DNA of 59,256 bases, from the IMG/VR virus record IMGVR_UViG_3300037510_000134; one strand, given 5' to 3'. The translations under genes and the position numbers were made by a program. Positions 1 to 59,256 of this stretch are shown here, piece after piece. The notes beneath the pieces were generated by a model. It saw nothing but the letters and a program-made list of their open reading frames with translations, made no database searches and had not been told where the DNA came from. Origin of the DNA: a virus (taxonomy: Duplodnaviria; Heunggongvirae; Uroviricota; Caudoviricetes). Position 1 is the first letter of the stretch; each line of letters opens with the position of its first letter.

Positions 1-569
1 ACAATATCTGACATTCCAGATACATAATAAGCGAATTTAAACGTTGAGTTTACTGGAATAAATGACATGTCTGTAATATAAGTTACATATCCAGCGGCCG
101 TATCTGAAGCTGAAAGGGTATAAGTAATTGAATCTGGCCCCATTCTACTATTAACTGTTCCTGTTGCATGAGTACCATCAGTATCTATCCAAGTTATATT
201 TGAAGTGAATAGCATCATCAAGTTCCCGCCGCCAGATTCTGAACTTTGTGTAGACAATGTGTTAGATGAATAACATCCGAGTTCGTAAACTGTAAATTCA
301 TCCTGTAAAGGCAATGACGCCTTGAAATACAGTTTCTCATTTACTGGATCAATTATTGTTGTAGAAATATCTCCACCAGAATACAAGAACTCAAGTTCTG
401 TATCCGTGTCCGCAGCAACTGTTGCGCCAACACCGGCCACAATAGATTGTGCCCAACCTTGGCGTTGACCAGAAATTGCACGCAAAATTCCTAATTGACC
501 AGTATTAGTAATAACATTCCTATACTCTTTTACTTGATCGCCATTCTTAATTCTATAGAGTCCCTGCAT
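1..569 (-). CDS. Tail-associated protein, partial (runs off the window edge)
   Basis: Not in the ORF track. ATG at 569 overlaps the upstream gene end; the frame MQGLYRIKNGDQVKEYRNVITNTGQLGILRAISGQ... stays open to position 1 and follows the minor tail genes. Confidence 0.75.
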   Translation of the reverse strand, partial: MQGLYRIKNGDQVKEYRNVITNTGQLGILRAISGQRQGWAQSIVAGVGATVAADTDTELEFLYSGGDISTTIIDPVNEKLYFKASLPLQDEFTVYELGCYSSNTLSTQSSESGGGNLMMLFTSNITWIDTDGTHATGTVNSRMGPDSITYTLSASDTAAGYVTYITDMSFIPVNSTFKFAYYVSGMSDI

Positions 570-924
570 CTTTTGCCACCCTTATATCATATTCTACTGC
601 CTTTGCAATGTCCTGAACCTCAAGTATCAAATCTACTTTCGCTGTCCCGTCTGGCATAAACTTTACAATTTCTTGCTTTACAGAAATGATTGCAGGTGTT
701 GAAGGTGTTGGATCTTCCTGCTGCAATATGGACTCTGTTCCCGTTACCGATCCTTGATCTACAACTTCTCCTGTGATTGGATTAATTGTAACATTTCCTA
801 ATGGAGCTGACTGTTCAATTACTAAGCTCCGTTGATTAGGATTTAGATCAACTGGCATGGCTGTGTTAGGGTTGGTCCGTGCTGGACGACCAGGAATAAT
901 CTGTGTAGGCTTTATTTGTGACAT
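553..924 (-). CDS. Small minor tail / structural protein
   Basis: 123-aa ORF in the tail gene cluster with its own upstream promoter. Confidence 0.75.
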   Translation of the reverse strand: MSQIKPTQIIPGRPARTNPNTAMPVDLNPNQRSLVIEQSAPLGNVTINPITGEVVDQGSVTGTESILQQEDPTPSTPAIISVKQEIVKFMPDGTAKVDLILEVQDIAKAVEYDIRVAKDAGTL

Positions 925-931
925 TATCTTT

Positions 932-960
932 ATTATACCGCCTTATCTAACCCTGCGCAA
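932..960 (-). promoter_or_regulatory. sigma70-type promoter, probably leaderless
   Basis: TTGCGC-N17-TATAAT, then 7 nt to the ATG at 924. Confidence 0.7.
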
Positions 961-3900
961 AGTTACTGTAGTAGATAAACCATCATTATCAAAAGATGTG
1001 CTTCTTTCAGAAATAATATAAAGCCAAGACGATTCAATATTCGCATTTGCGTAGACAATATTTACCTTGTCTCCTATTTGACTAAATGTATTGGAGAATA
1101 CCTCAAGCGTAATAGTGTCCATAGGATCTGACCAGTGTTCTACTACCCAGTTACCTAATGCGTCGGCCTCCGCTTCGTTGAAGACCCAACTTGCATCTAT
1201 ATCAATTGACACAGGTCCATACTTTCTAATAGAACCTTCATTCTTTACCACTTTGGTCTTTTCACCTTTGTCTTCTAATATATATCCGTACAACATCAGA
1301 ACATGATCTATGCTATCTGTATCATTAAGCTCTTCTGTACCATTAACTATCTCGTCCCTATTTGAAGCGTTAGATAAAGTGAAGATACCTTTTTCTGGAT
1401 TGTAAGTTTGGCTAACAACTCTGACTTTATTATTGCTCAAGTATACTCTAACGCCCTTCGCCGGCTTAACATCGAAATCTACTTCAAAATCTCTTACCTC
1501 ATGAGCCATAGCCCCAAAGTCATCAGTAAATAGACCTCTATTATCTACCACAATAGAAGACTGCGTATACGCGGGATAAATTGTATTATCTATAGAGAAA
1601 TAATTATGTTTACTTGATAGATATCCGTTTTTAGCAATATCATAAAATGAATCATCTGTCGGAGTTATTATATTAACCTTGTTATAAGGGAAATTTCTTT
1701 CAGTAGTATATTCCCAACATGCAGACAATTCTTCAGTACAAGTATATGTCAGCTCTACTATTGATGCATTCTTAACAGCACCATCTAAATACACAGTGAC
1801 TCTAGTTCTTGGCTTAACAACTATAGGGCCAAGTTCCTTTGTTGGCCAATATGTAAGTGGTCTTATTTGAGTGCCAGTGTCACCTTTTACCTTCAGAGAG
1901 GAGATTGTGGCTTGAGCTGAACCCGTAGAGAAACTTAATACACTCTGATATCCATCTTGATTAGATGTTGCCCGCGCTAGATTCAATATCTTTTTGACAT
2001 TTGTTCCAGCCTCGAAGTTGAATATATTTACATCAAAGTTTTCATCGTTTGTAGAACCAGGATTACTATTTGATTGAGAACTTGTAGCATAGAAATAATC
2101 ATATTCTACAATGGATTTTTGACGAGCATGTACGCCCATTAGCCCAGTAGGTCTAATGTTATCGTTGGTTGTCCATGTGTCTACCCATCTACCGTCAATA
2201 TATACTTCTATTAATGTAGATGTTGCTCCCGATGGATCTTCTCCATGAGGTCCGGCGTCTTTAATAATTAAGTCTACATCGTACCAAGTTGCTTCTCGTA
2301 TTTCCCATAACCCGTCTGAACCAACTGCTGGTCCGCCCCAACCATTAGCTCTAGTAGAAGTCATTCTCGACATAGTATTGCCATTCTTTACTTCCAAGGT
2401 AACTTCATTAACTGTTCTACCAATCTTTTCTACAGCAGAAGTTGTGCAAATAGTAAGTTGGTACCAACGATTTGCAAGCAATGGATCTGTAAGTGTTGGA
2501 TTTAATACATCATATCCAGCTGCATCAGTTAGATAGAATATGATTCCTCCTGAAGAATCTCCAGTTAATCTTATTCTAGTACCTATTTCACTGCATTCGG
2601 TATTTCCAACATCACGTATAAATACACTAGAATTAATATCTCCATCATCTGTGTTATTACATTTCACAACAGAATCTGTTAAGGACCATCTAGTTTGGTA
2701 GCTTGTCCACCCTGGCCTGTTTACATAGTCTTGTAGATATGTTTGATTATATGTCGAACCGCCAGGCTGTACATATTTACCTGGAAAAGCTGGATTAACT
2801 GGTGCGCCTGCGGCTGCATGCATTCCCATCCAACCATAATTCCAGTAATTATAATGGGCACCCTGTCGACTAGTCTCATCTGCGTCTCTTTTGCTTACTA
2901 TTAATTTACCGCTGAACTTATTCTGGCGCGTAAGGTCTGATGCAAATGTACCGGGAATGCCTGGATTATCCGGATCATAGCTTAAGTATGTAGCTTTATC
3001 TAGTGCACGCTTTTCATCGTCACTCTTTACAACAGTTGTTGTCTTAACTGGAGGATTAGTACTAAAATTCCAGCTATAGTATTCTTTACCATCATACTCA
3101 ATCAATTCGCCATCTATATTTACCTTGCCTTGGTAAGGCCAAGTAATAACGCTATTTGCATTTAGATAAATATCTTTATAGCTAGTGCTATGATCTAAAC
3201 CATCAGCAGAGATATCACGAGTAATTGCAGCAGATCTTAGTAATATAGTGTCCTGGGCCTCCCAGAGTTTAGATGTATTAGGTTGATCAGTAATTTGTGC
3301 AGAGATGTCCGCCACGTCTATGGCAGCTTCCATTTCATTATATTTAATTGTCACATCGTTAGCTTGCAAATTATACTTTTTCTGTAAAGATGCTATGTCT
3401 GCTATATCATCATCTACTTCTTCCCCCTTGAATGTCCATACGGGAGTATCAGTTTCATTGGCAATTTGAATACGATTCAATAGCTGAACAACACCATATT
3501 CATCTACATAAATCGCTGCTTGATACGACTTACACAAATTATCAAGGCTATCGAATACAGTCTCATCACCAGAGACCCAGAAATATTTAACTACTGAAGT
3601 GGCGTCAAAATCTTGTGGGTCTATATTATAAGAATCGATGCCCACTGAGTCCAAAACCTGGCTTACAACTCTAGCAATCTGTACATTATCATATAGTCTG
3701 GCAGGAATCTTGGTAATCTGTAGTAACTTGAGTATATCCCATAGTTCTACCTGATATTCATATTCATTCACCTGTTGCCAGTCATTTGAGTATAATGTAC
3801 CTGTTCTCATTATGACATCCCCGCCGCCATAATCTTGTAGTCTATATTTTACATAAGTCCTATACTCACATCTACCAGCAAGTAATCCATAGAAATCTGA

Positions 3901-4788
3901 GAACTGATCTTGTTCATTAATCTTAAGATCAGTATTGTTAAATGTGATTGATCCATCTGCTGATACTATTCTGCCTACTGGAGTAATAAAGTCAACGTCG
4001 TCCATCTGGAAATTGACAGAGTAATTTAACACTCGTTGGGTTAGATCTATTTCTCTCCCCCCGGCAATTTCAACTATCTGTAAGTATTTACCTGGCTGAT
4101 CAACAGCTCTTACCTCTACCTTTATTTTATCTACACGGGCATAAATGGATTCATCTAACTGCTGTGTCTCCACCCAAGCCGTACCGTTCCACCAAACTTG
4201 TGCTTTCCCGGTTATAGGATCGACCGTAGGGTTTTCAATCTCCACGTAGCCGTCTCCTGGTGCCCCATCTGTATGTAAAAAGATAGACCAGTCTGATGGC
4301 GCTGGACCCAGATTGAACAAAACCTTTACTTTATTTAAATTAACATAGCCAGGGTATTCCAATAGTACTGTGCCTCTAGACACAGCATAGCTTGCTGGCA
4401 GAGAAGAGTCTTCGTCAGCAGTCGTACCCGAACCAACTTTTACAAAGTCAGACACTGTTGGGCAAATCCAATAATTGAATGCTTTCTCCGGATCTGATCC
4501 AGTAGTGTAATACCTCTGACCAGAGACCCCCAATGTAAATTCATCTGTAGTCCAAGCATCATTAGTAAAGGCAGCAAATATACCACTTGATTTAGGTCTG
4601 ATACTGTTTGACACAGATTTAACTGGGAAATACTTCTTACCATAAGCCCAGTCTTGATCATCTGGTGGGTTACTTACTGTTGGTTCAAATATATTATTGA
4701 AGTTCCATTCAGCAACAACAATAGGGGCACCTTCTATATGGTGCCCGCGCTTGATAGCTGTTTCATAAAACGAATCTAGTTCTTGCAT
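943..4788 (-). CDS. Large minor tail protein (tail tip/hub-like) with a probable lectin-like insertion
   Basis: 1281 aa, two genes downstream of the tape measure; beta-rich; the internal segment IEVYIDGRWVDTW...GLMGVHA...YDYFYA resembles a ConA-like fold. Confidence 0.8.
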   Translation of the reverse strand: MQELDSFYETAIKRGHHIEGAPIVVAEWNFNNIFEPTVSNPPDDQDWAYGKKYFPVKSVSNSIRPKSSGIFAAFTNDAWTTDEFTLGVSGQRYYTTGSDPEKAFNYWICPTVSDFVKVGSGTTADEDSSLPASYAVSRGTVLLEYPGYVNLNKVKVLFNLGPAPSDWSIFLHTDGAPGDGYVEIENPTVDPITGKAQVWWNGTAWVETQQLDESIYARVDKIKVEVRAVDQPGKYLQIVEIAGGREIDLTQRVLNYSVNFQMDDVDFITPVGRIVSADGSITFNNTDLKINEQDQFSDFYGLLAGRCEYRTYVKYRLQDYGGGDVIMRTGTLYSNDWQQVNEYEYQVELWDILKLLQITKIPARLYDNVQIARVVSQVLDSVGIDSYNIDPQDFDATSVVKYFWVSGDETVFDSLDNLCKSYQAAIYVDEYGVVQLLNRIQIANETDTPVWTFKGEEVDDDIADIASLQKKYNLQANDVTIKYNEMEAAIDVADISAQITDQPNTSKLWEAQDTILLRSAAITRDISADGLDHSTSYKDIYLNANSVITWPYQGKVNIDGELIEYDGKEYYSWNFSTNPPVKTTTVVKSDDEKRALDKATYLSYDPDNPGIPGTFASDLTRQNKFSGKLIVSKRDADETSRQGAHYNYWNYGWMGMHAAAGAPVNPAFPGKYVQPGGSTYNQTYLQDYVNRPGWTSYQTRWSLTDSVVKCNNTDDGDINSSVFIRDVGNTECSEIGTRIRLTGDSSGGIIFYLTDAAGYDVLNPTLTDPLLANRWYQLTICTTSAVEKIGRTVNEVTLEVKNGNTMSRMTSTRANGWGGPAVGSDGLWEIREATWYDVDLIIKDAGPHGEDPSGATSTLIEVYIDGRWVDTWTTNDNIRPTGLMGVHARQKSIVEYDYFYATSSQSNSNPGSTNDENFDVNIFNFEAGTNVKKILNLARATSNQDGYQSVLSFSTGSAQATISSLKVKGDTGTQIRPLTYWPTKELGPIVVKPRTRVTVYLDGAVKNASIVELTYTCTEELSACWEYTTERNFPYNKVNIITPTDDSFYDIAKNGYLSSKHNYFSIDNTIYPAYTQSSIVVDNRGLFTDDFGAMAHEVRDFEVDFDVKPAKGVRVYLSNNKVRVVSQTYNPEKGIFTLSNASNRDEIVNGTEELNDTDSIDHVLMLYGYILEDKGEKTKVVKNEGSIRKYGPVSIDIDASWVFNEAEADALGNWVVEHWSDPMDTITLEVFSNTFSQIGDKVNIVYANANIESSWLYIISERSTSFDNDGLSTTVTLRRVR

Positions 4789-4789
4789 A

Positions 4790-5215
4790 TTATACTTCCA
4801 CCAATGACATTTCTACATCATACAAATCCGTATAAATACTTCTCTTAGATAATGTACAGCTAAAATTATCAAACATGACATTAACCGTTTCAGTATTATT
4901 CTCTCCGTCAGTTACTACTAGCTGGAAACTGCCCAAGTGAGTATCATACCAGTTCTTAAGAGAATCCGCACCCATAAAGCCATCCGCAGTTTGTTCGTCT
5001 TCTCTTGGTAAATCTTTCCAAGATGTTTTCCAACTACGTTTTTGAGCCACAACAAACGTTCGCATAGTTCCATCAGCCATACGCTTCCTATTCTCTATTC
5101 TTTCGTAAGAGATATCTATTTCTGACCTGTTATGATCGGAAACTTTGTATGTGGTTACTGGGTTATCTTTAAATGAAAATCCCGGACCAATTGGCAGTAT
5201 TAATGGATTAGGCAT
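4790..5215 (-). CDS. Minor tail protein (distal-tail-like)
   Basis: 141 aa directly after the tape measure with a TAATG overlap; RRMADGTMRTFVVAQKRSWKTSW-type sequence. Confidence 0.75.
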   Translation of the reverse strand: MPNPLILPIGPGFSFKDNPVTTYKVSDHNRSEIDISYERIENRKRMADGTMRTFVVAQKRSWKTSWKDLPREDEQTADGFMGADSLKNWYDTHLGSFQLVVTDGENNTETVNVMFDNFSCTLSKRSIYTDLYDVEMSLVEV

Positions 5216-8200
5216 TATTTAACTTTTCCTGTTCTCTTAAGTCTCTTAATTCTTGCTTCCTCTATAGCATCCGCTACCATTGATTGTAGCTGTTTCTGAT
5301 TAAGATCAGATCCATTTATAACAATACTAATATTATCATTATACTGTGGTGATGCCGGTTCAGCAACTGCACCACTTAATGATGGAGTTAATGACTTAAC
5401 CTGAGATTGCAGACCTCTATAAGTAACATTGGCAACATCAAGAGCATCCATAAGTTGTCCTGTTCTGCCATATGTAATTATACTTTCTGCTTGATTTGTA
5501 CCATTATATAGATAGCTCAAACCTGGTGGTAGATCTCCCCCGCTATCATACCAATGAGGATGACGCGATAGCCACTTATTGTAAGCATTTATAGGATCAC
5601 CATATCTTGACTTAATATAATTAAGACCCCATGACGCTTGCCCCTCAATTGTTGATTCAATTGGGCCATTTACACTTGTTAGTTTCTGGAACAAGCCACG
5701 AGCAGTACTAGTTGGGTTTGCAGCATATGGATTCCAGCCAGATTCACCTTGGATCAAGTTATATAGAGCAATCCATTCTGCCCCACCAGCCCAGCCGTAC
5801 TTAGCCGCCATAGCTTTTACTCTTTGCTGAACTTCATCGCTCTTAGGCTCTCCACCAACAAATCCAAATCCTGGTATAGCGGCTCCAGCAGCAATCAAAT
5901 CGTCGGGAACATGGAAGAACATATTAAACTGTTTGTCGCTAGCGCCATGAGCATCCTTACCATATCTTACATGGTTTCCTGTTGATTCTACTGGCACACC
6001 CAATAGAGTACCAGCAGTGTGGCCTGGATTTCCACCCTTAACACCAATTGAGAAGGCTCCTCCTAGACCAGGAACGAATGGTCCAAATGGCACGCCAGGT
6101 CTAACCATTCCTGTTGAGAATATACGCTTATATGGATTATCCTTCCCTGTCAAGACGTTAGCAATGGCTGACATATAACCAGAACAGTCATATCCATTTG
6201 GACCAGCCGAACCCCAAATATAAGGCTTTCCGTCTTGCGCCTTAGCAAAGTCTACCGCAGCACCTGTACCACCGGTCATACCATATTGTTGAGCTGCCCA
6301 ACCCATCATGTTATTCATGGCGACACCTAGTAGACTTCTACCAAGAACTGCCATTACTGATCCACCAGTAATACCACCAATACCTACTGTTTGTGCTGAT
6401 TGTGGTGGAGTTCCTGAGGCCATAGCCTTTAAGTAATCTGAACCATATAGTTGTACAGCAGATCTTGGGAATACGAATTCGCCACGCTGTAGAATCATTG
6501 GCATTTCGTCAGAACCTAATGGTGAATTACCTCTACCATTACGGCTACCTGGACTGTCGTCTACAAGACCACCACCGTGTCGTGCACCCTTAGGTGAATA
6601 TGAACCCATTGGATTCATAACCATTCCAGAAGGAGGTGACCAGCCTGGTGGCTTCCATCCTGCTGGTGGTTGACCTGTGGCGATTAAGGTAAAGAAGTCA
6701 CTAAGACTTAGTCCAAATGCACCTTGAGAAATAGCTCCAGCCACTGAATTACCAAATGCGGCCCATTGTGCATTATTAGACATTTCAGCTCTTGCTCTGT
6801 CAACATTGTTCTGTAGAGCATTACCAATGATCTGTCCCCAATATCCACCAGCAGTTTGTAGATTTAAACCATAGTTTGCATATGCACTTGAAATTCTAGC
6901 TACGTGCGCTGCAAGCTCAGCTTCATTTTGAGGCACAAAGGCTTTAAGGGTAGCAAGTTCAATTTCAAGCGTACGTCTATCCATAGCTTGCTTTTTACGC
7001 TCAGTTTCTTCAGCCGATGCTTGTTCTTTAGCCAATGAATCTAACTTATTCTGTAAACGTTCTTTTTCAAGTTCTTTTTGAACCTCCATTGACTTCTTGA
7101 CAGCAGCTTCTTCTTCAGCAAGCGCATCTAGTCTGGCCTGCTTTTGTTTCTGAGCAAGTTCTTTTGATGCGTTTAGTTCTTCTACTTGATTCTTAGATAA
7201 CAAAGAACTCTGTTCACGTGCATCGTCTACATTCCATCCAACTGTTACAGCCTCAGTATTATTCATTACTCTGGCAGCTTCGTCTAGTTGTCCCGAGGCA
7301 AGTGCACGATTGTAATCAATATTTCTATTTGCAAGTTCTGCTAAACGTTCAATACGCTTCTTTTCTGCTTCAAATTGACGCTGTCTAGCATCTTCACGAT
7401 CCTGTTCAGCCTTGATCTGATTATCAATTGAATCTATTTGAGCCTGGGATTCATCCTCAATAGCCTTCTTACGATCATCGTATGCTTGAGCTGTTTGCTC
7501 CATACGATCATCCCAAGACTTATCTAGGGCCTCTACTTGATTTTGAATTGCTTCTCGTCTATCTTCAAACGACTTTGTAATGGCATCTAGTCTCGCTTGC
7601 CACTGTTCCTGCGCTTGATCTGCCATAGCACTATAAATGTCATTCATAGCACCAGAGTAAATACCCTTTACGGAGTCAGTGAGAGATTGAGCTTGTGATA
7701 ATACATCTCCGCCTAACGAATCGGCAAATCCTCCTTCGCCTTGAGTTGTACTATTCCAGAAATCATCCGCCGCGCCGGTGAAGCTTTTCATTTGATCAAT
7801 AAATATCTGCATTGCGTATGCTTGGTCTTGTGTTGAGCTTGCTGCCTTCTTGTTTGATTCAGCATATCCATTGTTAGCTAATGTAGCAGCATCTAGACCA
7901 AACTGAGTAGCAAGTAATTGCGCTAGCTTGTTCTTTTCTTCTTGACTAAGCTCCTTGCCATTATCCTTTGCTTCCTTTAATGCTTTATTGTAGGCATCCT
8001 GAGCTTGTGCCGCTGTAATGTTACCATTTGTAACATATGGCATTATGTCAGATAAGATTGAGAACGATTTGTATTTATCTTCCGACACTCCCAGCGTTTT
8101 TGCTATAGCTTGAGTTAGGCGCTGCTCAGTATCGATCATGATTTCCATTTGATGAACTTCGTTGCCGCCTACCTTTAGACCTGCGTTCTTGATAGCATCA

Positions 8201-11200
8201 TTATTTGCTACCCACTTGTTGTCATCGGCATCCCAAGTAAAGAATTTCTTCTTAGCATCTTTCCAGTTCTTCGCAATGTTTTTGCCATAATCTTTTTCTA
8301 GCTTATTAAAGGCATCGTCAAAACTGTGGTTCATACTGTCTGCCCATTTTTGGGCAAACAATGCACGTTGAGCAGGATCTAAACCAGCAAGTCTGTCATA
8401 AAACAAACCAGCAAGTCTTTGTGCGCTTTGATCCTGTTGTGGACTACGCTTATCAGACCATTCTGGGGTTGATGGCATATCAAATACCCAACCCTTTAAT
8501 TCTTTATCTAGGTCACCTTTTGTTGTCGCAATGAACTGTTTTAAGTCTTTTTCCCCGCCAGCGAAGTCGAACTTTACTTCGATGTTTCCCAGTATTTTAT
8601 CTATTTCTTTACGGCTACGACCAGCAGCTTGCAAAAGAGCATCCAGGCTGTTAAGGATTTCCTTTTTGTTTAATCCTTGACCTTCAAGCTTCAAAGCTTC
8701 ACGTTCGGTAAGCGTCTCTAGATATCTTGGCCCCGCATTCGCCATTTCTCCAACAAGATCTGGCATTTCTTCTCGCATCTTCTTGACAATAGAATCAATA
8801 TTGTCTTTTACTTCTCCAGAGTCGTCACGAATCTGACCCCACTCTACCTTGGTCTTGTTTAATAGCTTCATCCAAGAATCGGTGGAATCTACCATGGCTT
8901 GCTGATGTCTATTTTGCTCTTCCTGTGTCGCGTTTATTAGCTTAGTAATTCCCCAGATCGCCGCTAAAGCGCCACCGATTGCTAGCCCCCATGGACCCAT
9001 TATAAATGATGATAAGCCGGATAGAGCAGTTTTTCCACCCGCCAAAAGCTTGCTTCCAAAACCCTTAGCTGCATTAGCAAATGATCCTGCCATTGAAGCT
9101 GCTGCCTGAGCTGAAGCCCATCCTTTTATCTTTTGTCCAATACTAGTTACCAAAGGCAATATGCCGCCAAGCGCAACAGAAGCCAACGAAATCCAGTTAA
9201 GCCAATTTGATAATCCTGAACCTGTTTCAGTTACCATTCCCGCTAAGGCAGTTGCTGCACCAACACCTATTAGTGTTTCTGAATTAAATATTTTCTGGAA
9301 TCTGCCTGCCTTTTGTGTCTGAGCTGCAACTGCCTGCATATTTGTTGCACCTTGGGCAATTAGTTGATTAGTTTGAGCAGACCAAGCATTTGTACCTAGT
9401 AGTGGAGATCCGCCTTGCGGCGCATTGAATCCGCCAATAGGCATTGTCATACCCTTGGTCATGCCAGGAGTTGTATAACCATGCAAGTTAAAACCAGTTG
9501 GATTTGGCACATTAAGAGCCATAGCCATCCCTTGTGCAGCATTTGTTGTTTCTATATATGCTGCACGAAGCTTATCCATCTGATAAATAAGGACTTGAGT
9601 AGTATCGGCCTGGCTCATCATCTTTGTATTTAGAGTACCAGCCGCTAATTCCGCAGCCCTTTCTTCAATAGTCATTGACTTATATTTGGAACGAGCGCCT
9701 GTTACTACAGCTAGCACCTTCGTGATTGTACCTAGGAAGTTACCTAGAATACCTATTATCATTGTTACAGGACCAGCTAGAGCTAATATACCACCGCCGC
9801 CTATAAGGAACATTTTGACAATGTCTGGCATGTTATTGAAGAATTCAAATACCTTTGTTGCTGCCTGTACGATTCCTGTTGCTACACGAAGGATTATATT
9901 ACCAGTCTGAATGAACTCTGCCTTAAATGACTCTACTGCAATACGCCACTGTCCCGAAGCGGATTCAGTAATAGACTTCATTGAACGAGCAGTACGTGCA
10001 GCCCATTCTTCTGGTGACTGTTCCCCAATCTCTTTTGTTAGAGCGACAGAACCATTCTTGTCTTGCAGACCACTTAATAGAGCAGTAATACGTGAAGACT
10101 GATATGTTCCAACTAACTTAGAGATTATTCGTTGCTGATCAGATAGTGCAACATTACCACCCATAATAACGTCAGATAGTGCCTGGAAGGTCTCTAGAGG
10201 CTTTCCCTCGGTTGATTTAACAAGGCCAGGCAAATCTTTTCCTGTTAGTTCCTTAAACAATGCACTAGCAGCGGCAGTTGGAGACAAGATTCTGTTCATC
10301 GCTGTCTTAATAGCGTTTGCACCTTCTACTGTAGCGATGCCCTTTTCACGGAATGCTGTCAATAGCACCGTAGTGTCTTGTAGAGTTCCGCCCAGTTGCG
10401 CGACTTGTACACCCGCAATAGGAATTGCATCTACAAGATCTTGTAGCTTTGTAGGTGTCTGATCTTCAACACTATTCAAATAATCAACAGATTTCGCCAA
10501 ATCATCTGTTGACAACTTGAAGATCTGTTGAATTGAAATCATACCTTTAATAGCTTCCTGTTGATCCATATCTCCTAGGGTAGCTAGTTCTTGAGACAGC
10601 TTAGTCATAGATTGAAGCATTGGACCTTGGAAACCTGCTGCTGCTAGTTCAGCCATTACACTTAGAGAAGACTCAATTGTCTGACCCATAGTGTTTGTAA
10701 TTTCTTTAGCAGTATTCATGGCTTTTTCACGGAAGCCATCTAAATTGTCGTTAACGACCTTTTCTACTCTTACCATAGATGCATCGATCTTATTTGCATA
10801 CATGGCGGCTGCGGCTGCACCCATAGTGAATGGTACAGTCATACCAACCATCATCTGACGACCGGCCCATTGAGTATTCTTACCCCAATCTTGAACCTTT
10901 TGTCCTAGACCATGCAGTACTTCTGCTTGAACAGCTAGTTTTCTATTAGCCAATTCAGTTGTTGACGCTAGACTCTTCATAGAGTTTGCTGCTGGAATTG
11001 TCACAGCAGTAGCGCCACCGGCTAGTGGTGTTGCGAATGCTCTTGATATTCTTGCCTGATGCTGCGCTAACTCATTTGTTCTATTTCTTAGAACATCAAA
11101 GAATTCTGTTGCACTTAATTTACCCTTTTGTATATTCTTAACAAGTTGATCTGTTTGACGGAGACCTTCTTGCCATTGAAACTTAGGAGCTACAATGCTT

Positions 11201-11346
11201 TTAGTTAAACCCGCGACATTTACAGCATTAAGTGCATTGACATTAGCTGCTAAACCTCTAACGGCACTATTCAAGCCATTAATAACATTAATAGCCTGTG
11301 TGCCGTTAGCAGTTACATTAAAACTAATGCCAATTGGTGTAGTTAT
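5215..11346 (-). CDS. Tape measure protein with C-terminal NlpC/P60 and lytic transglycosylase domains
   Basis: More than 2000 aa, Ala/Gly-rich helical with a hydrophobic segment; GKPYIWGSAGPNGYDCSG...GHT (NlpC/P60 Cys-His) and LIQGESGWNPYAANPTSTARGLFQ (SLT). The track starts at TTG 11274, but the frame is open to an ATA at 11346 (see findings). Confidence 0.93.
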   Translation of the reverse strand: MTTPIGISFNVTANGTQAINVINGLNSAVRGLAANVNALNAVNVAGLTKSIVAPKFQWQEGLRQTDQLVKNIQKGKLSATEFFDVLRNRTNELAQHQARISRAFATPLAGGATAVTIPAANSMKSLASTTELANRKLAVQAEVLHGLGQKVQDWGKNTQWAGRQMMVGMTVPFTMGAAAAAMYANKIDASMVRVEKVVNDNLDGFREKAMNTAKEITNTMGQTIESSLSVMAELAAAGFQGPMLQSMTKLSQELATLGDMDQQEAIKGMISIQQIFKLSTDDLAKSVDYLNSVEDQTPTKLQDLVDAIPIAGVQVAQLGGTLQDTTVLLTAFREKGIATVEGANAIKTAMNRILSPTAAASALFKELTGKDLPGLVKSTEGKPLETFQALSDVIMGGNVALSDQQRIISKLVGTYQSSRITALLSGLQDKNGSVALTKEIGEQSPEEWAARTARSMKSITESASGQWRIAVESFKAEFIQTGNIILRVATGIVQAATKVFEFFNNMPDIVKMFLIGGGGILALAGPVTMIIGILGNFLGTITKVLAVVTGARSKYKSMTIEERAAELAAGTLNTKMMSQADTTQVLIYQMDKLRAAYIETTNAAQGMAMALNVPNPTGFNLHGYTTPGMTKGMTMPIGGFNAPQGGSPLLGTNAWSAQTNQLIAQGATNMQAVAAQTQKAGRFQKIFNSETLIGVGAATALAGMVTETGSGLSNWLNWISLASVALGGILPLVTSIGQKIKGWASAQAAASMAGSFANAAKGFGSKLLAGGKTALSGLSSFIMGPWGLAIGGALAAIWGITKLINATQEEQNRHQQAMVDSTDSWMKLLNKTKVEWGQIRDDSGEVKDNIDSIVKKMREEMPDLVGEMANAGPRYLETLTEREALKLEGQGLNKKEILNSLDALLQAAGRSRKEIDKILGNIEVKFDFAGGEKDLKQFIATTKGDLDKELKGWVFDMPSTPEWSDKRSPQQDQSAQRLAGLFYDRLAGLDPAQRALFAQKWADSMNHSFDDAFNKLEKDYGKNIAKNWKDAKKKFFTWDADDNKWVANNDAIKNAGLKVGGNEVHQMEIMIDTEQRLTQAIAKTLGVSEDKYKSFSILSDIMPYVTNGNITAAQAQDAYNKALKEAKDNGKELSQEEKNKLAQLLATQFGLDAATLANNGYAESNKKAASSTQDQAYAMQIFIDQMKSFTGAADDFWNSTTQGEGGFADSLGGDVLSQAQSLTDSVKGIYSGAMNDIYSAMADQAQEQWQARLDAITKSFEDRREAIQNQVEALDKSWDDRMEQTAQAYDDRKKAIEDESQAQIDSIDNQIKAEQDREDARQRQFEAEKKRIERLAELANRNIDYNRALASGQLDEAARVMNNTEAVTVGWNVDDAREQSSLLSKNQVEELNASKELAQKQKQARLDALAEEEAAVKKSMEVQKELEKERLQNKLDSLAKEQASAEETERKKQAMDRRTLEIELATLKAFVPQNEAELAAHVARISSAYANYGLNLQTAGGYWGQIIGNALQNNVDRARAEMSNNAQWAAFGNSVAGAISQGAFGLSLSDFFTLIATGQPPAGWKPPGWSPPSGMVMNPMGSYSPKGARHGGGLVDDSPGSRNGRGNSPLGSDEMPMILQRGEFVFPRSAVQLYGSDYLKAMASGTPPQSAQTVGIGGITGGSVMAVLGRSLLGVAMNNMMGWAAQQYGMTGGTGAAVDFAKAQDGKPYIWGSAGPNGYDCSGYMSAIANVLTGKDNPYKRIFSTGMVRPGVPFGPFVPGLGGAFSIGVKGGNPGHTAGTLLGVPVESTGNHVRYGKDAHGASDKQFNMFFHVPDDLIAAGAAIPGFGFVGGEPKSDEVQQRVKAMAAKYGWAGGAEWIALYNLIQGESGWNPYAANPTSTARGLFQKLTSVNGPIESTIEGQASWGLNYIKSRYGDPINAYNKWLSRHPHWYDSGGDLPPGLSYLYNGTNQAESIITYGRTGQLMDALDVANVTYRGLQSQVKSLTPSLSGAVAEPASPQYNDNISIVINGSDLNQKQLQSMVADAIEEARIKRLKRTGKVK

Positions 11347-11687
11347 CTTAACTCATCCTCATCTATGAATTCAAATAGCCCATCTAAATTATACTCTTCT
11401 TCATGCATTCCTAGAGCTTTAGCTTCTGCCCTACGGATAATGGCCTCGGCGCCATTTTCTTCTTGCTCTTCTTCGCCTAGACTTACTCCTTGGATAGCGG
11501 CAAGGAAACGATATTCATCTTCCTTTAATTTGTATGCTTTACCATACATTAGCTCAACTTCTTCCATAGTTAGATTATCCTCAATATCGTCGAAATTCTT
11601 ATACGCTCCTGGATAAAGGTATAGAATCTGTGACTCTATTTCGATTAAGCTTTCCCAGAGGTCGCCATTGCCGCTGCTAGATTTGGG
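11343..11687 (-). CDS. Tail assembly chaperone, frameshifted (-1) C-terminal portion
   Basis: The frame of ORF 11343..11567 is open upstream to 11687 (..DLWESLIEIESQILYLYPGAYKNFDDIEDNLTMEE..) and overlaps the chaperone end in the -1 frame. Confidence 0.75.
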   Translation of the reverse strand, partial: PKSSSGNGDLWESLIEIESQILYLYPGAYKNFDDIEDNLTMEEVELMYGKAYKLKEDEYRFLAAIQGVSLGEEEQEENGAEAIIRRAEAKALGMHEEEYNLDGLFEFIDEDELR

Positions 11688-12001
11688 TCATTAATCTTTA
11701 CCCCAGCTACAACGTCAAGGATGTATTCTAGATCAGGTAGTGTAACGTATTCTGCTAGTTCATTTACATCTGCTAGGGCTGGTTGAAATGTTTCCATGCA
11801 AAATGCAACAGCCTCTAGATACACATCTAGAACTGATCTATTTTCATCTTCTTTTGGATTAACCAGCGCATCTAAGATTTCTGCTAGCTTACGGAACTTG
11901 GCAATTACGAGTGGGTGGATTTTTATCTGTATCTCGTCCCCATTTTCGTCTACATAGCCTTGGAGTTCAATAGTTTCTACAGTATATGCTTTGCTTCCCA
12001 T
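11645..12001 (-). CDS. Tail assembly chaperone
   Basis: 118 aa between the major tail and tape measure genes; ends TCT GGG AAA GCT TAA. Confidence 0.85.
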   Translation of the reverse strand: MGSKAYTVETIELQGYVDENGDEIQIKIHPLVIAKFRKLAEILDALVNPKEDENRSVLDVYLEAVAFCMETFQPALADVNELAEYVTLPDLEYILDVVAGVKINDPNLAAAMATSGKA

Positions 12002-12030
12002 GTTTTTCCTTTCAATAACTTTGTAATTTC

Positions 12031-12060
12031 ATTTTAGCATGCCAAACGATGTTTAGGCAA
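12031..12060 (-). promoter_or_regulatory. sigma70-type promoter
   Basis: TTGCCT-N18-TAAAAT with TG extension, upstream of RBS GAAAGGA and the chaperone ATG. Confidence 0.55.
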
Positions 12061-12092
12061 AAAAGTAAAGTGCAGGCGGACCTGCACTTTAC
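12059..12092 (-). terminator. Intrinsic terminator after the major tail gene
   Basis: 12-bp inverted repeat GTAAAGTGCAGG/CCTGCACTTTAC followed by a T run on the minus strand. Confidence 0.85.
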
Positions 12093-12107
12093 CCTATTAA
12101 CTTTAGA

Positions 12108-12821
12108 TTACGCTGTACCGATTACTCGATCACGTACAGTACCATATTCCGCACCTGAAACTTCACTTGGAAGCACTCGGAATGAAACTGGGAACATAGT
12201 AGCTTCGTTACGCTTTAGTGAGTGAGTAGACGCTTCTACAGATAGAGATCTACGTAGGTGATAAACTCGTTCACGCTTAGCATTGCCAGCGGTACGAGGT
12301 GATCCACCAACGAATACTAGCTGACGTTCTACAGGCTCAACACCAAGAGCACCGGCTTCTAGTCCTAGAACTTCTTCATCTGCTGGAACAGTTACACTAT
12401 CAAAGTCCGTGTCTAGATCGCGCTCAATACCTGTAGCATCTGGCGCTGTACCAACAGCTCCACCATATCTACGTGAAGCTGGAGATTGAGCCCAAACAAG
12501 AACTAGGTTTTCTAGTGTTGCTTCAGTTAGAGAGGTCTTAACTGTTACAGTCATCTTTTGCTTGAACATCTTTGCGGTGTCAAGCAGCTGGTCTACTTCT
12601 ACTTCACCATAGTCAGGACTGTAAGTTACTTCAACACCATCAGATGTGTAACCAACGTTACGGAACGCATTATTTGCCTGCAAGGTTGCAGCATACGGAG
12701 TACCTGATACTGATGCTGGTAGTGTTACTGAGTTCCAACCTGTTTCTAGTGAGCTTACAACTGATGTAAAGATAGCTGCGGCACCAACAATAATGTTCTG
12801 GTTTCTGTATCCACCTGCCAT
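12108..12821 (-). CDS. Major tail protein
   Basis: 237 aa with FRNVGYTSDGVEVTYSPDYGEVEVDQ..; strong RBS GGAGGTG; position in the module; followed by a terminator. Confidence 0.9.
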   Translation of the reverse strand: MAGGYRNQNIIVGAAAIFTSVVSSLETGWNSVTLPASVSGTPYAATLQANNAFRNVGYTSDGVEVTYSPDYGEVEVDQLLDTAKMFKQKMTVTVKTSLTEATLENLVLVWAQSPASRRYGGAVGTAPDATGIERDLDTDFDSVTVPADEEVLGLEAGALGVEPVERQLVFVGGSPRTAGNAKRERVYHLRRSLSVEASTHSLKRNEATMFPVSFRVLPSEVSGAEYGTVRDRVIGTA

Positions 12822-12905
12822 TTTATATTTTCACCTCCATAAAGTATTTTGTTTTAGTCTAGCTTCTTCCGATTTAATTATCTAAGAAAAGTTATTATGA
12901 TGCAA

Positions 12906-13475
12906 CTAAATGCGACCCAGCCCAGTTTGCGCACCGTAACTTTCATTTCTATTTGGTCCTTCGTAAACCGCTTCCATATCTATAATACACATATAGGCAT
13001 TTCTACCGCCTTCGTCGGTGGCTGGAGCTGGTCCGGTTCCACTATCAAAACACACGTTTTTGAAATCCCAAGGATATGTTTCATCTTGTCTAAATGCGTA
13101 ATTCAGGTCTGAGGCAGCCCAATCTTCACGATTTGTTAAGTCATGTACCAGTGTGGCTATTTCAAATAGTGTAGATACGTTATTAGCATAAAATACATAT
13201 GTCACGGTCCAAAACTTAGTCCAAGGTTGATCATGACCACCCTTTTGTTCCGCAGTCCATACACAGAATGGTAAGTCTTGATATTCGCCTGAATTGTAAG
13301 GAGTACTTGATTCTGGACTCTGCTGTGAAACCATCATGAAGGGAAGTTGTACATTTTCATCGCCATCAAGATCTGTAATATAAGCGGTTGCCAATGGTAT
13401 TATTGATTTATCTCGCAATTCCTGCGTCACCCATTTATTAAGCCAATATGGCGGTATGTCACTGTACTTAGACAT
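12906..13475 (-). CDS. Tail terminator/completion protein
   Basis: 189 aa immediately upstream of the major tail gene (synteny). Confidence 0.6.
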   Translation of the reverse strand: MSKYSDIPPYWLNKWVTQELRDKSIIPLATAYITDLDGDENVQLPFMMVSQQSPESSTPYNSGEYQDLPFCVWTAEQKGGHDQPWTKFWTVTYVFYANNVSTLFEIATLVHDLTNREDWAASDLNYAFRQDETYPWDFKNVCFDSGTGPAPATDEGGRNAYMCIIDMEAVYEGPNRNESYGAQTGLGRI

Positions 13476-13477
13476 GA

Positions 13478-14251
13478 TTAATCATCCACCCTTCGGTTTC
13501 TCGCTGACTCTATATAATTTACCCTTAATGAATTGTTAAGAGTTGTAACAAAATTTTTGTCGATTCCTACTGGTGTGATCTTTAATGTTTTAGTTTTTGC
13601 CTTACCGTTCAATCTACTTATACCTACCTGCATAGCCTGCTTGACTCCAGCGTGGATTTTAGGTTCTAGCTGACTTTTAATTATTTCCATAGGCATTGGT
13701 CCGCCAAAATATCTCATAAATTCATTTGTAAATGTTCCCCATACTTCAGAATTACCTTGCCTAGGTATATATATAGTGCGCTTAGTATAAGTTAATACTC
13801 CCGCGCCTTTTGGGTAATCCATTACAAGTGTATTGGCTATTTTAGGTGAGATTCTTACAGGCAACCCCAATTCTAGAACTGGAGCCTTCCAAACAAATAT
13901 GTGATTAGCTTTCACACCGACATCTTGCTTAATTGGTATAACTGGTACAGCTTTCTTTGAAGCCTTGAAATCAAAGGATGCTACTCTGGCAGCTCCTGTA
14001 CCTCTAAGAATATTCTTCCAAAGGCGAGCATTAGGATCTCCCACTCTGCCCCATTCGTACATGTGCTCGAATTGCTTTTGTGAATTAAAAGCTACCTGGG
14101 ACATATGTGTAACAAATGCATTTGAAATGACTCTATGTGCAGCGGTGATAAGTTCGTTTATATGTGCGTTAGTTTTTAGGGTGTATTCTACAGAATTCAC
14201 CATATTCATGGCTTCACCAATTTTAACTGTTTCCATAGTTACCTTAAACAC
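13478..14251 (-). CDS. Neck/tail completion protein
   Basis: Synteny; HMYEWGRVGDPNARLW motif; start moved to GTG 14251, overlapping the stopper gene stop. Confidence 0.6.
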   Translation of the reverse strand: MFKVTMETVKIGEAMNMVNSVEYTLKTNAHINELITAAHRVISNAFVTHMSQVAFNSQKQFEHMYEWGRVGDPNARLWKNILRGTGAARVASFDFKASKKAVPVIPIKQDVGVKANHIFVWKAPVLELGLPVRISPKIANTLVMDYPKGAGVLTYTKRTIYIPRQGNSEVWGTFTNEFMRYFGGPMPMEIIKSQLEPKIHAGVKQAMQVGISRLNGKAKTKTLKITPVGIDKNFVTTLNNSLRVNYIESARNRRVDD

Positions 14252-14675
14252 TACTATCACTCTGATCTGTTGCTCTTTGCAATAAAGTGTCATACTGAAC
14301 TACAGAACCAAATGGATCTATAATTGCAGCAGATCCCATGGCATTATAATTAGTTGCGGGTTGGCCCGACAATTCAAATTCTCTGTAAACTACTTCTGTA
14401 TCATTTCTAATGTTAGTTATTCTTACATCTCTAGGTAACCCTATTTGAGTTTTCATTTTAATGTATTGAACTTTTTCATATTCTTCATTAAATATCTCAT
14501 TAGTTGGTTGTGCTTTAAAGCTTGTAGAAACGAATGGACTAATTGCACAGGCTATGGTTTTCTGAAATGTCCAGCTGTACTTCATTTGACCAGTATTCTC
14601 ATCCAGACTCCTTACTTTTTTGTAAACATCAGCTTGGAGTGGATACATGGCACTGGTTAGACATCCTCCCAGCAT
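14244..14675 (-). CDS. Head-to-tail stopper
   Basis: 143 aa beta-rich protein after the adaptor (synteny). Confidence 0.6.
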   Translation of the reverse strand: MLGGCLTSAMYPLQADVYKKVRSLDENTGQMKYSWTFQKTIACAISPFVSTSFKAQPTNEIFNEEYEKVQYIKMKTQIGLPRDVRITNIRNDTEVVYREFELSGQPATNYNAMGSAAIIDPFGSVVQYDTLLQRATDQSDSSV

Positions 14676-15602
14676 TTATATCAACCCAATACCTGGCGTC
14701 AGTCGGTAATCAGACAGTAATTCATCTGCCTTTGCATTACCAGTTCCTTCGAATGCTCCGGCTGCGAATTGTATTCTCCAGTCACCCATTTTAATGTTAT
14801 CCAGATACTTGTCGCGGTATTTAGCTTCTTTACACATAAAGTCTGCAATTAAAATCTTTGCGGCTTCTTCTACTGGAGTTGGTACAGCGGAGTATCCCCA
14901 TAAGCCAGATACATTATATGTTCTATTTCTAATGAATCTTGGACCACACGCATCAGTCACGATCAAATCGTGAGGATATGGCTGTTGTCTTATTGTCCAC
15001 CCACTGGCTACAATTTCCCAAGCATAAGGATAATTCCAGCCAATTACTGTACCAGATCTAGGTACCGGATTGTCTGTCCAAGTAACTGTATCTAATGTTT
15101 GTAAATGTCTGGGCAGAGCAAGTGAGTTAGTTCCATGACCTTCTACAGCATATGTAGTAAATTCTTGTCCAAATTCTTGTCCACAATAAGAGTTTATTAT
15201 GAATCTAGCAACCCTCTCACACTCTAAGTAATCCTGATATGTTGGAGTGGTATCTGGACTTGCCGGCGCAAAGTATTCCCACAAACAATATGGTGTCACC
15301 ACACTGTAGTATTCAGTAACTGAGAGATTGTTTGAACCAACAGAAAAGCTCCATGTTGCCTTAAGGATACCCTCAGAAGTAGTAACGGAGATATCTTCAC
15401 TGCCCACTGTAGTAGATGTAGGTAGAAGATACTTATAAGTTCCATCAACACCTCCGACAGTAGTAGCAAGTTGATTATCTACTACTTTTGTATCGCCCTT
15501 ATATACGGTGACATGAACAGAGCCGGTGGCATCTGTTAAAATACCATCGACGTATATTTTATACTCTATGTTGCTAATAGTATTAACTAATATCTCTTTC
15601 AT
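14676..15602 (-). CDS. Head-to-tail adaptor
   Basis: 308 aa; N-terminal Ig-like part, then ERVARFIINSYCGQEF...GLWGYSAVPTPVEEAAKILIAD...TGNAKADELLSDY typical of adaptors. Confidence 0.8.
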   Translation of the reverse strand: MKEILVNTISNIEYKIYVDGILTDATGSVHVTVYKGDTKVVDNQLATTVGGVDGTYKYLLPTSTTVGSEDISVTTSEGILKATWSFSVGSNNLSVTEYYSVVTPYCLWEYFAPASPDTTPTYQDYLECERVARFIINSYCGQEFGQEFTTYAVEGHGTNSLALPRHLQTLDTVTWTDNPVPRSGTVIGWNYPYAWEIVASGWTIRQQPYPHDLIVTDACGPRFIRNRTYNVSGLWGYSAVPTPVEEAAKILIADFMCKEAKYRDKYLDNIKMGDWRIQFAAGAFEGTGNAKADELLSDYRLTPGIGLI

Positions 15603-15640
15603 ATGTCCGTCACCATTTTAATTATAGCATTTGCTAGAAC

Positions 15641-16126
15641 TTATCCAAAATAAGACTTGGCTTCTGCTGGAGTAGCAATACGGAATCCGCCGCCCATTGA
15701 TTCAGCTGCATCAATAATGTTCTGCGCTTCATTTTCACTCATCACTTGGAATGGCTGTTGGCGGGTGAATTTACGACCCATAATCTCAAATGTACCATTC
15801 TTTCGTTCCATTTTAACTAAAACCATTTTATCAAAATGCACGGCCTGTGATGCTGGACCCTCACTATCTACCTTAGCGGCAGGAGTAGTCTCATAGGCAT
15901 TACTATTAGGTACAGAAGTTTTATCTTCTGATGTCTGACTGCCACCATTATCATTCCAACGACCTTCGTCATCGTTATCTACGAATTTCTTATAATTTGA
16001 CCAGCTTACCTCAGATTCTTCTAGAGCAGCAACAATTTCTTGCCTTGTATTATTTTCTGTAACATCTACATCAAAATATTGTGCCGCCTTTAGAAGCTCT
16101 CCTTTATTTAGATTTCTAAATGACAT
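15641..16126 (-). CDS. Hypothetical head-associated protein
   Basis: 161 aa downstream of the capsid gene with its own promoter; N-terminal helix-extended-helix-like LNKGELLKAAQYFDVDV...RQEIVAAL. Confidence 0.7.
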   Translation of the reverse strand: MSFRNLNKGELLKAAQYFDVDVTENNTRQEIVAALEESEVSWSNYKKFVDNDDEGRWNDNGGSQTSEDKTSVPNSNAYETTPAAKVDSEGPASQAVHFDKMVLVKMERKNGTFEIMGRKFTRQQPFQVMSENEAQNIIDAAESMGGGFRIATPAEAKSYFG

Positions 16127-16145
16127 TTCTAACCTCCTTCACTTC

Positions 16146-16174
16146 ATTTTATCATCATTCATATTCTCATTCAA
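16146..16174 (-). promoter_or_regulatory. sigma70-type promoter
   Basis: TTGAAT-N17-TAAAAT upstream of RBS AAGGAGG. Confidence 0.6.
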
Positions 16175-16180
16175 ATGAGA

Positions 16181-16203
16181 AGCCGGGGCACTAGACCCCG
16201 GCT
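16181..16203 (-). terminator. Hairpin terminator after the major capsid gene
   Basis: AGCCGGGG/CCCCGGCT 8-bp GC-rich stem. Confidence 0.65.
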
Positions 16204-16222
16204 CTCCTTATGCTATCTTGAA

Positions 16223-17215
16223 TTAAGATACCTTGACGTTGCGAACAACAACAACTGCATCCAATTCTTCCCACTGAACACCAACTCGCGTGTAAACAGT
16301 GTATTCGATTGAGTCCTTCTTTGGCTTGAACTCTCGGTAAACAGTGATTTCTCGCTTTACACCGACAACTCTGTTATTGGGGAAGGTCAATTCGACGTGA
16401 CCGTGCTCACCGCTAGCACCAGAATATGTACCAGTAGCATCTTCAACAAATAGTGGAACTTCTTTTAGAGGTACACCGAATGGAGAACCGGCTGTGAAGC
16501 CTGCTGTTCCTTCAGTACGAACTGGACCGTCAATTACTCGATCAGAACGTGGACCTGCCCAAGGGTCACCACCATTTTGAACATAGCTGTATAGGTAATC
16601 CTGAATTGCATTTGAACCTGAGTAGAATCGTAGTTGATTACGCTTCTGCATGAAGTTACGAGGCATAGCCTTTAGGGCTGTGTTAAATGTCGCTAGTGTT
16701 AGATTTGCACCACCGGCGTCAATAACGTGAGCACCTGCTAGAGCTAGCTTGTACCAACCGTCAAAGTTCTTTAGAGTTCCGTCTGAACTGGTTGTGTCAC
16801 CATTAATTGCAAGGTCTTCAATGTCATTACCCATTTGAGTAGCCATTAGACGTGCAATGTGATCTTCAAGGTCCTGCCCTTCAATGTTGTCTTCTAGGGA
16901 TTCACTTGAAAGTTCCCAGTCTAGTCGTAGCTTCTTGGTTGTAATTGAGACCTTTGTGAAGGTTGCACCAGCGTTTTCACCAGTGTCAACGGCTTCAGTA
17001 GCCCCACGAACAAGTCTACGACCAACGCCTACCTTGTCAATTTCGGCAGTGTCAGCGCGCATACGAATACGACGTGCTTCACCTGGCTGCATAAGAACAG
17101 TAGCGTCCCACATGTAGTCAATGAACCGGTCTGTCTGATCTGCATTTAGTAGGCCACCACCGCCAGAACCAACTTCGGTAGTACGAATAACCTTCTCAAG
17201 AATACTCTCGCTCAT
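16223..17215 (-). CDS. Major capsid protein (HK97 fold)
   Basis: 330 aa; GGGGLLNADQTDRFIDYM, KKLRLDWELSSESLEDNIEG; RBS AGGAG; follows the protease gene. Confidence 0.93.
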   Translation of the reverse strand: MSESILEKVIRTTEVGSGGGGLLNADQTDRFIDYMWDATVLMQPGEARRIRMRADTAEIDKVGVGRRLVRGATEAVDTGENAGATFTKVSITTKKLRLDWELSSESLEDNIEGQDLEDHIARLMATQMGNDIEDLAINGDTTSSDGTLKNFDGWYKLALAGAHVIDAGGANLTLATFNTALKAMPRNFMQKRNQLRFYSGSNAIQDYLYSYVQNGGDPWAGPRSDRVIDGPVRTEGTAGFTAGSPFGVPLKEVPLFVEDATGTYSGASGEHGHVELTFPNNRVVGVKREITVYREFKPKKDSIEYTVYTRVGVQWEELDAVVVVRNVKVS

Positions 17216-17262
17216 TTTACAACTCCTTTCCTTTTAAGATTTTCATTAAATTTTTATTTCTT

Positions 17263-18504
17263 TTACTGGTCGAAACTTGTTGGAAGAAAGCTATTTGACC
17301 AAACACTCTTAGGCTTTGACTTTTTAAGTTCGTCACCTTCGTCTTTTACATCTGATGATTTACGTAGTGCTGTTGCACCTTCAATTGTTTCTAGTCTCTT
17401 CTCGACCTGACCCAATCCTTCTTTGAAGGATGTAAATTCACCAGCAAGTTCTTCATGCTTTGCAAGAAGGTCTTGTAGCTGCTTTTCTACCTTAGCTTCC
17501 ACGCCCTCAACCGCTTCACGAACCTTTGATAGAGCGGCTTCTCTTTCCTGCCCATCTTCAGTTGCCTGTTTCAGAGTCTCTTGAATTGACTCTAGTGCAT
17601 TAGCAATACTTGTAAAGTCTGGTTCATTAACTTTTTCTACTTCTGGAGTAGCTTCTTCATCTGTTACTGGCTCAACTTCTGTATCTGATGTTTCAGTAAC
17701 GACTGCTGTCTCTTCTTTTTGTTCGTTTTCTAGTCCTGACATCTCTTGACCTCCTTCCGTGGCATTATCTTCATTCATTTTAGAAATCTTGTTTGAAGAT
17801 TCCAAGACTTTTCTTACTTCTCCGGTGGGATCTTCTGTAGATTCAAACCAACCAAGAGATTCCAAAGTATTTCTACAAAAGCCACATTTGTGACTATCTG
17901 CCTTAGAAACAAAAGCCATTTCGTCTGATTCACACCAGAATACATTCTCAACTTCAACCTGAGTAGCTATTCCGGTTGGATCTGCCGACTTTTGAATTTC
18001 TAGTACATTGCAAAGTTCATTGCCTGGGTTATCCACCAAGCTAAGCTCAATTAGAGAGTAGTCTGTAATGAAACGCACCATTTTATCTGAGTCTGGAACA
18101 TATTGTTTTGAAATTCCTTCTTCAGAAATAGGACCATAGACTGAAAATCCGCTTAGAGTGCCATCAAGAATCTTTTGCCAAGTATCCTCTGCGCCCTTGC
18201 TAATGTAAACATGAACAAAGATTCCGGTATAAGCTTTACCGTCTGCACCAAAATATTCTTTTTGTTCAAAATCTACTAGCTTCCCCACCGCTTTAAATCT
18301 GTCATGCATTTCTCTAATATTTCCACGGAAGTTAGAAAAGGCTCTCAAGCTTGCATCTGCGGTGACCACATCGCCAGTTTGGTCTACATTGTCAATAGTC
18401 GCCCAACCAGAAACTATACGTCTGTCTACATCAATATTCGCCTTTGATATAGGAATATTGATGTGCACCTGATTGTCTTTTACTATAAACGATGCATTTT
18501 CCAT
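17263..18504 (-). CDS. Capsid maturation protease with C-terminal scaffold-like coiled coil
   Basis: RIVSGWATIDNVDQTGDVV, IREMH, GTLSGFSV, LIELSLVDNPGN (HK97-type protease), followed by an acidic coiled-coil tail. Confidence 0.9.
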   Translation of the reverse strand: MENASFIVKDNQVHINIPISKANIDVDRRIVSGWATIDNVDQTGDVVTADASLRAFSNFRGNIREMHDRFKAVGKLVDFEQKEYFGADGKAYTGIFVHVYISKGAEDTWQKILDGTLSGFSVYGPISEEGISKQYVPDSDKMVRFITDYSLIELSLVDNPGNELCNVLEIQKSADPTGIATQVEVENVFWCESDEMAFVSKADSHKCGFCRNTLESLGWFESTEDPTGEVRKVLESSNKISKMNEDNATEGGQEMSGLENEQKEETAVVTETSDTEVEPVTDEEATPEVEKVNEPDFTSIANALESIQETLKQATEDGQEREAALSKVREAVEGVEAKVEKQLQDLLAKHEELAGEFTSFKEGLGQVEKRLETIEGATALRKSSDVKDEGDELKKSKPKSVWSNSFLPTSFDQ

Positions 18505-18513
18505 AACAATTTC

Positions 18514-18542
18514 ATTCTATATTAAGTGCTTTTATGAAGCAA
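18514..18542 (-). promoter_or_regulatory. sigma70-type promoter
   Basis: TTGCTT-N17-TAGAAT upstream of the protease ATG. Confidence 0.6.
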
Positions 18543-18543
18543 A

Positions 18544-18924
18544 TTACTTAATATTCCTCCTATTCGCCCTGATGTTTATATTAATCATAAAGCAATACGT
18601 TGCAAAAATCAAACCCACTATCCAGCCCATGCCAGTAGTGTTTGCTATTACCATGAAAATCATACCTATTATCCAAAATAGGTATGATGCAGTTGTCATC
18701 CATTGTAACTTCTGTAAATTCCCTTTTATAGAATATACAGTGGTCAAACTACCTACTACAGCCAACATAATGCCTATAAACCATTCTGGAGGAAAGTGTA
18801 AACTATAGGAAGGCATAGATGTAAATGGAAGAGTTAACCATAAGCCCATGAGTGTTTGTCCTGAGCCAAGAATACTTATTAAAGATGTATTAACTGGAGC
18901 CATAAGCTTATGAATTAATTTCAT
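18544..18924 (-). CDS. Multi-pass membrane protein (holin candidate)
   Basis: 126 aa, 3-4 hydrophobic segments, basic C-terminus RANRRNIK. Confidence 0.7.
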   Translation of the reverse strand: MKLIHKLMAPVNTSLISILGSGQTLMGLWLTLPFTSMPSYSLHFPPEWFIGIMLAVVGSLTTVYSIKGNLQKLQWMTTASYLFWIIGMIFMVIANTTGMGWIVGLIFATYCFMININIRANRRNIK

Positions 18925-20456
18925 GGCGTCTTTCTACCGTCTCCTTTTGCATTTCTACCTTGTCCCGCCGAATCGGTGGCACCCGCAGATCTTTCAGAAT
19001 CTCTAGTCCTACTTTGCTTAGATTGTGCGTTTTGTTCTGCCGCCTGTTGTGAATTAGCTTGCCAAGGCTTATTACCTTCACCATCTGGTCTTGGTCCTTG
19101 ACCCTTAGTTGATCTAACTTCATCAGGCACCTTAATACCCATTCTGACATCACGTTCATCAATCTTTGATTGTGTATCTTCATCAGTAAGTGATAGCTCA
19201 TTAAGCTTAAATTCAACTGCATCTGTAATTTCTCTTATTATTTTGTTGAATTTCTTCTCAAATATTTCTTGCTCTGGTCTCGTTACTGATTCCTTAAATA
19301 CTTTATCTGCATCGCGGGCTGCTGCTAGAGTCATGCCCTTTGCATACACGCCCGCGCGTGTGTATGGAGTTCTGTGAACCATAAAGATATCTTCATTATT
19401 TGACCCACGAAAGCCAGCAAAAGCACCATCCTTATCGCCCTTCTCAATTTCTTCAAATTTAATATCTGCATTTTCATGATCAGACAGAGGAATAAAGATA
19501 GTTCTGTGAGGCTGACCTCTAACACCACTTTCGAAGAACTCAATCAACCTAGATACAGATTGAGTTGATAGTGAAGACTTACGAGCAATAATAGCAAACC
19601 TGGGAATCGCTTGATTTTCGAAGAAGTCTAGATTATATCTACTAGCAAATTCATTGCCGGCTAGGGCATTCTTAGCTGCAAATATATCTGGCAATCCATA
19701 GTATGTGTTTGTTGGAGTATATTTCTTCAGGTGGATGATCTCATTAGGGTTTGGATCATCTGTAACGGGATTGTCGTTGGTCTCGCCAAAGTTTCTAAAG
19801 TAAGTGACTAGGTTAGAGAATATCTGCACATAGCCATCACGCTCACGTCTAATACGCATATATTCTGATGGGATGTGTCCAACATAACCAATTTTACCAG
19901 TAATATCCCGGCCTATTTCTATGTATGCATTCCCCGTAGTTTCGTAATCGATTCCTACTTTTCTCAGTACTTCTTCAAAAGCATCTCTGTCGTTACAACT
20001 ATCTAAGAAATCTTCTACTTTATCAGCTACGGTGTTGAAGAAATTATCCGCTCTCTTCATACCTGCTTCAGTTCGAATAGCTTCTTTCTTACGTTTAAAC
20101 TTCTTTGACTCTACTAATTGCCAACCTAGACCAAACATAGCAGAAACCTTTGCATCTACAGCTGAGTGATGGGCTGGTGAGATGTCATAAAGCTTAGCCA
20201 AATAACCCATATTTTCTGGAGGCATAACACAGTCAAGATATGTATAGCCATAGACTATCTCTGGCTCAATTTGCTTAGTACCGGCCTTGCCTTTAGCTTT
20301 TCTGGCAGCTTTCCGCTTGAAATTGTTATTCAGACCAACGAGCTTTTGAACAGCACCATAAGTGATCTCAAATGGATCTGTACTGTCCTTCTTTTTGGGA
20401 GCTGATCTTGGCGTACCAAGCATAACTTCCGTCACTCTGTTGTCTTCGTCTTCCAT
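18921..20456 (-). CDS. Portal protein
   Basis: 511 aa; DYETTGNAYIEIGRD..GYVGHIPS, EIIHLKKYTP..YYGLPD, FFENQAIP; upstream of the protease. Confidence 0.92.
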   Translation of the reverse strand: MEDEDNRVTEVMLGTPRSAPKKKDSTDPFEITYGAVQKLVGLNNNFKRKAARKAKGKAGTKQIEPEIVYGYTYLDCVMPPENMGYLAKLYDISPAHHSAVDAKVSAMFGLGWQLVESKKFKRKKEAIRTEAGMKRADNFFNTVADKVEDFLDSCNDRDAFEEVLRKVGIDYETTGNAYIEIGRDITGKIGYVGHIPSEYMRIRRERDGYVQIFSNLVTYFRNFGETNDNPVTDDPNPNEIIHLKKYTPTNTYYGLPDIFAAKNALAGNEFASRYNLDFFENQAIPRFAIIARKSSLSTQSVSRLIEFFESGVRGQPHRTIFIPLSDHENADIKFEEIEKGDKDGAFAGFRGSNNEDIFMVHRTPYTRAGVYAKGMTLAAARDADKVFKESVTRPEQEIFEKKFNKIIREITDAVEFKLNELSLTDEDTQSKIDERDVRMGIKVPDEVRSTKGQGPRPDGEGNKPWQANSQQAAEQNAQSKQSRTRDSERSAGATDSAGQGRNAKGDGRKTP

Positions 20457-20755
20457 TACAATCCCTTCAACTCATCTAAAGGATCTGGTATTAGGCCCTT
20501 AAGCATTCTCTCATATTGCATCTCAAATTCTTCATCTGAGATTTTACGATACCCCTCTTGAAACTCGGGAGTTCCATCTGGATAACCATAAGCTTTAGCA
20601 GCTTGAGCTAATTCTTTCATTTTCCTAATATCGCCTCTAGTGGCTTGAATGCTTAAAATATACAAACCCTCCGATAGATATTCTCCATTGGGAAGCTTCC
20701 ATACGTAAATACCTTTATTTGTTTCACTAATGATTCTTGTTCTAGGCTTCTTCAT
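20456..20755 (-). CDS. Hypothetical protein
   Basis: ATG at 20755 lies 6 nt after TGG-TATACT (leaderless); its stop overlaps the portal ATG. Confidence 0.75.
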   Translation of the reverse strand: MKKPRTRIISETNKGIYVWKLPNGEYLSEGLYILSIQATRGDIRKMKELAQAAKAYGYPDGTPEFQEGYRKISDEEFEMQYERMLKGLIPDPLDELKGL

Positions 20756-20813
20756 AACCAAAGTATACCACTTTTACCTGAAAATACCCAAATTAATAAC
20801 ATGCTTTAGCCAT

Positions 20814-22379
20814 TTATGATCCACCTGCACCCAAAATGGCCCATGCGTAGCTATAGGAATTGAATCCTTGGCCTCCCGAGAATGTTCCTTCACTTATAGC
20901 CACAGTTTCTGATACATTCAGTAAATCAATACCGGTTAATATACTATATAAAACACTTATAACATCTGTATCCAATACAGATGGGTAAGATGCAAGTGTC
21001 ATATAAGAAATGGTAGTTGATGGAGCTAATCCGTCGTTACTATTCAAGTAGAAGTCTAAAGAGGTAGGAGAATCGTGTGTAAGTACCAGATGATTCCATT
21101 GATCGTACCTAACATCAGTTAGATCTGTAACTAGCTGACCATTTAGATAAGCAGTATAACCAGTAATAGATGCTGTTGGGCCATAAGAAACAGAACCATC
21201 TGAACTATAAAATACATATGTATCAATGCCTTCATCTACTGGCTTAAATACTATTTCTACAGTACCTGGCGGATCTTCTGCAATCCAGGTCCCCACATAA
21301 GTCGATTCTGGCAATTTAACTCCATCTGGTAAATTGACAATGGATTCAGATGGATCACTGTATAAAGCTTGCCCAATTAATTCTAGATCTGCTGGAGTTT
21401 CGTACAATATATCACCGTTGTAAATGGTTTCTATAGTAATAGTAAAATCATCTTCTACTTCTGTAGAATTTACTATAAATCTTATATTAGATTCATCTAC
21501 AGCGCTCACCAAGAGATATTCAGTAAAGTCACCAGATTGATCAAAATCTATATCATAAGAAACAACAACTCGCTCATCATTAGCTCTTACAATGATATAG
21601 TCTAAGCCTTGGTTAATTTGTGTGACAAGATAACTAAACACATATTGATCTCCATTAACAAAACTTGAATCACTCAAGGTCAGGGTGAGCTTAGTACCCC
21701 GCCTATATCCATCAAATTTAGTTACCCTCCCACCATTTCTACGAGCAACGTAGTTTGAATATCCAGAATATTTGTCGTCTATTATATCTACCTTATTACT
21801 TACGGTTTTCCCATAAAACCCTATACCATCTACTAGATACTTATATCCAGAATACCCCCCGCCAATTGTAATATTTGAACTATCTAGAATAGAATCTTGA
21901 TATGTAAGAATACTGCCCACGCCGTTTACAGATAAGGTAGCTTGAGTCGCAGTAATAGTTACAACAATATATAACTTTTTATTCCAGTCCTTAATATTGA
22001 CCGTTGTAGTTTTAGAATATGTAGATAACAAGTTCTCAAAAAAGAGTTTTAGCGTTATACCATCTGGAGTTATCAGTAAGGCGTTCTGCCCATCGTCATC
22101 TACAAGTATGGAAACATCCTCTGTTGGACGGCCAGCAAATATTACACATTCAAAACTTGTCTTATCACTAAAGAATATAGGATTACCAACAACATCTACA
22201 GTAGTAGAATCCGTCATAAGAAAAGAGAATTCACTTCCGTAAATTACAGGCTGTCCAATAGGAGATAAATTATTGCTAGATAAGCTAAATGCGCCAGTAC
22301 CTGATTTATCTACGGTATCTGGCGCCGATAGATATAACTTTGGTCTGTCACCAAATGCAATCTTATCAAATGTGCTCAT
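20814..22379 (-). CDS. Structural protein with ConA/LamG-like domains
   Basis: 521 aa; N- and C-terminal beta-sandwich motifs (LYIVVTIT..ATLSVNG; YLNGQ...QWNHLVLT). Confidence 0.65.
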   Translation of the reverse strand: MSTFDKIAFGDRPKLYLSAPDTVDKSGTGAFSLSSNNLSPIGQPVIYGSEFSFLMTDSTTVDVVGNPIFFSDKTSFECVIFAGRPTEDVSILVDDDGQNALLITPDGITLKLFFENLLSTYSKTTTVNIKDWNKKLYIVVTITATQATLSVNGVGSILTYQDSILDSSNITIGGGYSGYKYLVDGIGFYGKTVSNKVDIIDDKYSGYSNYVARRNGGRVTKFDGYRRGTKLTLTLSDSSFVNGDQYVFSYLVTQINQGLDYIIVRANDERVVVSYDIDFDQSGDFTEYLLVSAVDESNIRFIVNSTEVEDDFTITIETIYNGDILYETPADLELIGQALYSDPSESIVNLPDGVKLPESTYVGTWIAEDPPGTVEIVFKPVDEGIDTYVFYSSDGSVSYGPTASITGYTAYLNGQLVTDLTDVRYDQWNHLVLTHDSPTSLDFYLNSNDGLAPSTTISYMTLASYPSVLDTDVISVLYSILTGIDLLNVSETVAISEGTFSGGQGFNSYSYAWAILGAGGS

Positions 22380-22822
22380 TATGAACTAATCCAATAAACC
22401 TTTCCGCCAATAGACCATCCAGGAATGGAAATCGCATTTCCAGATCCTGAACTTACCGGAATTGCTGGGTAAGGTGTGGGAGTAAGTAAACGTGTTGTGA
22501 TTACACATACACTTATATCATTAGTTGATGTGTAATTAATAGTAGTTGTGGATTCTCCAGCATACAAACCACGCTCAACTCTTTCATTAGCGCCTAATGT
22601 CCAATTCTGATAATTATTGCCAAGATCGCCACCAGTACGTCTCACTCTAATCTTTCCATCACCCGCATCTGGATAGTAAAAAAGCCATGAATGGATAGTG
22701 GCATTTGATCCATATGTAGACAAGGAAAGTGTTTCTGCCCCCACCCAAGATCCACATTTAGGCAAAGAAAAGTGCTTAGTCACATTAGTGCCAGCTGGTA
22801 GTGTTAAAACTTGTGTAGCCAT
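22379..22822 (-). CDS. Hypothetical protein
   Basis: 147 aa, RBS GGAGG, TAATG coupling to the next gene. Confidence 0.75.
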   Translation of the reverse strand: MATQVLTLPAGTNVTKHFSLPKCGSWVGAETLSLSTYGSNATIHSWLFYYPDAGDGKIRVRRTGGDLGNNYQNWTLGANERVERGLYAGESTTTINYTSTNDISVCVITTRLLTPTPYPAIPVSSGSGNAISIPGWSIGGKVYWISS

Positions 22823-22864
22823 AATCCCTCCATATTTATTGTATAGTATTTATAAACAATAAAC

Positions 22865-22888
22865 AAATAGGGCCAGCAGGCCCTATTT
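22865..22888 (-). terminator. Terminator after the endolysin gene
   Basis: AAATAGGGCC/GGCCCTATTT 10-bp inverted repeat. Confidence 0.75.
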
Positions 22889-22900
22889 GCTATTTCAATA

Positions 22901-23845
22901 TTATTTGTTCCACTGTGTACGTGTTACATTGACAATTGCTGTTTCTACCGCTGCTCTGATCTGTTCTGGAGTTATATTACCAGAAGGACTTATTTTACTA
23001 GCTACAGCAGTAGCAATTGCTTCCTCATCTACATCCACTTCTGGAGTAGCTAGAGCATCTACCTTATCTTCTAGATCTGAAATACGACTATCCAAATCAA
23101 GGATTCTATTGACAATGTAATTTCCATCTAGAGAATCTAGTACTGATGCTGGAACCGCGTTCGCAGTACCTTCAGCAACTTGACTAATTGTCCCATCTTG
23201 ATTCTTTACATACCAACGTTGTTGTAACATACCAAAAATACGATTATACAACGCTCTCTGTTCTGCATCTGATAATCCTGACAAAAAACTTCCACCTCCT
23301 AAACCTGCTATTTCTTGTGCTCTTGAAATAATCTGTGGCATCTGAGATATACGTCTATCACCTGGACAAACCTTACCTCTAGATGTTGACCATAGTTCTC
23401 CGCCGGCAATTCGGCCATTTGTAAAATTGCCATCTATGCCTTGTCTATGATAGCCAATACCTGCGCTATTACGTCTGCTATCAGGTAGTGCTACCAGGGG
23501 AATACCATGTACTTGATGCGCCCAAGCCGCAATTTTTGCAATAGCTTCGACCTGTGCTGGTGTCCATGCTGGGACATCACTGCCTGACCAAGAACCAAAG
23601 GCAGCTCCATGATCTTCTGTTTCAATGGCTATCACATGCGAATTACCTTGATAGTTAGCCGCAGATTGTCTATTGGTATCTCTATGCTGCCAGATATATC
23701 CGTCTGACCTAACTGAGAAGTGAGCTGCAATGGCAGGAGCGTATCCTACAATAGTATGAGTACACACTACATTTGGTGTACATGCTAAAGCTGAGTTGCC
23801 ATCATCTGCTCTTTTACTTGTATCTACTCCCGGCATCCATGCCAT
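22901..23845 (-). CDS. Endolysin, N-acetylmuramoyl-L-alanine amidase (Amidase_2-like)
   Basis: VVCTHT, AAHFSVRSDGYIWQH, IAIETED, GKVCPG; Gly linker, then a helical C-terminus; RBS AAGGAGG. Confidence 0.85.
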   Translation of the reverse strand: MAWMPGVDTSKRADDGNSALACTPNVVCTHTIVGYAPAIAAHFSVRSDGYIWQHRDTNRQSAANYQGNSHVIAIETEDHGAAFGSWSGSDVPAWTPAQVEAIAKIAAWAHQVHGIPLVALPDSRRNSAGIGYHRQGIDGNFTNGRIAGGELWSTSRGKVCPGDRRISQMPQIISRAQEIAGLGGGSFLSGLSDAEQRALYNRIFGMLQQRWYVKNQDGTISQVAEGTANAVPASVLDSLDGNYIVNRILDLDSRISDLEDKVDALATPEVDVDEEAIATAVASKISPSGNITPEQIRAAVETAIVNVTRTQWNK

Positions 23846-23894
23846 ATTTTCTACCTCCTTCCACCCTATACTTACATATTACCGTATAAAATGC

Positions 23895-23927
23895 AAAGAG
23901 CGCCAGAAACCTAATCTGGCGCTCTTT
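23895..23927 (-). terminator. Terminator after nrdJ
   Basis: 13-bp inverted repeat AAAGAGCGCCAGA/TCTGGCGCTCTTT. Confidence 0.85.
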
Positions 23928-24006
23928 TAAGGTAGCGAAATATATATACTGCACGACCGGTTTTACTTCTCGGCTGTCACGGAGGACTCCGCACCGATCT
24001 CTTTAA

Positions 24007-26040
24007 TTATACTTTCTCAGCCTTTATTTCGCAAACATCAGTACTACAATATCTTTCGCCCTCTGCGTCTGCTCCATTTAAATATGCATCATCCATATCA
24101 ATTGGTTGAAGCCTTCCTATATAACTACCATATTCTTCTTCAGAAATTTCTGTATATGGTTGTTGTTGATACACATCATTACCCATTGGTAGGAAGGAAA
24201 TAGTCTTAAGTTTTCCTTCATACATATTCAATACAGTTGGAACATATTCTGCCTCTAGTTTCTTGTCAAAGCTTATTGTGGCACTGACTGCATTATCCGC
24301 CCAATGTCTTTGAGCTTCTGAAGCTAGATTAATCTTTTCAAAAATTGATACTTCTTTTTCCCCGCGAACATTTGTCTCGATTGGGAAATAAACAACTACG
24401 GTATTACGTGAGACAACATCTTGTTCTACAGTGTATCCTGCGAGCATGAATTTAGGGACCATAGGGTCATCTGAGGCAAATCTAATGGCTCTTAAGTAAT
24501 GCTTTCCACCTGGAGGCCAATGCACACCGGGGGTTGCTCCTGACAATAAACTAACTGTTCCGCTCGGCTTGATACTTGTTGTCTTAACAGACTCACGAAC
24601 ACCAAGCCATTCTGAATATTCATGATCTCGCTTCTGGATTTCTTCATAGCCTTCATTCCACCATTCTCTTAGAGCTGGCAAACCGTGGGTGTCATAGAAA
24701 CCTGAAACGCCTGTAACGCTAGCTCCGATTCTACGATTTCTTTGCATCACTGCATTTGTACGATCCCAATGTGTACTCAAAAGTGTAATAGTTTTACCAT
24801 ACAAATAAGCAAATTTAAGAGTACGTAAAAAATCTTCCTTTGATTCTGCTCTATTAATATGTACTTCTACTAGCGTACAACATTCAAATGATTCTAATGT
24901 CTGTTCAGCGCAAGGATTGACTCCTGCTACCCGGCGATCTTTGTTGTTTGATGGATCTAGTAGCCGACCATATCCTCTAGCTGTATCTATCCAAATAAAT
25001 CCCGGCTCTCCATTTGTTGCAATAAGATTAGTAAATCTATCATAATCTTGGCCAACCTTAACCGACAATGTGTTATTAGACATCCAACCCCATCCAGGAT
25101 TTTCTGGGTCATAACTATTACGTTCTGGGAAGTATTCTGGGTTCTTTAGATTAATAAAATCTTCGTCATCGGGTTCGCCCAAACCAATCTCCGCGCTTCT
25201 GCGTACATTGCCGGCTACTACACAAGTACCAATCAGATTCATTAAATCTGCAATAAGTCTTGAACTTACAGTATTACCGATTTCCGACTCAAATATCTCT
25301 GTCATTTTATTGTGAATGTCGATAAGTGGTTGTGGCCCGCTGGCTGTACCTCCGAATCCACGAATGGGTTCGCCCTTTGGCCTAATATCATTATAGTCAA
25401 ATACTACATATTGTTGGTTAGGCTTCATATAAGAATTAATCAACAATCTCACTGAATCAGCCCAGCCCTCACGTGAGTCAGGAATCCGATAGGTAACGTT
25501 GCATTCGTTAAAATCACCATCTGGCTGTTGAATGATGATGCCCTTATCCTTGCCTTTTGTATCCCAGCCAACACCAACACCTAGCATTAATGCATCCATA
25601 ACCCAAGAAAATACAAAGCCTGGATCGTTTCTATCAATATCTGCGGTAGAAACAAAGGCACAGTTTTGTAGAGCCGCTCCGCCGTTTTCACCTTTCATAA
25701 CAAACTCGGTACCCATCATCCACAAACCACGACCTGGTGGAGTCCACTTAAATTGAAACATTCTATCGTAAGCTTCCTGAGCTGATGCCTGAGCCTTACG
25801 ATCGTTCCAAGGTAGACGATTAGCTTTTACATAGTCTTTCTGGATAGAGTACATGCCCTCAATTACTCGCTGACATACTTCCCACCATTTCTCTTTAGTT
25901 CCATTTTCTTTAATTCTAGAATATGTTCTTATAAATGTTAGTTCACCAATAGAGTTTCCACCAGCATCTTTAAAGCCCCAATCAACATCCCTATCTTTGT
26001 ACTTCTCGATAAATGCCTCGGGGAGGCTAAAGCTCATCAA
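24007..26040 (-). CDS. nrdJ: Class II (adenosylcobalamin-dependent) ribonucleotide reductase
   Basis: WTPPGRGLW, LQNCAF, NVRRSAEI, SNN, NPCAEQTL, TSIKPSGTVS, C-terminal CSTDVC; monomeric RTPR-like; no intein seen. Confidence 0.95.
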   Translation of the reverse strand: MMSFSLPEAFIEKYKDRDVDWGFKDAGGNSIGELTFIRTYSRIKENGTKEKWWEVCQRVIEGMYSIQKDYVKANRLPWNDRKAQASAQEAYDRMFQFKWTPPGRGLWMMGTEFVMKGENGGAALQNCAFVSTADIDRNDPGFVFSWVMDALMLGVGVGWDTKGKDKGIIIQQPDGDFNECNVTYRIPDSREGWADSVRLLINSYMKPNQQYVVFDYNDIRPKGEPIRGFGGTASGPQPLIDIHNKMTEIFESEIGNTVSSRLIADLMNLIGTCVVAGNVRRSAEIGLGEPDDEDFINLKNPEYFPERNSYDPENPGWGWMSNNTLSVKVGQDYDRFTNLIATNGEPGFIWIDTARGYGRLLDPSNNKDRRVAGVNPCAEQTLESFECCTLVEVHINRAESKEDFLRTLKFAYLYGKTITLLSTHWDRTNAVMQRNRRIGASVTGVSGFYDTHGLPALREWWNEGYEEIQKRDHEYSEWLGVRESVKTTSIKPSGTVSLLSGATPGVHWPPGGKHYLRAIRFASDDPMVPKFMLAGYTVEQDVVSRNTVVVYFPIETNVRGEKEVSIFEKINLASEAQRHWADNAVSATISFDKKLEAEYVPTVLNMYEGKLKTISFLPMGNDVYQQQPYTEISEEEYGSYIGRLQPIDMDDAYLNGADAEGERYCSTDVCEIKAEKV

Positions 26041-26437
26041 TATAGTTCAATTCCTTTCTTATGTATATCATAGCCTTATAAAATCCAATGTAACTAGCAG
26101 CGTTATGCATTTTATCTACGTTATCGTCAAGAAGGCCAATGGCTGTATTGCAGCGCGGGCAAAGTAATCCTCTTAGACATTTTCCACAAGTTTTTGATCC
26201 TGGACAACAGCTATGATCATGGTCAACACAAAGCGTACCTACTTCTTCTGGTGTCGCCGGGCAAATAGCACAGTGGCCATTTTGTTCTTTTAGCTTCTCT
26301 AAATATTGCCCTTTAGTTATTCCATATCTATCGAAAAGCTTTACATCTACTGAGCAATCTCTACACTCTTTACGTTTAGAATTAAAACCTTCTAATGGAA
26401 CATCCTCTCCACACATATAGCAATTTTTTGTTGTCAT
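26027..26437 (-). CDS. Endonuclease VII-like (His-Me finger) nuclease, possibly a homing endonuclease
   Basis: CAIC...LCVDHDH...RGLLCPRCNTAIG motif plus N-terminal CxxC pairs; TGG-TATAAT just upstream. Confidence 0.88.
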   Translation of the reverse strand: MTTKNCYMCGEDVPLEGFNSKRKECRDCSVDVKLFDRYGITKGQYLEKLKEQNGHCAICPATPEEVGTLCVDHDHSCCPGSKTCGKCLRGLLCPRCNTAIGLLDDNVDKMHNAASYIGFYKAMIYIRKELNYIDEL

Positions 26438-26463
26438 GATTATTTGATTATACCATTCTGTTA

Positions 26464-27462
26464 TTAGTCTTCATCACCAAATCTAGCAAATACGTCAGAA
26501 AATGCCTGGTCAGTGAGAGTTTTCCAATCAGCCCAATCATGGACTTTAAAGGATTGTTTGTAATATTTTGGTAACAATGAATCAATATTGTCTTTTACAT
26601 ATCGCAGCTTGTCTACCAAGTCATCAAAGTTCGGTTTTAACACCATTCCCGGATGCATATCTGGCCAAGGACTAGGTACATATCCTGAATCCAGACCAAG
26701 GTCACCCATGAACTCACTATACGGGGAGCATTCGCGAGTTGCAATCGTCGGCATGCCCGTGGCTAAAGCCTGCTGCCCGGGTAATCCAAATCCTTCTCCA
26801 GAACTGGCACTAACAAAACAATGACTTGCATTAAACAATTTTATCATCTGATCTTCTTCATATATCTTTGAAATAATTGATACGTTTCCCCCAGGAACTC
26901 CAATTATATTTCTACCTTGATAGACTCTGACATCCGACTCATATTTTTCTTTCATTATGAGATGCACATCATTGCTATCTCCAAATGCAGCTTTGAAGGC
27001 GTCAAATATCATCTGAGGATTTTTACGAGACGCGCCACCCTCATAAAGGAATCTAATTTTATCACTTACTGTTCTCTTAAATGGTGCCCAAACGGGATCA
27101 ACGCCATGGCGATACACTTTTGCAACCTTATATCCATTATCTTGAAGCATCCATTTAACCCATGGACTTGCGGCCCATATCTCATCTACTTCGTGGTCAA
27201 GGATGTCGTACCAATCCTCTTGTAATTTGGTACTCTCCCAGGCACAAAGATAGATTTGATGTTGATTGGGCCTTAAGCTGTCAGCGAAGACAGATGGAAA
27301 GCAGAAGTTTAATTGCACTGGTGCTCTTGGATTATCCCATGGTACCTTGTGACCAAGTCGTTGTAATGAAGTGACTATTCCATAGCCCGCCACTCCATAC
27401 CCACCATATGTATGCAGGTCACCAGGGTTTGTTACATAACTGATATCCACTTTCTTCTCCAA
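26464..27462 (-). CDS. Glycosyltransferase (GT-B fold)
   Basis: YGGYG N-terminal loop; FVSASSGEGFGLPGQQALATGMPTI matches the GT-B EgFgl..lEA.a.G.PvI signature. Confidence 0.88.
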   Translation of the reverse strand: MEKKVDISYVTNPGDLHTYGGYGVAGYGIVTSLQRLGHKVPWDNPRAPVQLNFCFPSVFADSLRPNQHQIYLCAWESTKLQEDWYDILDHEVDEIWAASPWVKWMLQDNGYKVAKVYRHGVDPVWAPFKRTVSDKIRFLYEGGASRKNPQMIFDAFKAAFGDSNDVHLIMKEKYESDVRVYQGRNIIGVPGGNVSIISKIYEEDQMIKLFNASHCFVSASSGEGFGLPGQQALATGMPTIATRECSPYSEFMGDLGLDSGYVPSPWPDMHPGMVLKPNFDDLVDKLRYVKDNIDSLLPKYYKQSFKVHDWADWKTLTDQAFSDVFARFGDED

Positions 27463-27673
27463 TCTGTTAGCTGAAGCTTATCAGCAAGCGCCTTAGTGAG
27501 CAACTGATCAAGTTGACAGATCCTATATGAACCATATATAGTCCTTATACTGGATCTTATAAGAGATATATGTACAACAACTTAACAATTGATGATATAT
27601 CCCTTGACTTTAAAAAAGAATTACTTGTACTTTTGCGTAGCAAAAGTACCAAATATATATTAAGGAAAATAAG
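27463..27673. promoter_or_regulatory. Divergent AT-rich promoter region between the leftward and rightward arms
   Basis: Gene orientation flips here; TTGACT-N18-TACTTT with TG extension on the plus strand (27604-27633). Confidence 0.55.
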
Positions 27674-27856
27674 ATGCAATTAGACTTTAATGGATTCGAT
27701 CGCGTGGATGTAATAAAAATCATAAGTTGCTTGTCGGTTTTTGCAGAAGAATGTGAGAAACAGGGTGTCAAATTTAACAAATACACCGAAGAAGAACTAT
27801 ATAAGATTCTTATGATGTACCGGGCTTGGAAGCTATCAGGGGAGCCCCCGTTCTAG
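27674..27856 (+). CDS. Hypothetical protein
   Basis: RBS AAGGA; first gene of the rightward arm. Confidence 0.7.
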   Translation: MQLDFNGFDRVDVIKIISCLSVFAEECEKQGVKFNKYTEEELYKILMMYRAWKLSGEPPF

Positions 27857-27859
27857 AGG

Positions 27860-28126
27860 TTGACGTTGGGCTCTCCATGTGTTACTCTGGGTGCAACGAT
27901 GAACATAGAGATGATCAACACTTACCAGATGTGGGCGAAGCGTGGATATGTTACCCCTTTGACCTGCAAAAATCACGTCTTTCACGATTTAATACCTTTC
28001 TATGGGCCAAATGGCATCTATCTTATATGCCCACGTGAGGACTACAAACGTGATCTTGGAAAGATCGATTATTCAATTATAAAGCGTAAAGTAGAGATGG
28101 CAGAAATGCTTTGGAGACTTAGATGA
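27860..28126 (+). CDS. Hypothetical protein
   Basis: ORF track; an alternative ATG at 27899; coupled to the next gene. Confidence 0.65.
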   Translation: MTLGSPCVTLGATMNIEMINTYQMWAKRGYVTPLTCKNHVFHDLIPFYGPNGIYLICPREDYKRDLGKIDYSIIKRKVEMAEMLWRLR

Positions 28127-28383
28127 GGGTAAAAGATCTAAAACGACTTTTAGAAACATTTGATGATGGCGCAACGGTCCTTATGTCAAAGGATGGAGAA
28201 GGTAGCGCTTTTAAGCATGTTCAAACTGTAGAAGATGTAGTGGTGTTTGAGACATATGAATACAGTTGTGAAGATTGGGGATGCCCAGGCTGTGACAATA
28301 TACATGAAGATTTAAATCAAATTGAAGACATACCAGAAGATGTGTCTGACCATAAAGTAGTTATGATTTGGCCAAGTTGGTAA
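28123..28383 (+). CDS. Hypothetical protein
   Basis: MRVKDLKRLLETFDD.. N-terminus common in small phage proteins; ATGA overlap. Confidence 0.75.
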   Translation: MRVKDLKRLLETFDDGATVLMSKDGEGSAFKHVQTVEDVVVFETYEYSCEDWGCPGCDNIHEDLNQIEDIPEDVSDHKVVMIWPSW

Positions 28384-28529
28384 TGTGACAATCTATTTGG
28401 CCCATACAGTGTGTATTGTTCTCTGGGTGGCAATGTTATTGGCTAGTTTAGTAATTACAAATGTGGTATTAATAATTGGAACTTTAGTATTCATTTGTAT
28501 CCATATCGGCATAATTTTGGAGAACCTTA

Positions 28530-28799
28530 ATGGAAAACAAATTTGATTGGGAGCCTGGCTATGGCTTCTGTGGTATGAATCAGACCGATAGAATTGCCCT
28601 TGCTGAAGCCCTCGAAGTAGTTCGCCGACTTATTTGTGTTTACAACCCGCCTCCCTATGATTCAGATGTCCGTTGCGACTGTAAGTATGGGGCTAGCGTA
28701 AAAGAAAAGCAGTCTATGGGGTCAGAACACACCGGATGTCCAGAATTAAGGGAAATTATTAATCGTTTGCTTCATCGACCCGAGACGTTGGATGACTAA
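28530..28799 (+). CDS. Hypothetical Cys-containing protein
   Basis: RBS GGAG; operon context. Confidence 0.7.
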   Translation: MENKFDWEPGYGFCGMNQTDRIALAEALEVVRRLICVYNPPPYDSDVRCDCKYGASVKEKQSMGSEHTGCPELREIINRLLHRPETLDD

Positions 28800-29077
28800 T
28801 GTACATGTTAGTAGAATATAAAGAACACGGTTGGCATCCTGGATGTTCACACGTTCATTGTTTAGAAGTACATGACGACTACTATCATCCTGTGATTATT
28901 CTCAACACAAAAGCTCAATTAGTTGAATGGCTTAAGGAAAAGTATCCGGCAGGTAACCTTACGGTTGAAGGCGATTCAGTGGTATATGTTGAACGCTTTA
29001 ACTGGAAAGATGAATCAAAAGGTATTGACACATATTATATGGTAGAAGTGACATTAGGGAAAGTAATTGTATACTAA
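28799..29077 (+). CDS. Hypothetical protein
   Basis: TAATG coupling. Confidence 0.7.
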   Translation: MYMLVEYKEHGWHPGCSHVHCLEVHDDYYHPVIILNTKAQLVEWLKEKYPAGNLTVEGDSVVYVERFNWKDESKGIDTYYMVEVTLGKVIVY

Positions 29078-29363
29078 TACGTACTTATTTATCGGTGGAC
29101 CGGCGGATATGGAAACTAGATTAGTCCCAGGCAATGAAATTGTTGAGATAGCAGAATATATCCCCGAATGGCCTTTGTGGCAATTAGAACCGGGGGTTAT
29201 AAATAGTTCAGTTGTTAAAAAACATACATATCGTAAGAAGAAATTTGCATTTGGTAATATGATTAGGTCAGTTTATGTTCATGTAGAAATGCCTAGTTCA
29301 GAAGCTGAAAGTCATTTCTTCCTTCTAATGACTAAATTATTTGACTTATTTGTGGAGGGGTAA
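29067..29363 (+). CDS. Hypothetical protein
   Basis: TTG start; LFIGGPAD motif. Confidence 0.65.
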   Translation: MYTNTYLFIGGPADMETRLVPGNEIVEIAEYIPEWPLWQLEPGVINSSVVKKHTYRKKKFAFGNMIRSVYVHVEMPSSEAESHFFLLMTKLFDLFVEG

Positions 29364-29381
29364 TGCGTTATTGGAATGAAT

Positions 29382-29543
29382 ATGAGTAAAAAACAATTTG
29401 CTTATTGTGATGTATGTTGTGAACAAAGAGAGTTAAGTGAAAATGGAACTTTTAAGTCTCACAAAACATATTTAGACGGTGGTGACTGGTCTCAGCCATA
29501 CAGAACGTGCCCCCGGTCAAATAAGAAACCAGGAAGAGGATAA
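29382..29543 (+). CDS. Zinc-binding microprotein (CxxC..H..CxxS family)
   Basis: Translated by hand: MSKKQFAYCDVCCEQ..FKSH...RTCPRSNKKP, 53 aa. Confidence 0.65.
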   Translation: MSKKQFAYCDVCCEQRELSENGTFKSHKTYLDGGDWSQPYRTCPRSNKKPGRG

Positions 29544-29549
29544 ATAAAC

Positions 29550-30245
29550 TTGATTGAATTATATAATGGCAAGGGATATGTTAAGTTAATAGATCATTTA
29601 GGTAGCGATTTGAGTTTTACTAAAGCCGCCCGCGCGTCCTTTGCGAAAGATTCTCCTGTATGGAATACTAGGGAGGAAAAACTACTTTCATTTCTTATTA
29701 AGAATGAGCATTTTAGTGTTTTTAGACATGCAGCTGTAACTTTTCAGATTAAAGCGCCACTCATGGTAGCTCGGCAACATTGGAAGTATACTGTGGGGTC
29801 TGCACATCTTGATGATCAAAACGGCTGGAATGAAACCAGTAGGAGATATGTCTCAGTAGATACTGAATTCTATATCCCAGGATATGATCAATGGCGTTCA
29901 AAACCTGAAAATGCAAAGCAAGGATCTGGATCTCCAGTTGATTCTGGTCTAGGATTGACAATGAGTATGGCCTTAGAAGAACATATCGCAGAAAGCGTTT
30001 CACTATTTGAAGCAGCCTTGGCGGAAGGCATAGCTACTGAACAAGCTCGACTATTCCTCCCTGCATTTGGTCTTATGCAATATTATCAATGGACAGTATC
30101 TGTTGCTAATTTAATTCATTTCTTCAAGGAGCGACTAGCTCATGATGCGCAGCTTGAAATGCAGGAATTGGCTCAAGGTGTCTACAAGTTGACACAACCT
30201 CTCTATCCTGCTACATTCAAGGCACTTGGATTGGAGATCGAATGA
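29550..30245 (+). CDS. thyX: FAD-dependent thymidylate synthase
   Basis: EHFSVFRH, PLMVARQ, WNETSRRY, EQARLFLP, ERLAHDAQLEMQ. Confidence 0.93.
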   Translation: MIELYNGKGYVKLIDHLGSDLSFTKAARASFAKDSPVWNTREEKLLSFLIKNEHFSVFRHAAVTFQIKAPLMVARQHWKYTVGSAHLDDQNGWNETSRRYVSVDTEFYIPGYDQWRSKPENAKQGSGSPVDSGLGLTMSMALEEHIAESVSLFEAALAEGIATEQARLFLPAFGLMQYYQWTVSVANLIHFFKERLAHDAQLEMQELAQGVYKLTQPLYPATFKALGLEIE

Positions 30246-30421
30246 ACGTGCAAGAGCTTCTGGAAAGTCAGATTTCACAGGCTGAAAAAGAGCTAAAGAG
30301 ACTTGAAAAGGAAGAAGAGTTAGCGACTTATATGTTACAAAAAACTCATAATAATCGTGTGGATGCTGAATTACATCTCGCAGAATTGCAAGAAGCGCTT
30401 GATCTTTGGATTGATCAATGA
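30242..30421 (+). CDS. Small coiled-coil protein
   Basis: Translated by hand, 59 aa: MNVQELLESQISQAEKELKRLE..; ATGA overlap. Confidence 0.65.
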   Translation: MNVQELLESQISQAEKELKRLEKEEELATYMLQKTHNNRVDAELHLAELQEALDLWIDQ

Positions 30422-30558
30422 GCTATAAAGTAGATGTTTATATAGATGGTCTTTGGGTAAAGACTTATTATGATGTTCCCGGCGATTCTGAAATGGACGC
30501 TCAAGAACATATTGAAGAAACAATGGCGTTAGATTTCACAGTGGAAGAAAATGATTGA
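30418..30558 (+). CDS. Hypothetical microprotein
   Basis: Translated by hand, 46 aa: MSYKVDVYIDGLWVKTYYDV..; overlaps both neighbours. Confidence 0.6.
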   Translation: MSYKVDVYIDGLWVKTYYDVPGDSEMDAQEHIEETMALDFTVEEND

Positions 30559-30778
30559 TAAACCTATTTACCGACAACTGCAAGCTGCTGTCGGGGATGC
30601 TGATGGACAGCTAGCCATTGCGATTGTTCTAGACGAACTGACATCAATCTTTGAAATGTTCGCAGAAGAAATAGAATGGCTTTACGAAGAAGATCCAGAG
30701 AACGATAATATGTCAGCTGGATATAGGCTAGCTGCTAGTTGGTGCCAATGTTGGTCGGAGGAGGTTAAAAATGTCTGA
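30551..30778 (+). CDS. Hypothetical protein
   Basis: ORF track; coupled. Confidence 0.65.
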   Translation: MIDKPIYRQLQAAVGDADGQLAIAIVLDELTSIFEMFAEEIEWLYEEDPENDNMSAGYRLAASWCQCWSEEVKNV

Positions 30779-30971
30779 ATTAAAAGAACCTAGTCCAAGC
30801 GTGGAACAGCTTTTAAGTATAGTAGTTGTTCAGAATCAAAGGGTATATGATGTCTTGTTAGCTTTGCTTAGTCAGCAAAGTGAAGAAGTGGCTAGAAATC
30901 TGGTAGAAGTTCACGAACGCATGGATAATATCAGCCCCGCGCCATATGTAGTAAGTGATAATGATGATTGA
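30771..30971 (+). CDS. Hypothetical protein
   Basis: RBS GGAGG. Confidence 0.7.
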   Translation: MSELKEPSPSVEQLLSIVVVQNQRVYDVLLALLSQQSEEVARNLVEVHERMDNISPAPYVVSDNDD

Positions 30972-31146
30972 TTATAGTAGCATTCAAAGTTCAATTGAAC
31001 GCGCTGTGTTTGCTGCTCAAGAAGAACTAGCCTTTCTGCAAAGAGTAAAGGCAGATCAAAATATAATAGATTCTTTACAGGCCGACATTCTTAATTTGAA
31101 TGAAGCTTCAGAGATTGTTTGGATGTATGCGGAGCTTGATAAGTAA
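30955..31146 (+). CDS. Small coiled-coil protein
   Basis: ORF track; helical heptads. Confidence 0.65.
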   Translation: MIMMIDYSSIQSSIERAVFAAQEELAFLQRVKADQNIIDSLQADILNLNEASEIVWMYAELDK

Positions 31147-31418
31147 TGTTTGATGAACTAGATGAGCAGTATAGGTATTGTATATATTGTAAGGCTGACT
31201 GCTGGGTTGAGCCAGGAAATCAGGTACATAATAAGGACTGCCCTATTAATACTGGATTATTTCCTATTGACAGAGCTATGTTAGTTACCAATGCTTGCTG
31301 TATGTATTGTCCTATTATATTTGAAGAAGGCGATTTCTTTATGCTAGTTAATGACAATGAAGTCGTATGTGTGGGATGCGCAACAGCAATTGAATTATTA
31401 GGAGTTGAATATGAGTGA
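31146..31418 (+). CDS. Cys-rich zinc-binding protein
   Basis: CIYC..H..DC, CMYC and CVGC motifs. Confidence 0.7.
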   Translation: MFDELDEQYRYCIYCKADCWVEPGNQVHNKDCPINTGLFPIDRAMLVTNACCMYCPIIFEEGDFFMLVNDNEVVCVGCATAIELLGVEYE

Positions 31419-31773
31419 CTTTTTAAAGGACGCTATTAAGTCCGCCCGCGAGACTGCGGAAAGCCTTATTTCTACACTAGAAAAGCTTGTAGAAGATGGA
31501 AAACCTGCTGATACAAAACCTTCAAGCGATGAACCCACCGAAGAGGACTTTAAGTCTCTTTATGAGGAATACAAGAATCGCTGTGAAGCTGTAAGTGATG
31601 AATTGGAAGAAGCTCAAGAAGCCCTAAAGCTATTCCTTGACGGTGAAGTTAGTAAGACATTCGTCGTTCCTGAAGAAAAGCAAAAGGCTCTAAAACAATA
31701 TGAAGTAGAGACATTTTGGGCGGTTACAGAAACCGGCTCAATGCAGTTAACAGTTAAGCAAAGGAAGTTGTGA
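31405..31773 (+). CDS. Hypothetical coiled-coil protein
   Basis: RBS AGGAG; start probably ATG 31411. Confidence 0.7.
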   Translation: MNMSDFLKDAIKSARETAESLISTLEKLVEDGKPADTKPSSDEPTEEDFKSLYEEYKNRCEAVSDELEEAQEALKLFLDGEVSKTFVVPEEKQKALKQYEVETFWAVTETGSMQLTVKQRKL

Positions 31774-31774
31774 A

Positions 31775-31927
31775 ATGAGTAAAAGAGACGCAACATGTCC
31801 ATCTTGCGGCAAACCATTTAAGATTGAAGGCGTTGGTGCAACAATTCCCGAGCACAAGATTAATGTGGTGCGCGGAGGTAAGCCTGTGCCAGTAAAATGT
31901 CCAGGAAGTGGAAAGAATCCTAACTAA
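31775..31927 (+). CDS. Zinc-binding microprotein (CxxCG..H..CxGSG family)
   Basis: Translated by hand, 50 aa: MSKRDATCPSCGK..IPEH..KCPGSGKNP. Confidence 0.75.
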   Translation: MSKRDATCPSCGKPFKIEGVGATIPEHKINVVRGGKPVPVKCPGSGKNPN

Positions 31928-32079
31928 TGCTTGGTATTGGACAATGCCCGGTTTGCGGCAATCCCAATATAGTTTTAGTAAAGTCTCAAAATGGGGCAGT
32001 ATTAAAGGAACATAAAAGAAGAGGTAGGCTTATGTCTGGAGCAACAACTTGTGAAGGTTCCGGCCGCAAGCCTAAATGA
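31927..32079 (+). CDS. Zinc-binding microprotein (CxxCG..H..CxGSG family)
   Basis: Translated by hand, 50 aa: MLGIGQCPVCGN..LKEH..TCEGSGRKP; TAATG overlap. Confidence 0.75.
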   Translation: MLGIGQCPVCGNPNIVLVKSQNGAVLKEHKRRGRLMSGATTCEGSGRKPK

Positions 32080-32355
32080 ATGAGGTGTATTATGGGTTGG
32101 AATTCATGCACTCCGTATTTTGATGATACTGTGAGAGCTGCGAAAGAGGTTATTGAAGATTTATGCAAAGGTGATTCCCGATTCGACGAACATGAAGCAC
32201 TTCTAAGAATTGCTAAGCCATTAGCAAATCATCTAGATGACGGGGATTGGGATGTTCATAGTGAGTCTGAGTTCTGGGATGAATTGGGGCCAGATCTATG
32301 GCCGGAAGAGTACAAAGAATATCTATATTGGAAAAGAGTAGATGAACTTGACTGA
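32080..32355 (+). CDS. Hypothetical protein
   Basis: ORF track; MGWNS..; start may be the internal ATG. Confidence 0.7.
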   Translation: MRCIMGWNSCTPYFDDTVRAAKEVIEDLCKGDSRFDEHEALLRIAKPLANHLDDGDWDVHSESEFWDELGPDLWPEEYKEYLYWKRVDELD

Positions 32356-32499
32356 AGAAGAATTAGTTAAAGATTTAATTGAAGAATTTAAGATTAAGCG
32401 AGATTACTGGCAACAGATAAGTCTTGACCGTGCGTGGGGTATTCAAGAATGTCTCAATCACCTTTATTCTTATCAATCTATTCTTAAGGCTCGAACCTC

Positions 32500-32889
32500 G
32501 TGAATTATACTTCATTCGATATACTAGATATACCATATGTAGTAGATGGCGATACATTGTGGGTTGTAAGACGTTGTATTATAGGTCAAGTGGATTCTGG
32601 TAAGATAGTTTATGAAGATAATTCTGGTGGAGTATCCTGCCGTCTTTATGACGGTTTGAATGGCTTGAATACCCCAGAAAAGCATGGGCCTAGAGGAGAT
32701 TTAACCCAGTGGGGCAAGGCTCGACAAGATCTTTCCGATTGGGTAGCTAGTCAAGATCTAGCAAATTTGGAACTACGTGTTTATAAAAAGGATAGTTTTG
32801 GTAGACTCTTGTCTAATGTATGTTACAAGACTGGATCTGAAACAGCTGTCAATGTCATGCTAAATAAAGGCTGGAAGCCTTACAAATAA
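32500..32889 (+). CDS. Staphylococcal-nuclease (thermonuclease)-like protein
   Basis: VVDGDT, LNTPE and KDSFGRLL motifs. Confidence 0.85.
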   Translation: MNYTSFDILDIPYVVDGDTLWVVRRCIIGQVDSGKIVYEDNSGGVSCRLYDGLNGLNTPEKHGPRGDLTQWGKARQDLSDWVASQDLANLELRVYKKDSFGRLLSNVCYKTGSETAVNVMLNKGWKPYK

Positions 32890-32907
32890 TGGAAAGTTAA
32901 TGTTATA

Positions 32908-33045
32908 ATGTCTGTAATTGGGCCAAGAGTAACATGTCATAGGTGTGGCGCTAGGTTGCCTATAGATGGCGATGGTAGGTTGCCAATACATAATGGTAAA
33001 AATACCAATGTTACTTGTATTGGTAGTAGGGAGAAAGCAAAATAA
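32908..33045 (+). CDS. Zinc-binding microprotein (CxxCG..H..CxGS family)
   Basis: Translated by hand, 45 aa: VTCHRCGA..LPIH..TCIGSREK. Confidence 0.72.
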   Translation: MSVIGPRVTCHRCGARLPIDGDGRLPIHNGKNTNVTCIGSREKAK

Positions 33046-33191
33046 TGGCTGAGCTTGGAAGATGCAGGGTATGTGGTTTGGTTTGGGTAGTAGAGAATGG
33101 TAAAATTGGCAATCATTATAAGGTTAATATATTAGTGAAACTTCAAAAGAAAAGGGGATTTTGTCACGGTTCTGGACAGGAGGCTAAGTAA
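33045..33191 (+). CDS. Zinc-binding microprotein (CxxCG..H..CxGSG family)
   Basis: Translated by hand, 48 aa: GRCRVCGL..IGNH..FCHGSGQE; TAATG overlap. Confidence 0.75.
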   Translation: MAELGRCRVCGLVWVVENGKIGNHYKVNILVKLQKKRGFCHGSGQEAK

Positions 33192-33325
33192 TGGAAACTG
33201 CTAGATGCCCTAAATGTGGCAATCCTAATGTTGGATTAATCAAAGACGGTTCAGAATACTTTTTTAAAAAACACAATAATCAAAAAGGTACTATGTGCGC
33301 CGGAACATTCACTAAATCAAGATGA
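33191..33325 (+). CDS. Zinc-binding microprotein (CxxCG..H..CxGT family)
   Basis: Translated by hand, 44 aa: ARCPKCGN..FKKH..MCAGTF; TAATG overlap. Confidence 0.75.
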   Translation: METARCPKCGNPNVGLIKDGSEYFFKKHNNQKGTMCAGTFTKSR

Positions 33326-33465
33326 GCGCAACAGCTAGATGCATAAAATGTGGTAAAGAATTTACCGTCTACGTTAGAAATAATAAGGCATATTTTAGAC
33401 CACATACTAGAGCTAAGAAAAACACTGTCGAAGTATGTCCAGGATCTGGTATGGAGGTGAGATAA
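33322..33465 (+). CDS. Zinc-binding microprotein (CxxCG..H..CxGSG family)
   Basis: Translated by hand, 47 aa: ARCIKCGK..FRPH..VCPGSGME; ATGA overlap. Confidence 0.75.
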   Translation: MSATARCIKCGKEFTVYVRNNKAYFRPHTRAKKNTVEVCPGSGMEVR

Positions 33466-33624
33466 ATGGAATCATTAGAGTCTTTGCTAAAGAGATCAAC
33501 AAAGGTATATGGTCAAATACAAGCGGAACAACAGAAGTCTAACCCAGATAGTAGTAAACTAAAACAGCTAGAAAAACAATACGAAGACATACAAGATGCA
33601 ATAAAGAAGATTGCTAAGGGGTAA
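33466..33624 (+). CDS. Small coiled-coil protein
   Basis: Translated by hand, 52 aa; RBS GGAGGTG. Confidence 0.7.
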   Translation: MESLESLLKRSTKVYGQIQAEQQKSNPDSSKLKQLEKQYEDIQDAIKKIAKG

Positions 33625-33625
33625 T

Positions 33626-34162
33626 ATGAGATTTCATTACGATTGGGAATTTAAGGAAGATGGCGTAACCATTGAACCTATTAGCTTAGGAATGGTTGAT
33701 GATTATGGTAAAGAGCTATATTTAATCTATGTCCCGGCGATCAATAGTTTCAGGAGACGCCAAGCAAAAGGAATACTAGATTCAACAGACCTATGGTTGC
33801 AAGACAATGTTTTTAACCATATTTCATTTCAAGATGAAGATGATTTTGGATGTGCTTCACAAGATGAAATGGCTGCGGCGGTTTATGATTTTATTTGTGA
33901 AAGCTCAGAAGTCCATGATGATTGGAATATAGAGCTTTGGGGGTATTTTGCCTCCTATGATCATGTTTGCTTATCACAGCTATTTGGTAGGATGATTGAT
34001 TTACCTGCCCCTATGCCAATGTATACTAATGAACTCATGACTATTAGAAAAGGTAGAGCTAAGCCAGCGCGACCGGCCGATTTGCCACAACATCACTCAC
34101 TGATGGACGCTAGATATCAAAAAATGATCTACGATGAGTGGTCAAAAGACGCCCCTCAATGA
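33626..34162 (+). CDS. DEDD-family 3'-5' exonuclease (Rv2179c-like)
   Basis: FHYDWEFKEDG..ISLGMV, LWGYFASYDHVCLSQLFGRMIDLP, HHSLMDARY; start set to ATG 33626. Confidence 0.88.
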   Translation: MRFHYDWEFKEDGVTIEPISLGMVDDYGKELYLIYVPAINSFRRRQAKGILDSTDLWLQDNVFNHISFQDEDDFGCASQDEMAAAVYDFICESSEVHDDWNIELWGYFASYDHVCLSQLFGRMIDLPAPMPMYTNELMTIRKGRAKPARPADLPQHHSLMDARYQKMIYDEWSKDAPQ

Positions 34163-34207
34163 CTGCTTAAGTATGCAGCTCAGCACCGTGCTACTAATTT
34201 GCAGGAT

Positions 34208-34235
34208 TTGCAACCAAATAGGTGAGTGATATACT
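34208..34235 (+). promoter_or_regulatory. sigma70-type leaderless promoter
   Basis: TTGCAA-N16-TATACT with TG extension; the ATG at 34242 is 6 nt downstream. Confidence 0.65.
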
Positions 34236-34241
34236 AAATTC

Positions 34242-34520
34242 ATGAATATTTCTAGTGAGATTTTAGATTATACTTTTGAATTGCTTTCTATTCATCAACC
34301 CGCCACTATTGAGGGTACATACGATGGTGAAAACGGAACAGTTACTATGACATTTGTTGGTGATGACAGCAACTATGCTCTTGATTTTACATATTCAGGT
34401 GTTGAATATAACGAATTTAGAGAAATTGTCATTCAAACAGCGGGACGTCTGGTAGCTGCCCACAATACTAAGATGGGAATACCTAGTAGGCAACCATTTA
34501 TTGATAGTGTAACGGAGTAA
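34242..34520 (+). CDS. Hypothetical protein
   Basis: ORF track; leaderless promoter. Confidence 0.7.
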   Translation: MNISSEILDYTFELLSIHQPATIEGTYDGENGTVTMTFVGDDSNYALDFTYSGVEYNEFREIVIQTAGRLVAAHNTKMGIPSRQPFIDSVTE

Positions 34521-34523
34521 AAG

Positions 34524-34958
34524 ATGGAATATGATTGGGAAACGCGTGGTCTGGAAGATATGATCGGCGCGAAGATTAATAATGTAGCTATGAGTACAGA
34601 ATATCTAGCGTTTGACACTGACAAGGGGACTTTTGGATTCTGTGTAGTAGGTGACTGCTGCTCTTGGAGTTATTTTTATGATTTTCATGGCGTACATAAA
34701 TTGTTGGTGAATGGTCCTGTAGTATCGGCGGAAGAAATTCCACTAGAAGCAGATGATTACACCGGTAGTGAATGTGTACAGGCATATGGTTATAGAATAA
34801 TTACCGAAAGCCCGGTCTGGGGAGAACAAAGTTCAGTTTTTTCATTTAGAAACGAGTCTAACGGCTACTACGGTGGCTGGATGGAACCAACTAATAGAGA
34901 TTGGACTGAATTCTTTCAGAACCACGAACTGAATAAAGATGTTGTGACACTGGACTGA
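34524..34958 (+). CDS. Conserved phage hypothetical protein
   Basis: GDCCSWSYF and FRNESNGYYGGW motifs; RBS GGAG. Confidence 0.8.
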   Translation: MEYDWETRGLEDMIGAKINNVAMSTEYLAFDTDKGTFGFCVVGDCCSWSYFYDFHGVHKLLVNGPVVSAEEIPLEADDYTGSECVQAYGYRIITESPVWGEQSSVFSFRNESNGYYGGWMEPTNRDWTEFFQNHELNKDVVTLD

Positions 34959-34977
34959 GGGGTTTGCGCCCCTCTTT
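34957..34977 (+). terminator. Probable terminator
   Basis: GAGGGG-TTTGCG-CCCCTC followed by TTT. Confidence 0.55.
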
Positions 34978-35154
34978 CCTGCGTGGTAGACTTTACGCGA
35001 TGGGAGGGATCTACAATTAGCGAACAGAATTATATACACATGAATACGGGGTCAAACAGACATGAGCGAAGACATGGACGTACCTTCACAGGGAGACACT
35101 ACATCATTCCTCGCGAGTACCGCGAGGAAGCCACAAATACACCATTCAGAAAAG

Positions 35155-35340
35155 ATGAGTCTGACCTGGAATCATCCAACGAAGGGTGAGATTACAGAAG
35201 TACTTTGTGAACCCCATTATGAAGAGGTACTATTTTCACTGAAAAAACTGGGTATGGGTTACACGGGCAGTAAAGCAAATGGAATTTGCTTACGATGTAT
35301 TTATGTGGGATTTGATATCAAAACTTGGATTGGAAAATAG
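35155..35340 (+). CDS. Hypothetical protein
   Basis: MSLTWNHPTKGEITEVLCEPH..CLRC; 3' part of track ORF 35062..35340; start uncertain. Confidence 0.55.
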   Translation: MSLTWNHPTKGEITEVLCEPHYEEVLFSLKKLGMGYTGSKANGICLRCIYVGFDIKTWIGK

Positions 35341-35341
35341 T

Positions 35342-35491
35342 ATGACTGGTGAATGTGGTCATTGTGGTACACGTCAAAAGGTTTTTGGCGGCAAAGTTGC
35401 TAATCACAAAACAGAAATAATTGTAAAAGGCAAAGTAGAATATAGAACATGCAGTGGCAGCGGTCGACCGCCAATGCCTCCAAGAAGTTAA
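35342..35491 (+). CDS. Zinc-binding microprotein (CxxCG..H..CxGSG family)
   Basis: 49 aa: MTGECGHCGT..VANH..TCSGSGRPP (3' part of track ORF 35279..35491). Confidence 0.78.
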   Translation: MTGECGHCGTRQKVFGGKVANHKTEIIVKGKVEYRTCSGSGRPPMPPRS

Positions 35492-35507
35492 TAGATAAGG
35501 AATAGAC

Positions 35508-35888
35508 ATGGCAGTACAAGATTTTCACTTAGGAGACATCCTATCAATTACGACTGGACGCTTAGTAAGTCTAAGACATATGAGTGGTGTATATGGAATC
35601 TTGAATTTCATGACTCAAGATGATCTGTATACTCATCAATTAATCATCGCAGGTCCCATTATGAAGGACCCAATTTTCGAACAACATCCCTGGCTACAAG
35701 AAGTTGTCGTAGCTGATGATTTTGAGTTCACCAACGATCATCATGTTTATACCTGGCTAGATGATATGATTAATTTGTATGGTCAATATCATCCTCTAAA
35801 GTCAAGAGAGGATTTATGGCAGGAACATGATATGATGGAAGACCTTATTAAGATCATGTCTGGGGAATATAAGCCAGGAGATAAATAA
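35508..35888 (+). CDS. Conserved phage hypothetical protein
   Basis: FHLGDILSITTGRLV..YTHQL; RBS AAGGA. Confidence 0.8.
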   Translation: MAVQDFHLGDILSITTGRLVSLRHMSGVYGILNFMTQDDLYTHQLIIAGPIMKDPIFEQHPWLQEVVVADDFEFTNDHHVYTWLDDMINLYGQYHPLKSREDLWQEHDMMEDLIKIMSGEYKPGDK

Positions 35889-35967
35889 TGATAGGTGCTT
35901 TAATATTTGCAGTGATAGCACTCTGCCTGACGTTCATTGCTATTTATTATTTTGGAAGGATGTTTAG

Positions 35968-36174
35968 ATGAAGAGTGAAATTTGTCCTAAAACTGGTACA
36001 ACCAGACATGAAAGAAGTTGCTATAATCTAGTATTAGCATGTACTAGAGAACCACATGAGCATGTAGACAGTTGTCGTGATGATAAGGGCAAAAGAATTT
36101 GTGGCAAAACCCTACATGAGCACAGCAAAACTGGTCCGCCATGTAGAGTATTGGCAGGACCAACATGTCTCTAA
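35968..36174 (+). CDS. His/Cys-rich microprotein (HxH..C repeats)
   Basis: RHERSC, HEHVDSC, HEH..PC. Confidence 0.75.
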   Translation: MKSEICPKTGTTRHERSCYNLVLACTREPHEHVDSCRDDKGKRICGKTLHEHSKTGPPCRVLAGPTCL

Positions 36175-36394
36175 ATAAAATTTTCAAGCGATTTCTATGT
36201 CCAAAGTATAAGCCGATACAGATCCCCGACCTTATGGAATATTTCATTGCGTGACCACAGAATAACTTCTAGATCAATGGTTGTGGAAAAGTGGTTTGAC
36301 GCTAATGGTAGGGAATGGGGGCTATATACATGTGGTATTACAGGACATAATTGTAATAAGACTATAAAAATTAAAACAGGAAATAGGAGGTAAA

Positions 36395-36553
36395 ATGTTT
36401 GGTAATAGTCCACCAAAGGGCAAATGTCCTGGTTGTGGTAAAAGATTCACATTGGACCTTAAAGGTCAAAAGTGGGTTATACCTTCCCACAATCTCAGAA
36501 TAGCTGGTAAAATTAATCCAGAATGCCCAGGTACTGGTACAGTGATGCAGTAA
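36395..36553 (+). CDS. Zinc-binding microprotein (CxxCG..H..CxGTG family)
   Basis: Translated by hand, 52 aa: GKCPGCGK..IPSH..ECPGTG; RBS AGGAGG. Confidence 0.78.
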   Translation: MFGNSPPKGKCPGCGKRFTLDLKGQKWVIPSHNLRIAGKINPECPGTGTVMQ

Positions 36554-36744
36554 TGGACGAGCACAAGCATACCAAGAAATGTTGGAGGGCAGTTAAGAGT
36601 TGTCCAAAATATGAACACACTCATAATCCATCACGTCCAGGATCATGTTATCAAAGTGATGGCACTCTTAAATGTAAATTGTATCAACACAAACACAATC
36701 CATCAGAATGTTGGTCTACTGAATTATATTGTCCTTGGAGTTAG
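36553..36744 (+). CDS. His/Cys-rich microprotein (HxH..C repeats)
   Basis: EHKH..KC, EHTH..SC, QHKH..EC; start set to ATG 36553 (TAATG overlap). Confidence 0.75.
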   Translation: MDEHKHTKKCWRAVKSCPKYEHTHNPSRPGSCYQSDGTLKCKLYQHKHNPSECWSTELYCPWS

Positions 36745-36765
36745 TTAAAATTAAAAGGCAGCGGC

Positions 36766-36921
36766 ATGGCTAAAGAATATAGCTTAAATAAAGCAACTAC
36801 TGAGACGTATATTGCTACCTGCACAGTATGTGGAAGGCCATTTCGATCAGACGTGGCTGAAAAAGCTATACAAAAGGTTACTAATCATTATAGAGACAAA
36901 CATTCAATCATAATAGAATAA
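36766..36921 (+). CDS. C2H2-like zinc-finger microprotein
   Basis: Translated by hand, 51 aa: CTVCGRPF..NHYRDKH. Confidence 0.7.
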   Translation: MAKEYSLNKATTETYIATCTVCGRPFRSDVAEKAIQKVTNHYRDKHSIIIE

Positions 36922-36930
36922 GGAGATAAA

Positions 36931-37239
36931 GTGAAGAAATATCTAGCAGCGCGGCCCGCGCTAACGGCATGGATACAGTGGGATGGAACAAATATTGATG
37001 AATTTGAAAGCCTAACAGATAGTGATTGGGTTTATCTTAGATACTGCCCATTGTATTTCGTAAACAATAATGATGACCTAGAAATGCGACGACAAGATGA
37101 TGATGTGCTAGTTGACGTCTTACCTTTAGGTCATTGGTCAGGTGGACCTGGAAGTAAACTAGAGTCCCTAGAAAGTACTACAGATATGTCTGTAGTAGAA
37201 GGAAATGGACCATTCCATTTTGTCATTGCGGAAGATTGA
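36931..37239 (+). CDS. Hypothetical protein (QWDGTN family, copy 1)
   Basis: RBS AAGGAG; paralog of 39490..39795. Confidence 0.85.
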   Translation: MKKYLAARPALTAWIQWDGTNIDEFESLTDSDWVYLRYCPLYFVNNNDDLEMRRQDDDVLVDVLPLGHWSGGPGSKLESLESTTDMSVVEGNGPFHFVIAED

Positions 37240-37254
37240 TATACCGGGGAGATA

Positions 37255-37437
37255 ATGAGTTATAAAGTAGGAAGCAATCAAATAACATTACGCTGTGATG
37301 GTTGTGGTGACGCTAGATGTCAGACAGTAGAGTCTGACAATTTAAGCACCATGCGTGATCTTTGGTCAAAAGTTAGTCGTCAGGGATGGACTAGTACAAG
37401 TGAGCGTCATTACTGTCGGAGTTGTAGTAGAAAATGA
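37255..37437 (+). CDS. C4 zinc-finger microprotein
   Basis: CDGC...GW..HYCRSC. Confidence 0.75.
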   Translation: MSYKVGSNQITLRCDGCGDARCQTVESDNLSTMRDLWSKVSRQGWTSTSERHYCRSCSRK

Positions 37438-37622
37438 CAGTACAAGAACTCATAAATGAATTAAATAAACTAGTTAAACGAGATGTTCCTGTAATTCTAT
37501 TTGTTAGAAATAGAATACATGATAGTGAGGATTTCCCCGCGATAGATAAAGCGCAAGCCGTAAGACTTGGAACATTCGCCGGGGAAACGTGTATATTCAT
37601 CACTGATGGAATGGACTACTGA
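37434..37622 (+). CDS. Hypothetical protein
   Basis: MTVQELINELNKL N-terminus; ATGA overlap. Confidence 0.7.
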   Translation: MTVQELINELNKLVKRDVPVILFVRNRIHDSEDFPAIDKAQAVRLGTFAGETCIFITDGMDY

Positions 37623-37623
37623 T

Positions 37624-37860
37624 ATGAGCTATAGCGATTATCTGAATAAAATCTCAGCAGCTGAAAAACAGCTTACTTATCTAAATAATCGTATTCGCGG
37701 GGTAAACAAAGCTCTTGGTACAGCAGATAATAAGGCAGTAATCAAAGCTTTAAATGATGAGCTAAGATCATTACAGTCTGAAATTAATACTCAGAACAAA
37801 ATCATCAAAGAATCACGATACTTGATGCGCATGCTAGAAGAACGTGATAGAAATAGATAA
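37624..37860 (+). CDS. Basic coiled-coil hairpin protein
   Basis: MSYSDYLNKISAAEKQ..; 3' part of track ORF 37567..37860; paralog of the next gene. Confidence 0.75.
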   Translation: MSYSDYLNKISAAEKQLTYLNNRIRGVNKALGTADNKAVIKALNDELRSLQSEINTQNKIIKESRYLMRMLEERDRNR

Positions 37861-37889
37861 ATTAAATAACAAACTAAACTGGAGGAATA

Positions 37890-38117
37890 ATGACAACACG
37901 TAAAGAATATCAGAATCAGATTAACAAAGCTAAAGACGATATCGCATACTATACTAGACGTATTGCTTCTAACAAAAAGGCTATAGAAGGCTTTCAAGAC
38001 AAGGGAGCAGTTCAAATACTTAAGAATGAACTAGTTGACCTAAATCGACAATTGAAGGCAGCAGAAAAGCAACTTGCTGATGCCCAAAAGGGTCTTTCTA
38101 AGCTAAAGGACGAATAG
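37890..38117 (+). CDS. Basic coiled-coil hairpin protein
   Basis: RBS GGAGG; heptads. Confidence 0.8.
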   Translation: MTTRKEYQNQINKAKDDIAYYTRRIASNKKAIEGFQDKGAVQILKNELVDLNRQLKAAEKQLADAQKGLSKLKDE

Positions 38118-38125
38118 GGGGTACA

Positions 38126-38308
38126 ATGAGCGACTTAAGATCACAATTAACAAAGGTTATCAGTAGTCTTGGCCATCTATCTGCGGACTTAAATACTTGC
38201 ATAAATATTGGTGATAAAGAAGGTGCCAAGTATTATAATAAAAAGCTCAAAGAAGCGGATCGTGAAATAGAAAGACTTAAGAGAGAAATAGCAAAGCAAG
38301 GTGGGTAA
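38126..38308 (+). CDS. Small coiled-coil protein
   Basis: ORF track; heptads. Confidence 0.75.
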   Translation: MSDLRSQLTKVISSLGHLSADLNTCINIGDKEGAKYYNKKLKEADREIERLKREIAKQGG

Positions 38309-38426
38309 TACTAAAAGACCATGTCAAGTATGTGGACAATTACTACCATTAAAAAATGGTGCTGTACCTCAGCACAATGACAAGGGTATGTATTGCAGAG
38401 GAAGCCTTAAGCCTCCAAAGCAATAA
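38301..38426 (+). CDS. Zinc-binding microprotein (CxxCG..H..CxGS family)
   Basis: Translated by hand from GTG, 41 aa: RPCQVCGQ..VPQH..YCRGSLKPP. Confidence 0.72.
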   Translation: MGNTKRPCQVCGQLLPLKNGAVPQHNDKGMYCRGSLKPPKQ

Positions 38427-38441
38427 TAAAGAAAGGTAAGT

Positions 38442-38678
38442 ATGTCAATAGGACCATGGAGCCGAGCAGAAATACTGTCGATGACTGACATTGCTACACT
38501 CAAGCATGTTGAAAAACAATACACCGCTGAAGCACGTGACATAGCAAAAAGAATAAATCGTATTAAAGACCCCAGCCCGGGGCAAATAGAGCGAATGAAT
38601 AAAGATGCCCGCGAATATCAGTCATTGTCAGTGGAGGCAAGCAGACGTATAGCTATACTTAAGGCGAGTAGTAAATAA
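38442..38678 (+). CDS. Small coiled-coil protein
   Basis: ORF track; coupled to the HD gene. Confidence 0.7.
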   Translation: MSIGPWSRAEILSMTDIATLKHVEKQYTAEARDIAKRINRIKDPSPGQIERMNKDAREYQSLSVEASRRIAILKASSK

Positions 38679-39295
38679 TGGATGAAATAGATTATCTTTG
38701 TGACCTAGCTTTAAAGTTTTCTGAAGTCAATAGAACCGGCGTGCAGTTACATAGCGGTGCACCAGAGTCGGACACTGATCACACAGTAATGTTAGGATGG
38801 GTTGCTTGTAGTTTTGCTGCCAAGCATTATCCAGAGTTAGATCAAGGGCTAATAGCACAATTTGCTTTAGTACATGACTCCCCCGAAATTTATGCGGGGG
38901 ATGTCCAAAGTCTAGGTATGGACGAAGAAACAGCTAAAAATAAAGCGCAGGCAGAACACGCAGCGGTAGATAGATTGCAGAGTGAATTTCATAAATACTC
39001 TTGGCTGACAGATACGTTGGCGCTATACGAACAACAACAATTACCAGAAGCTAGATATGTCAGAGCAATAGACAAAGTGCTACCTAAGATTGTAGCTTAT
39101 ATTAATGACTACAAATGGCACATGGAAAATTGGACGTGGCAATCTATAGAAAAAGTTTTAAATGATCAATATAAGCAAATCAGTCAATACGCCGGGGAGT
39201 TTACAAAACTGATGGAACTCTACACTCGAACAGCCTATAGAGTTATCAAAGATGTACACAGAAAGCAATTAAAATTAGACGGCGTAATAGAATAG
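38678..39295 (+). CDS. HD-domain phosphohydrolase (YfbR/5'-deoxynucleotidase-like)
   Basis: ESDTDH, ALVHDSPEIYAGD, EARYVRAIDK. Confidence 0.88.
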   Translation: MDEIDYLCDLALKFSEVNRTGVQLHSGAPESDTDHTVMLGWVACSFAAKHYPELDQGLIAQFALVHDSPEIYAGDVQSLGMDEETAKNKAQAEHAAVDRLQSEFHKYSWLTDTLALYEQQQLPEARYVRAIDKVLPKIVAYINDYKWHMENWTWQSIEKVLNDQYKQISQYAGEFTKLMELYTRTAYRVIKDVHRKQLKLDGVIE

Positions 39296-39489
39296 AAATA
39301 TAATGCAACCATTATGTAGACGGTGTGATAGGTTATATATGGCCGGGTATGCAGAAGGCCAAGCAGACACCGCACCATATAGTAGCTATAGAGAACATTG
39401 GATAGAAAGACAAAAAGAATTTCTCGCGGAAGCTGAAAGACTAACCTGTACATGTAAAACTTAAATCACAATAAATAGGAGGTGAAATA

Positions 39490-39795
39490 ATGAGAAAATA
39501 CATAACATCAAGACCTGGAGTATATCCACTAATCCAATGGGATGGAACTAACATAGAAGAATTTCAAGCTCTTACCGGGAATGATTGGACTTATCTTAGA
39601 TTTAATCCACTATTATTTACAGATAATGATGGAGTTTTAGAAATAAGAGACTCTAATAATTCATTACTTGAGTCATTACCATTAGGGTACTGGTGCGGCG
39701 GTCCAGGGTTTGTAGTAGAGTCTCTACAAGATACAAACGACTCTGTAGTATTGGAAGGCACAGGTCCATTTCGCTATGTAGTAACTGAAGACTGA
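39490..39795 (+). CDS. Hypothetical protein (QWDGTN family, copy 2)
   Basis: RBS AGGAGGTG; paralog of 36931..37239. Confidence 0.85.
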   Translation: MRKYITSRPGVYPLIQWDGTNIEEFQALTGNDWTYLRFNPLLFTDNDGVLEIRDSNNSLLESLPLGYWCGGPGFVVESLQDTNDSVVLEGTGPFRYVVTED

Positions 39796-39841
39796 CTTAT
39801 CATTTCGTAATGCCAAAATAGAAATCATAGAATAGAGAAAT

Positions 39842-40390
39842 ATGTTTGACGGATTATTTAATGCCTTCGGTCAAATAGGCGCTGCCATGGTTGGAAGACC
39901 CGGGGTCGGCGGAGGTAGTAGAAAAGAGAAATCTTTAAGAAAATCTATAAAATTCAACGTGGAGACTTTAAGTCAAATAGAGAAAAGTAAATCTAGAAAT
40001 AAGTATATAGTACAAAATAATTTACTTGACCTAGTAGATAGACAAGTGACAAAGCTTCATCATTTAGAAGACGTACGTGAGCCAGCGAGATATTGGGGAA
40101 TGATATTCGCCTCACTTCTATTACTTGCAGGTGTGGCTATCTTAGGCTACTGGCTGATATTCGTATTGATACTCTATATCTGGATAGATGTTGTATTATG
40201 GATAACTCTGATACCAGTAATATTATTTCTTTTATATGCACTTGGCATGGCAACCTTTAGTAGAAATTTTGTGTTGGATCAACGAGAATCTATCTCATAT
40301 AGACTACGACTTAAAAAATCGAATCCGGAACTGTCCAGAAAAGAAATAAGTAAGAAAGTTAAAAATAGAAAAAATGAAATGCAAGATTAA
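39842..40390 (+). CDS. Membrane protein with two transmembrane segments
   Basis: Long hydrophobic hairpin flanked by basic regions. Confidence 0.75.
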   Translation: MFDGLFNAFGQIGAAMVGRPGVGGGSRKEKSLRKSIKFNVETLSQIEKSKSRNKYIVQNNLLDLVDRQVTKLHHLEDVREPARYWGMIFASLLLLAGVAILGYWLIFVLILYIWIDVVLWITLIPVILFLLYALGMATFSRNFVLDQRESISYRLRLKKSNPELSRKEISKKVKNRKNEMQD

Positions 40391-40793
40391 ATGGTGTACG
40401 GAGGAAGCTCATGAGCATAAAGTGGGCTTCTGCGTACCTCATTATCAACAGCAACTACTATCAAGAGATAGGCCGCGCATTTTGCGCAGTATAGAAGATC
40501 CAAAAGATTACTTTGATAGAATTAAAATTTTAGTAGATGCACCGTACGACAATCTAGATCAATGTTGGATCTGGCCTTATCCTGTAAAGAACAGACGATA
40601 TTGTGAATTTCAGTATGGGGGTCTTAGGGACAAGGTTCATAGATGGTCCTATAGATTATTCCATGGAGATATTCCAGATGGTCTTTATGTATTGCATGCG
40701 TGTGATAGAACGATGTGTTATAACCCCAATCATCTTAGAGTCGGTACACAATCAGATAACATGAATGATAGATGGATACGTACAGGAAAGTAG
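40374..40793 (+). CDS. HNH endonuclease
   Basis: CWIW, VHRWSYRLFHG, VLHACD..CYNPNHL..GTQSDNMND. Confidence 0.9.
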   Translation: MKCKIKWCTEEAHEHKVGFCVPHYQQQLLSRDRPRILRSIEDPKDYFDRIKILVDAPYDNLDQCWIWPYPVKNRRYCEFQYGGLRDKVHRWSYRLFHGDIPDGLYVLHACDRTMCYNPNHLRVGTQSDNMNDRWIRTGK

Positions 40794-41107
40794 CGCACTA
40801 AACTACTTTTTTGTTAGTTCGAATGTTATAAATTTGGTGATTTTCATGAGCTTGAATTTCAAATAAATGATTTCTTTTTGATAGAGCGCACATATACGTT
40901 TGATAACTACGATGATTACATTTGTATTTCGACGTGTTATCACATTTGTATTTCTGTGTAGGGTGGTAATGGATAAATCCACTGTGGACTGTCCTAAGTA
41001 GAAATCCCAAAAGATCTTGAAAAAGAATGGAAGTTGATCTCTATAGGGCTTCCATTGTTGGTGTTCCTTTGATAGACTTGTGTCAGTCGCAAGAAAGGGA
41101 AAAGGAA

Positions 41108-41569
41108 ATGACAATCAGCTCCCCGCGTTCCATCGCTCAAATGGGTTTCGGTCTGTCTCTGGGTATGTCCATCACGTTCAACGTGTGCGGTACAATGCTT
41201 GACACAAACAACCCTGTTGCCCTGGTCATGGGTGGTGCCTACAGCGCCATAGCCCTTGTGGGTGCTGAGGTCATGACCAAGGTCAAGTTCCCTGCTAAGC
41301 CCCGTGGTGCTAAGCGCAACCCTTGGAACATGGTGCGCTATGGCCTGGTAGGGGTGGCTACCTTGTTCAGCATGATCATCACGTTTATGCATGGGTACTC
41401 CACCATGGACAGTTGGGGACAGAACGGCCTGAGCTGTGTATGCGGCCCCCTGTCAGTGGACATGCTCATGGTCCTTTGTGGGTTAGCCCTACTGGTAAGC
41501 CCTGCCACCCGTAAGCGGGCTAAGGCCAAGCCAGCAGCCAAGACGCCACGGCTACGCAAGGTGGCCTAG
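41108..41569 (+). CDS. Four-TM membrane protein with basic tail (DUF2637/SpdA-like)
   Basis: RBS AAAGGA; GC-rich codons; ITFMHG...GPLSVD pattern; family assignment from memory only. Confidence 0.7.
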   Translation: MTISSPRSIAQMGFGLSLGMSITFNVCGTMLDTNNPVALVMGGAYSAIALVGAEVMTKVKFPAKPRGAKRNPWNMVRYGLVGVATLFSMIITFMHGYSTMDSWGQNGLSCVCGPLSVDMLMVLCGLALLVSPATRKRAKAKPAAKTPRLRKVA

Positions 41570-41577
41570 CTCCAAGG

Positions 41578-41606
41578 CAAGCCCCCCGCTACGGCGGGGG
41601 GCTTTT
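41578..41606 (+). terminator. Strong intrinsic terminator
   Basis: GCCCCCCGC-TACG-GCGGGGGGC followed by TTTT; C(UACG)G is a UNCG tetraloop. Confidence 0.9.
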
Positions 41607-41817
41607 GCTATGCCCTCATACTCATACACAGGCCCGTACTGGCCCCTGGCTTGCCCGTAGACAAGATCAATTGTCCTAGACCATGCGAGCTACCCAACAC
41701 ACACCACAAGCGCTCACAGTGCCATACAGCCCCGTTGTTGCTAGGTAACATGTTTGCTCATTGGTTGGTTAATAACCAACCGGGGGTGATCTTGGTAAAT
41801 CCTTAATACTGAAAAAC

Positions 41818-41870
41818 CCCTATATTAAGATGGCCCTATATAAACACTGGCCCTATTACGGAGACCCTAT
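41818..41870. repeat. Four CCCTAT direct repeats
   Basis: Copies at 41818, 41834, 41851 and 41865. Confidence 0.7.
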
Positions 41871-41883
41871 ATAAAGGCCAGGG

Positions 41884-42156
41884 TTATTTAACTATCTTCC
41901 ACAATGTAGATTCAGCTGTCAGTATTGATTTAATGGATATTCCGCTAAGGGTTATTTTGTAATATTTAATTGTGTGTATGTTGTTGTTTATTGTAATCCG
42001 GCGGGAATAGGCATACCCCACTGACATAATAATAGCCTTTCCCCATGGTGTTTCCATATATAGGGCTTTATCCATTAGCTTGTCAGTAGGTAAATATTGG
42101 TTAGCAAGCTGACTTGCCCTTGCTTTTGCAAGTGTGTTTTCGAGATTTATTTTCAA
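41884..42156 (-). CDS. Hypothetical protein
   Basis: TTG start with RBS AGGA; AT-rich and uncertain. Confidence 0.45.
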   Translation of the reverse strand: MKINLENTLAKARASQLANQYLPTDKLMDKALYMETPWGKAIIMSVGYAYSRRITINNNIHTIKYYKITLSGISIKSILTAESTLWKIVK

Positions 42157-42205
42157 AGTGTTTTCCTAGGGTAAAAATGTAATCTGACCTGCGGATCTTT
42201 GATTT

Positions 42206-42400
42206 TTACCTACCCTTAAAATAGCCTATAATCAGCAAAATACAGGCAATTGCTATCAAAATCCATAGTTTTGGGAATGCAATTAGTAAAATAGCCAGGG
42301 GAATAACACACAAAACCAATACACATATAGCAAAAATACCCCCCAAAAGGACAATCCATGCCTTAATAGCTATAGGTACATCCTTAAATAGCCGCCACAT
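42206..42400 (-). CDS. Small membrane protein
   Basis: RBS AAGGAG; almost entirely hydrophobic. Confidence 0.75.
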   Translation of the reverse strand: MWRLFKDVPIAIKAWIVLLGGIFAICVLVLCVIPLAILLIAFPKLWILIAIACILLIIGYFKGR

Positions 42401-42605
42401 ATTGCTCCTTTTTATTGCAATTTAATTGCCTTTTTTGCTAATTTCTATTAACTTATAAGCCTCTGACCTGCATGTTTGTTGTTTTATTTAATTTCGCAAT
42501 CTAATAAAAACATCAAATTTTTCAAATAACCAAACATGTTACCAATAAGTCACCTATAAAGTAGTAATTAGTACAGCTTTAATCTACTTACCTTATTCTA
42601 TATGT

Positions 42606-42845
42606 TTATTTATTGTGTGTTGGGTGTCTTTTATTCCATTCCCTCCCCGCCTTTTCTGTAATTATTGGTAGTAATAGGACTGCTACCATAACCACTACCC
42701 CCGCGCATAGTGGCCATAGCACATCAAAGTAAACAACAATTAGCCATAGCAGGACACCTACCACAAACAACAATGCTGACGACACAATTGCAATAGCGAT
42801 CCACATTGCAATTGTGGCTGGGTTGTTTTTAATCCATTTCCACAT
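42606..42845 (-). CDS. Small two-TM membrane protein
   Basis: RBS GAGG; hydrophobic core with a basic tail. Confidence 0.75.
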   Translation of the reverse strand: MWKWIKNNPATIAMWIAIAIVSSALLFVVGVLLWLIVVYFDVLWPLCAGVVVMVAVLLLPIITEKAGREWNKRHPTHNK

Positions 42846-42935
42846 TTAAACCTCTACATTTAGTTTTACATTTTGTTTAGGCACTGAGCAGTAGAATAAA
42901 CAGCAAAAGCATAATAAAAATGAACAGCATATTTC

Positions 42936-43073
42936 TCACCAATCCGGTTCTGTTAGTTCATGTGTAGGGGGTAGATCAGGCTGTGTGGTGGTAGGACCGA
43001 AGTAGGTAAGCCATAGGCACAACAGCGCACCTATGGCCATCACAAGCCCCACAACTACTTTGACCCTTACCAC
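42936..43073 (-). CDS. Small single-TM protein
   Basis: GTG start at 43073: MVRVKVVVGLVMAIGALLCLWL... Confidence 0.55.
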   Translation of the reverse strand: MVRVKVVVGLVMAIGALLCLWLTYFGPTTTQPDLPPTHELTEPDW

Positions 43074-43204
43074 TCGTAAGGATCGCTGAGCATTGCAATC
43101 AGTAGTGACATGGCGAGAGTTCCCATAAGGAACGCGACAACACCCAACCACACCGAACCATCATTGTTCTGTTCGGCACACTTTTCAGCTACAGCAAGCC
43201 ACAT
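43067..43204 (-). CDS. Small single-TM protein
   Basis: Translated by hand, 45 aa; RBS AGGAG. Confidence 0.65.
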   Translation of the reverse strand: MWLAVAEKCAEQNNDGSVWLGVVAFLMGTLAMSLLIAMLSDPYEW

Positions 43205-43212
43205 GATTACTC

Positions 43213-43422
43213 CTAATTAATGATTGCGTCGCACTGCCAACAATTGATAGCAGCATTGGTAAGTTCTGGTCGTTCTACTGGGATCATTGCCACACCACAT
43301 AGTGGCGCATGGGGATTGTCCGACCCCGGCAAAACGAAATCACAGGCATGCACTACATCGTCATAACGAATGTTTTGCCGATCCTGGTCAATCTCCCAAT
43401 AAAGGTCATCTTTTTCGTCCAT
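43213..43422 (-). CDS. Hypothetical protein (His/Cys motifs)
   Basis: VVHA..LCG..CWQC; TAATG coupling. Confidence 0.7.
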   Translation of the reverse strand: MDEKDDLYWEIDQDRQNIRYDDVVHACDFVLPGSDNPHAPLCGVAMIPVERPELTNAAINCWQCDAIIN

Positions 43423-43727
43423 TAGAATTCCCCGGTAAAGTCATTGCCGCACTGACAGGTCTCTGGGCTCGAACCTTCTAGGATGGCTCTGTCTGCCTCT
43501 GATTCGGCCGTCTGGCCACTGAAAGGCACGGGAAAGTCCTCAGAGTCCACGTAAGCTCTGTCAACGTCCCAGAGACCCGCTAGGAGGCTAAGCAATTCTT
43601 CAGTGCTCTTACCCGTAGTCTGCCAGTATCCCTCGTTCATGAGATTGAGCCTTGCCCATGCCGCTACACACTCCACACACTTGTTCTCGGTATCGTGTGT
43701 GTACCCGGCGATTTCAGCAGTGATCAT
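43422..43727 (-). CDS. Hypothetical protein
   Basis: CVEC..DSEDFP..CQCG; ATGA overlap. Confidence 0.75.
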   Translation of the reverse strand: MITAEIAGYTHDTENKCVECVAAWARLNLMNEGYWQTTGKSTEELLSLLAGLWDVDRAYVDSEDFPVPFSGQTAESEADRAILEGSSPETCQCGNDFTGEF

Positions 43728-43936
43728 GCAAATTGCTCCAATGCGTTTTCAAGTGAGTTATGCATGCCGATACGTATTCCATTGTTACCAAAGCAGACCA
43801 AGGCACCGGATGGCTCGCTAGTAATCCATCCAATACGGTTGCCATAGAAAATATCAAATACCCACCAACGGGGATATGGCTCAGGATCACCAACATTGAC
43901 ATTTGGTGTCGGCACCTTAATAAGAACAAGGTTCAT
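43724..43936 (-). CDS. Hypothetical protein
   Basis: 3' part of track ORF 43724..43978, taken from the internal ATG. Confidence 0.6.
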   Translation of the reverse strand: MNLVLIKVPTPNVNVGDPEPYPRWWVFDIFYGNRIGWITSEPSGALVCFGNNGIRIGMHNSLENALEQFA

Positions 43937-44095
43937 GCGCTCTATCCATTTCTTTTGGTATCCAGCCGAACCAACCACATGAGCAACGCATAAGCTTTGC
44001 AGGTCCGTTCATGCACAATACAAATGGTCGTTCTTCTGTTATTATCCAACCATGCGGACCATGTTCACGTGTTCGATTCTTTGCACGTTGATTCA

Positions 44096-44290
44096 TTAAT
44101 CAGCCGACCCGAATCTTGCACCCATTCGATAAGCCTGGTGAATATCTGCAAGGCGTTGCTGCATATCGTGTGACTCACCATCAATATGTGCAATTGTTGC
44201 GCGGGGTGATCCTTCATCATCGACAACGCTCACAATCAAACTGAACCCTGCCGTAGTTTCGTGCGGTACCATGTAAGCAATCAGCTTCAT
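44096..44290 (-). CDS. Hypothetical protein
   Basis: RBS GGAG; abuts the Fic gene. Confidence 0.7.
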   Translation of the reverse strand: MKLIAYMVPHETTAGFSLIVSVVDDEGSPRATIAHIDGESHDMQQRLADIHQAYRMGARFGSAD

Positions 44291-44713
44291 TTATTCTCCA
44301 AAGTAATTTGGCAATGGTTCAGGACTAGCCCACGTATTAGTAAGCCGTGTGCGGACAATCCACATAAGCCTACCGTTACCGTCTTCATATGGGTGAATCC
44401 AGCCCAATTCTTTTACCCGTGCCTCAATTGGCCAATGCTTGTTCTTAGCCCAATTGTCAATCAATCGATCAATTGTCGACCAGTGTGCACTGTCACCACC
44501 ATTGGCAAAGGTCACAGGAGTACGTCTATAACCCTTGCTGTTTTGTGGTTCGATTTTCGTAGCCACGACGGCTAGCCAATGCCTGTTAAGCGCTCCACCC
44601 GCGTGGAAAGCCCACCTATAGGCATCTAGCAGTCTCACCAGCCCCGCTAGGTCCGTTTGCTGCCTGGCAGCCTCTTGACCCGCTACAGAACCAATTAGAG
44701 CCAAATCAAGCAT
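44291..44713 (-). CDS. Fic/Doc-family protein
   Basis: GYRRTPVTF flap motif and IHPYEDGNGR active-site loop; start set to ATG 44713. Confidence 0.85.
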   Translation of the reverse strand: MLDLALIGSVAGQEAARQQTDLAGLVRLLDAYRWAFHAGGALNRHWLAVVATKIEPQNSKGYRRTPVTFANGGDSAHWSTIDRLIDNWAKNKHWPIEARVKELGWIHPYEDGNGRLMWIVRTRLTNTWASPEPLPNYFGE

Positions 44714-44939
44714 GAGCACGCTCAATCCAGTAGAGATACGGGAAGAGCATAATCCGTCGCGAATCATTGACGGGCTCTTTGTTCCATTCACTCAGTGCGT
44801 ACTCTGCCGTTGGTTCATCCATATCTGTAAGCTCTGATAGCTCTTGAACGATGTAATTGTTTGCCTCATCCCAGCTATCAAAGGTCTCAGGCTGCATTTC
44901 AGGCAAGCAACCCGGCATGTTCCATCCGGCAACCCACAT
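44706..44939 (-). CDS. Hypothetical protein
   Basis: WVAGWNMPGCLPE motif; RBS GAGG. Confidence 0.75.
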   Translation of the reverse strand: MWVAGWNMPGCLPEMQPETFDSWDEANNYIVQELSELTDMDEPTAEYALSEWNKEPVNDSRRIMLFPYLYWIERAHA

Positions 44940-44940
44940 A

Positions 44941-45294
44941 TCAGCCTCTCAATTCGTTATAAGCGTGCTGTGCGTAAATGAATGCTTCGCCCCACGCTAC
45001 GCCGTTGTCCTGTAGAGACTGAAATTCTGCGAATACGGTTCGGGCGTCGGAAGTAAGAGTAAAACCACTAGGCAATTCAACTCCCGAAATGCCGGTGGGA
45101 TATGCATTGTCCATTGCCTTTAGTTGTTCGACAGTCACACCCCAATAGGCAAGGGCACAACCAACACCACAATCAGGCTTGTTATCGCGGACGTATGAGC
45201 AAATACCCTCACCATTCCGATTATTTACATAGTCCTCCCTGCCGGTCTTGATAACCGACAGTGCGTAAATGGCATGCGTGGCGGTAATAATCAT
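44941..45294 (-). CDS. Hypothetical protein
   Basis: CSYV..PDCGVGCAL; RBS GGAG before ATG 45294. Confidence 0.75.
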   Translation of the reverse strand: MIITATHAIYALSVIKTGREDYVNNRNGEGICSYVRDNKPDCGVGCALAYWGVTVEQLKAMDNAYPTGISGVELPSGFTLTSDARTVFAEFQSLQDNGVAWGEAFIYAQHAYNELRG

Positions 45295-45348
45295 TTCGTT
45301 TTCTCCCAATAGATCGCTAAAATGACAATAAAAATAAGTAAGTACATA

Positions 45349-45387
45349 AAAAGACCCCCTAGACTATAAAACTATTTTCCTAGGGCC
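45349..45387 (-). terminator. Probable terminator
   Basis: CCCTAG/CTAGGG stem followed by TTTTT. Confidence 0.5.
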
Positions 45388-45495
45388 AATCTATAAGCGA
45401 ATAAAGGGGAACGGCTACCGGTTTCTAACCCTACCTTAGGCAATTGCAGCTTTATCAGTAGAGGAATTGTCCGGTAACCGAACCTAGTCATTCGC

Positions 45496-46197
45496 TCAGC
45501 TAGCCTGCACGGTCTCCTCAGCGTTGACCGTGACCGACTCAATGGTCAGGTCAGACAGCATGACCGTCTCCCAATTCTCAACAGTCATCAGGTTGGTGGG
45601 CAACCAACCACCCTTGACAGCAGCCGCGTAAACCGTATTGGCCTTACTGGGCCGACCAGTCTTGGCATCCGGCGCAAACTCCCTGATTTCAGCAGGGGTG
45701 ACCGTGACGGACTTCGCCGGGCCGAAACGCACCTTGCCTGGCTTGTCACCCTTGGACTGCGTGCGCTTGACAGTCACGTTGTCCGGGTCCGTCTTGTCCA
45801 GAACGGGAGTCTTGGCCGACACGCGGTAAGCGTTACCCGTGTGCTTTGTCGGTGCGGCGTCGGTAACGCCAAACTCAGCACGGAGAGCAGTAAGGGAAGC
45901 CTCGTAAGCGTCCCTCGCAGCCTGAATAGCAGCCTCACGCGTGGCAATCAGCTCTCGCTTACGCGCGCCATACTCGGATGGCTCGGTGCCCTTGGCATCC
46001 GCCATGGATGCGTAAAAGTACTCCGTGTCAACAATGTGGTGTACGGGGTGAGCGTTGATCGCACGGGCAAGCTTGGCGAACGGCTTACGGCCACGCTCCG
46101 GGACCTCAACACCAAACAGAGTGGCGTAAAGGTTGAACTCCGCAGCGTTGTTGATCGCGATACCCTCCGGGACCTCAAAAGAAAGGTTAGCAGTCAT
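45496..46197 (-). CDS. Highly expressed early protein with a possible Lsr2-like DNA-binding motif
   Basis: RBS GAGGAG; strongly host-like GC3 codons; AEIREFA..KTGRPSKA. Confidence 0.85.
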   Translation of the reverse strand: MTANLSFEVPEGIAINNAAEFNLYATLFGVEVPERGRKPFAKLARAINAHPVHHIVDTEYFYASMADAKGTEPSEYGARKRELIATREAAIQAARDAYEASLTALRAEFGVTDAAPTKHTGNAYRVSAKTPVLDKTDPDNVTVKRTQSKGDKPGKVRFGPAKSVTVTPAEIREFAPDAKTGRPSKANTVYAAAVKGGWLPTNLMTVENWETVMLSDLTIESVTVNAEETVQAS

Positions 46198-46287
46198 TGT
46201 TTCTCCTCTATTGTTTTAAACGATGCTTAGGTGAATGGCATTTTGCCAATCCCACAGTTGCCCATATTGCTATGGGCAGCCATGGCA

Positions 46288-46629
46288 CTAGCACATGCGA
46301 TCATTCAATTCTGCAATTGCCGGGCGAAGCCTTGAAAGATGCTTAGTTTTAGTCGTTTGGCTGTAACCCGCACTAGGCGAATACCAAACGCCATCACCTC
46401 TCAGCCATCCGATAGGCGTTGCATAGGACCACACGACATACTTAATACCGTAATGGAGTAAGTCGCGTTCCATGATTACCCGGTCAGCAGTAGACATTTG
46501 GCCGGTTGACGGCATGACATTGTGTGTCCATTCAGCACCACGAAACTTGTTTGTGCTATTCCTGAATTCCTCACGCTTAGCGAGAATATCTTTCAATTCC
46601 CACCACGTGACATTCTTAACGATTTTCAA
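46288..46629 (-). CDS. Conserved phage hypothetical protein
   Basis: VWSYATPIGW...YSQTT..H; TTG start with RBS GAGG. Confidence 0.8.
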   Translation of the reverse strand: MKIVKNVTWWELKDILAKREEFRNSTNKFRGAEWTHNVMPSTGQMSTADRVIMERDLLHYGIKYVVWSYATPIGWLRGDGVWYSPSAGYSQTTKTKHLSRLRPAIAELNDRMC

Positions 46630-46631
46630 CG

Positions 46632-46883
46632 TTAGACCTCTCGATAAAGCGACAGTGCGTCATTCAGTGATCGAGTGTCGCCTAGGAAGTAGGAATGCAA
46701 ACGACCATTCACGCGATCAACCTTGTTAGCAACAAAGTCACCGGCCATATTGTAAATGATGCCGATTGCATACATTTCTGATTTGGTCTCACTGAACACC
46801 CACCACTTGCCATTAGTCACTGTGGACGGAACGGCAACGCGCGGACCCTGCCTAAGCATTTCCATATCAACCCCTAGCAGCAT
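46632..46883 (-). CDS. Hypothetical protein
   Basis: ORF track; start may be an internal ATG. Confidence 0.65.
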   Translation of the reverse strand: MLLGVDMEMLRQGPRVAVPSTVTNGKWWVFSETKSEMYAIGIIYNMAGDFVANKVDRVNGRLHSYFLGDTRSLNDALSLYREV

Positions 46884-47052
46884 CCAACCAAACAGTTGCT
46901 AGTCGGTGGCTGCGGCGGCGATTCGGTGCGGTGTACAACTCACCAATGGTCAACGATCGGGAATCGCACTTTGTTCCGTCCGATCGATGAACCGTGCTGC
47001 TGTTCAACACCGTCACTCGCCTACCGTGTCGCACACATGCAAGATGCGCCAT
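46867..47052 (-). CDS. Hypothetical protein
   Basis: RBS GAGG upstream; LACVRHG..HRSDGTKC. Confidence 0.6.
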   Translation of the reverse strand: MAHLACVRHGRRVTVLNSSTVHRSDGTKCDSRSLTIGELYTAPNRRRSHRLATVWLDAARG

Positions 47053-47139
47053 AACAGTGCCTCATTTCCTCTCTAACAGGGTCAAAGGGTGGGGGTACAC
47101 TCGGGTACCCCCTAGCCCTTGCGTTCGTCAGTGGCGCTG

Positions 47140-47322
47140 TCAGACAGCCTTAAGGGCCTGTGCGTCAACGATACCCGTACGGGCAAAGTGCTGGTGACCG
47201 ATGATGAATGGCCTACCGCCCGTGGTGTGACCCATGACGACACCGGACAGCACCAGCGCATCCGTGACCTTGCGACCGTTGCCGAACACGCGCTTGCCGT
47301 TGACGTTGTAAGTGATCTTCAT
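47140..47322 (-). CDS. Hypothetical protein
   Basis: RBS GGGAG. Confidence 0.75.
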   Translation of the reverse strand: MKITYNVNGKRVFGNGRKVTDALVLSGVVMGHTTGGRPFIIGHQHFARTGIVDAQALKAV

Positions 47323-47709
47323 TTTGGTTACTCCCTAACGAATTACTAAATTATGTTGGAAATCTATTAACCGAGCTTGGTGTCTGGTGAATCTCCGTCG
47401 TACACGACTTCAAGGGCATGTGCGCGGGATTCGGGTGTGTCTTCGGGCAGCCACAAAACACCACAACCGCCGTAGGGCTCCCATGATTCGTACATTTCTA
47501 CCTCACTGAGTACATAAGTGATAATGCGGCACCGTAAGACATCCCGGTGTTGACTAACGTGCGGAATTCTTCCAAGAAGTTCAACGCCGATTGCTTGCTG
47601 TCATCACTGAACACAACTGAACTCAATGGTTGACACCAAACACCAAATTGGCACCTTGAATTCACCGTGACAATCACAAGCCTGATTGGCAGAGCCGTCA
47701 AGTGCATAG

Positions 47710-47886
47710 TCACTCCGAATCCGGGTAAAAGTGCCAACCACCATCGTGGTAATCGGGCGTGCAACTGTCCTCACTGGGACAACTGGGGACGCGCATGAGG
47801 TCACCAGCGGGCAAGTAAACGAAACCAGCCACAACGGCGAGGACAAGTACAACACCCAAAGCAAGACCGGCAAGGAAGTTTCTCAA
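47710..47886 (-). CDS. Small TM/secreted protein with a CPSEDSC motif
   Basis: Translated by hand from TTG 47886 (RBS GGAG), 58 aa: MRNFLAGLALGVVLVLAVVAGF..SCPSEDSCTPDYHDGGW. Confidence 0.7.
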   Translation of the reverse strand: MRNFLAGLALGVVLVLAVVAGFVYLPAGDLMRVPSCPSEDSCTPDYHDGGWHFYPDSE

Positions 47887-47900
47887 TGTATCTCCAGAGT

Positions 47901-48788
47901 TGGTAGTGGCTTTTTGTTACGGCGGGATGCGGATGGACTCTGTACTCTCTTCCTCTTACCTAGTCCTAGACCGTTTTTTGTAGCCACCGAATAGCCGAGT
48001 AGTGATTACTAAGATTTGACTGCCACTCTTAATAGTATGGTCCAGTATCAGTGATCACACCCGACAGCAATTTCTTTTTATTAATAATTCCTACGTAATG
48101 CGACAATTGATCCGGGGCAATCAATTTAGCGTCGCATCACTTCTATACCCCGTTCTCAATTGCACGGATTTTGTTTGTCAATGCTTCTCTGCCTCCCACA
48201 TATGGAATCGCGCATTATCCGGTGTTTTAAGTCGGTAACGCCATTCCTCTTTAGTCTTACCCTTTATCCGGGCGAAATGCGCGGGGGGCTAAAGCAAGTG
48301 GTATTAACGGCTCCACCAAACTATATCCGTGACTTTCCATTCATTAATGGCGCATGGCTTTTTAAAGGTCTCTCCCCAGTACCTAAGAACCATGCTATTT
48401 AGGGGGAGCTATCAAACACAATTGGCGGGACTATTTTTCGCATTAGCGCTGTCCACACTGATAACCAATTGTGCGTTTAACGGGTCAAGCTTTCAGCACG
48501 CTTACCACGTGCCTAATCACAACTAGTAGGACGCGACTCCTACTAGCTAAGGTTGCACCTTATTGACCCTGGTAGGAATATCAGGAATTGAACCTGATCA
48601 GTGTAAAGTATCCGTAATGCATATAGGACACACTTAACCGGAAATGTTTCGCGGGCAGACAGGCTTTTAGTCCTAGTCTGTTTGTATTCGCAGGTACATT
48701 TACCCATTTAATCGCTTTGCTAACCGGCCGGTTTAGCTCTGCTCCCCATATCGCGGTTAATCACTTTGCTAGACCACTAGCTACTCCC
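47901..48788 (-). ncRNA. Candidate large ornate structured RNA (unassigned)
   Basis: About 900 nt with no credible ORF; more than 15 helices and several loop-loop complementarities; G-U pairs and T-loop/CCA orientation favour the minus strand. Confidence 0.65.
48570..48788 (-). ncRNA. 219-nt tRNA mimic with encoded CCA and a large structured insert
   Basis: GGGAGTA/TATTCCT-A-CCA acceptor stem, TCAGG-TTCAATT-CCTGA T arm, GCTAG-TGGT-CTAGC D-like arm. Confidence 0.7.
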
Positions 48789-48830
48789 TTAATGCGTGTA
48801 GGATGCGCATCCCCCTCTATCTAGCTATGC

Positions 48831-49031
48831 TCAATCAAAACTGTCAGAATCGATAGTAAAGCCACCCACTTGAACCCCAATACTCCCATCGGAGAGGTCA
48901 ACGGACAGTCCGCCGCCAATCCCCATTGAAAGGTCACCATCGGTGTTTAGAGTGAGATCACCAGCGTTGTCGTCATAACTCAGATCACGGTCAGGACGGC
49001 GACGGTTGGTGTTTCTGCGAGGATATGCCAT
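48831..49031 (-). CDS. Small protein with Arg-rich N-terminus and Gly/Asp beta-repeat
   Basis: RBS AAAGGA; lies between two tRNA-like RNAs. Confidence 0.8.
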   Translation of the reverse strand: MAYPRRNTNRRRPDRDLSYDDNAGDLTLNTDGDLSMGIGGGLSVDLSDGSIGVQVGGFTIDSDSFD

Positions 49032-49059
49032 ATGCGTTTCCTTTCTCTTAGCTAACGCG

Positions 49060-49159
49060 TGGGAACATAGGGAATCGAACCCTAAACCTTTTCTAAATAA
49101 AGTGCCTGCAAACTCGCCAGCAAATTACTAGAAACGCTCTTCCTTTGAGCTATGTTCCC
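49060..49159 (-). tRNA. tRNA-like gene with a 35-nt anticodon loop (atypical or pseudo-tRNA; anticodon not assignable)
   Basis: Perfect acceptor (GGGAACA/TGTTCCC), D arm (GCTC/GAGC), anticodon stem (TTTCT/AGAAA) and T arm (TAGGG-TTCGATT-CCCTA); the loop has 28 extra nt; no encoded CCA. Confidence 0.8.
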
Positions 49160-49192
49160 CCTGCGTATTTAACGTCCCGCCGGACATTCTAG

Positions 49193-49486
49193 CTATTCGC
49201 AATATCCGCTATTGAGAACACCATTTTGGATAGCAAGAGCATCCTTTCGGTTAAAGGATGTTTCTAGATATTCAGCTGTATTGACTTTGCGTGCATCTAG
49301 ATCACACACTGTGTCAGCTAGTCTCAGTATGCTTTCTCTGTCGCTGTAGCTGACACCGTTTGAGTCCAGATACTCAATCAACCTGTCTTGTCTCGTCTCG
49401 TTAAAGCTCAGACCCAGGAACACCACACCAATACCAAAGACAAGCACCACAACCGCAACTAGTGCGAACACCTTTCGTTTAGTCAT
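49193..49486 (-). CDS. Membrane-anchored protein (DUF732-like C-terminus)
   Basis: N-terminal TM segment; YLDSNGVSY..LADTVC..YC; RBS AGGAG; family assignment tentative. Confidence 0.7.
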   Translation of the reverse strand: MTKRKVFALVAVVVLVFGIGVVFLGLSFNETRQDRLIEYLDSNGVSYSDRESILRLADTVCDLDARKVNTAEYLETSFNRKDALAIQNGVLNSGYCE

Positions 49487-49549
49487 TTCCACTCCTATTT
49501 ATTTGTACCGCCACGTGTGCGTGATATGTATGCGCACCCCACTATTCAA

Positions 49550-49831
49550 TTAGAGAACGTCTAGCCAGGCTTGTGTCAATTCGTCAGGGTCATCCCCGCC
49601 GTCAACTTCAAACCCATATTCGATTTCTTCGCTGCGAGTCTTTATTCCCAACTCGTACAGACCTTCCGTGTAGTTGCCGAATAGCTGTGCAAGAACACAC
49701 AGGTAGAAATCGTCAATACACATAGTGTCCGGATTGATATCACGTCGCCAATTGTGATCAACGAAGTGTTCCTCTAAACGCTCAACACCACGTGCTACCC
49801 GCTCTGCGTAGGGATTCGCATATGTCGTCAT
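49550..49831 (-). CDS. Conserved phage hypothetical protein
   Basis: ERVARGVERL..CVLAQLFGNY..G; RBS GGAGG. Confidence 0.8.
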   Translation of the reverse strand: MTTYANPYAERVARGVERLEEHFVDHNWRRDINPDTMCIDDFYLCVLAQLFGNYTEGLYELGIKTRSEEIEYGFEVDGGDDPDELTQAWLDVL

Positions 49832-49983
49832 CAGTCCTCCAAATCATCAGTAGCAGCCTCACGCCAACTACGCGCCACGTCTCGCCACTCGCGACGTTCC
49901 CTAGCGCGCCTGTCCCTTGTGCGCGGACCTCTGATGACGCGCTCGGGCCTATCGGAAGACACTTGCGCGTTACGCCTATTCAT
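49831..49983 (-). CDS. Arg-rich microprotein
   Basis: Translated by hand, 50 aa with 15 Arg; RBS AAGGGG; TGATG coupling. Confidence 0.7.
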   Translation of the reverse strand: MNRRNAQVSSDRPERVIRGPRTRDRRARERREWRDVARSWREAATDDLED

Positions 49984-50012
49984 TCTTGACCCCTTAATCG
50001 TTTTTCATTTCG

Positions 50013-50119
50013 GCTGAATAGCCGACAGTGGGGAACAATTCCACTCGCACTCATAGTCACGGCTATTTTAGGTGTCTAACTTGAGAGACCGTGAATTGTT
50101 CCCACGACTGCCATTCAGC
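50013..50119 (-). other. Long intergenic stem-loop (possible RNA processing or regulatory site)
   Basis: GCTGAATGGC/GCTATTCAGC and GTGGG-AACAATTC/GAATTGTT-CCC(C)AC helices. Confidence 0.6.
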
Positions 50120-51293
50120 TATGGACAACACACCGCGTTAGAACTGTGGACTTCTGATCTTGCCACAATTCGTGTTTCTTCACTGTACCCGTGATTGTGT
50201 GCCATTCGTCGGTGACTGTTTCCCCTAGCTTGTCATCGCTTGCCCACCACTTAATCAAGTGACCATTGTCCGTGACCATGGTGTAAAGCGTGGCAGTCCC
50301 GAAATCGCCGGGATGCCACGAAATGTTTTTCACTTGAACCTTAAGGTTTCGCAAACGTTCTTTGACTGAACCAAGGAATTCATTCACCGTTTCTGACTTC
50401 TCACGCTCACGAATCAACGTGCGTTCACGGTGCTTTGCCCATGCTTGTGGAGCACTAACTACTAGCCCGAAATGTCTCGGGTCTACGGTGTCACTAGCAA
50501 GTGCCGTTTTCATGTTGAGCACATATTCAGTGTCACCGCTGAATTCATCCGACAGAATGAACTCACGCGTTTGGCGTGCCACGTCTAGGGATTCCTCCCG
50601 TAGCAGACCGTAGCGCTCCCTTAGGTCGCGTTGCTGCTTTGGCGTTGGGTCTAGGATCATCGAAACCATGTGCTTGGTAGGCGTCTTTTCCCAATCGCTT
50701 GCACGCACGTAACCGTCAAGCTTGATAGTTGCCCATGCAGCCGCTAGAACGCTCTCAGTGGCATAAGACCGTGGCCAATAGCCACCACCACCCAGAAACC
50801 CGTCAACATCCTCACGGACGCTTTCAGAGTCTAGGAACGTAGGCCGTACGCTCCACCCAAGGAAGTCCTTTAGGCACGTGCTACCGACCTGTAATTGCCT
50901 ACCGTCTTCGCTACCTACTAGGTAGCACTTGTTTCGGTTCCTGTGTTGCTTGCAGTGATCGCACTTGCCTTGTTCCACAAGCGAACGGTCTACGTGATCA
51001 ACACCCGGAGCAGTGTTCACAATCAATCCCGTATCAATGAAATCGACTGTCGCCAGCAAACGCCACCCGTTATAGCTAGGTGCCTCACCAGTAAGACGAG
51101 TCTTGTAAATGATTTCAGTGACGGGACCAATTGCGGTTTCTTTTTCCACTTCCTGTCGCTCATATACAAGCTCAACTTTGCCCGTAAAGCCTTTCTTTGC
51201 CGCCCGCGCATTCAGCTTTTCCACCTTTTCGCGGGTAGCGTTGAATTCCGCTGGCGTAAGTGACCAGTAGAATTCCTCGGTTTGTTCAGTCAT
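50115..51293 (-). CDS. Conserved phage protein with a Cys motif and possible C-terminal OB fold
   Basis: CDHC..RNR..YLV..QVGSTCLKDFLG; C-terminal ITGTVKKHELWQDQKSTVLTR. Confidence 0.85.
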   Translation of the reverse strand: MTEQTEEFYWSLTPAEFNATREKVEKLNARAAKKGFTGKVELVYERQEVEKETAIGPVTEIIYKTRLTGEAPSYNGWRLLATVDFIDTGLIVNTAPGVDHVDRSLVEQGKCDHCKQHRNRNKCYLVGSEDGRQLQVGSTCLKDFLGWSVRPTFLDSESVREDVDGFLGGGGYWPRSYATESVLAAAWATIKLDGYVRASDWEKTPTKHMVSMILDPTPKQQRDLRERYGLLREESLDVARQTREFILSDEFSGDTEYVLNMKTALASDTVDPRHFGLVVSAPQAWAKHRERTLIREREKSETVNEFLGSVKERLRNLKVQVKNISWHPGDFGTATLYTMVTDNGHLIKWWASDDKLGETVTDEWHTITGTVKKHELWQDQKSTVLTRCVVHS

Positions 51294-51310
51294 TGCTTTA
51301 TCCTCTCAAT

Positions 51311-51363
51311 TGAACAACCGACCCAATGTACATCCCCCAAAATGCACACTGGACTGTAATTCA
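51311..51363 (-). repeat. Conserved intergenic RNA element, copy 1
   Basis: TGAATTACAGT-[11-bp stem, GGGG loop]-TCGGTTGTTCA just upstream of an RBS. Confidence 0.75.
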
Positions 51364-51365
51364 AT

Positions 51366-51620
51366 TCAGTCACGCGGATATACATACACGCAATTGGTAC
51401 GCATGCCCGCCGTGTTGAATACCCATTCGATATGGTTACCCCTTTCGCAAGCTTCCTTAACAAAAGCTTGCCGACTTTCCCAACTAGGAAATTCAACTTC
51501 CCAAAAGGAAAGTCTCTCATCCTTGAAAGTGATTCGGCCGTTATGGGTTTCGATCAGTGGCCACCACTTGGCCAGCGGCATCATCATTTTCTCTTTCTGG
51601 TAGAGTGCCTTCCAAAACAA
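51366..51620 (-). CDS. Hypothetical protein
   Basis: ORF track; start uncertain. Confidence 0.65.
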   Translation of the reverse strand: MFWKALYQKEKMMMPLAKWWPLIETHNGRITFKDERLSFWEVEFPSWESRQAFVKEACERGNHIEWVFNTAGMRTNCVYVYPRD

Positions 51621-51659
51621 ACCACAGAATCAGGTTAATGATTCTGCATTCACAATCAG

Positions 51660-52064
51660 TCATCCAAAAATCACCTCACCAAACAAGGCAAGCTGTAGGA
51701 CAACATCCGCAGTGTCAGAGTCAAAATCGACACTGTCAATCGAGTCATGATCCCCGCTGAGTAGCAACCGTGCGTTCTCAACAATCACTGGTCGGTACCG
51801 ATCAGCATTGGCAACGATCAGCTTTAGGGTGTGCATGATCACCTCGTGATTGACCATGTGTGAACCCCAGAACTTACGCGGCACACCTTCCGCGTAATCC
51901 CGGTCCAGTTGGACGTATACGCGCCAATTGACCCACTTGCGGGGGTTGTCTCCCCATGAGTCATCCTGTGGTGTCTCAGAGCGATTCAGTCTCCACCACG
52001 GGTTGACCAAAGGTTCGGCACCCATGACGCACCAGTAAGTGTCAATGTGTCTGGTCATGATCAC
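51660..52064 (-). CDS. Conserved phage hypothetical protein
   Basis: C-terminal DTADVVLQLALFGEVIFG motif. Confidence 0.8.
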   Translation of the reverse strand: MIMTRHIDTYWCVMGAEPLVNPWWRLNRSETPQDDSWGDNPRKWVNWRVYVQLDRDYAEGVPRKFWGSHMVNHEVIMHTLKLIVANADRYRPVIVENARLLLSGDHDSIDSVDFDSDTADVVLQLALFGEVIFG

Positions 52065-52291
52065 TCCGCGTAGTAGAGAAAGTAACGCTTGGCGTTTGGG
52101 TCATCCGATATGTATTGAATCGGATTGTTTTGGTCCAGCACCAGGTTAATGTCTTCCTGAAATGCAGCGAATGTCGCACTCCAAGGCAATTCAACGATTC
52201 TTTCCCGATTGTCCAATGGACCAACCGGCCAGAACTCTCTAGCGTCAATCTCTTTGCCATTGTACTTGGCAATGATTTGTTCGATTGTCAT
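52061..52291 (-). CDS. Hypothetical protein
   Basis: RBS AAAGGGA; overlaps the next gene. Confidence 0.7.
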   Translation of the reverse strand: MTIEQIIAKYNGKEIDAREFWPVGPLDNRERIVELPWSATFAAFQEDINLVLDQNNPIQYISDDPNAKRYFLYYAE

Positions 52292-52303
52292 TCTATCCCT
52301 TTC

Positions 52304-52354
52304 TGAACAACCGAGTGACCATACGTCCCCGTACGCACAGTCAACTGTAATTCA
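52304..52354 (-). repeat. Conserved intergenic RNA element, copy 2
   Basis: Same flanks as 51311..51363 with a different but fully paired 11-bp stem. Confidence 0.75.
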
Positions 52355-52597
52355 GAAATCCCAGCCGCTATCGTATTGCTCGAAATCGTCTAACGGCTGA
52401 GGAACGAAGTTCTCGTCACGAATGTAGTTCACAAACGGGTAATAGCCAATTTGGTAATTGTTCCCGTTCGTTGTCATGTAGAAATGAAAACAGGCGAAAT
52501 CATCATCTGGATTGTCTCTGCCTATTTGGATTGTGATTTTGTCGTCTGCGAGAAATTCCGCGCAATCAGCAATGTATTGCTGCTCGGGGGATCGCAT
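52352..52597 (-). CDS. Hypothetical protein
   Basis: RBS AGGAG. Confidence 0.75.
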   Translation of the reverse strand: MRSPEQQYIADCAEFLADDKITIQIGRDNPDDDFACFHFYMTTNGNNYQIGYYPFVNYIRDENFVPQPLDDFEQYDSGWDF

Positions 52598-52606
52598 TGT
52601 TTACTC

Positions 52607-52906
52607 CTAGAACTTGAAATTGGGAGTCACGGTCATGACTACCGACGCGTTCAAGTCGGTAACACTGTCATTCTCTCGCAACTTGAATTCTGCGATGTTG
52701 GCTCGCCACACCATGAACCATTGCATAGCCTCAAACATCGTGGGGAAAACGATGTCCCAACGTCCCTGACTGTCGTCACCGTGAACACCAAAACCCTTAC
52801 CTTCCACGGTGAATCCCGCTTGCAGTCCGGCAATGTCCCACTCACCGGTGCTGTCCTGACCGGTGAGCATGACCACAAACATTTCGTCGTAAATGCCGTC
52901 ACGCAT
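52607..52906 (-). CDS. Hypothetical protein
   Basis: RBS AAAGGA, directly after tRNA-Arg. Confidence 0.75.
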   Translation of the reverse strand: MRDGIYDEMFVVMLTGQDSTGEWDIAGLQAGFTVEGKGFGVHGDDSQGRWDIVFPTMFEAMQWFMVWRANIAEFKLRENDSVTDLNASVVMTVTPNFKF

Positions 52907-52929
52907 TGCAATTTCCTTTCATCGGTGCG

Positions 52930-53003
52930 TGCCCCTTAATGGATTCGAACCATTGACCTACGGTTTAGAAGACCGTCGCTCTATTCCGCTGAGCTAAAGG
53001 GGC
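52930..53003 (-). tRNA. tRNA-Arg (anticodon UCU)
   Basis: Canonical cloverleaf; ACGGT-CT-TCT-AA-ACCGT anticodon arm; GGTTCGAATCC T loop; CCA not encoded. Confidence 0.95.
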
Positions 53004-53009
53004 CTTTAT

Positions 53010-53234
53010 TCAGTTTTTCCACACAAAGCTGATGTTGATATCTCCATCAAACGTTGTGTATGGCCATTTACGGGTAGTGAACCACCACTCAACAACCGGG
53101 ACGGAAAAAGCCACGGTTGCAGTTGAAATCAGCTCATCTTTTAAGGCAGCAAAAGCCCTATCGAGCTGTTCGCCCTCATAAAGAACCTTGGTGTTCGTGT
53201 CGTCACCGTTCGACTCAATTAAAACGAGCTGCAT
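53010..53234 (-). CDS. Hypothetical protein between two tRNA genes
   Basis: RBS AAAGG before ATG 53234; the track's longer form overlaps tRNA-Leu. Confidence 0.7.
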   Translation of the reverse strand: MQLVLIESNGDDTNTKVLYEGEQLDRAFAALKDELISTATVAFSVPVVEWWFTTRKWPYTTFDGDINISFVWKN

Positions 53235-53258
53235 TTTTGTACCTTTCATTTGGGACCG

Positions 53259-53331
53259 TGCCCCCTGTGCGATTCGAACGCACACTGTACGGATTTTAAG
53301 TCCGGTGCCTCTGCCGTTGGGCTAAAGGGGC
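53259..53331 (-). tRNA. tRNA-Leu (anticodon UAA), short variable loop
   Basis: GCCCCTT/AGGGGGC acceptor stem; CT-TAA-AA anticodon loop; GTGCG-TTCGAAT-CGCAC T arm. Confidence 0.93.
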
Positions 53332-53334
53332 GAT

Positions 53335-53715
53335 AACGTCTGTCAGATAATGTGGCGTGGCAACGGGCGGGAGTCAAAGACTGCAACCTGAACCCTAGCG
53401 CGATCACCCAGACAATTACCGTGACATCGTGTCTGTCACTTGCTTTAGGTTTTCCTTTTCAGCGTTTCCGCTTACTCGTTACTCACCTAGGGCCTTAGCT
53501 AGTCCCATGGAATGCTACTATGCCTCACCGTTCCACGCGGCTTATGTGTGTCGGCTCCGGTCCCATGCTCTATCGACCACGGGTGCTAATTCTGTCGGTA
53601 ACAGCATATGGGGGTAGTCCCCATTTTCACGCTACCGAGTGCTAACCGGTTCACCTTGTCCGAATCACACCCTTGCGGGTTGCGACATCCTCTTGCGAGG
53701 GGCCGATTCGGTCTT
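53335..53715 (-). ncRNA. Candidate structured leader RNA upstream of tRNA-Leu
   Basis: No credible ORF; three GNRA-capped hairpins and a multibranch domain closed by CCGAATC/GATTCGG. Confidence 0.5.
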
Positions 53716-54267
53716 ACTAGTTCCTAGCTTAGCAGGGTTGTCAAGTCCGATTCTCTGGGAATCTCAAACTCTCTAGCCCTTTGGTGTCTGGCCGGTGTTC
53801 CGCTTGGCCTGACAGGACAAACATTAGACGACGTCAATACCCTCTTTGACCTGCATGGTTCTATAAAAGCCCAGGTCAAACCATACGTAAATGATCTTCA
53901 AACTTTCCCAAAGTCGTTTGCACGTGTTAATTGTGCTGGTCAGAGACCTAACCGTTTGGTTAGGTGTGCTTACACAGTACCTATATACACGGGAGGATTT
54001 GCATATGTGAACGTGGGTACTGGCCTGCGGAACTGCTCAGCATGCCCGTAAATGGCCCTGATTTGGCCGCTGGCAGCCTAAAAGGCTTGCCGGGTACAAC
54101 CACCCTGCCTAGCTCTCGATAGGCCGTTAGCGTGGATCGAAGCAGGTCACAGGGGATACACAACACCGTTATAACGCCGACCAAGATCGTTTGATGACTT
54201 AATAACGAACCATTCGGTTTGTTGGTAAATTTCCCACAAGACCACGTTGTTGGTTAAAAACAAACCA

Positions 54268-54300
54268 CGCCCGTGGTTGGTAACTGCCCAACCACGGGCG
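54268..54300 (-). terminator. Perfect 13-bp inverted repeat, probable terminator
   Basis: CGCCCGTGGTTGG-N7-CCAACCACGGGCG with a T-rich tail on the minus strand. Confidence 0.7.
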
Positions 54301-54566
54301 GAAGTTCGTGAAATGGAGTGGAAAACACCCCTTTACGATTCTGGCCATTTCAACGAGGGGATTACGATCCGAAGTTTTTAGACCCAGGAATATTCAATAT
54401 ATTACGATTTCATGTTTTTACGACAGAGGATAAAAATAGTGACGTTGTCAGTAGTCTTAATAGACTTATTCTAAAGGGTGAATGTATTACTCAACACCTA
54501 TCAGGTTATAATATATAATACTACGAACCACATAGCTTTTGGGATTGTTGTTATTTAGAGCTGCCC

Positions 54567-54968
54567 CTATGTATACTTCTTGATATCCCTTTTATCTACA
54601 ACGATCTGTAATTCTACTACTGCCTTACGATTATCACTTTCGTCATCTCTTACATATGTTGCCACTACTGCGTCAGCAGCTCGGCTATATGTATTAAAAT
54701 CTGGTACCTTGTCTACAGCATCAAACTTTACAAATACGTTTTCTCCAGATTTAAATGTTGGCTTGAATTTGTAAACACTTCCTCTTTCAAGGGTCTGTAG
54801 TGTCACCGAACGCATTGACAGATCTTCATCAGTATAATAATGACCAACCTCAACCCTGCTGTTGGATGAATGATATCCGTCTGTAAGCAATAGCCAACTT
54901 TTATCGTCAATCGGGGCAACAACTTTAAGCCATACTCTGTTATACTGGTCAATAAAGGTATCAGGCAT
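54567..54968 (-). CDS. Hypothetical protein (paralog pair A)
   Basis: RBS AGGAGG; FIDQYNRVW. Confidence 0.8.
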   Translation of the reverse strand: MPDTFIDQYNRVWLKVVAPIDDKSWLLLTDGYHSSNSRVEVGHYYTDEDLSMRSVTLQTLERGSVYKFKPTFKSGENVFVKFDAVDKVPDFNTYSRAADAVVATYVRDDESDNRKAVVELQIVVDKRDIKKYT

Positions 54969-54977
54969 GATGCCTCC

Positions 54978-55301
54978 TTAAATGGATCTCTTTACCTTAT
55001 CCCGGCCGATTCGAACTTCTAGTGTATATACCTGCTTGGCATCATCAAATTCTTTTACAGTTCCATAAGCTACGGCGCCCACATCTGCCATATTGAACTC
55101 CGCCATTTGGCCGGTAGGAATAACAGGAATAGGCTGCACTTCCTCGCCTTTATTGATAGCATGCAATGGACCACGGGCATTAAATAGTTGGCTAAGCGTT
55201 AGCCCGTTGTTGACATCGCCACCAACCAGAAAATATGCCATCTTGGTTGAATTGTAATGCCAAACCCGAGAATAGTTATCTAATAGAAATTCTGGCTCCA
55301 T
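54978..55301 (-). CDS. Hypothetical protein (paralog pair B)
   Basis: RBS AAAGGA; LLDNYSRVW. Confidence 0.8.
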   Translation of the reverse strand: MEPEFLLDNYSRVWHYNSTKMAYFLVGGDVNNGLTLSQLFNARGPLHAINKGEEVQPIPVIPTGQMAEFNMADVGAVAYGTVKEFDDAKQVYTLEVRIGRDKVKRSI

Positions 55302-55361
55302 TTATATTTCCTTTTTGTACATTTTGTTTACATTTTGATTACGATTACATTTTATTTGTAA

Positions 55362-55520
55362 TCATTCCGAATCTACATTTAGATTGACTTCTAGGATATC
55401 CAGGATTTCATCTAAGATTCCTTCTGCTGCCTGGTATCTAAGATCTACAGCGAGTGTACTTGGAAGAGCATTTGCAATAATGCTGGTTGCCTGTAGGTAT
55501 TTTACCCTATCTTCATTCAT
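55362..55520 (-). CDS. Hypothetical microprotein
   Basis: ATG 55520 coupled (TAATG) to the upstream gene. Confidence 0.6.
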   Translation of the reverse strand: MNEDRVKYLQATSIIANALPSTLAVDLRYQAAEGILDEILDILEVNLNVDSE

Positions 55521-55705
55521 TATTCGAACCAATTGTTTAGTTGTGGGAAGAGGTCGTCTTGATATGCATGAGCGGATAGAGAAGCATCCCAATTACGATC
55601 CTTAGGCTGCCATTTATCTACTACACTTACGATTTCATCAAATAGACTTAGACGACTCTCTTCATCCACTAATGGAATTTCAATTTCTATCCGCCATGCG
55701 TTCAT
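55520..55705 (-). CDS. Hypothetical protein
   Basis: ORF track; operon context. Confidence 0.7.
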   Translation of the reverse strand: MNAWRIEIEIPLVDEESRLSLFDEIVSVVDKWQPKDRNWDASLSAHAYQDDLFPQLNNWFE

Positions 55706-55706
55706 A

Positions 55707-56126
55707 TCATAGAGCCCTTAGGTAACATTCATTGAATCCGATAGTACGCTTGCCAAACATACCTTCTAGTTCATCACCAATCACACCATCTGAATCTCCA
55801 TCTACCCAGACTTCATAGGTATTGGGATTTGAATCAACTTCATGCACAGTACCAACCGCATCACCAGGTTGGCCAGCGTGAATACTAACACGGTCTCCCA
55901 CCTTGAACTTAGGCTCTCCTTCTACGAAAGCAACAAGCTCATTTTCGGCAAATGGGAAATATGGTTCGCCGCTAAGCAGGGTAGCTACCAGACCAGCCTC
56001 AGAGTCAGAAACTCCATCTACATATACTTGATATGGTAGGTCGCCAGGAATAACCTTTCTCACAGTACCAAAATAAACATTGTCGGGTGACGCTAGTACC
56101 TGCACTCTATCACCAACATTAAACAT
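55707..56126 (-). CDS. Protein with two tandem SH3/KOW-like domains
   Basis: MFNVGDRVQV.. and KFKVGDRVSI.. repeats; RBS AGGAG before ATG 56126. Confidence 0.8.
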   Translation of the reverse strand: MFNVGDRVQVLASPDNVYFGTVRKVIPGDLPYQVYVDGVSDSEAGLVATLLSGEPYFPFAENELVAFVEGEPKFKVGDRVSIHAGQPGDAVGTVHEVDSNPNTYEVWVDGDSDGVIGDELEGMFGKRTIGFNECYLRAL

Positions 56127-56140
56127 TTTAACTCCTATTG

Positions 56141-56341
56141 TCATTCGTCAATGTGTTCTAGTTCTTCTTCATCAAATGCGATTGAATCTGCGCCAAAGAA
56201 ATTAGTTAATTCATCTAGCTGTACTTCAATTGGTAGCGCTTCACCGTCGTCATGAATTTCTACAACTACGCCGGTTTTTCCGGTGAAGAATTTGAAATGA
56301 GCTTCGGTTTTTATCCGCACCCTATCACCAATAGCGTACAT
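56141..56341 (-). CDS. SH3/KOW-like small protein
   Basis: YAIGDRVRI..GKTGVVVEI..IEVQLD..FDEEEL. Confidence 0.8.
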   Translation of the reverse strand: MYAIGDRVRIKTEAHFKFFTGKTGVVVEIHDDGEALPIEVQLDELTNFFGADSIAFDEEELEHIDE

Positions 56342-56346
56342 TTAAA

Positions 56347-56565
56347 TCATCCCTCTAGTGGTGCTAGCTCAGAGCTGCGGAAAGGAAAGTTAGGGGTACC
56401 AAATAGGATTTTGGCAAGTGATCCCGCTTCACCATTTGAATGGTCGTCTACGAATACTTCGTAATCCCAAGTCTCATCATCGAGAGAGCCCATTACAGTT
56501 CCTGTAGTGGTTACTTTGTCATTTGAATAGGGAAGTACTTTTACTTTGTCTCCTACATTAAACAT
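56347..56565 (-). CDS. SH3/KOW-like small protein
   Basis: MFNVGDKVKV..TGTV..YEVFVD..FRSSEL. Confidence 0.8.
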   Translation of the reverse strand: MFNVGDKVKVLPYSNDKVTTTGTVMGSLDDETWDYEVFVDDHSNGEAGSLAKILFGTPNFPFRSSELAPLEG

Positions 56566-56940
56566 TTAATCCTCATTCCATGTGATTCCAGCGGATTTTA
56601 GTGAATTTTTCAGTCTATCTGCGATAGCTTTTTGTGCATGATAAACTGTATCTTGCAATTCTTCAAGGTCAGGGATACTTTCAGCAACTATTTGTTGAGC
56701 CGCTTGCTCTGCATATTGTTTAATGGCATTTTCTACCGACTCAATAAAGTTTTGAGCATTTACTTCAATACCATTGACCTGCATAGTTAGCTGCACATTT
56801 CTAAATCCATTTGTAGCATCGGAAAGCTCTTCAAAATCAATCTTCGGAGAATGATCAACGCCGTGCTTTTCAGCAATCAAATGGACAAACATCCATTTTA
56901 CAAAATCTTCCCCACGGGCCTGCCAATCGAATTGGAACAT
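56566..56940 (-). CDS. Hypothetical protein
   Basis: RBS GGAGG. Confidence 0.8.
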   Translation of the reverse strand: MFQFDWQARGEDFVKWMFVHLIAEKHGVDHSPKIDFEELSDATNGFRNVQLTMQVNGIEVNAQNFIESVENAIKQYAEQAAQQIVAESIPDLEELQDTVYHAQKAIADRLKNSLKSAGITWNED

Positions 56941-56985
56941 TCAATCCTCCCGGCTAAATAGATAATTCATTAAATCTGTTATCAT

Positions 56986-57016
56986 GTCAACAATCATACT
57001 CCTTATGATTGTTGAC
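56986..57016. other. 13-bp inverted repeat
   Basis: GTCAACAATCATA-N5-TATGATTGTTGAC; on the minus strand the loop is AGGAG. Confidence 0.6.
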
Positions 57017-57027
57017 GATTTCTACAA

Positions 57028-57219
57028 TTACTTCTTCTGACATTCACGTTGCCTTTGCAGCTCTTTGTATCCTAAGGATCTTACCGTAAAACAGTAAATA
57101 AAACATGTTACAGTTGTAACAATTAATGACGCTGGCTGACTGTGGATAATGAATGTACAGAGTAAGCCAATCAATGCTGCACCTGTATAATTTACTAGGT
57201 ACCACCATAAGTTTGGCAT
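57028..57219 (-). CDS. Small two-TM membrane protein
   Basis: RBS AGGAG. Confidence 0.75.
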   Translation of the reverse strand: MPNLWWYLVNYTGAALIGLLCTFIIHSQPASLIVTTVTCFIYCFTVRSLGYKELQRQRECQKK

Positions 57220-57227
57220 TTTTACTC

Positions 57228-57692
57228 CTAATTGCCTAGTAGACCATCTACGCTGTCTAAAAGCCCTGTCACTGTCTCGTCCACAACGTCTACCGTCTGA
57301 CTCAACAAGGGTACGTCCGCATGTACGTCCGTGTCAACCCCTATGTTAGCCGCTGGCGGTACATCCACACGTGCTCCTACGTCCGTCCCTGGGTTTAGTT
57401 TTGGGGGCTGAGGGACATTTACGTCCACAGGTCCCACCGGATTTTCTGCGGGCACTACAGAGGGCAGCACGGGCATGCTAGATGTTCCTGACTCGCCTGT
57501 TACTGCGATCTTAGATTGCTCTATTTTAGTTGGTTGATGAATAGCTTCTTTTGGATGAACCTCATTTGGAACGTCACCACTTAAACTAGTTGCTGTAAAA
57601 ATAGCAACGGCAGACATTAGAGCACCAAATGCTCCAGCGGTTGATCCTAAAAAGCTTATTTTCTTTGGATTAGGCTTGTTATGTTTTCCCAT
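57228..57692 (-). CDS. Membrane-anchored or secreted Pro/Val-rich protein
   Basis: Basic N-terminus plus a hydrophobic segment; ATG is 6 nt after TGG-TATACT (leaderless). Confidence 0.75.
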   Translation of the reverse strand: MGKHNKPNPKKISFLGSTAGAFGALMSAVAIFTATSLSGDVPNEVHPKEAIHQPTKIEQSKIAVTGESGTSSMPVLPSVVPAENPVGPVDVNVPQPPKLNPGTDVGARVDVPPAANIGVDTDVHADVPLLSQTVDVVDETVTGLLDSVDGLLGN

Positions 57693-57710
57693 ACTATTAG
57701 TATACCACTA

Positions 57711-57944
57711 TTATTTACTACTCAACCACGCTTGGAACAGCGTTATTACATTTTCGCCCGGCTGGGTAGTCATAATAAATGACTGAAAAAAGAACAGAGC
57801 TAAGCCCGACATTCCAACTATTGTGGCAATAAAAGCCCTAATAGCTTCACTAGGTCTAAGTGCGGAATGCTTCCAAAATAATGCACTTAAAGAAATACCT
57901 ATGCCTACTAGCAGAATGAAAATGTTAACTAACACAAGTAGCAT
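57711..57944 (-). CDS. Small two-TM membrane protein
   Basis: TTGATC-N18-TATATT, then 6 nt to the ATG. Confidence 0.75.
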   Translation of the reverse strand: MLLVLVNIFILLVGIGISLSALFWKHSALRPSEAIRAFIATIVGMSGLALFFFQSFIMTTQPGENVITLFQAWLSSK

Positions 57945-57975
57945 AATATCAATATACCAACATAAACATTATTGA

Positions 57976-58155
57976 TCAACCGTATAGCCATTTGAACTTT
58001 ATATCTGGATAGTCATACTGTGTTAAATCCTTGTCAAGAACACCATACAATGTTGCTGATCCACAGAGGTCGATAAATTCATAGTCAAAAAGCGTCATCC
58101 ATTCGATGTTTCTTTCACTCTCTAGCCATTCGACAGCTTGTTCATTTAATTCCAT
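57976..58155 (-). CDS. Hypothetical protein
   Basis: RBS AAAGGA before ATG 58155. Confidence 0.65.
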   Translation of the reverse strand: MELNEQAVEWLESERNIEWMTLFDYEFIDLCGSATLYGVLDKDLTQYDYPDIKFKWLYG

Positions 58156-58198
58156 TCGTTTTCCTTTACGAGTATGGCCGGCAATGCCGGCCATACTG

Positions 58199-58396
58199 TT
58201 AACATCCGTGTGACTTATTATGTAACTTAGCCTGTTGCATGCATCGCCTTCTGGCATCTTTGACTGCAATTTCAGAGAATTCAGATCTACTGATCACTTT
58301 AATTGTAGCCCCACAAAACATCTTGGTGGTGGCAACGCAAACATGCTGGTTGTTCTTTGTGTTATATGAATTAATTTCTTCTATTTCTGGCCACAT
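58199..58396 (-). CDS. Hypothetical protein
   Basis: TAATG coupling. Confidence 0.65.
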   Translation of the reverse strand: MWPEIEEINSYNTKNNQHVCVATTKMFCGATIKVISRSEFSEIAVKDARRRCMQQAKLHNKSHGC

Positions 58397-58599
58397 TATA
58401 GATTTTCCTTAAGCCACCAATCGATTTCTGACTGAAACTGTTCTTCTGAACGAACGATCCGATGTCCATTACTATCTAGAACCCGGATATATGACACAAG
58501 CTGACCGTCAAGATTTTCTACCCAAATAGCATTTGTCGTAAGAGTAAAGATGAATCCATCCTTTTCGATCTGGTAACCTACAGGTAGCTCAGTAATCAT
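58396..58599 (-). CDS. Hypothetical protein
   Basis: RBS GGGAG. Confidence 0.7.
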   Translation of the reverse strand: MITELPVGYQIEKDGFIFTLTTNAIWVENLDGQLVSYIRVLDSNGHRIVRSEEQFQSEIDWWLKENL

Positions 58600-58608
58600 T
58601 ATTACTCC

Positions 58609-58728
58609 CTAATGGCCTACATGCCTTTCGGCTTCATTTTTAACATTGTACCACTCGCGGCATTTTGGACAATATGCCTCTTGCAATGCCTCTCGTAGCC
58701 TTTTTGCTGTTAAATCATCCTTAGCCAT
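58609..58728 (-). CDS. Zinc-finger-like microprotein
   Basis: Translated by hand, 39 aa: YCPKCREWY..RHVGH. Confidence 0.55.
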   Translation of the reverse strand: MAKDDLTAKRLREALQEAYCPKCREWYNVKNEAERHVGH

Positions 58729-58730
58729 TA

Positions 58731-59246
58731 CTAATTGACCTTTAGCTCATTTGCTTTCTTCACCGCATCAGCCATTTCTTCTGTTGTTGGGTAAGTTACC
58801 GAACCATCTCCCCCACCAAGGTATTCAGGCAGCTGCGGGATATCATGTAGACAATACTTTACTTGCAATAGACACTTTGAGCAATACTCAAAGGCAATTA
58901 CTACTGGACGGCTTAGTCTCATTACATCAATACCATACACTACGCTATAATCGTGCGTAACGGGATTTGACTTTATTTCTTCCGTCTCTCGCGCTCTTTC
59001 ATCTTGTCCACCATGGCTTCCACTATTGGAATCATCGCCGTTCCCAGCATGAACGCCCCTAATGCCACCATGATTGTTATTCCTATTGGAACCATTATCA
59101 TTTTTGACTACACGCCCGTCCTTATAGTCTTCAAATACCTGACCTGTTTCAATAGCTAGTTGAATTGCTGCATGGGCATCCTTTGAAAGCTTACCCCGCC
59201 CTGCTTTAGCAAGACCAAGACTAATTGCATATTCACGGGCCTTCAT
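58731..59246 (-). CDS. Protein with an N-terminal Lsr2-like DNA-binding motif
   Basis: AREYAISLGLAKAGRGKLSKDAHAAI resembles the Lsr2 C-terminal REWA..G..V..RGRI; low-complexity linker; C-terminal CxxC..YC.H. Confidence 0.75.
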   Translation of the reverse strand: MKAREYAISLGLAKAGRGKLSKDAHAAIQLAIETGQVFEDYKDGRVVKNDNGSNRNNNHGGIRGVHAGNGDDSNSGSHGGQDERARETEEIKSNPVTHDYSVVYGIDVMRLSRPVVIAFEYCSKCLLQVKYCLHDIPQLPEYLGGGDGSVTYPTTEEMADAVKKANELKVN

Positions 59247-59256
59247 TTAATGCTCC

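Follow-up and report, generated by a model that had tools for sequence, protein, structure and literature searches.

What do ten very short open reading frames (ORFs) in a single phage encode, and are they genes at all? The ORFs lie on the + strand between positions 29376 and 38426 of the stretch of DNA that was analysed (59,256 nucleotides, referred to below as the window). The window derives from a 130,080 bp contig of an uncultivated phage of ~130 kb, whose host is probably a member of the Actinobacteria. All ten ORFs listed in the original prediction, which had described them as a family of zinc-binding microproteins, are present on the + strand (Table 1). They code for 41-55 amino acids and share a CxxC(G) motif, an invariant His and a CxG[ST] motif, the latter replaced by CPRS in copy 1.

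Table 1. Members of the microprotein family in the window and one borderline relative.
Feature	Position	Strand	Length (aa)	HMM E-value	Characteristics
Copy 1	29376..29543	+	55		alternative start 29382; divergent subfamily, CDVCC and CPRS
Copy 2	31775..31927	+	50	6e-14	CPSCG..EH..CPGSG
Copy 3	31927..32079	+	50	2.5e-13	CPVCG..EH..CEGSG; pI 10.2; TAATG coupling to copy 2
Copy 4	32908..33045	+	45	3e-13	opens the four-gene tandem array
Copy 5	33045..33191	+	48	4e-13	TAATG coupling to copy 4
Copy 6	33191..33325	+	44	5e-11	CPKCG..KH..CAGT; TAATG coupling to copy 5
Copy 7	33322..33465	+	47		ATGA overlap with copy 6
Copy 8	35342..35491	+	49	9e-13
Copy 9	36395..36553	+	52	1.5e-14	CPGCG..SH..CPGTG; strong GGAGG ribosome-binding site
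Copy 10	38301..38426	+	41	2.4e-11	GTG start
Borderline relative, excluded from the ten	36766..36921	+	51		CTVCG..NH..H; fits the N-terminal half of the family model only

In the alignment of the ten copies no variation is seen at the start Met, the Cys pair of CxxC, the His or the final Cys, and two Gly residues, one following CxxC and one within CxG, are conserved in at least 90% of the sequences. Beside the invariant His each copy has exactly three Cys, with one extra Cys in copy 1. The pattern C..CG-x8-30-H-x6-30-C.G[ST] gave nine matches when all six frames were translated, each of them on the + strand between 31.8 and 38.4 kb. The shuffling control proposed together with the original prediction yielded no match to this strict pattern in 600 shuffled versions of the 28-42 kb region (300 mononucleotide and 300 triplet shuffles), and a looser motif pattern occurred at a mean of 0.007 per shuffle. 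The family HMM detected exactly ten copies in the window at E <= 3e-10, and a model built without the divergent copy 1 still recovered this copy (E = 2.8e-10). Alignment, motif search and HMM thus bear out the shared C-x2-C, His and C-x-G-S/T signature as well as the divergence of the CPRS copy. Pairwise identity among the paralogues of the window is just 22-41%. The next HMM match in the window (E = 4e-3) was the borderline relative, which is conserved in the related phage contig L001 (L001:4042-4191) and has a weak match to a SprT-type zinc ribbon (17.2 bits, cut-off 28.1).

The statement that most copies fall below the ORF cutoff holds for the ORF list used at that time, but not for a public gene caller, which recovered nine of the ten from the 130,080 bp contig and missed only the ORF at 38301 with its GTG start. 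Copy 8 was called from an upstream ATG at 35279, giving a 70 aa product that overlaps the preceding gene. We favour the start at 35342 because the relatives P0049, P0077 and P0099 start 5-6 residues before CxxC. Shine-Dalgarno-like sites were found, and the stop/start coupling reported earlier was found at 31925, 33043 and 33189 (TAATG) and at 33322 (ATGA). The GTG of copy 10 overlaps the upstream stop codon (GTGGGTAA), and its ribosome-binding site is weak. No clear orthologue of copy 10 was found, which makes it the copy whose status as an expressed gene is least certain.

A database search for relatives, of the kind suggested with the original prediction, returned 210 at E <= 1e-3 among 1.84 billion representatives. 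In the case of copies 1, 2, 4, 5, 6, 7 and 9, no paralogue in the window comes near the score of the best homologue outside it. Two syntenic relatives, L001 and L013, carry orthologues with 65-69% identity and dN/dS values of 0.12-0.28, to be compared with 0.11 for the adjacent exonuclease gene. The values for individual copies were 0.12 for copy 4 against L001 (further orthologues in L013, P0043 and P0130), 0.24 for copy 6 (L001:273-404, P0135) and 0.28 for copy 7 (P0032/L001:407-544, 65% identical). Orthologues of copy 1 are P0007 (38 of 51 residues identical) and L013:6714-6863, with a nearly invariant loop between His and Cys. Copy 9 belongs to an orthologue group of eight members (L001, L013, P0016, P0017, P0051, P0151, P0155), which also has a conserved loop. 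Relatives outside the window were found for copy 2 (P0119, P0136, P0141) and copy 5 (P0064, P0052, P0070). Throughout the family the His-to-Cys loops are alike inside an orthologue group and different between groups. The earlier description of fixed ligands separated by highly divergent loops is therefore correct for paralogues, whereas within orthologue groups the loops are conserved.

The orthologues are under purifying selection, and the copies are individually conserved genes. That the ORFs are fortuitous or untranslated is extremely improbable: they are very short, as chance ORFs would be, but chance does not account for the absence of matches in the shuffles, the selection on orthologues, the 210 database relatives, the stop/start coupling and the Shine-Dalgarno-like sites. 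As claimed originally, and as attested by selected orthologues, outside homologues and the HMM, the ten ORFs are real genes, and they are anciently diverged paralogues of a single mini-domain.

The number of copies differs between close relatives: the window has ten, L013 has four intact copies and a frameshifted one, and L001 has five in 4.4 kb. Slots have been gained, lost or replaced among the three. The slot of copy 5 is occupied in L001 by a different family member; L001 has no counterpart of copy 8 between the homologues of its two flanking genes, and no copy 8 homologue was found in L013. Directly downstream of copy 1 lies thyX. The domain is also present in phage contigs spanning 36-68% GC and is widespread in actinophages. 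The ten-copy expansion in one phage is unusually large; in the genomes of the cultured phages Cooper, Rem711 and Aminay, the three that were searched, one or two domains were found.

The AlphaFold2 (AF2) model of copy 7 (pLDDT 87.6) is a small all-beta structure with five beta strands and no helix; the model of copy 1 had a pLDDT of 74.7. In BFVD the closest structures are those of uncharacterised actinophage proteins (probability 0.91-0.99, TM 0.6-0.76). No PDB sequence or fold match and no solved structural relative was found. The four ligand positions (Cys, Cys, His, Cys) are invariant across 75 family sequences. Zinc binding is strongly implied by the three Cys and the invariant His, which are kept even after circular permutation (see below). 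The AF2 models are metal-free; together these four residues would hold one Zn2+. The predicted architecture is a CPxCG zinc knuckle and a beta hairpin ending in the invariant His, followed by a second, variable hairpin of 6-15 residues and a C-x-G-S/T-G-x-x-P turn. CxGS may represent a degenerate second knuckle, in which Ser/Thr would stand at the fourth-Cys site of a classical zinc ribbon and the His would serve as replacement ligand.

The domain has no family match in Pfam or NCBIfam, all Pfam matches being below the gathering threshold. A classical zinc ribbon needs two CxxC knuckles with four Cys, of which the copies have the first only, the second being H...CxG[ST]; the best Pfam zinc-ribbon score was 18.4 bits (Zn_ribbon_recom, cut-off 25.3). 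Resemblance to eukaryotic C2H2 arrays is by analogy only and consists in a similar CxxC-to-His spacing (about 12-14 residues) and tandem repeats with a linker. The N-terminal half was aligned to C2H2 fingers in the PDB profile search (E about 2e-3), and Pfam zf-C2H2 gave E = 0.099, below threshold. Assignment as a C2H2 finger was rejected: a second His 3-5 residues further on is missing, the all-beta AF2 model contains no helix and the fourth ligand is a distant Cys. By none of the tests run is the family homologous to C2H2 fingers.

It is very unlikely that the copies are degenerate remnants of HNH/His-Me-finger nuclease zinc fingers that mobile endonuclease genes have spread and that have little function of their own. 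Copy 2 weakly matches Pfam HNH (E = 0.12; 13 bits, cut-off 21.4) and an HNH PHROG (E = 0.14), and in cluster-B mycobacteriophages a permuted form of the domain lies beside or under features annotated as HNH endonuclease. The matches, however, are far below threshold and concern one copy only; the AF2 model lacks the helix of the beta-beta-alpha-metal motif, each paralogue is under purifying selection and the loops are kept within orthologue groups.

The ribosomal protein bL36, one of several small, basic ribosomal proteins that bind zinc, is very small and very basic, with a Cys3His zinc site in the order Cys-Cys-Cys-His and a beta-ribbon fold. By analogy, the copies might be RNA- or ribosome-associated microproteins that modulate translation or protect phage RNAs, which we consider unlikely. 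They resemble bL36 in size (41-55 aa), strong basicity, Cys3His site and beta-ribbon fold, their third ligand follows CxxC by 13-14 residues, and in the window as well as in L001 and L013 the tandem array is directly followed by an Rv2179c-like exoribonuclease gene. Their ligand order is different (Cys-Cys-His-Cys), no ribosomal-protein model of Pfam or NCBIfam matched at E <= 1, and ten paralogues are hard to fit on one ribosome.

Further parallels are the archaeal one-domain C(P)XCG microproteins (Haloferax HVO_2753, HVO_0758, Brz) and classical zinc ribbons, which share with the copies a length of 40-60 aa, an N-terminal C(P)xCG knuckle, beta hairpins and a single metal site; the archaeal proteins likewise form multi-member families of stand-alone microproteins (PMC6562870, PMC10716476, PMC2253796). 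Their second CPxCG knuckle is replaced in the phage proteins by His and CxG[ST]G. The family is an uncatalogued variant of zinc-ribbon-like microproteins.

Two PHROGs of unknown function, phrog_5559 and phrog_6601, appear to represent this domain. Among the 75 family sequences in the alignment, phrog_6601 was matched by 46 (best E = 6.5e-11) and phrog_5559 by 16; the window copies alone gave E = 0.0013 (copy 2), 0.023, 0.029 and 0.13 with phrog_6601, and 0.035 with phrog_5559. In the phrog_6601 model the order is CxGSG, about 12 residues, CxxCG, 13 residues, H. This order was rejected for the window copies, all ten of which have CxxCG..H..CxGS. They are circular permutants of the phrog_6601 type and a closer fit to phrog_5559. 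The permuted form (CxGSG, CxxCG, H) was found in Rem711 gp81, Aminay gp79 and the Cooper gp88/89 region, retains all four ligands and is matched by the window-derived HMM at E = 2e-8 to 7e-6. In nature there are also tandem proteins with 2-4 domains (P0009, P0019, P0002, P0057), whose repeats are joined through a conserved Gly/Pro-containing linker. No family protein was found fused to a known nucleic-acid-binding or enzymatic domain.

The window copies have pI values of 9.0-10.2 (median 9.7), whereas the median of other small proteins of the region is 5.45 (Mann-Whitney p = 5e-4). Among 66 outside single-domain members 97% have a pI above 8.5. The explanation we favour, with slightly less than even confidence, is that the proteins are zinc-stabilised basic modules with paralogue-specific targets, most likely nucleic acid. 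The basic charge throughout the family and the natural tandem forms lean to nucleic acid, which we infer to be a more likely target than protein; the paralogue-specific conserved loops fit either. The zinc core would be a rigid scaffold, and contacts would be made by the strongly basic surface together with the hairpin between His and Cys, which is specific to each paralogue. The targets would differ from paralogue to paralogue and would most likely be DNA or RNA of the host or the phage, and the proteins would act as small regulators or blockers. The copies would be expressed, presumably early, together with the other small genes of their + strand block and the adjoining nucleotide-metabolism genes. 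Similar amounts of the stop/start-coupled copies would be produced, and these could function in the manner of separated modules of the 2-4-domain fusions.

There are counterpoints to a nucleic-acid reading: a basic surface equally suits acidic protein partners, and expansion with fast turnover in a small-gene block is also typical of anti-defence or host-takeover inhibitors. It is possible, if less probable than the favoured explanation, that the variable hairpin of each paralogue blocks a different host or anti-phage defence protein and that the expansion reflects an arms race. Consistent with this are the location in the small-gene block, the varying copy number and slot content, the paralogue-specific loops and the presence in L013, in the corresponding block, of an Acb5-like anti-defence gene (PF26761). 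The dN/dS values of 0.12-0.28, on the other hand, give no sign of diversifying selection between orthologues, and orthologue groups persist across phage contigs differing in GC and gene content, which suggests conserved rather than fast-moving targets. Near-universal basic charge would be odd if many unrelated proteins were inhibited, and none of the ten copies matched a PADLOC model (no family at E <= 0.1).

A bolder form of the nucleic-acid explanation, which we regard as rather improbable, is a split modular recognition system. Short DNA or RNA elements would be read by the individual CCHC mini-domains, each by means of the beta hairpin specific to its paralogue. Phages would combine the modules as tandem fusions or as separate genes with stop/start coupling, and prokaryotic viruses would have in them an equivalent of eukaryotic zinc-finger arrays.

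Among genes that lack a function, small phage proteins form the largest pool, and here a compact metal-binding scaffold absent from Pfam and NCBIfam occurs in ten conserved versions in a single phage. Its clear relatives in cultured mycobacteriophages (among them Cooper and Rem711, grown on Mycobacterium smegmatis) make the family directly testable, and its circular permutants and its occurrence in split and in fused form offer a clean case study of mini-domain evolution. If nucleic acid is bound in a modular way, the domain would represent a minimal recognition module of a new kind; if host proteins are bound, the copies would be a panel of host-takeover or counter-defence factors.

All ten small ORFs of the original prediction were found at the described places. 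In an alignment of the ten window copies (A1) the invariant positions were the start Met, the Cys pair in CxxC, the His and the final Cys, in agreement with the claim that the ligands are fixed; the Gly following CxxC and the Gly of CxG were nearly invariant. The strict motif pattern matched nine times, on the plus strand only, between 31.8 and 38.4 kb, and did not occur in 600 shuffles of the region. That the copies are chance ORFs is unlikely. The only additional match of the loose motif, on the minus strand, was dropped because on the source contig it falls within a gene called Endonuclease_7. A family HMM built from nine copies and 66 outside relatives, from which the divergent copy 1 had been left out, recovered copy 1 with E = 2.8e-10, and added one half-match only (36766-36921, E = 4e-3) in the rest of the 59 kb. 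The stop/start coupling was confirmed: TAATG joins copies 2/3, 4/5 and 5/6, and ATGA joins copies 6/7. A purine-rich, Shine-Dalgarno-like stretch precedes most copies. The ORFs had been thought to fall mostly below the ORF cutoff, but nine of the ten were already among the genes that a public caller had predicted on the source contig. As the count covers the 59-kb window, ten copies are a minimum for the 130-kb genome.

Features of the window that accompany the ten copies
Feature	Position	Strand
Minus-strand block with portal protein, XkdF-type protease, class II ribonucleotide reductase, glycosyltransferase and large structural proteins	1-27.5 kb	
Class II ribonucleotide reductase	24007-26040	-
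Rejected loose-motif match	26195-26365	-
Block with dozens of small ORFs	28-42 kb	+
Copies 1-10 (starts)	29376, 31775, 31927, 32908, 33045, 33191, 33322, 35342, 36395, 38301	+
ThyX	29550-30245	+
129-aa protein	32500-32889	+
Rv2179c-like 3'-5' exoribonuclease	33626-34162	+
HD phosphohydrolase	38678-39295	+
Further Cys/His-rich proteins	31146-31418, 35968-36174, 36523-36744, 36766-36921, 37255-37437, 39303-39464	+
tRNA genes	52929-53003, 53258-53331	

The window belongs to a contig of a tailed phage, and the GC skew of the window changes sign at about 28 kb. By exact look-up, copy 7 was traced to the source contig, a metagenomic sequence of 130,080 bp from SRR12692787. Between 44000 and 54000 the GC content of the window is about 0.50, up from about 0.40, and the window carries two tRNA genes. 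No cultured phage in INPHARED was close to the window at the DNA level; neither the 29-39 kb segment (megablast) nor one structural protein (tblastn) had any match there, and a portal search of IMG/VR gave no relative. The family relatives and the closest structural neighbours of the copies belong to Mycobacterium, Gordonia and Streptomyces phages, and the Atlas cluster neighbours of the family are mostly Actinomycetota. Locus L014, which carries an orthologue of copy 9, encodes domains of the Lsr2 DNA-binding and GP24_25 tail-chaperone types; these are features of actinobacteria and mycobacteriophages. Family relatives, L014 domains and Atlas taxa agree with a probable actinophage identity. 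The class II ribonucleotide reductase was 91% identical to the 3.4-kb contig JBMCYV010000063.1 (L016), which sits in a MAG labelled 'Candidatus Nitrosomirales archaeon' and is most likely a mis-binned phage fragment.

The same block of the window encodes at least six further small Cys/His-rich proteins of other types: a 90-aa protein with nine Cys, two HEH/HKH-repeat proteins, a CxxC..H..H protein, a classical C4 ribbon and a 53-aa protein with four Cys. Three of them have orthologues in the syntenic relative L001, and those tested matched no Pfam family above threshold. The 129-aa protein encoded directly upstream of the four-gene array gave a staphylococcal-nuclease-like match (E = 0.006) that stayed below threshold. 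In the equivalent block of the other syntenic relative, L013, there is an Acb5-like protein (PF26761; L013:11528-11755), for which a tblastn search of the window gave no counterpart.

Among 1.84 billion representative proteins, 210 matched in a profile search at E <= 1e-3. For copies 1, 2, 4, 5, 6, 7 and 9 the top outside protein scored far above every window paralogue (for copy 1, 216 vs 48), and identity among the window paralogues was only 22-41%. Two loci, L001 (4.4 kb, 36% GC) and L013 (20 kb out of a 43-kb contig, 41% GC), are syntenic with the window and share with it a backbone of ThyX, exonuclease and HD genes whose proteins are 60-78% identical. The L001 orthologues of copies 4, 6 and 7 were 65-69% identical, with dN/dS values of 0.12, 0.24 and 0.28, respectively, and 0.11 for the adjacent exonuclease gene, all of them rough because dS is near saturation. 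Judged from these comparisons, the copies are genes on which selection acts, and as paralogues they are old.

Family copy number turns over among the relatives. Ten copies in the window compare with five in the 4.4 kb of L001 and, in L013, with four intact ones and one split by a frameshift. In L001 the slot of copy 5 is taken by a different family member and the slot of copy 8 holds no copy. The more distant relative L010 (IMG/VR), whose exonuclease is 43% identical, had no family copy within 6 kb of the exonuclease gene. In the split copy of L013 (10150-10290), which is flanked by the orthologue of copy 4 and the exonuclease gene, CxxC and GH..CPGS are in different frames; the split marks a pseudogene or else results from an error in the assembly. 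In the window (29376-30245) and in L013 (6714-7733) alike, the divergent copy 1 (CPRS/CPNS subtype) is found directly upstream of thyX, which suggests a conserved linkage.

Conservation of the domain was assessed in 75 sequences, with residues numbered as in copy 7. C7, P8 (41/75), C10 and G11 were conserved, positions 14, 16 and 25 were hydrophobic, and a D/N-G turn occurred at 20-21. H28, C39 and G41 were present in all 75 sequences and S/T42 in 73; G43 and P46 were also conserved. The spacing from CxxC to His is mostly 13-14 residues, whereas that from His to Cys varies between 6 and 24 in the family and between 6 and 15 in the window copies. AlphaFold2, run on the family alignment, predicted copy 7 with confidence (pLDDT 87.6) to be all-beta and assigned strands at 4-6, 13-19, 22-25, 29-32 and 35-38, so the His is placed between two hairpins and the last Cys after the second hairpin. 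For copy 1, the most divergent, pLDDT was 74.7; strands were assigned around CxxC only and the loop was uncertain. The CxG(S/T)G element may represent a knuckle minus its second Cys, in place of which the His would have been recruited.

No solved structure proved related in sequence or fold: a PDB profile search yielded generic CxxCG matches only (E >= 2e-3), and Foldseek found no PDB match at E <= 1e-3. The wide VIA-align search gave a best Z of 2.2, and for a 47-residue model the absence of a match is weak evidence. The eight nearest predicted viral structures (probability 0.91-0.99, TM 0.61-0.76) are all uncharacterised; six come from actinophages, namely Mycobacterium phages Cooper, Gancho, Dylan, Bane2 and CRB2 and Gordonia phage Dexdert, the other two from Burkholderia phage BCSR52 and an unnamed source. 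The predicted complex of a copy 7 homodimer with Zn scored 0.15 (mark 0.42) and was used neither for nor against binding.

The copies had no match above threshold in Pfam, NCBIfam or PADLOC. Among the 75 members, 46 matched phrog_6601 (best E = 6.5e-11), 16 phrog_5559 and nine phrog_28080, PHROGs entries that carry no assigned function; phrog_6601 had no match in 14 control genomes. Literature searches on the motif, PHROG or DUF names and actinophage zinc microproteins returned nothing on this family. In the phrog_6601 model the order is CxGSG (2-11) followed by CxxCG..H (16-40). The same arrangement (CxGSG, about 12 residues, CxxCG, 13 residues, H) is found in Rem711 gp81 (L008), Aminay gp79 (L009) and the gp88/89 region of Cooper (L020, 65425-65616 of the record, minus strand). 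The circularly permuted type of the cultured mycobacteriophages and the window copies keep the same four ligands in both orders, which speaks for a single metal site closing the chain ends. The Cooper type is present in 53 phage records, annotated as hypothetical or under doubtful names such as 'RDF protein'. Several GenBank records name the domain 'RDF protein' or place it under an 'HNH endonuclease' feature; these labels are probably annotation artefacts. Derivation of the copies from an HNH remnant is unlikely.

Fused forms also occur, either as two or three tandem repeats in 90-125-aa proteins or with the domain two to four times within 340-555-aa proteins, and they sit on phage contigs of 51-68% GC. 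Pfam identified no informative partner domain in 20 longer domain-containing proteins, and a word-indexed search for longer fused forms found none. The contigs of two database proteins with the domain, P0046 and P0039, were too short for informative gene context. Natural tandem fusion and the stop/start coupling of separate genes resemble alternative routes to the joint deployment of several modules.

All ten copies are basic (pI 9.0-10.2), whereas for the 22 other small proteins of the block the median pI is 5.45 (p = 5e-4). Because 97% of the outside single-domain members are likewise basic, the charge characterises the family and is no chance trait of the window phage. The original interpretation stood insofar as the copies form a real paralogous family, but their loops are not simply divergent. 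The His-to-Cys loop is kept within orthologue groups and unrelated between them: over 15 residues the copy-1 group shows almost no variation in it, and its conservation is strong among the eight members of the copy-9 group. A determinant of specificity whose target is stable would be expected to show such a pattern.

The basic charge, the group-specific loops and the fused or coupled deployment lead us to favour, tentatively, a reading in which the copies would be zinc-stabilised modules contacting nucleic acid, possibly RNA, each paralogue with its own binding specificity. The main rival, that they are protein-binding inhibitors of host or defence factors, appears less likely: the gene turnover of the family and its location in the small-gene block support it, but it is weakened by purifying selection, by orthologue groups that persist from phage to phage and by the universal basic charge.

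The CCHC mini-domain family is real and uncatalogued; the domain was already known, without an assigned function, from PHROGs and cultured actinophages. New here are its ten-fold expansion in one phage, its permuted, split and fused forms, and the evidence for old, individually conserved paralogues with specific loops.
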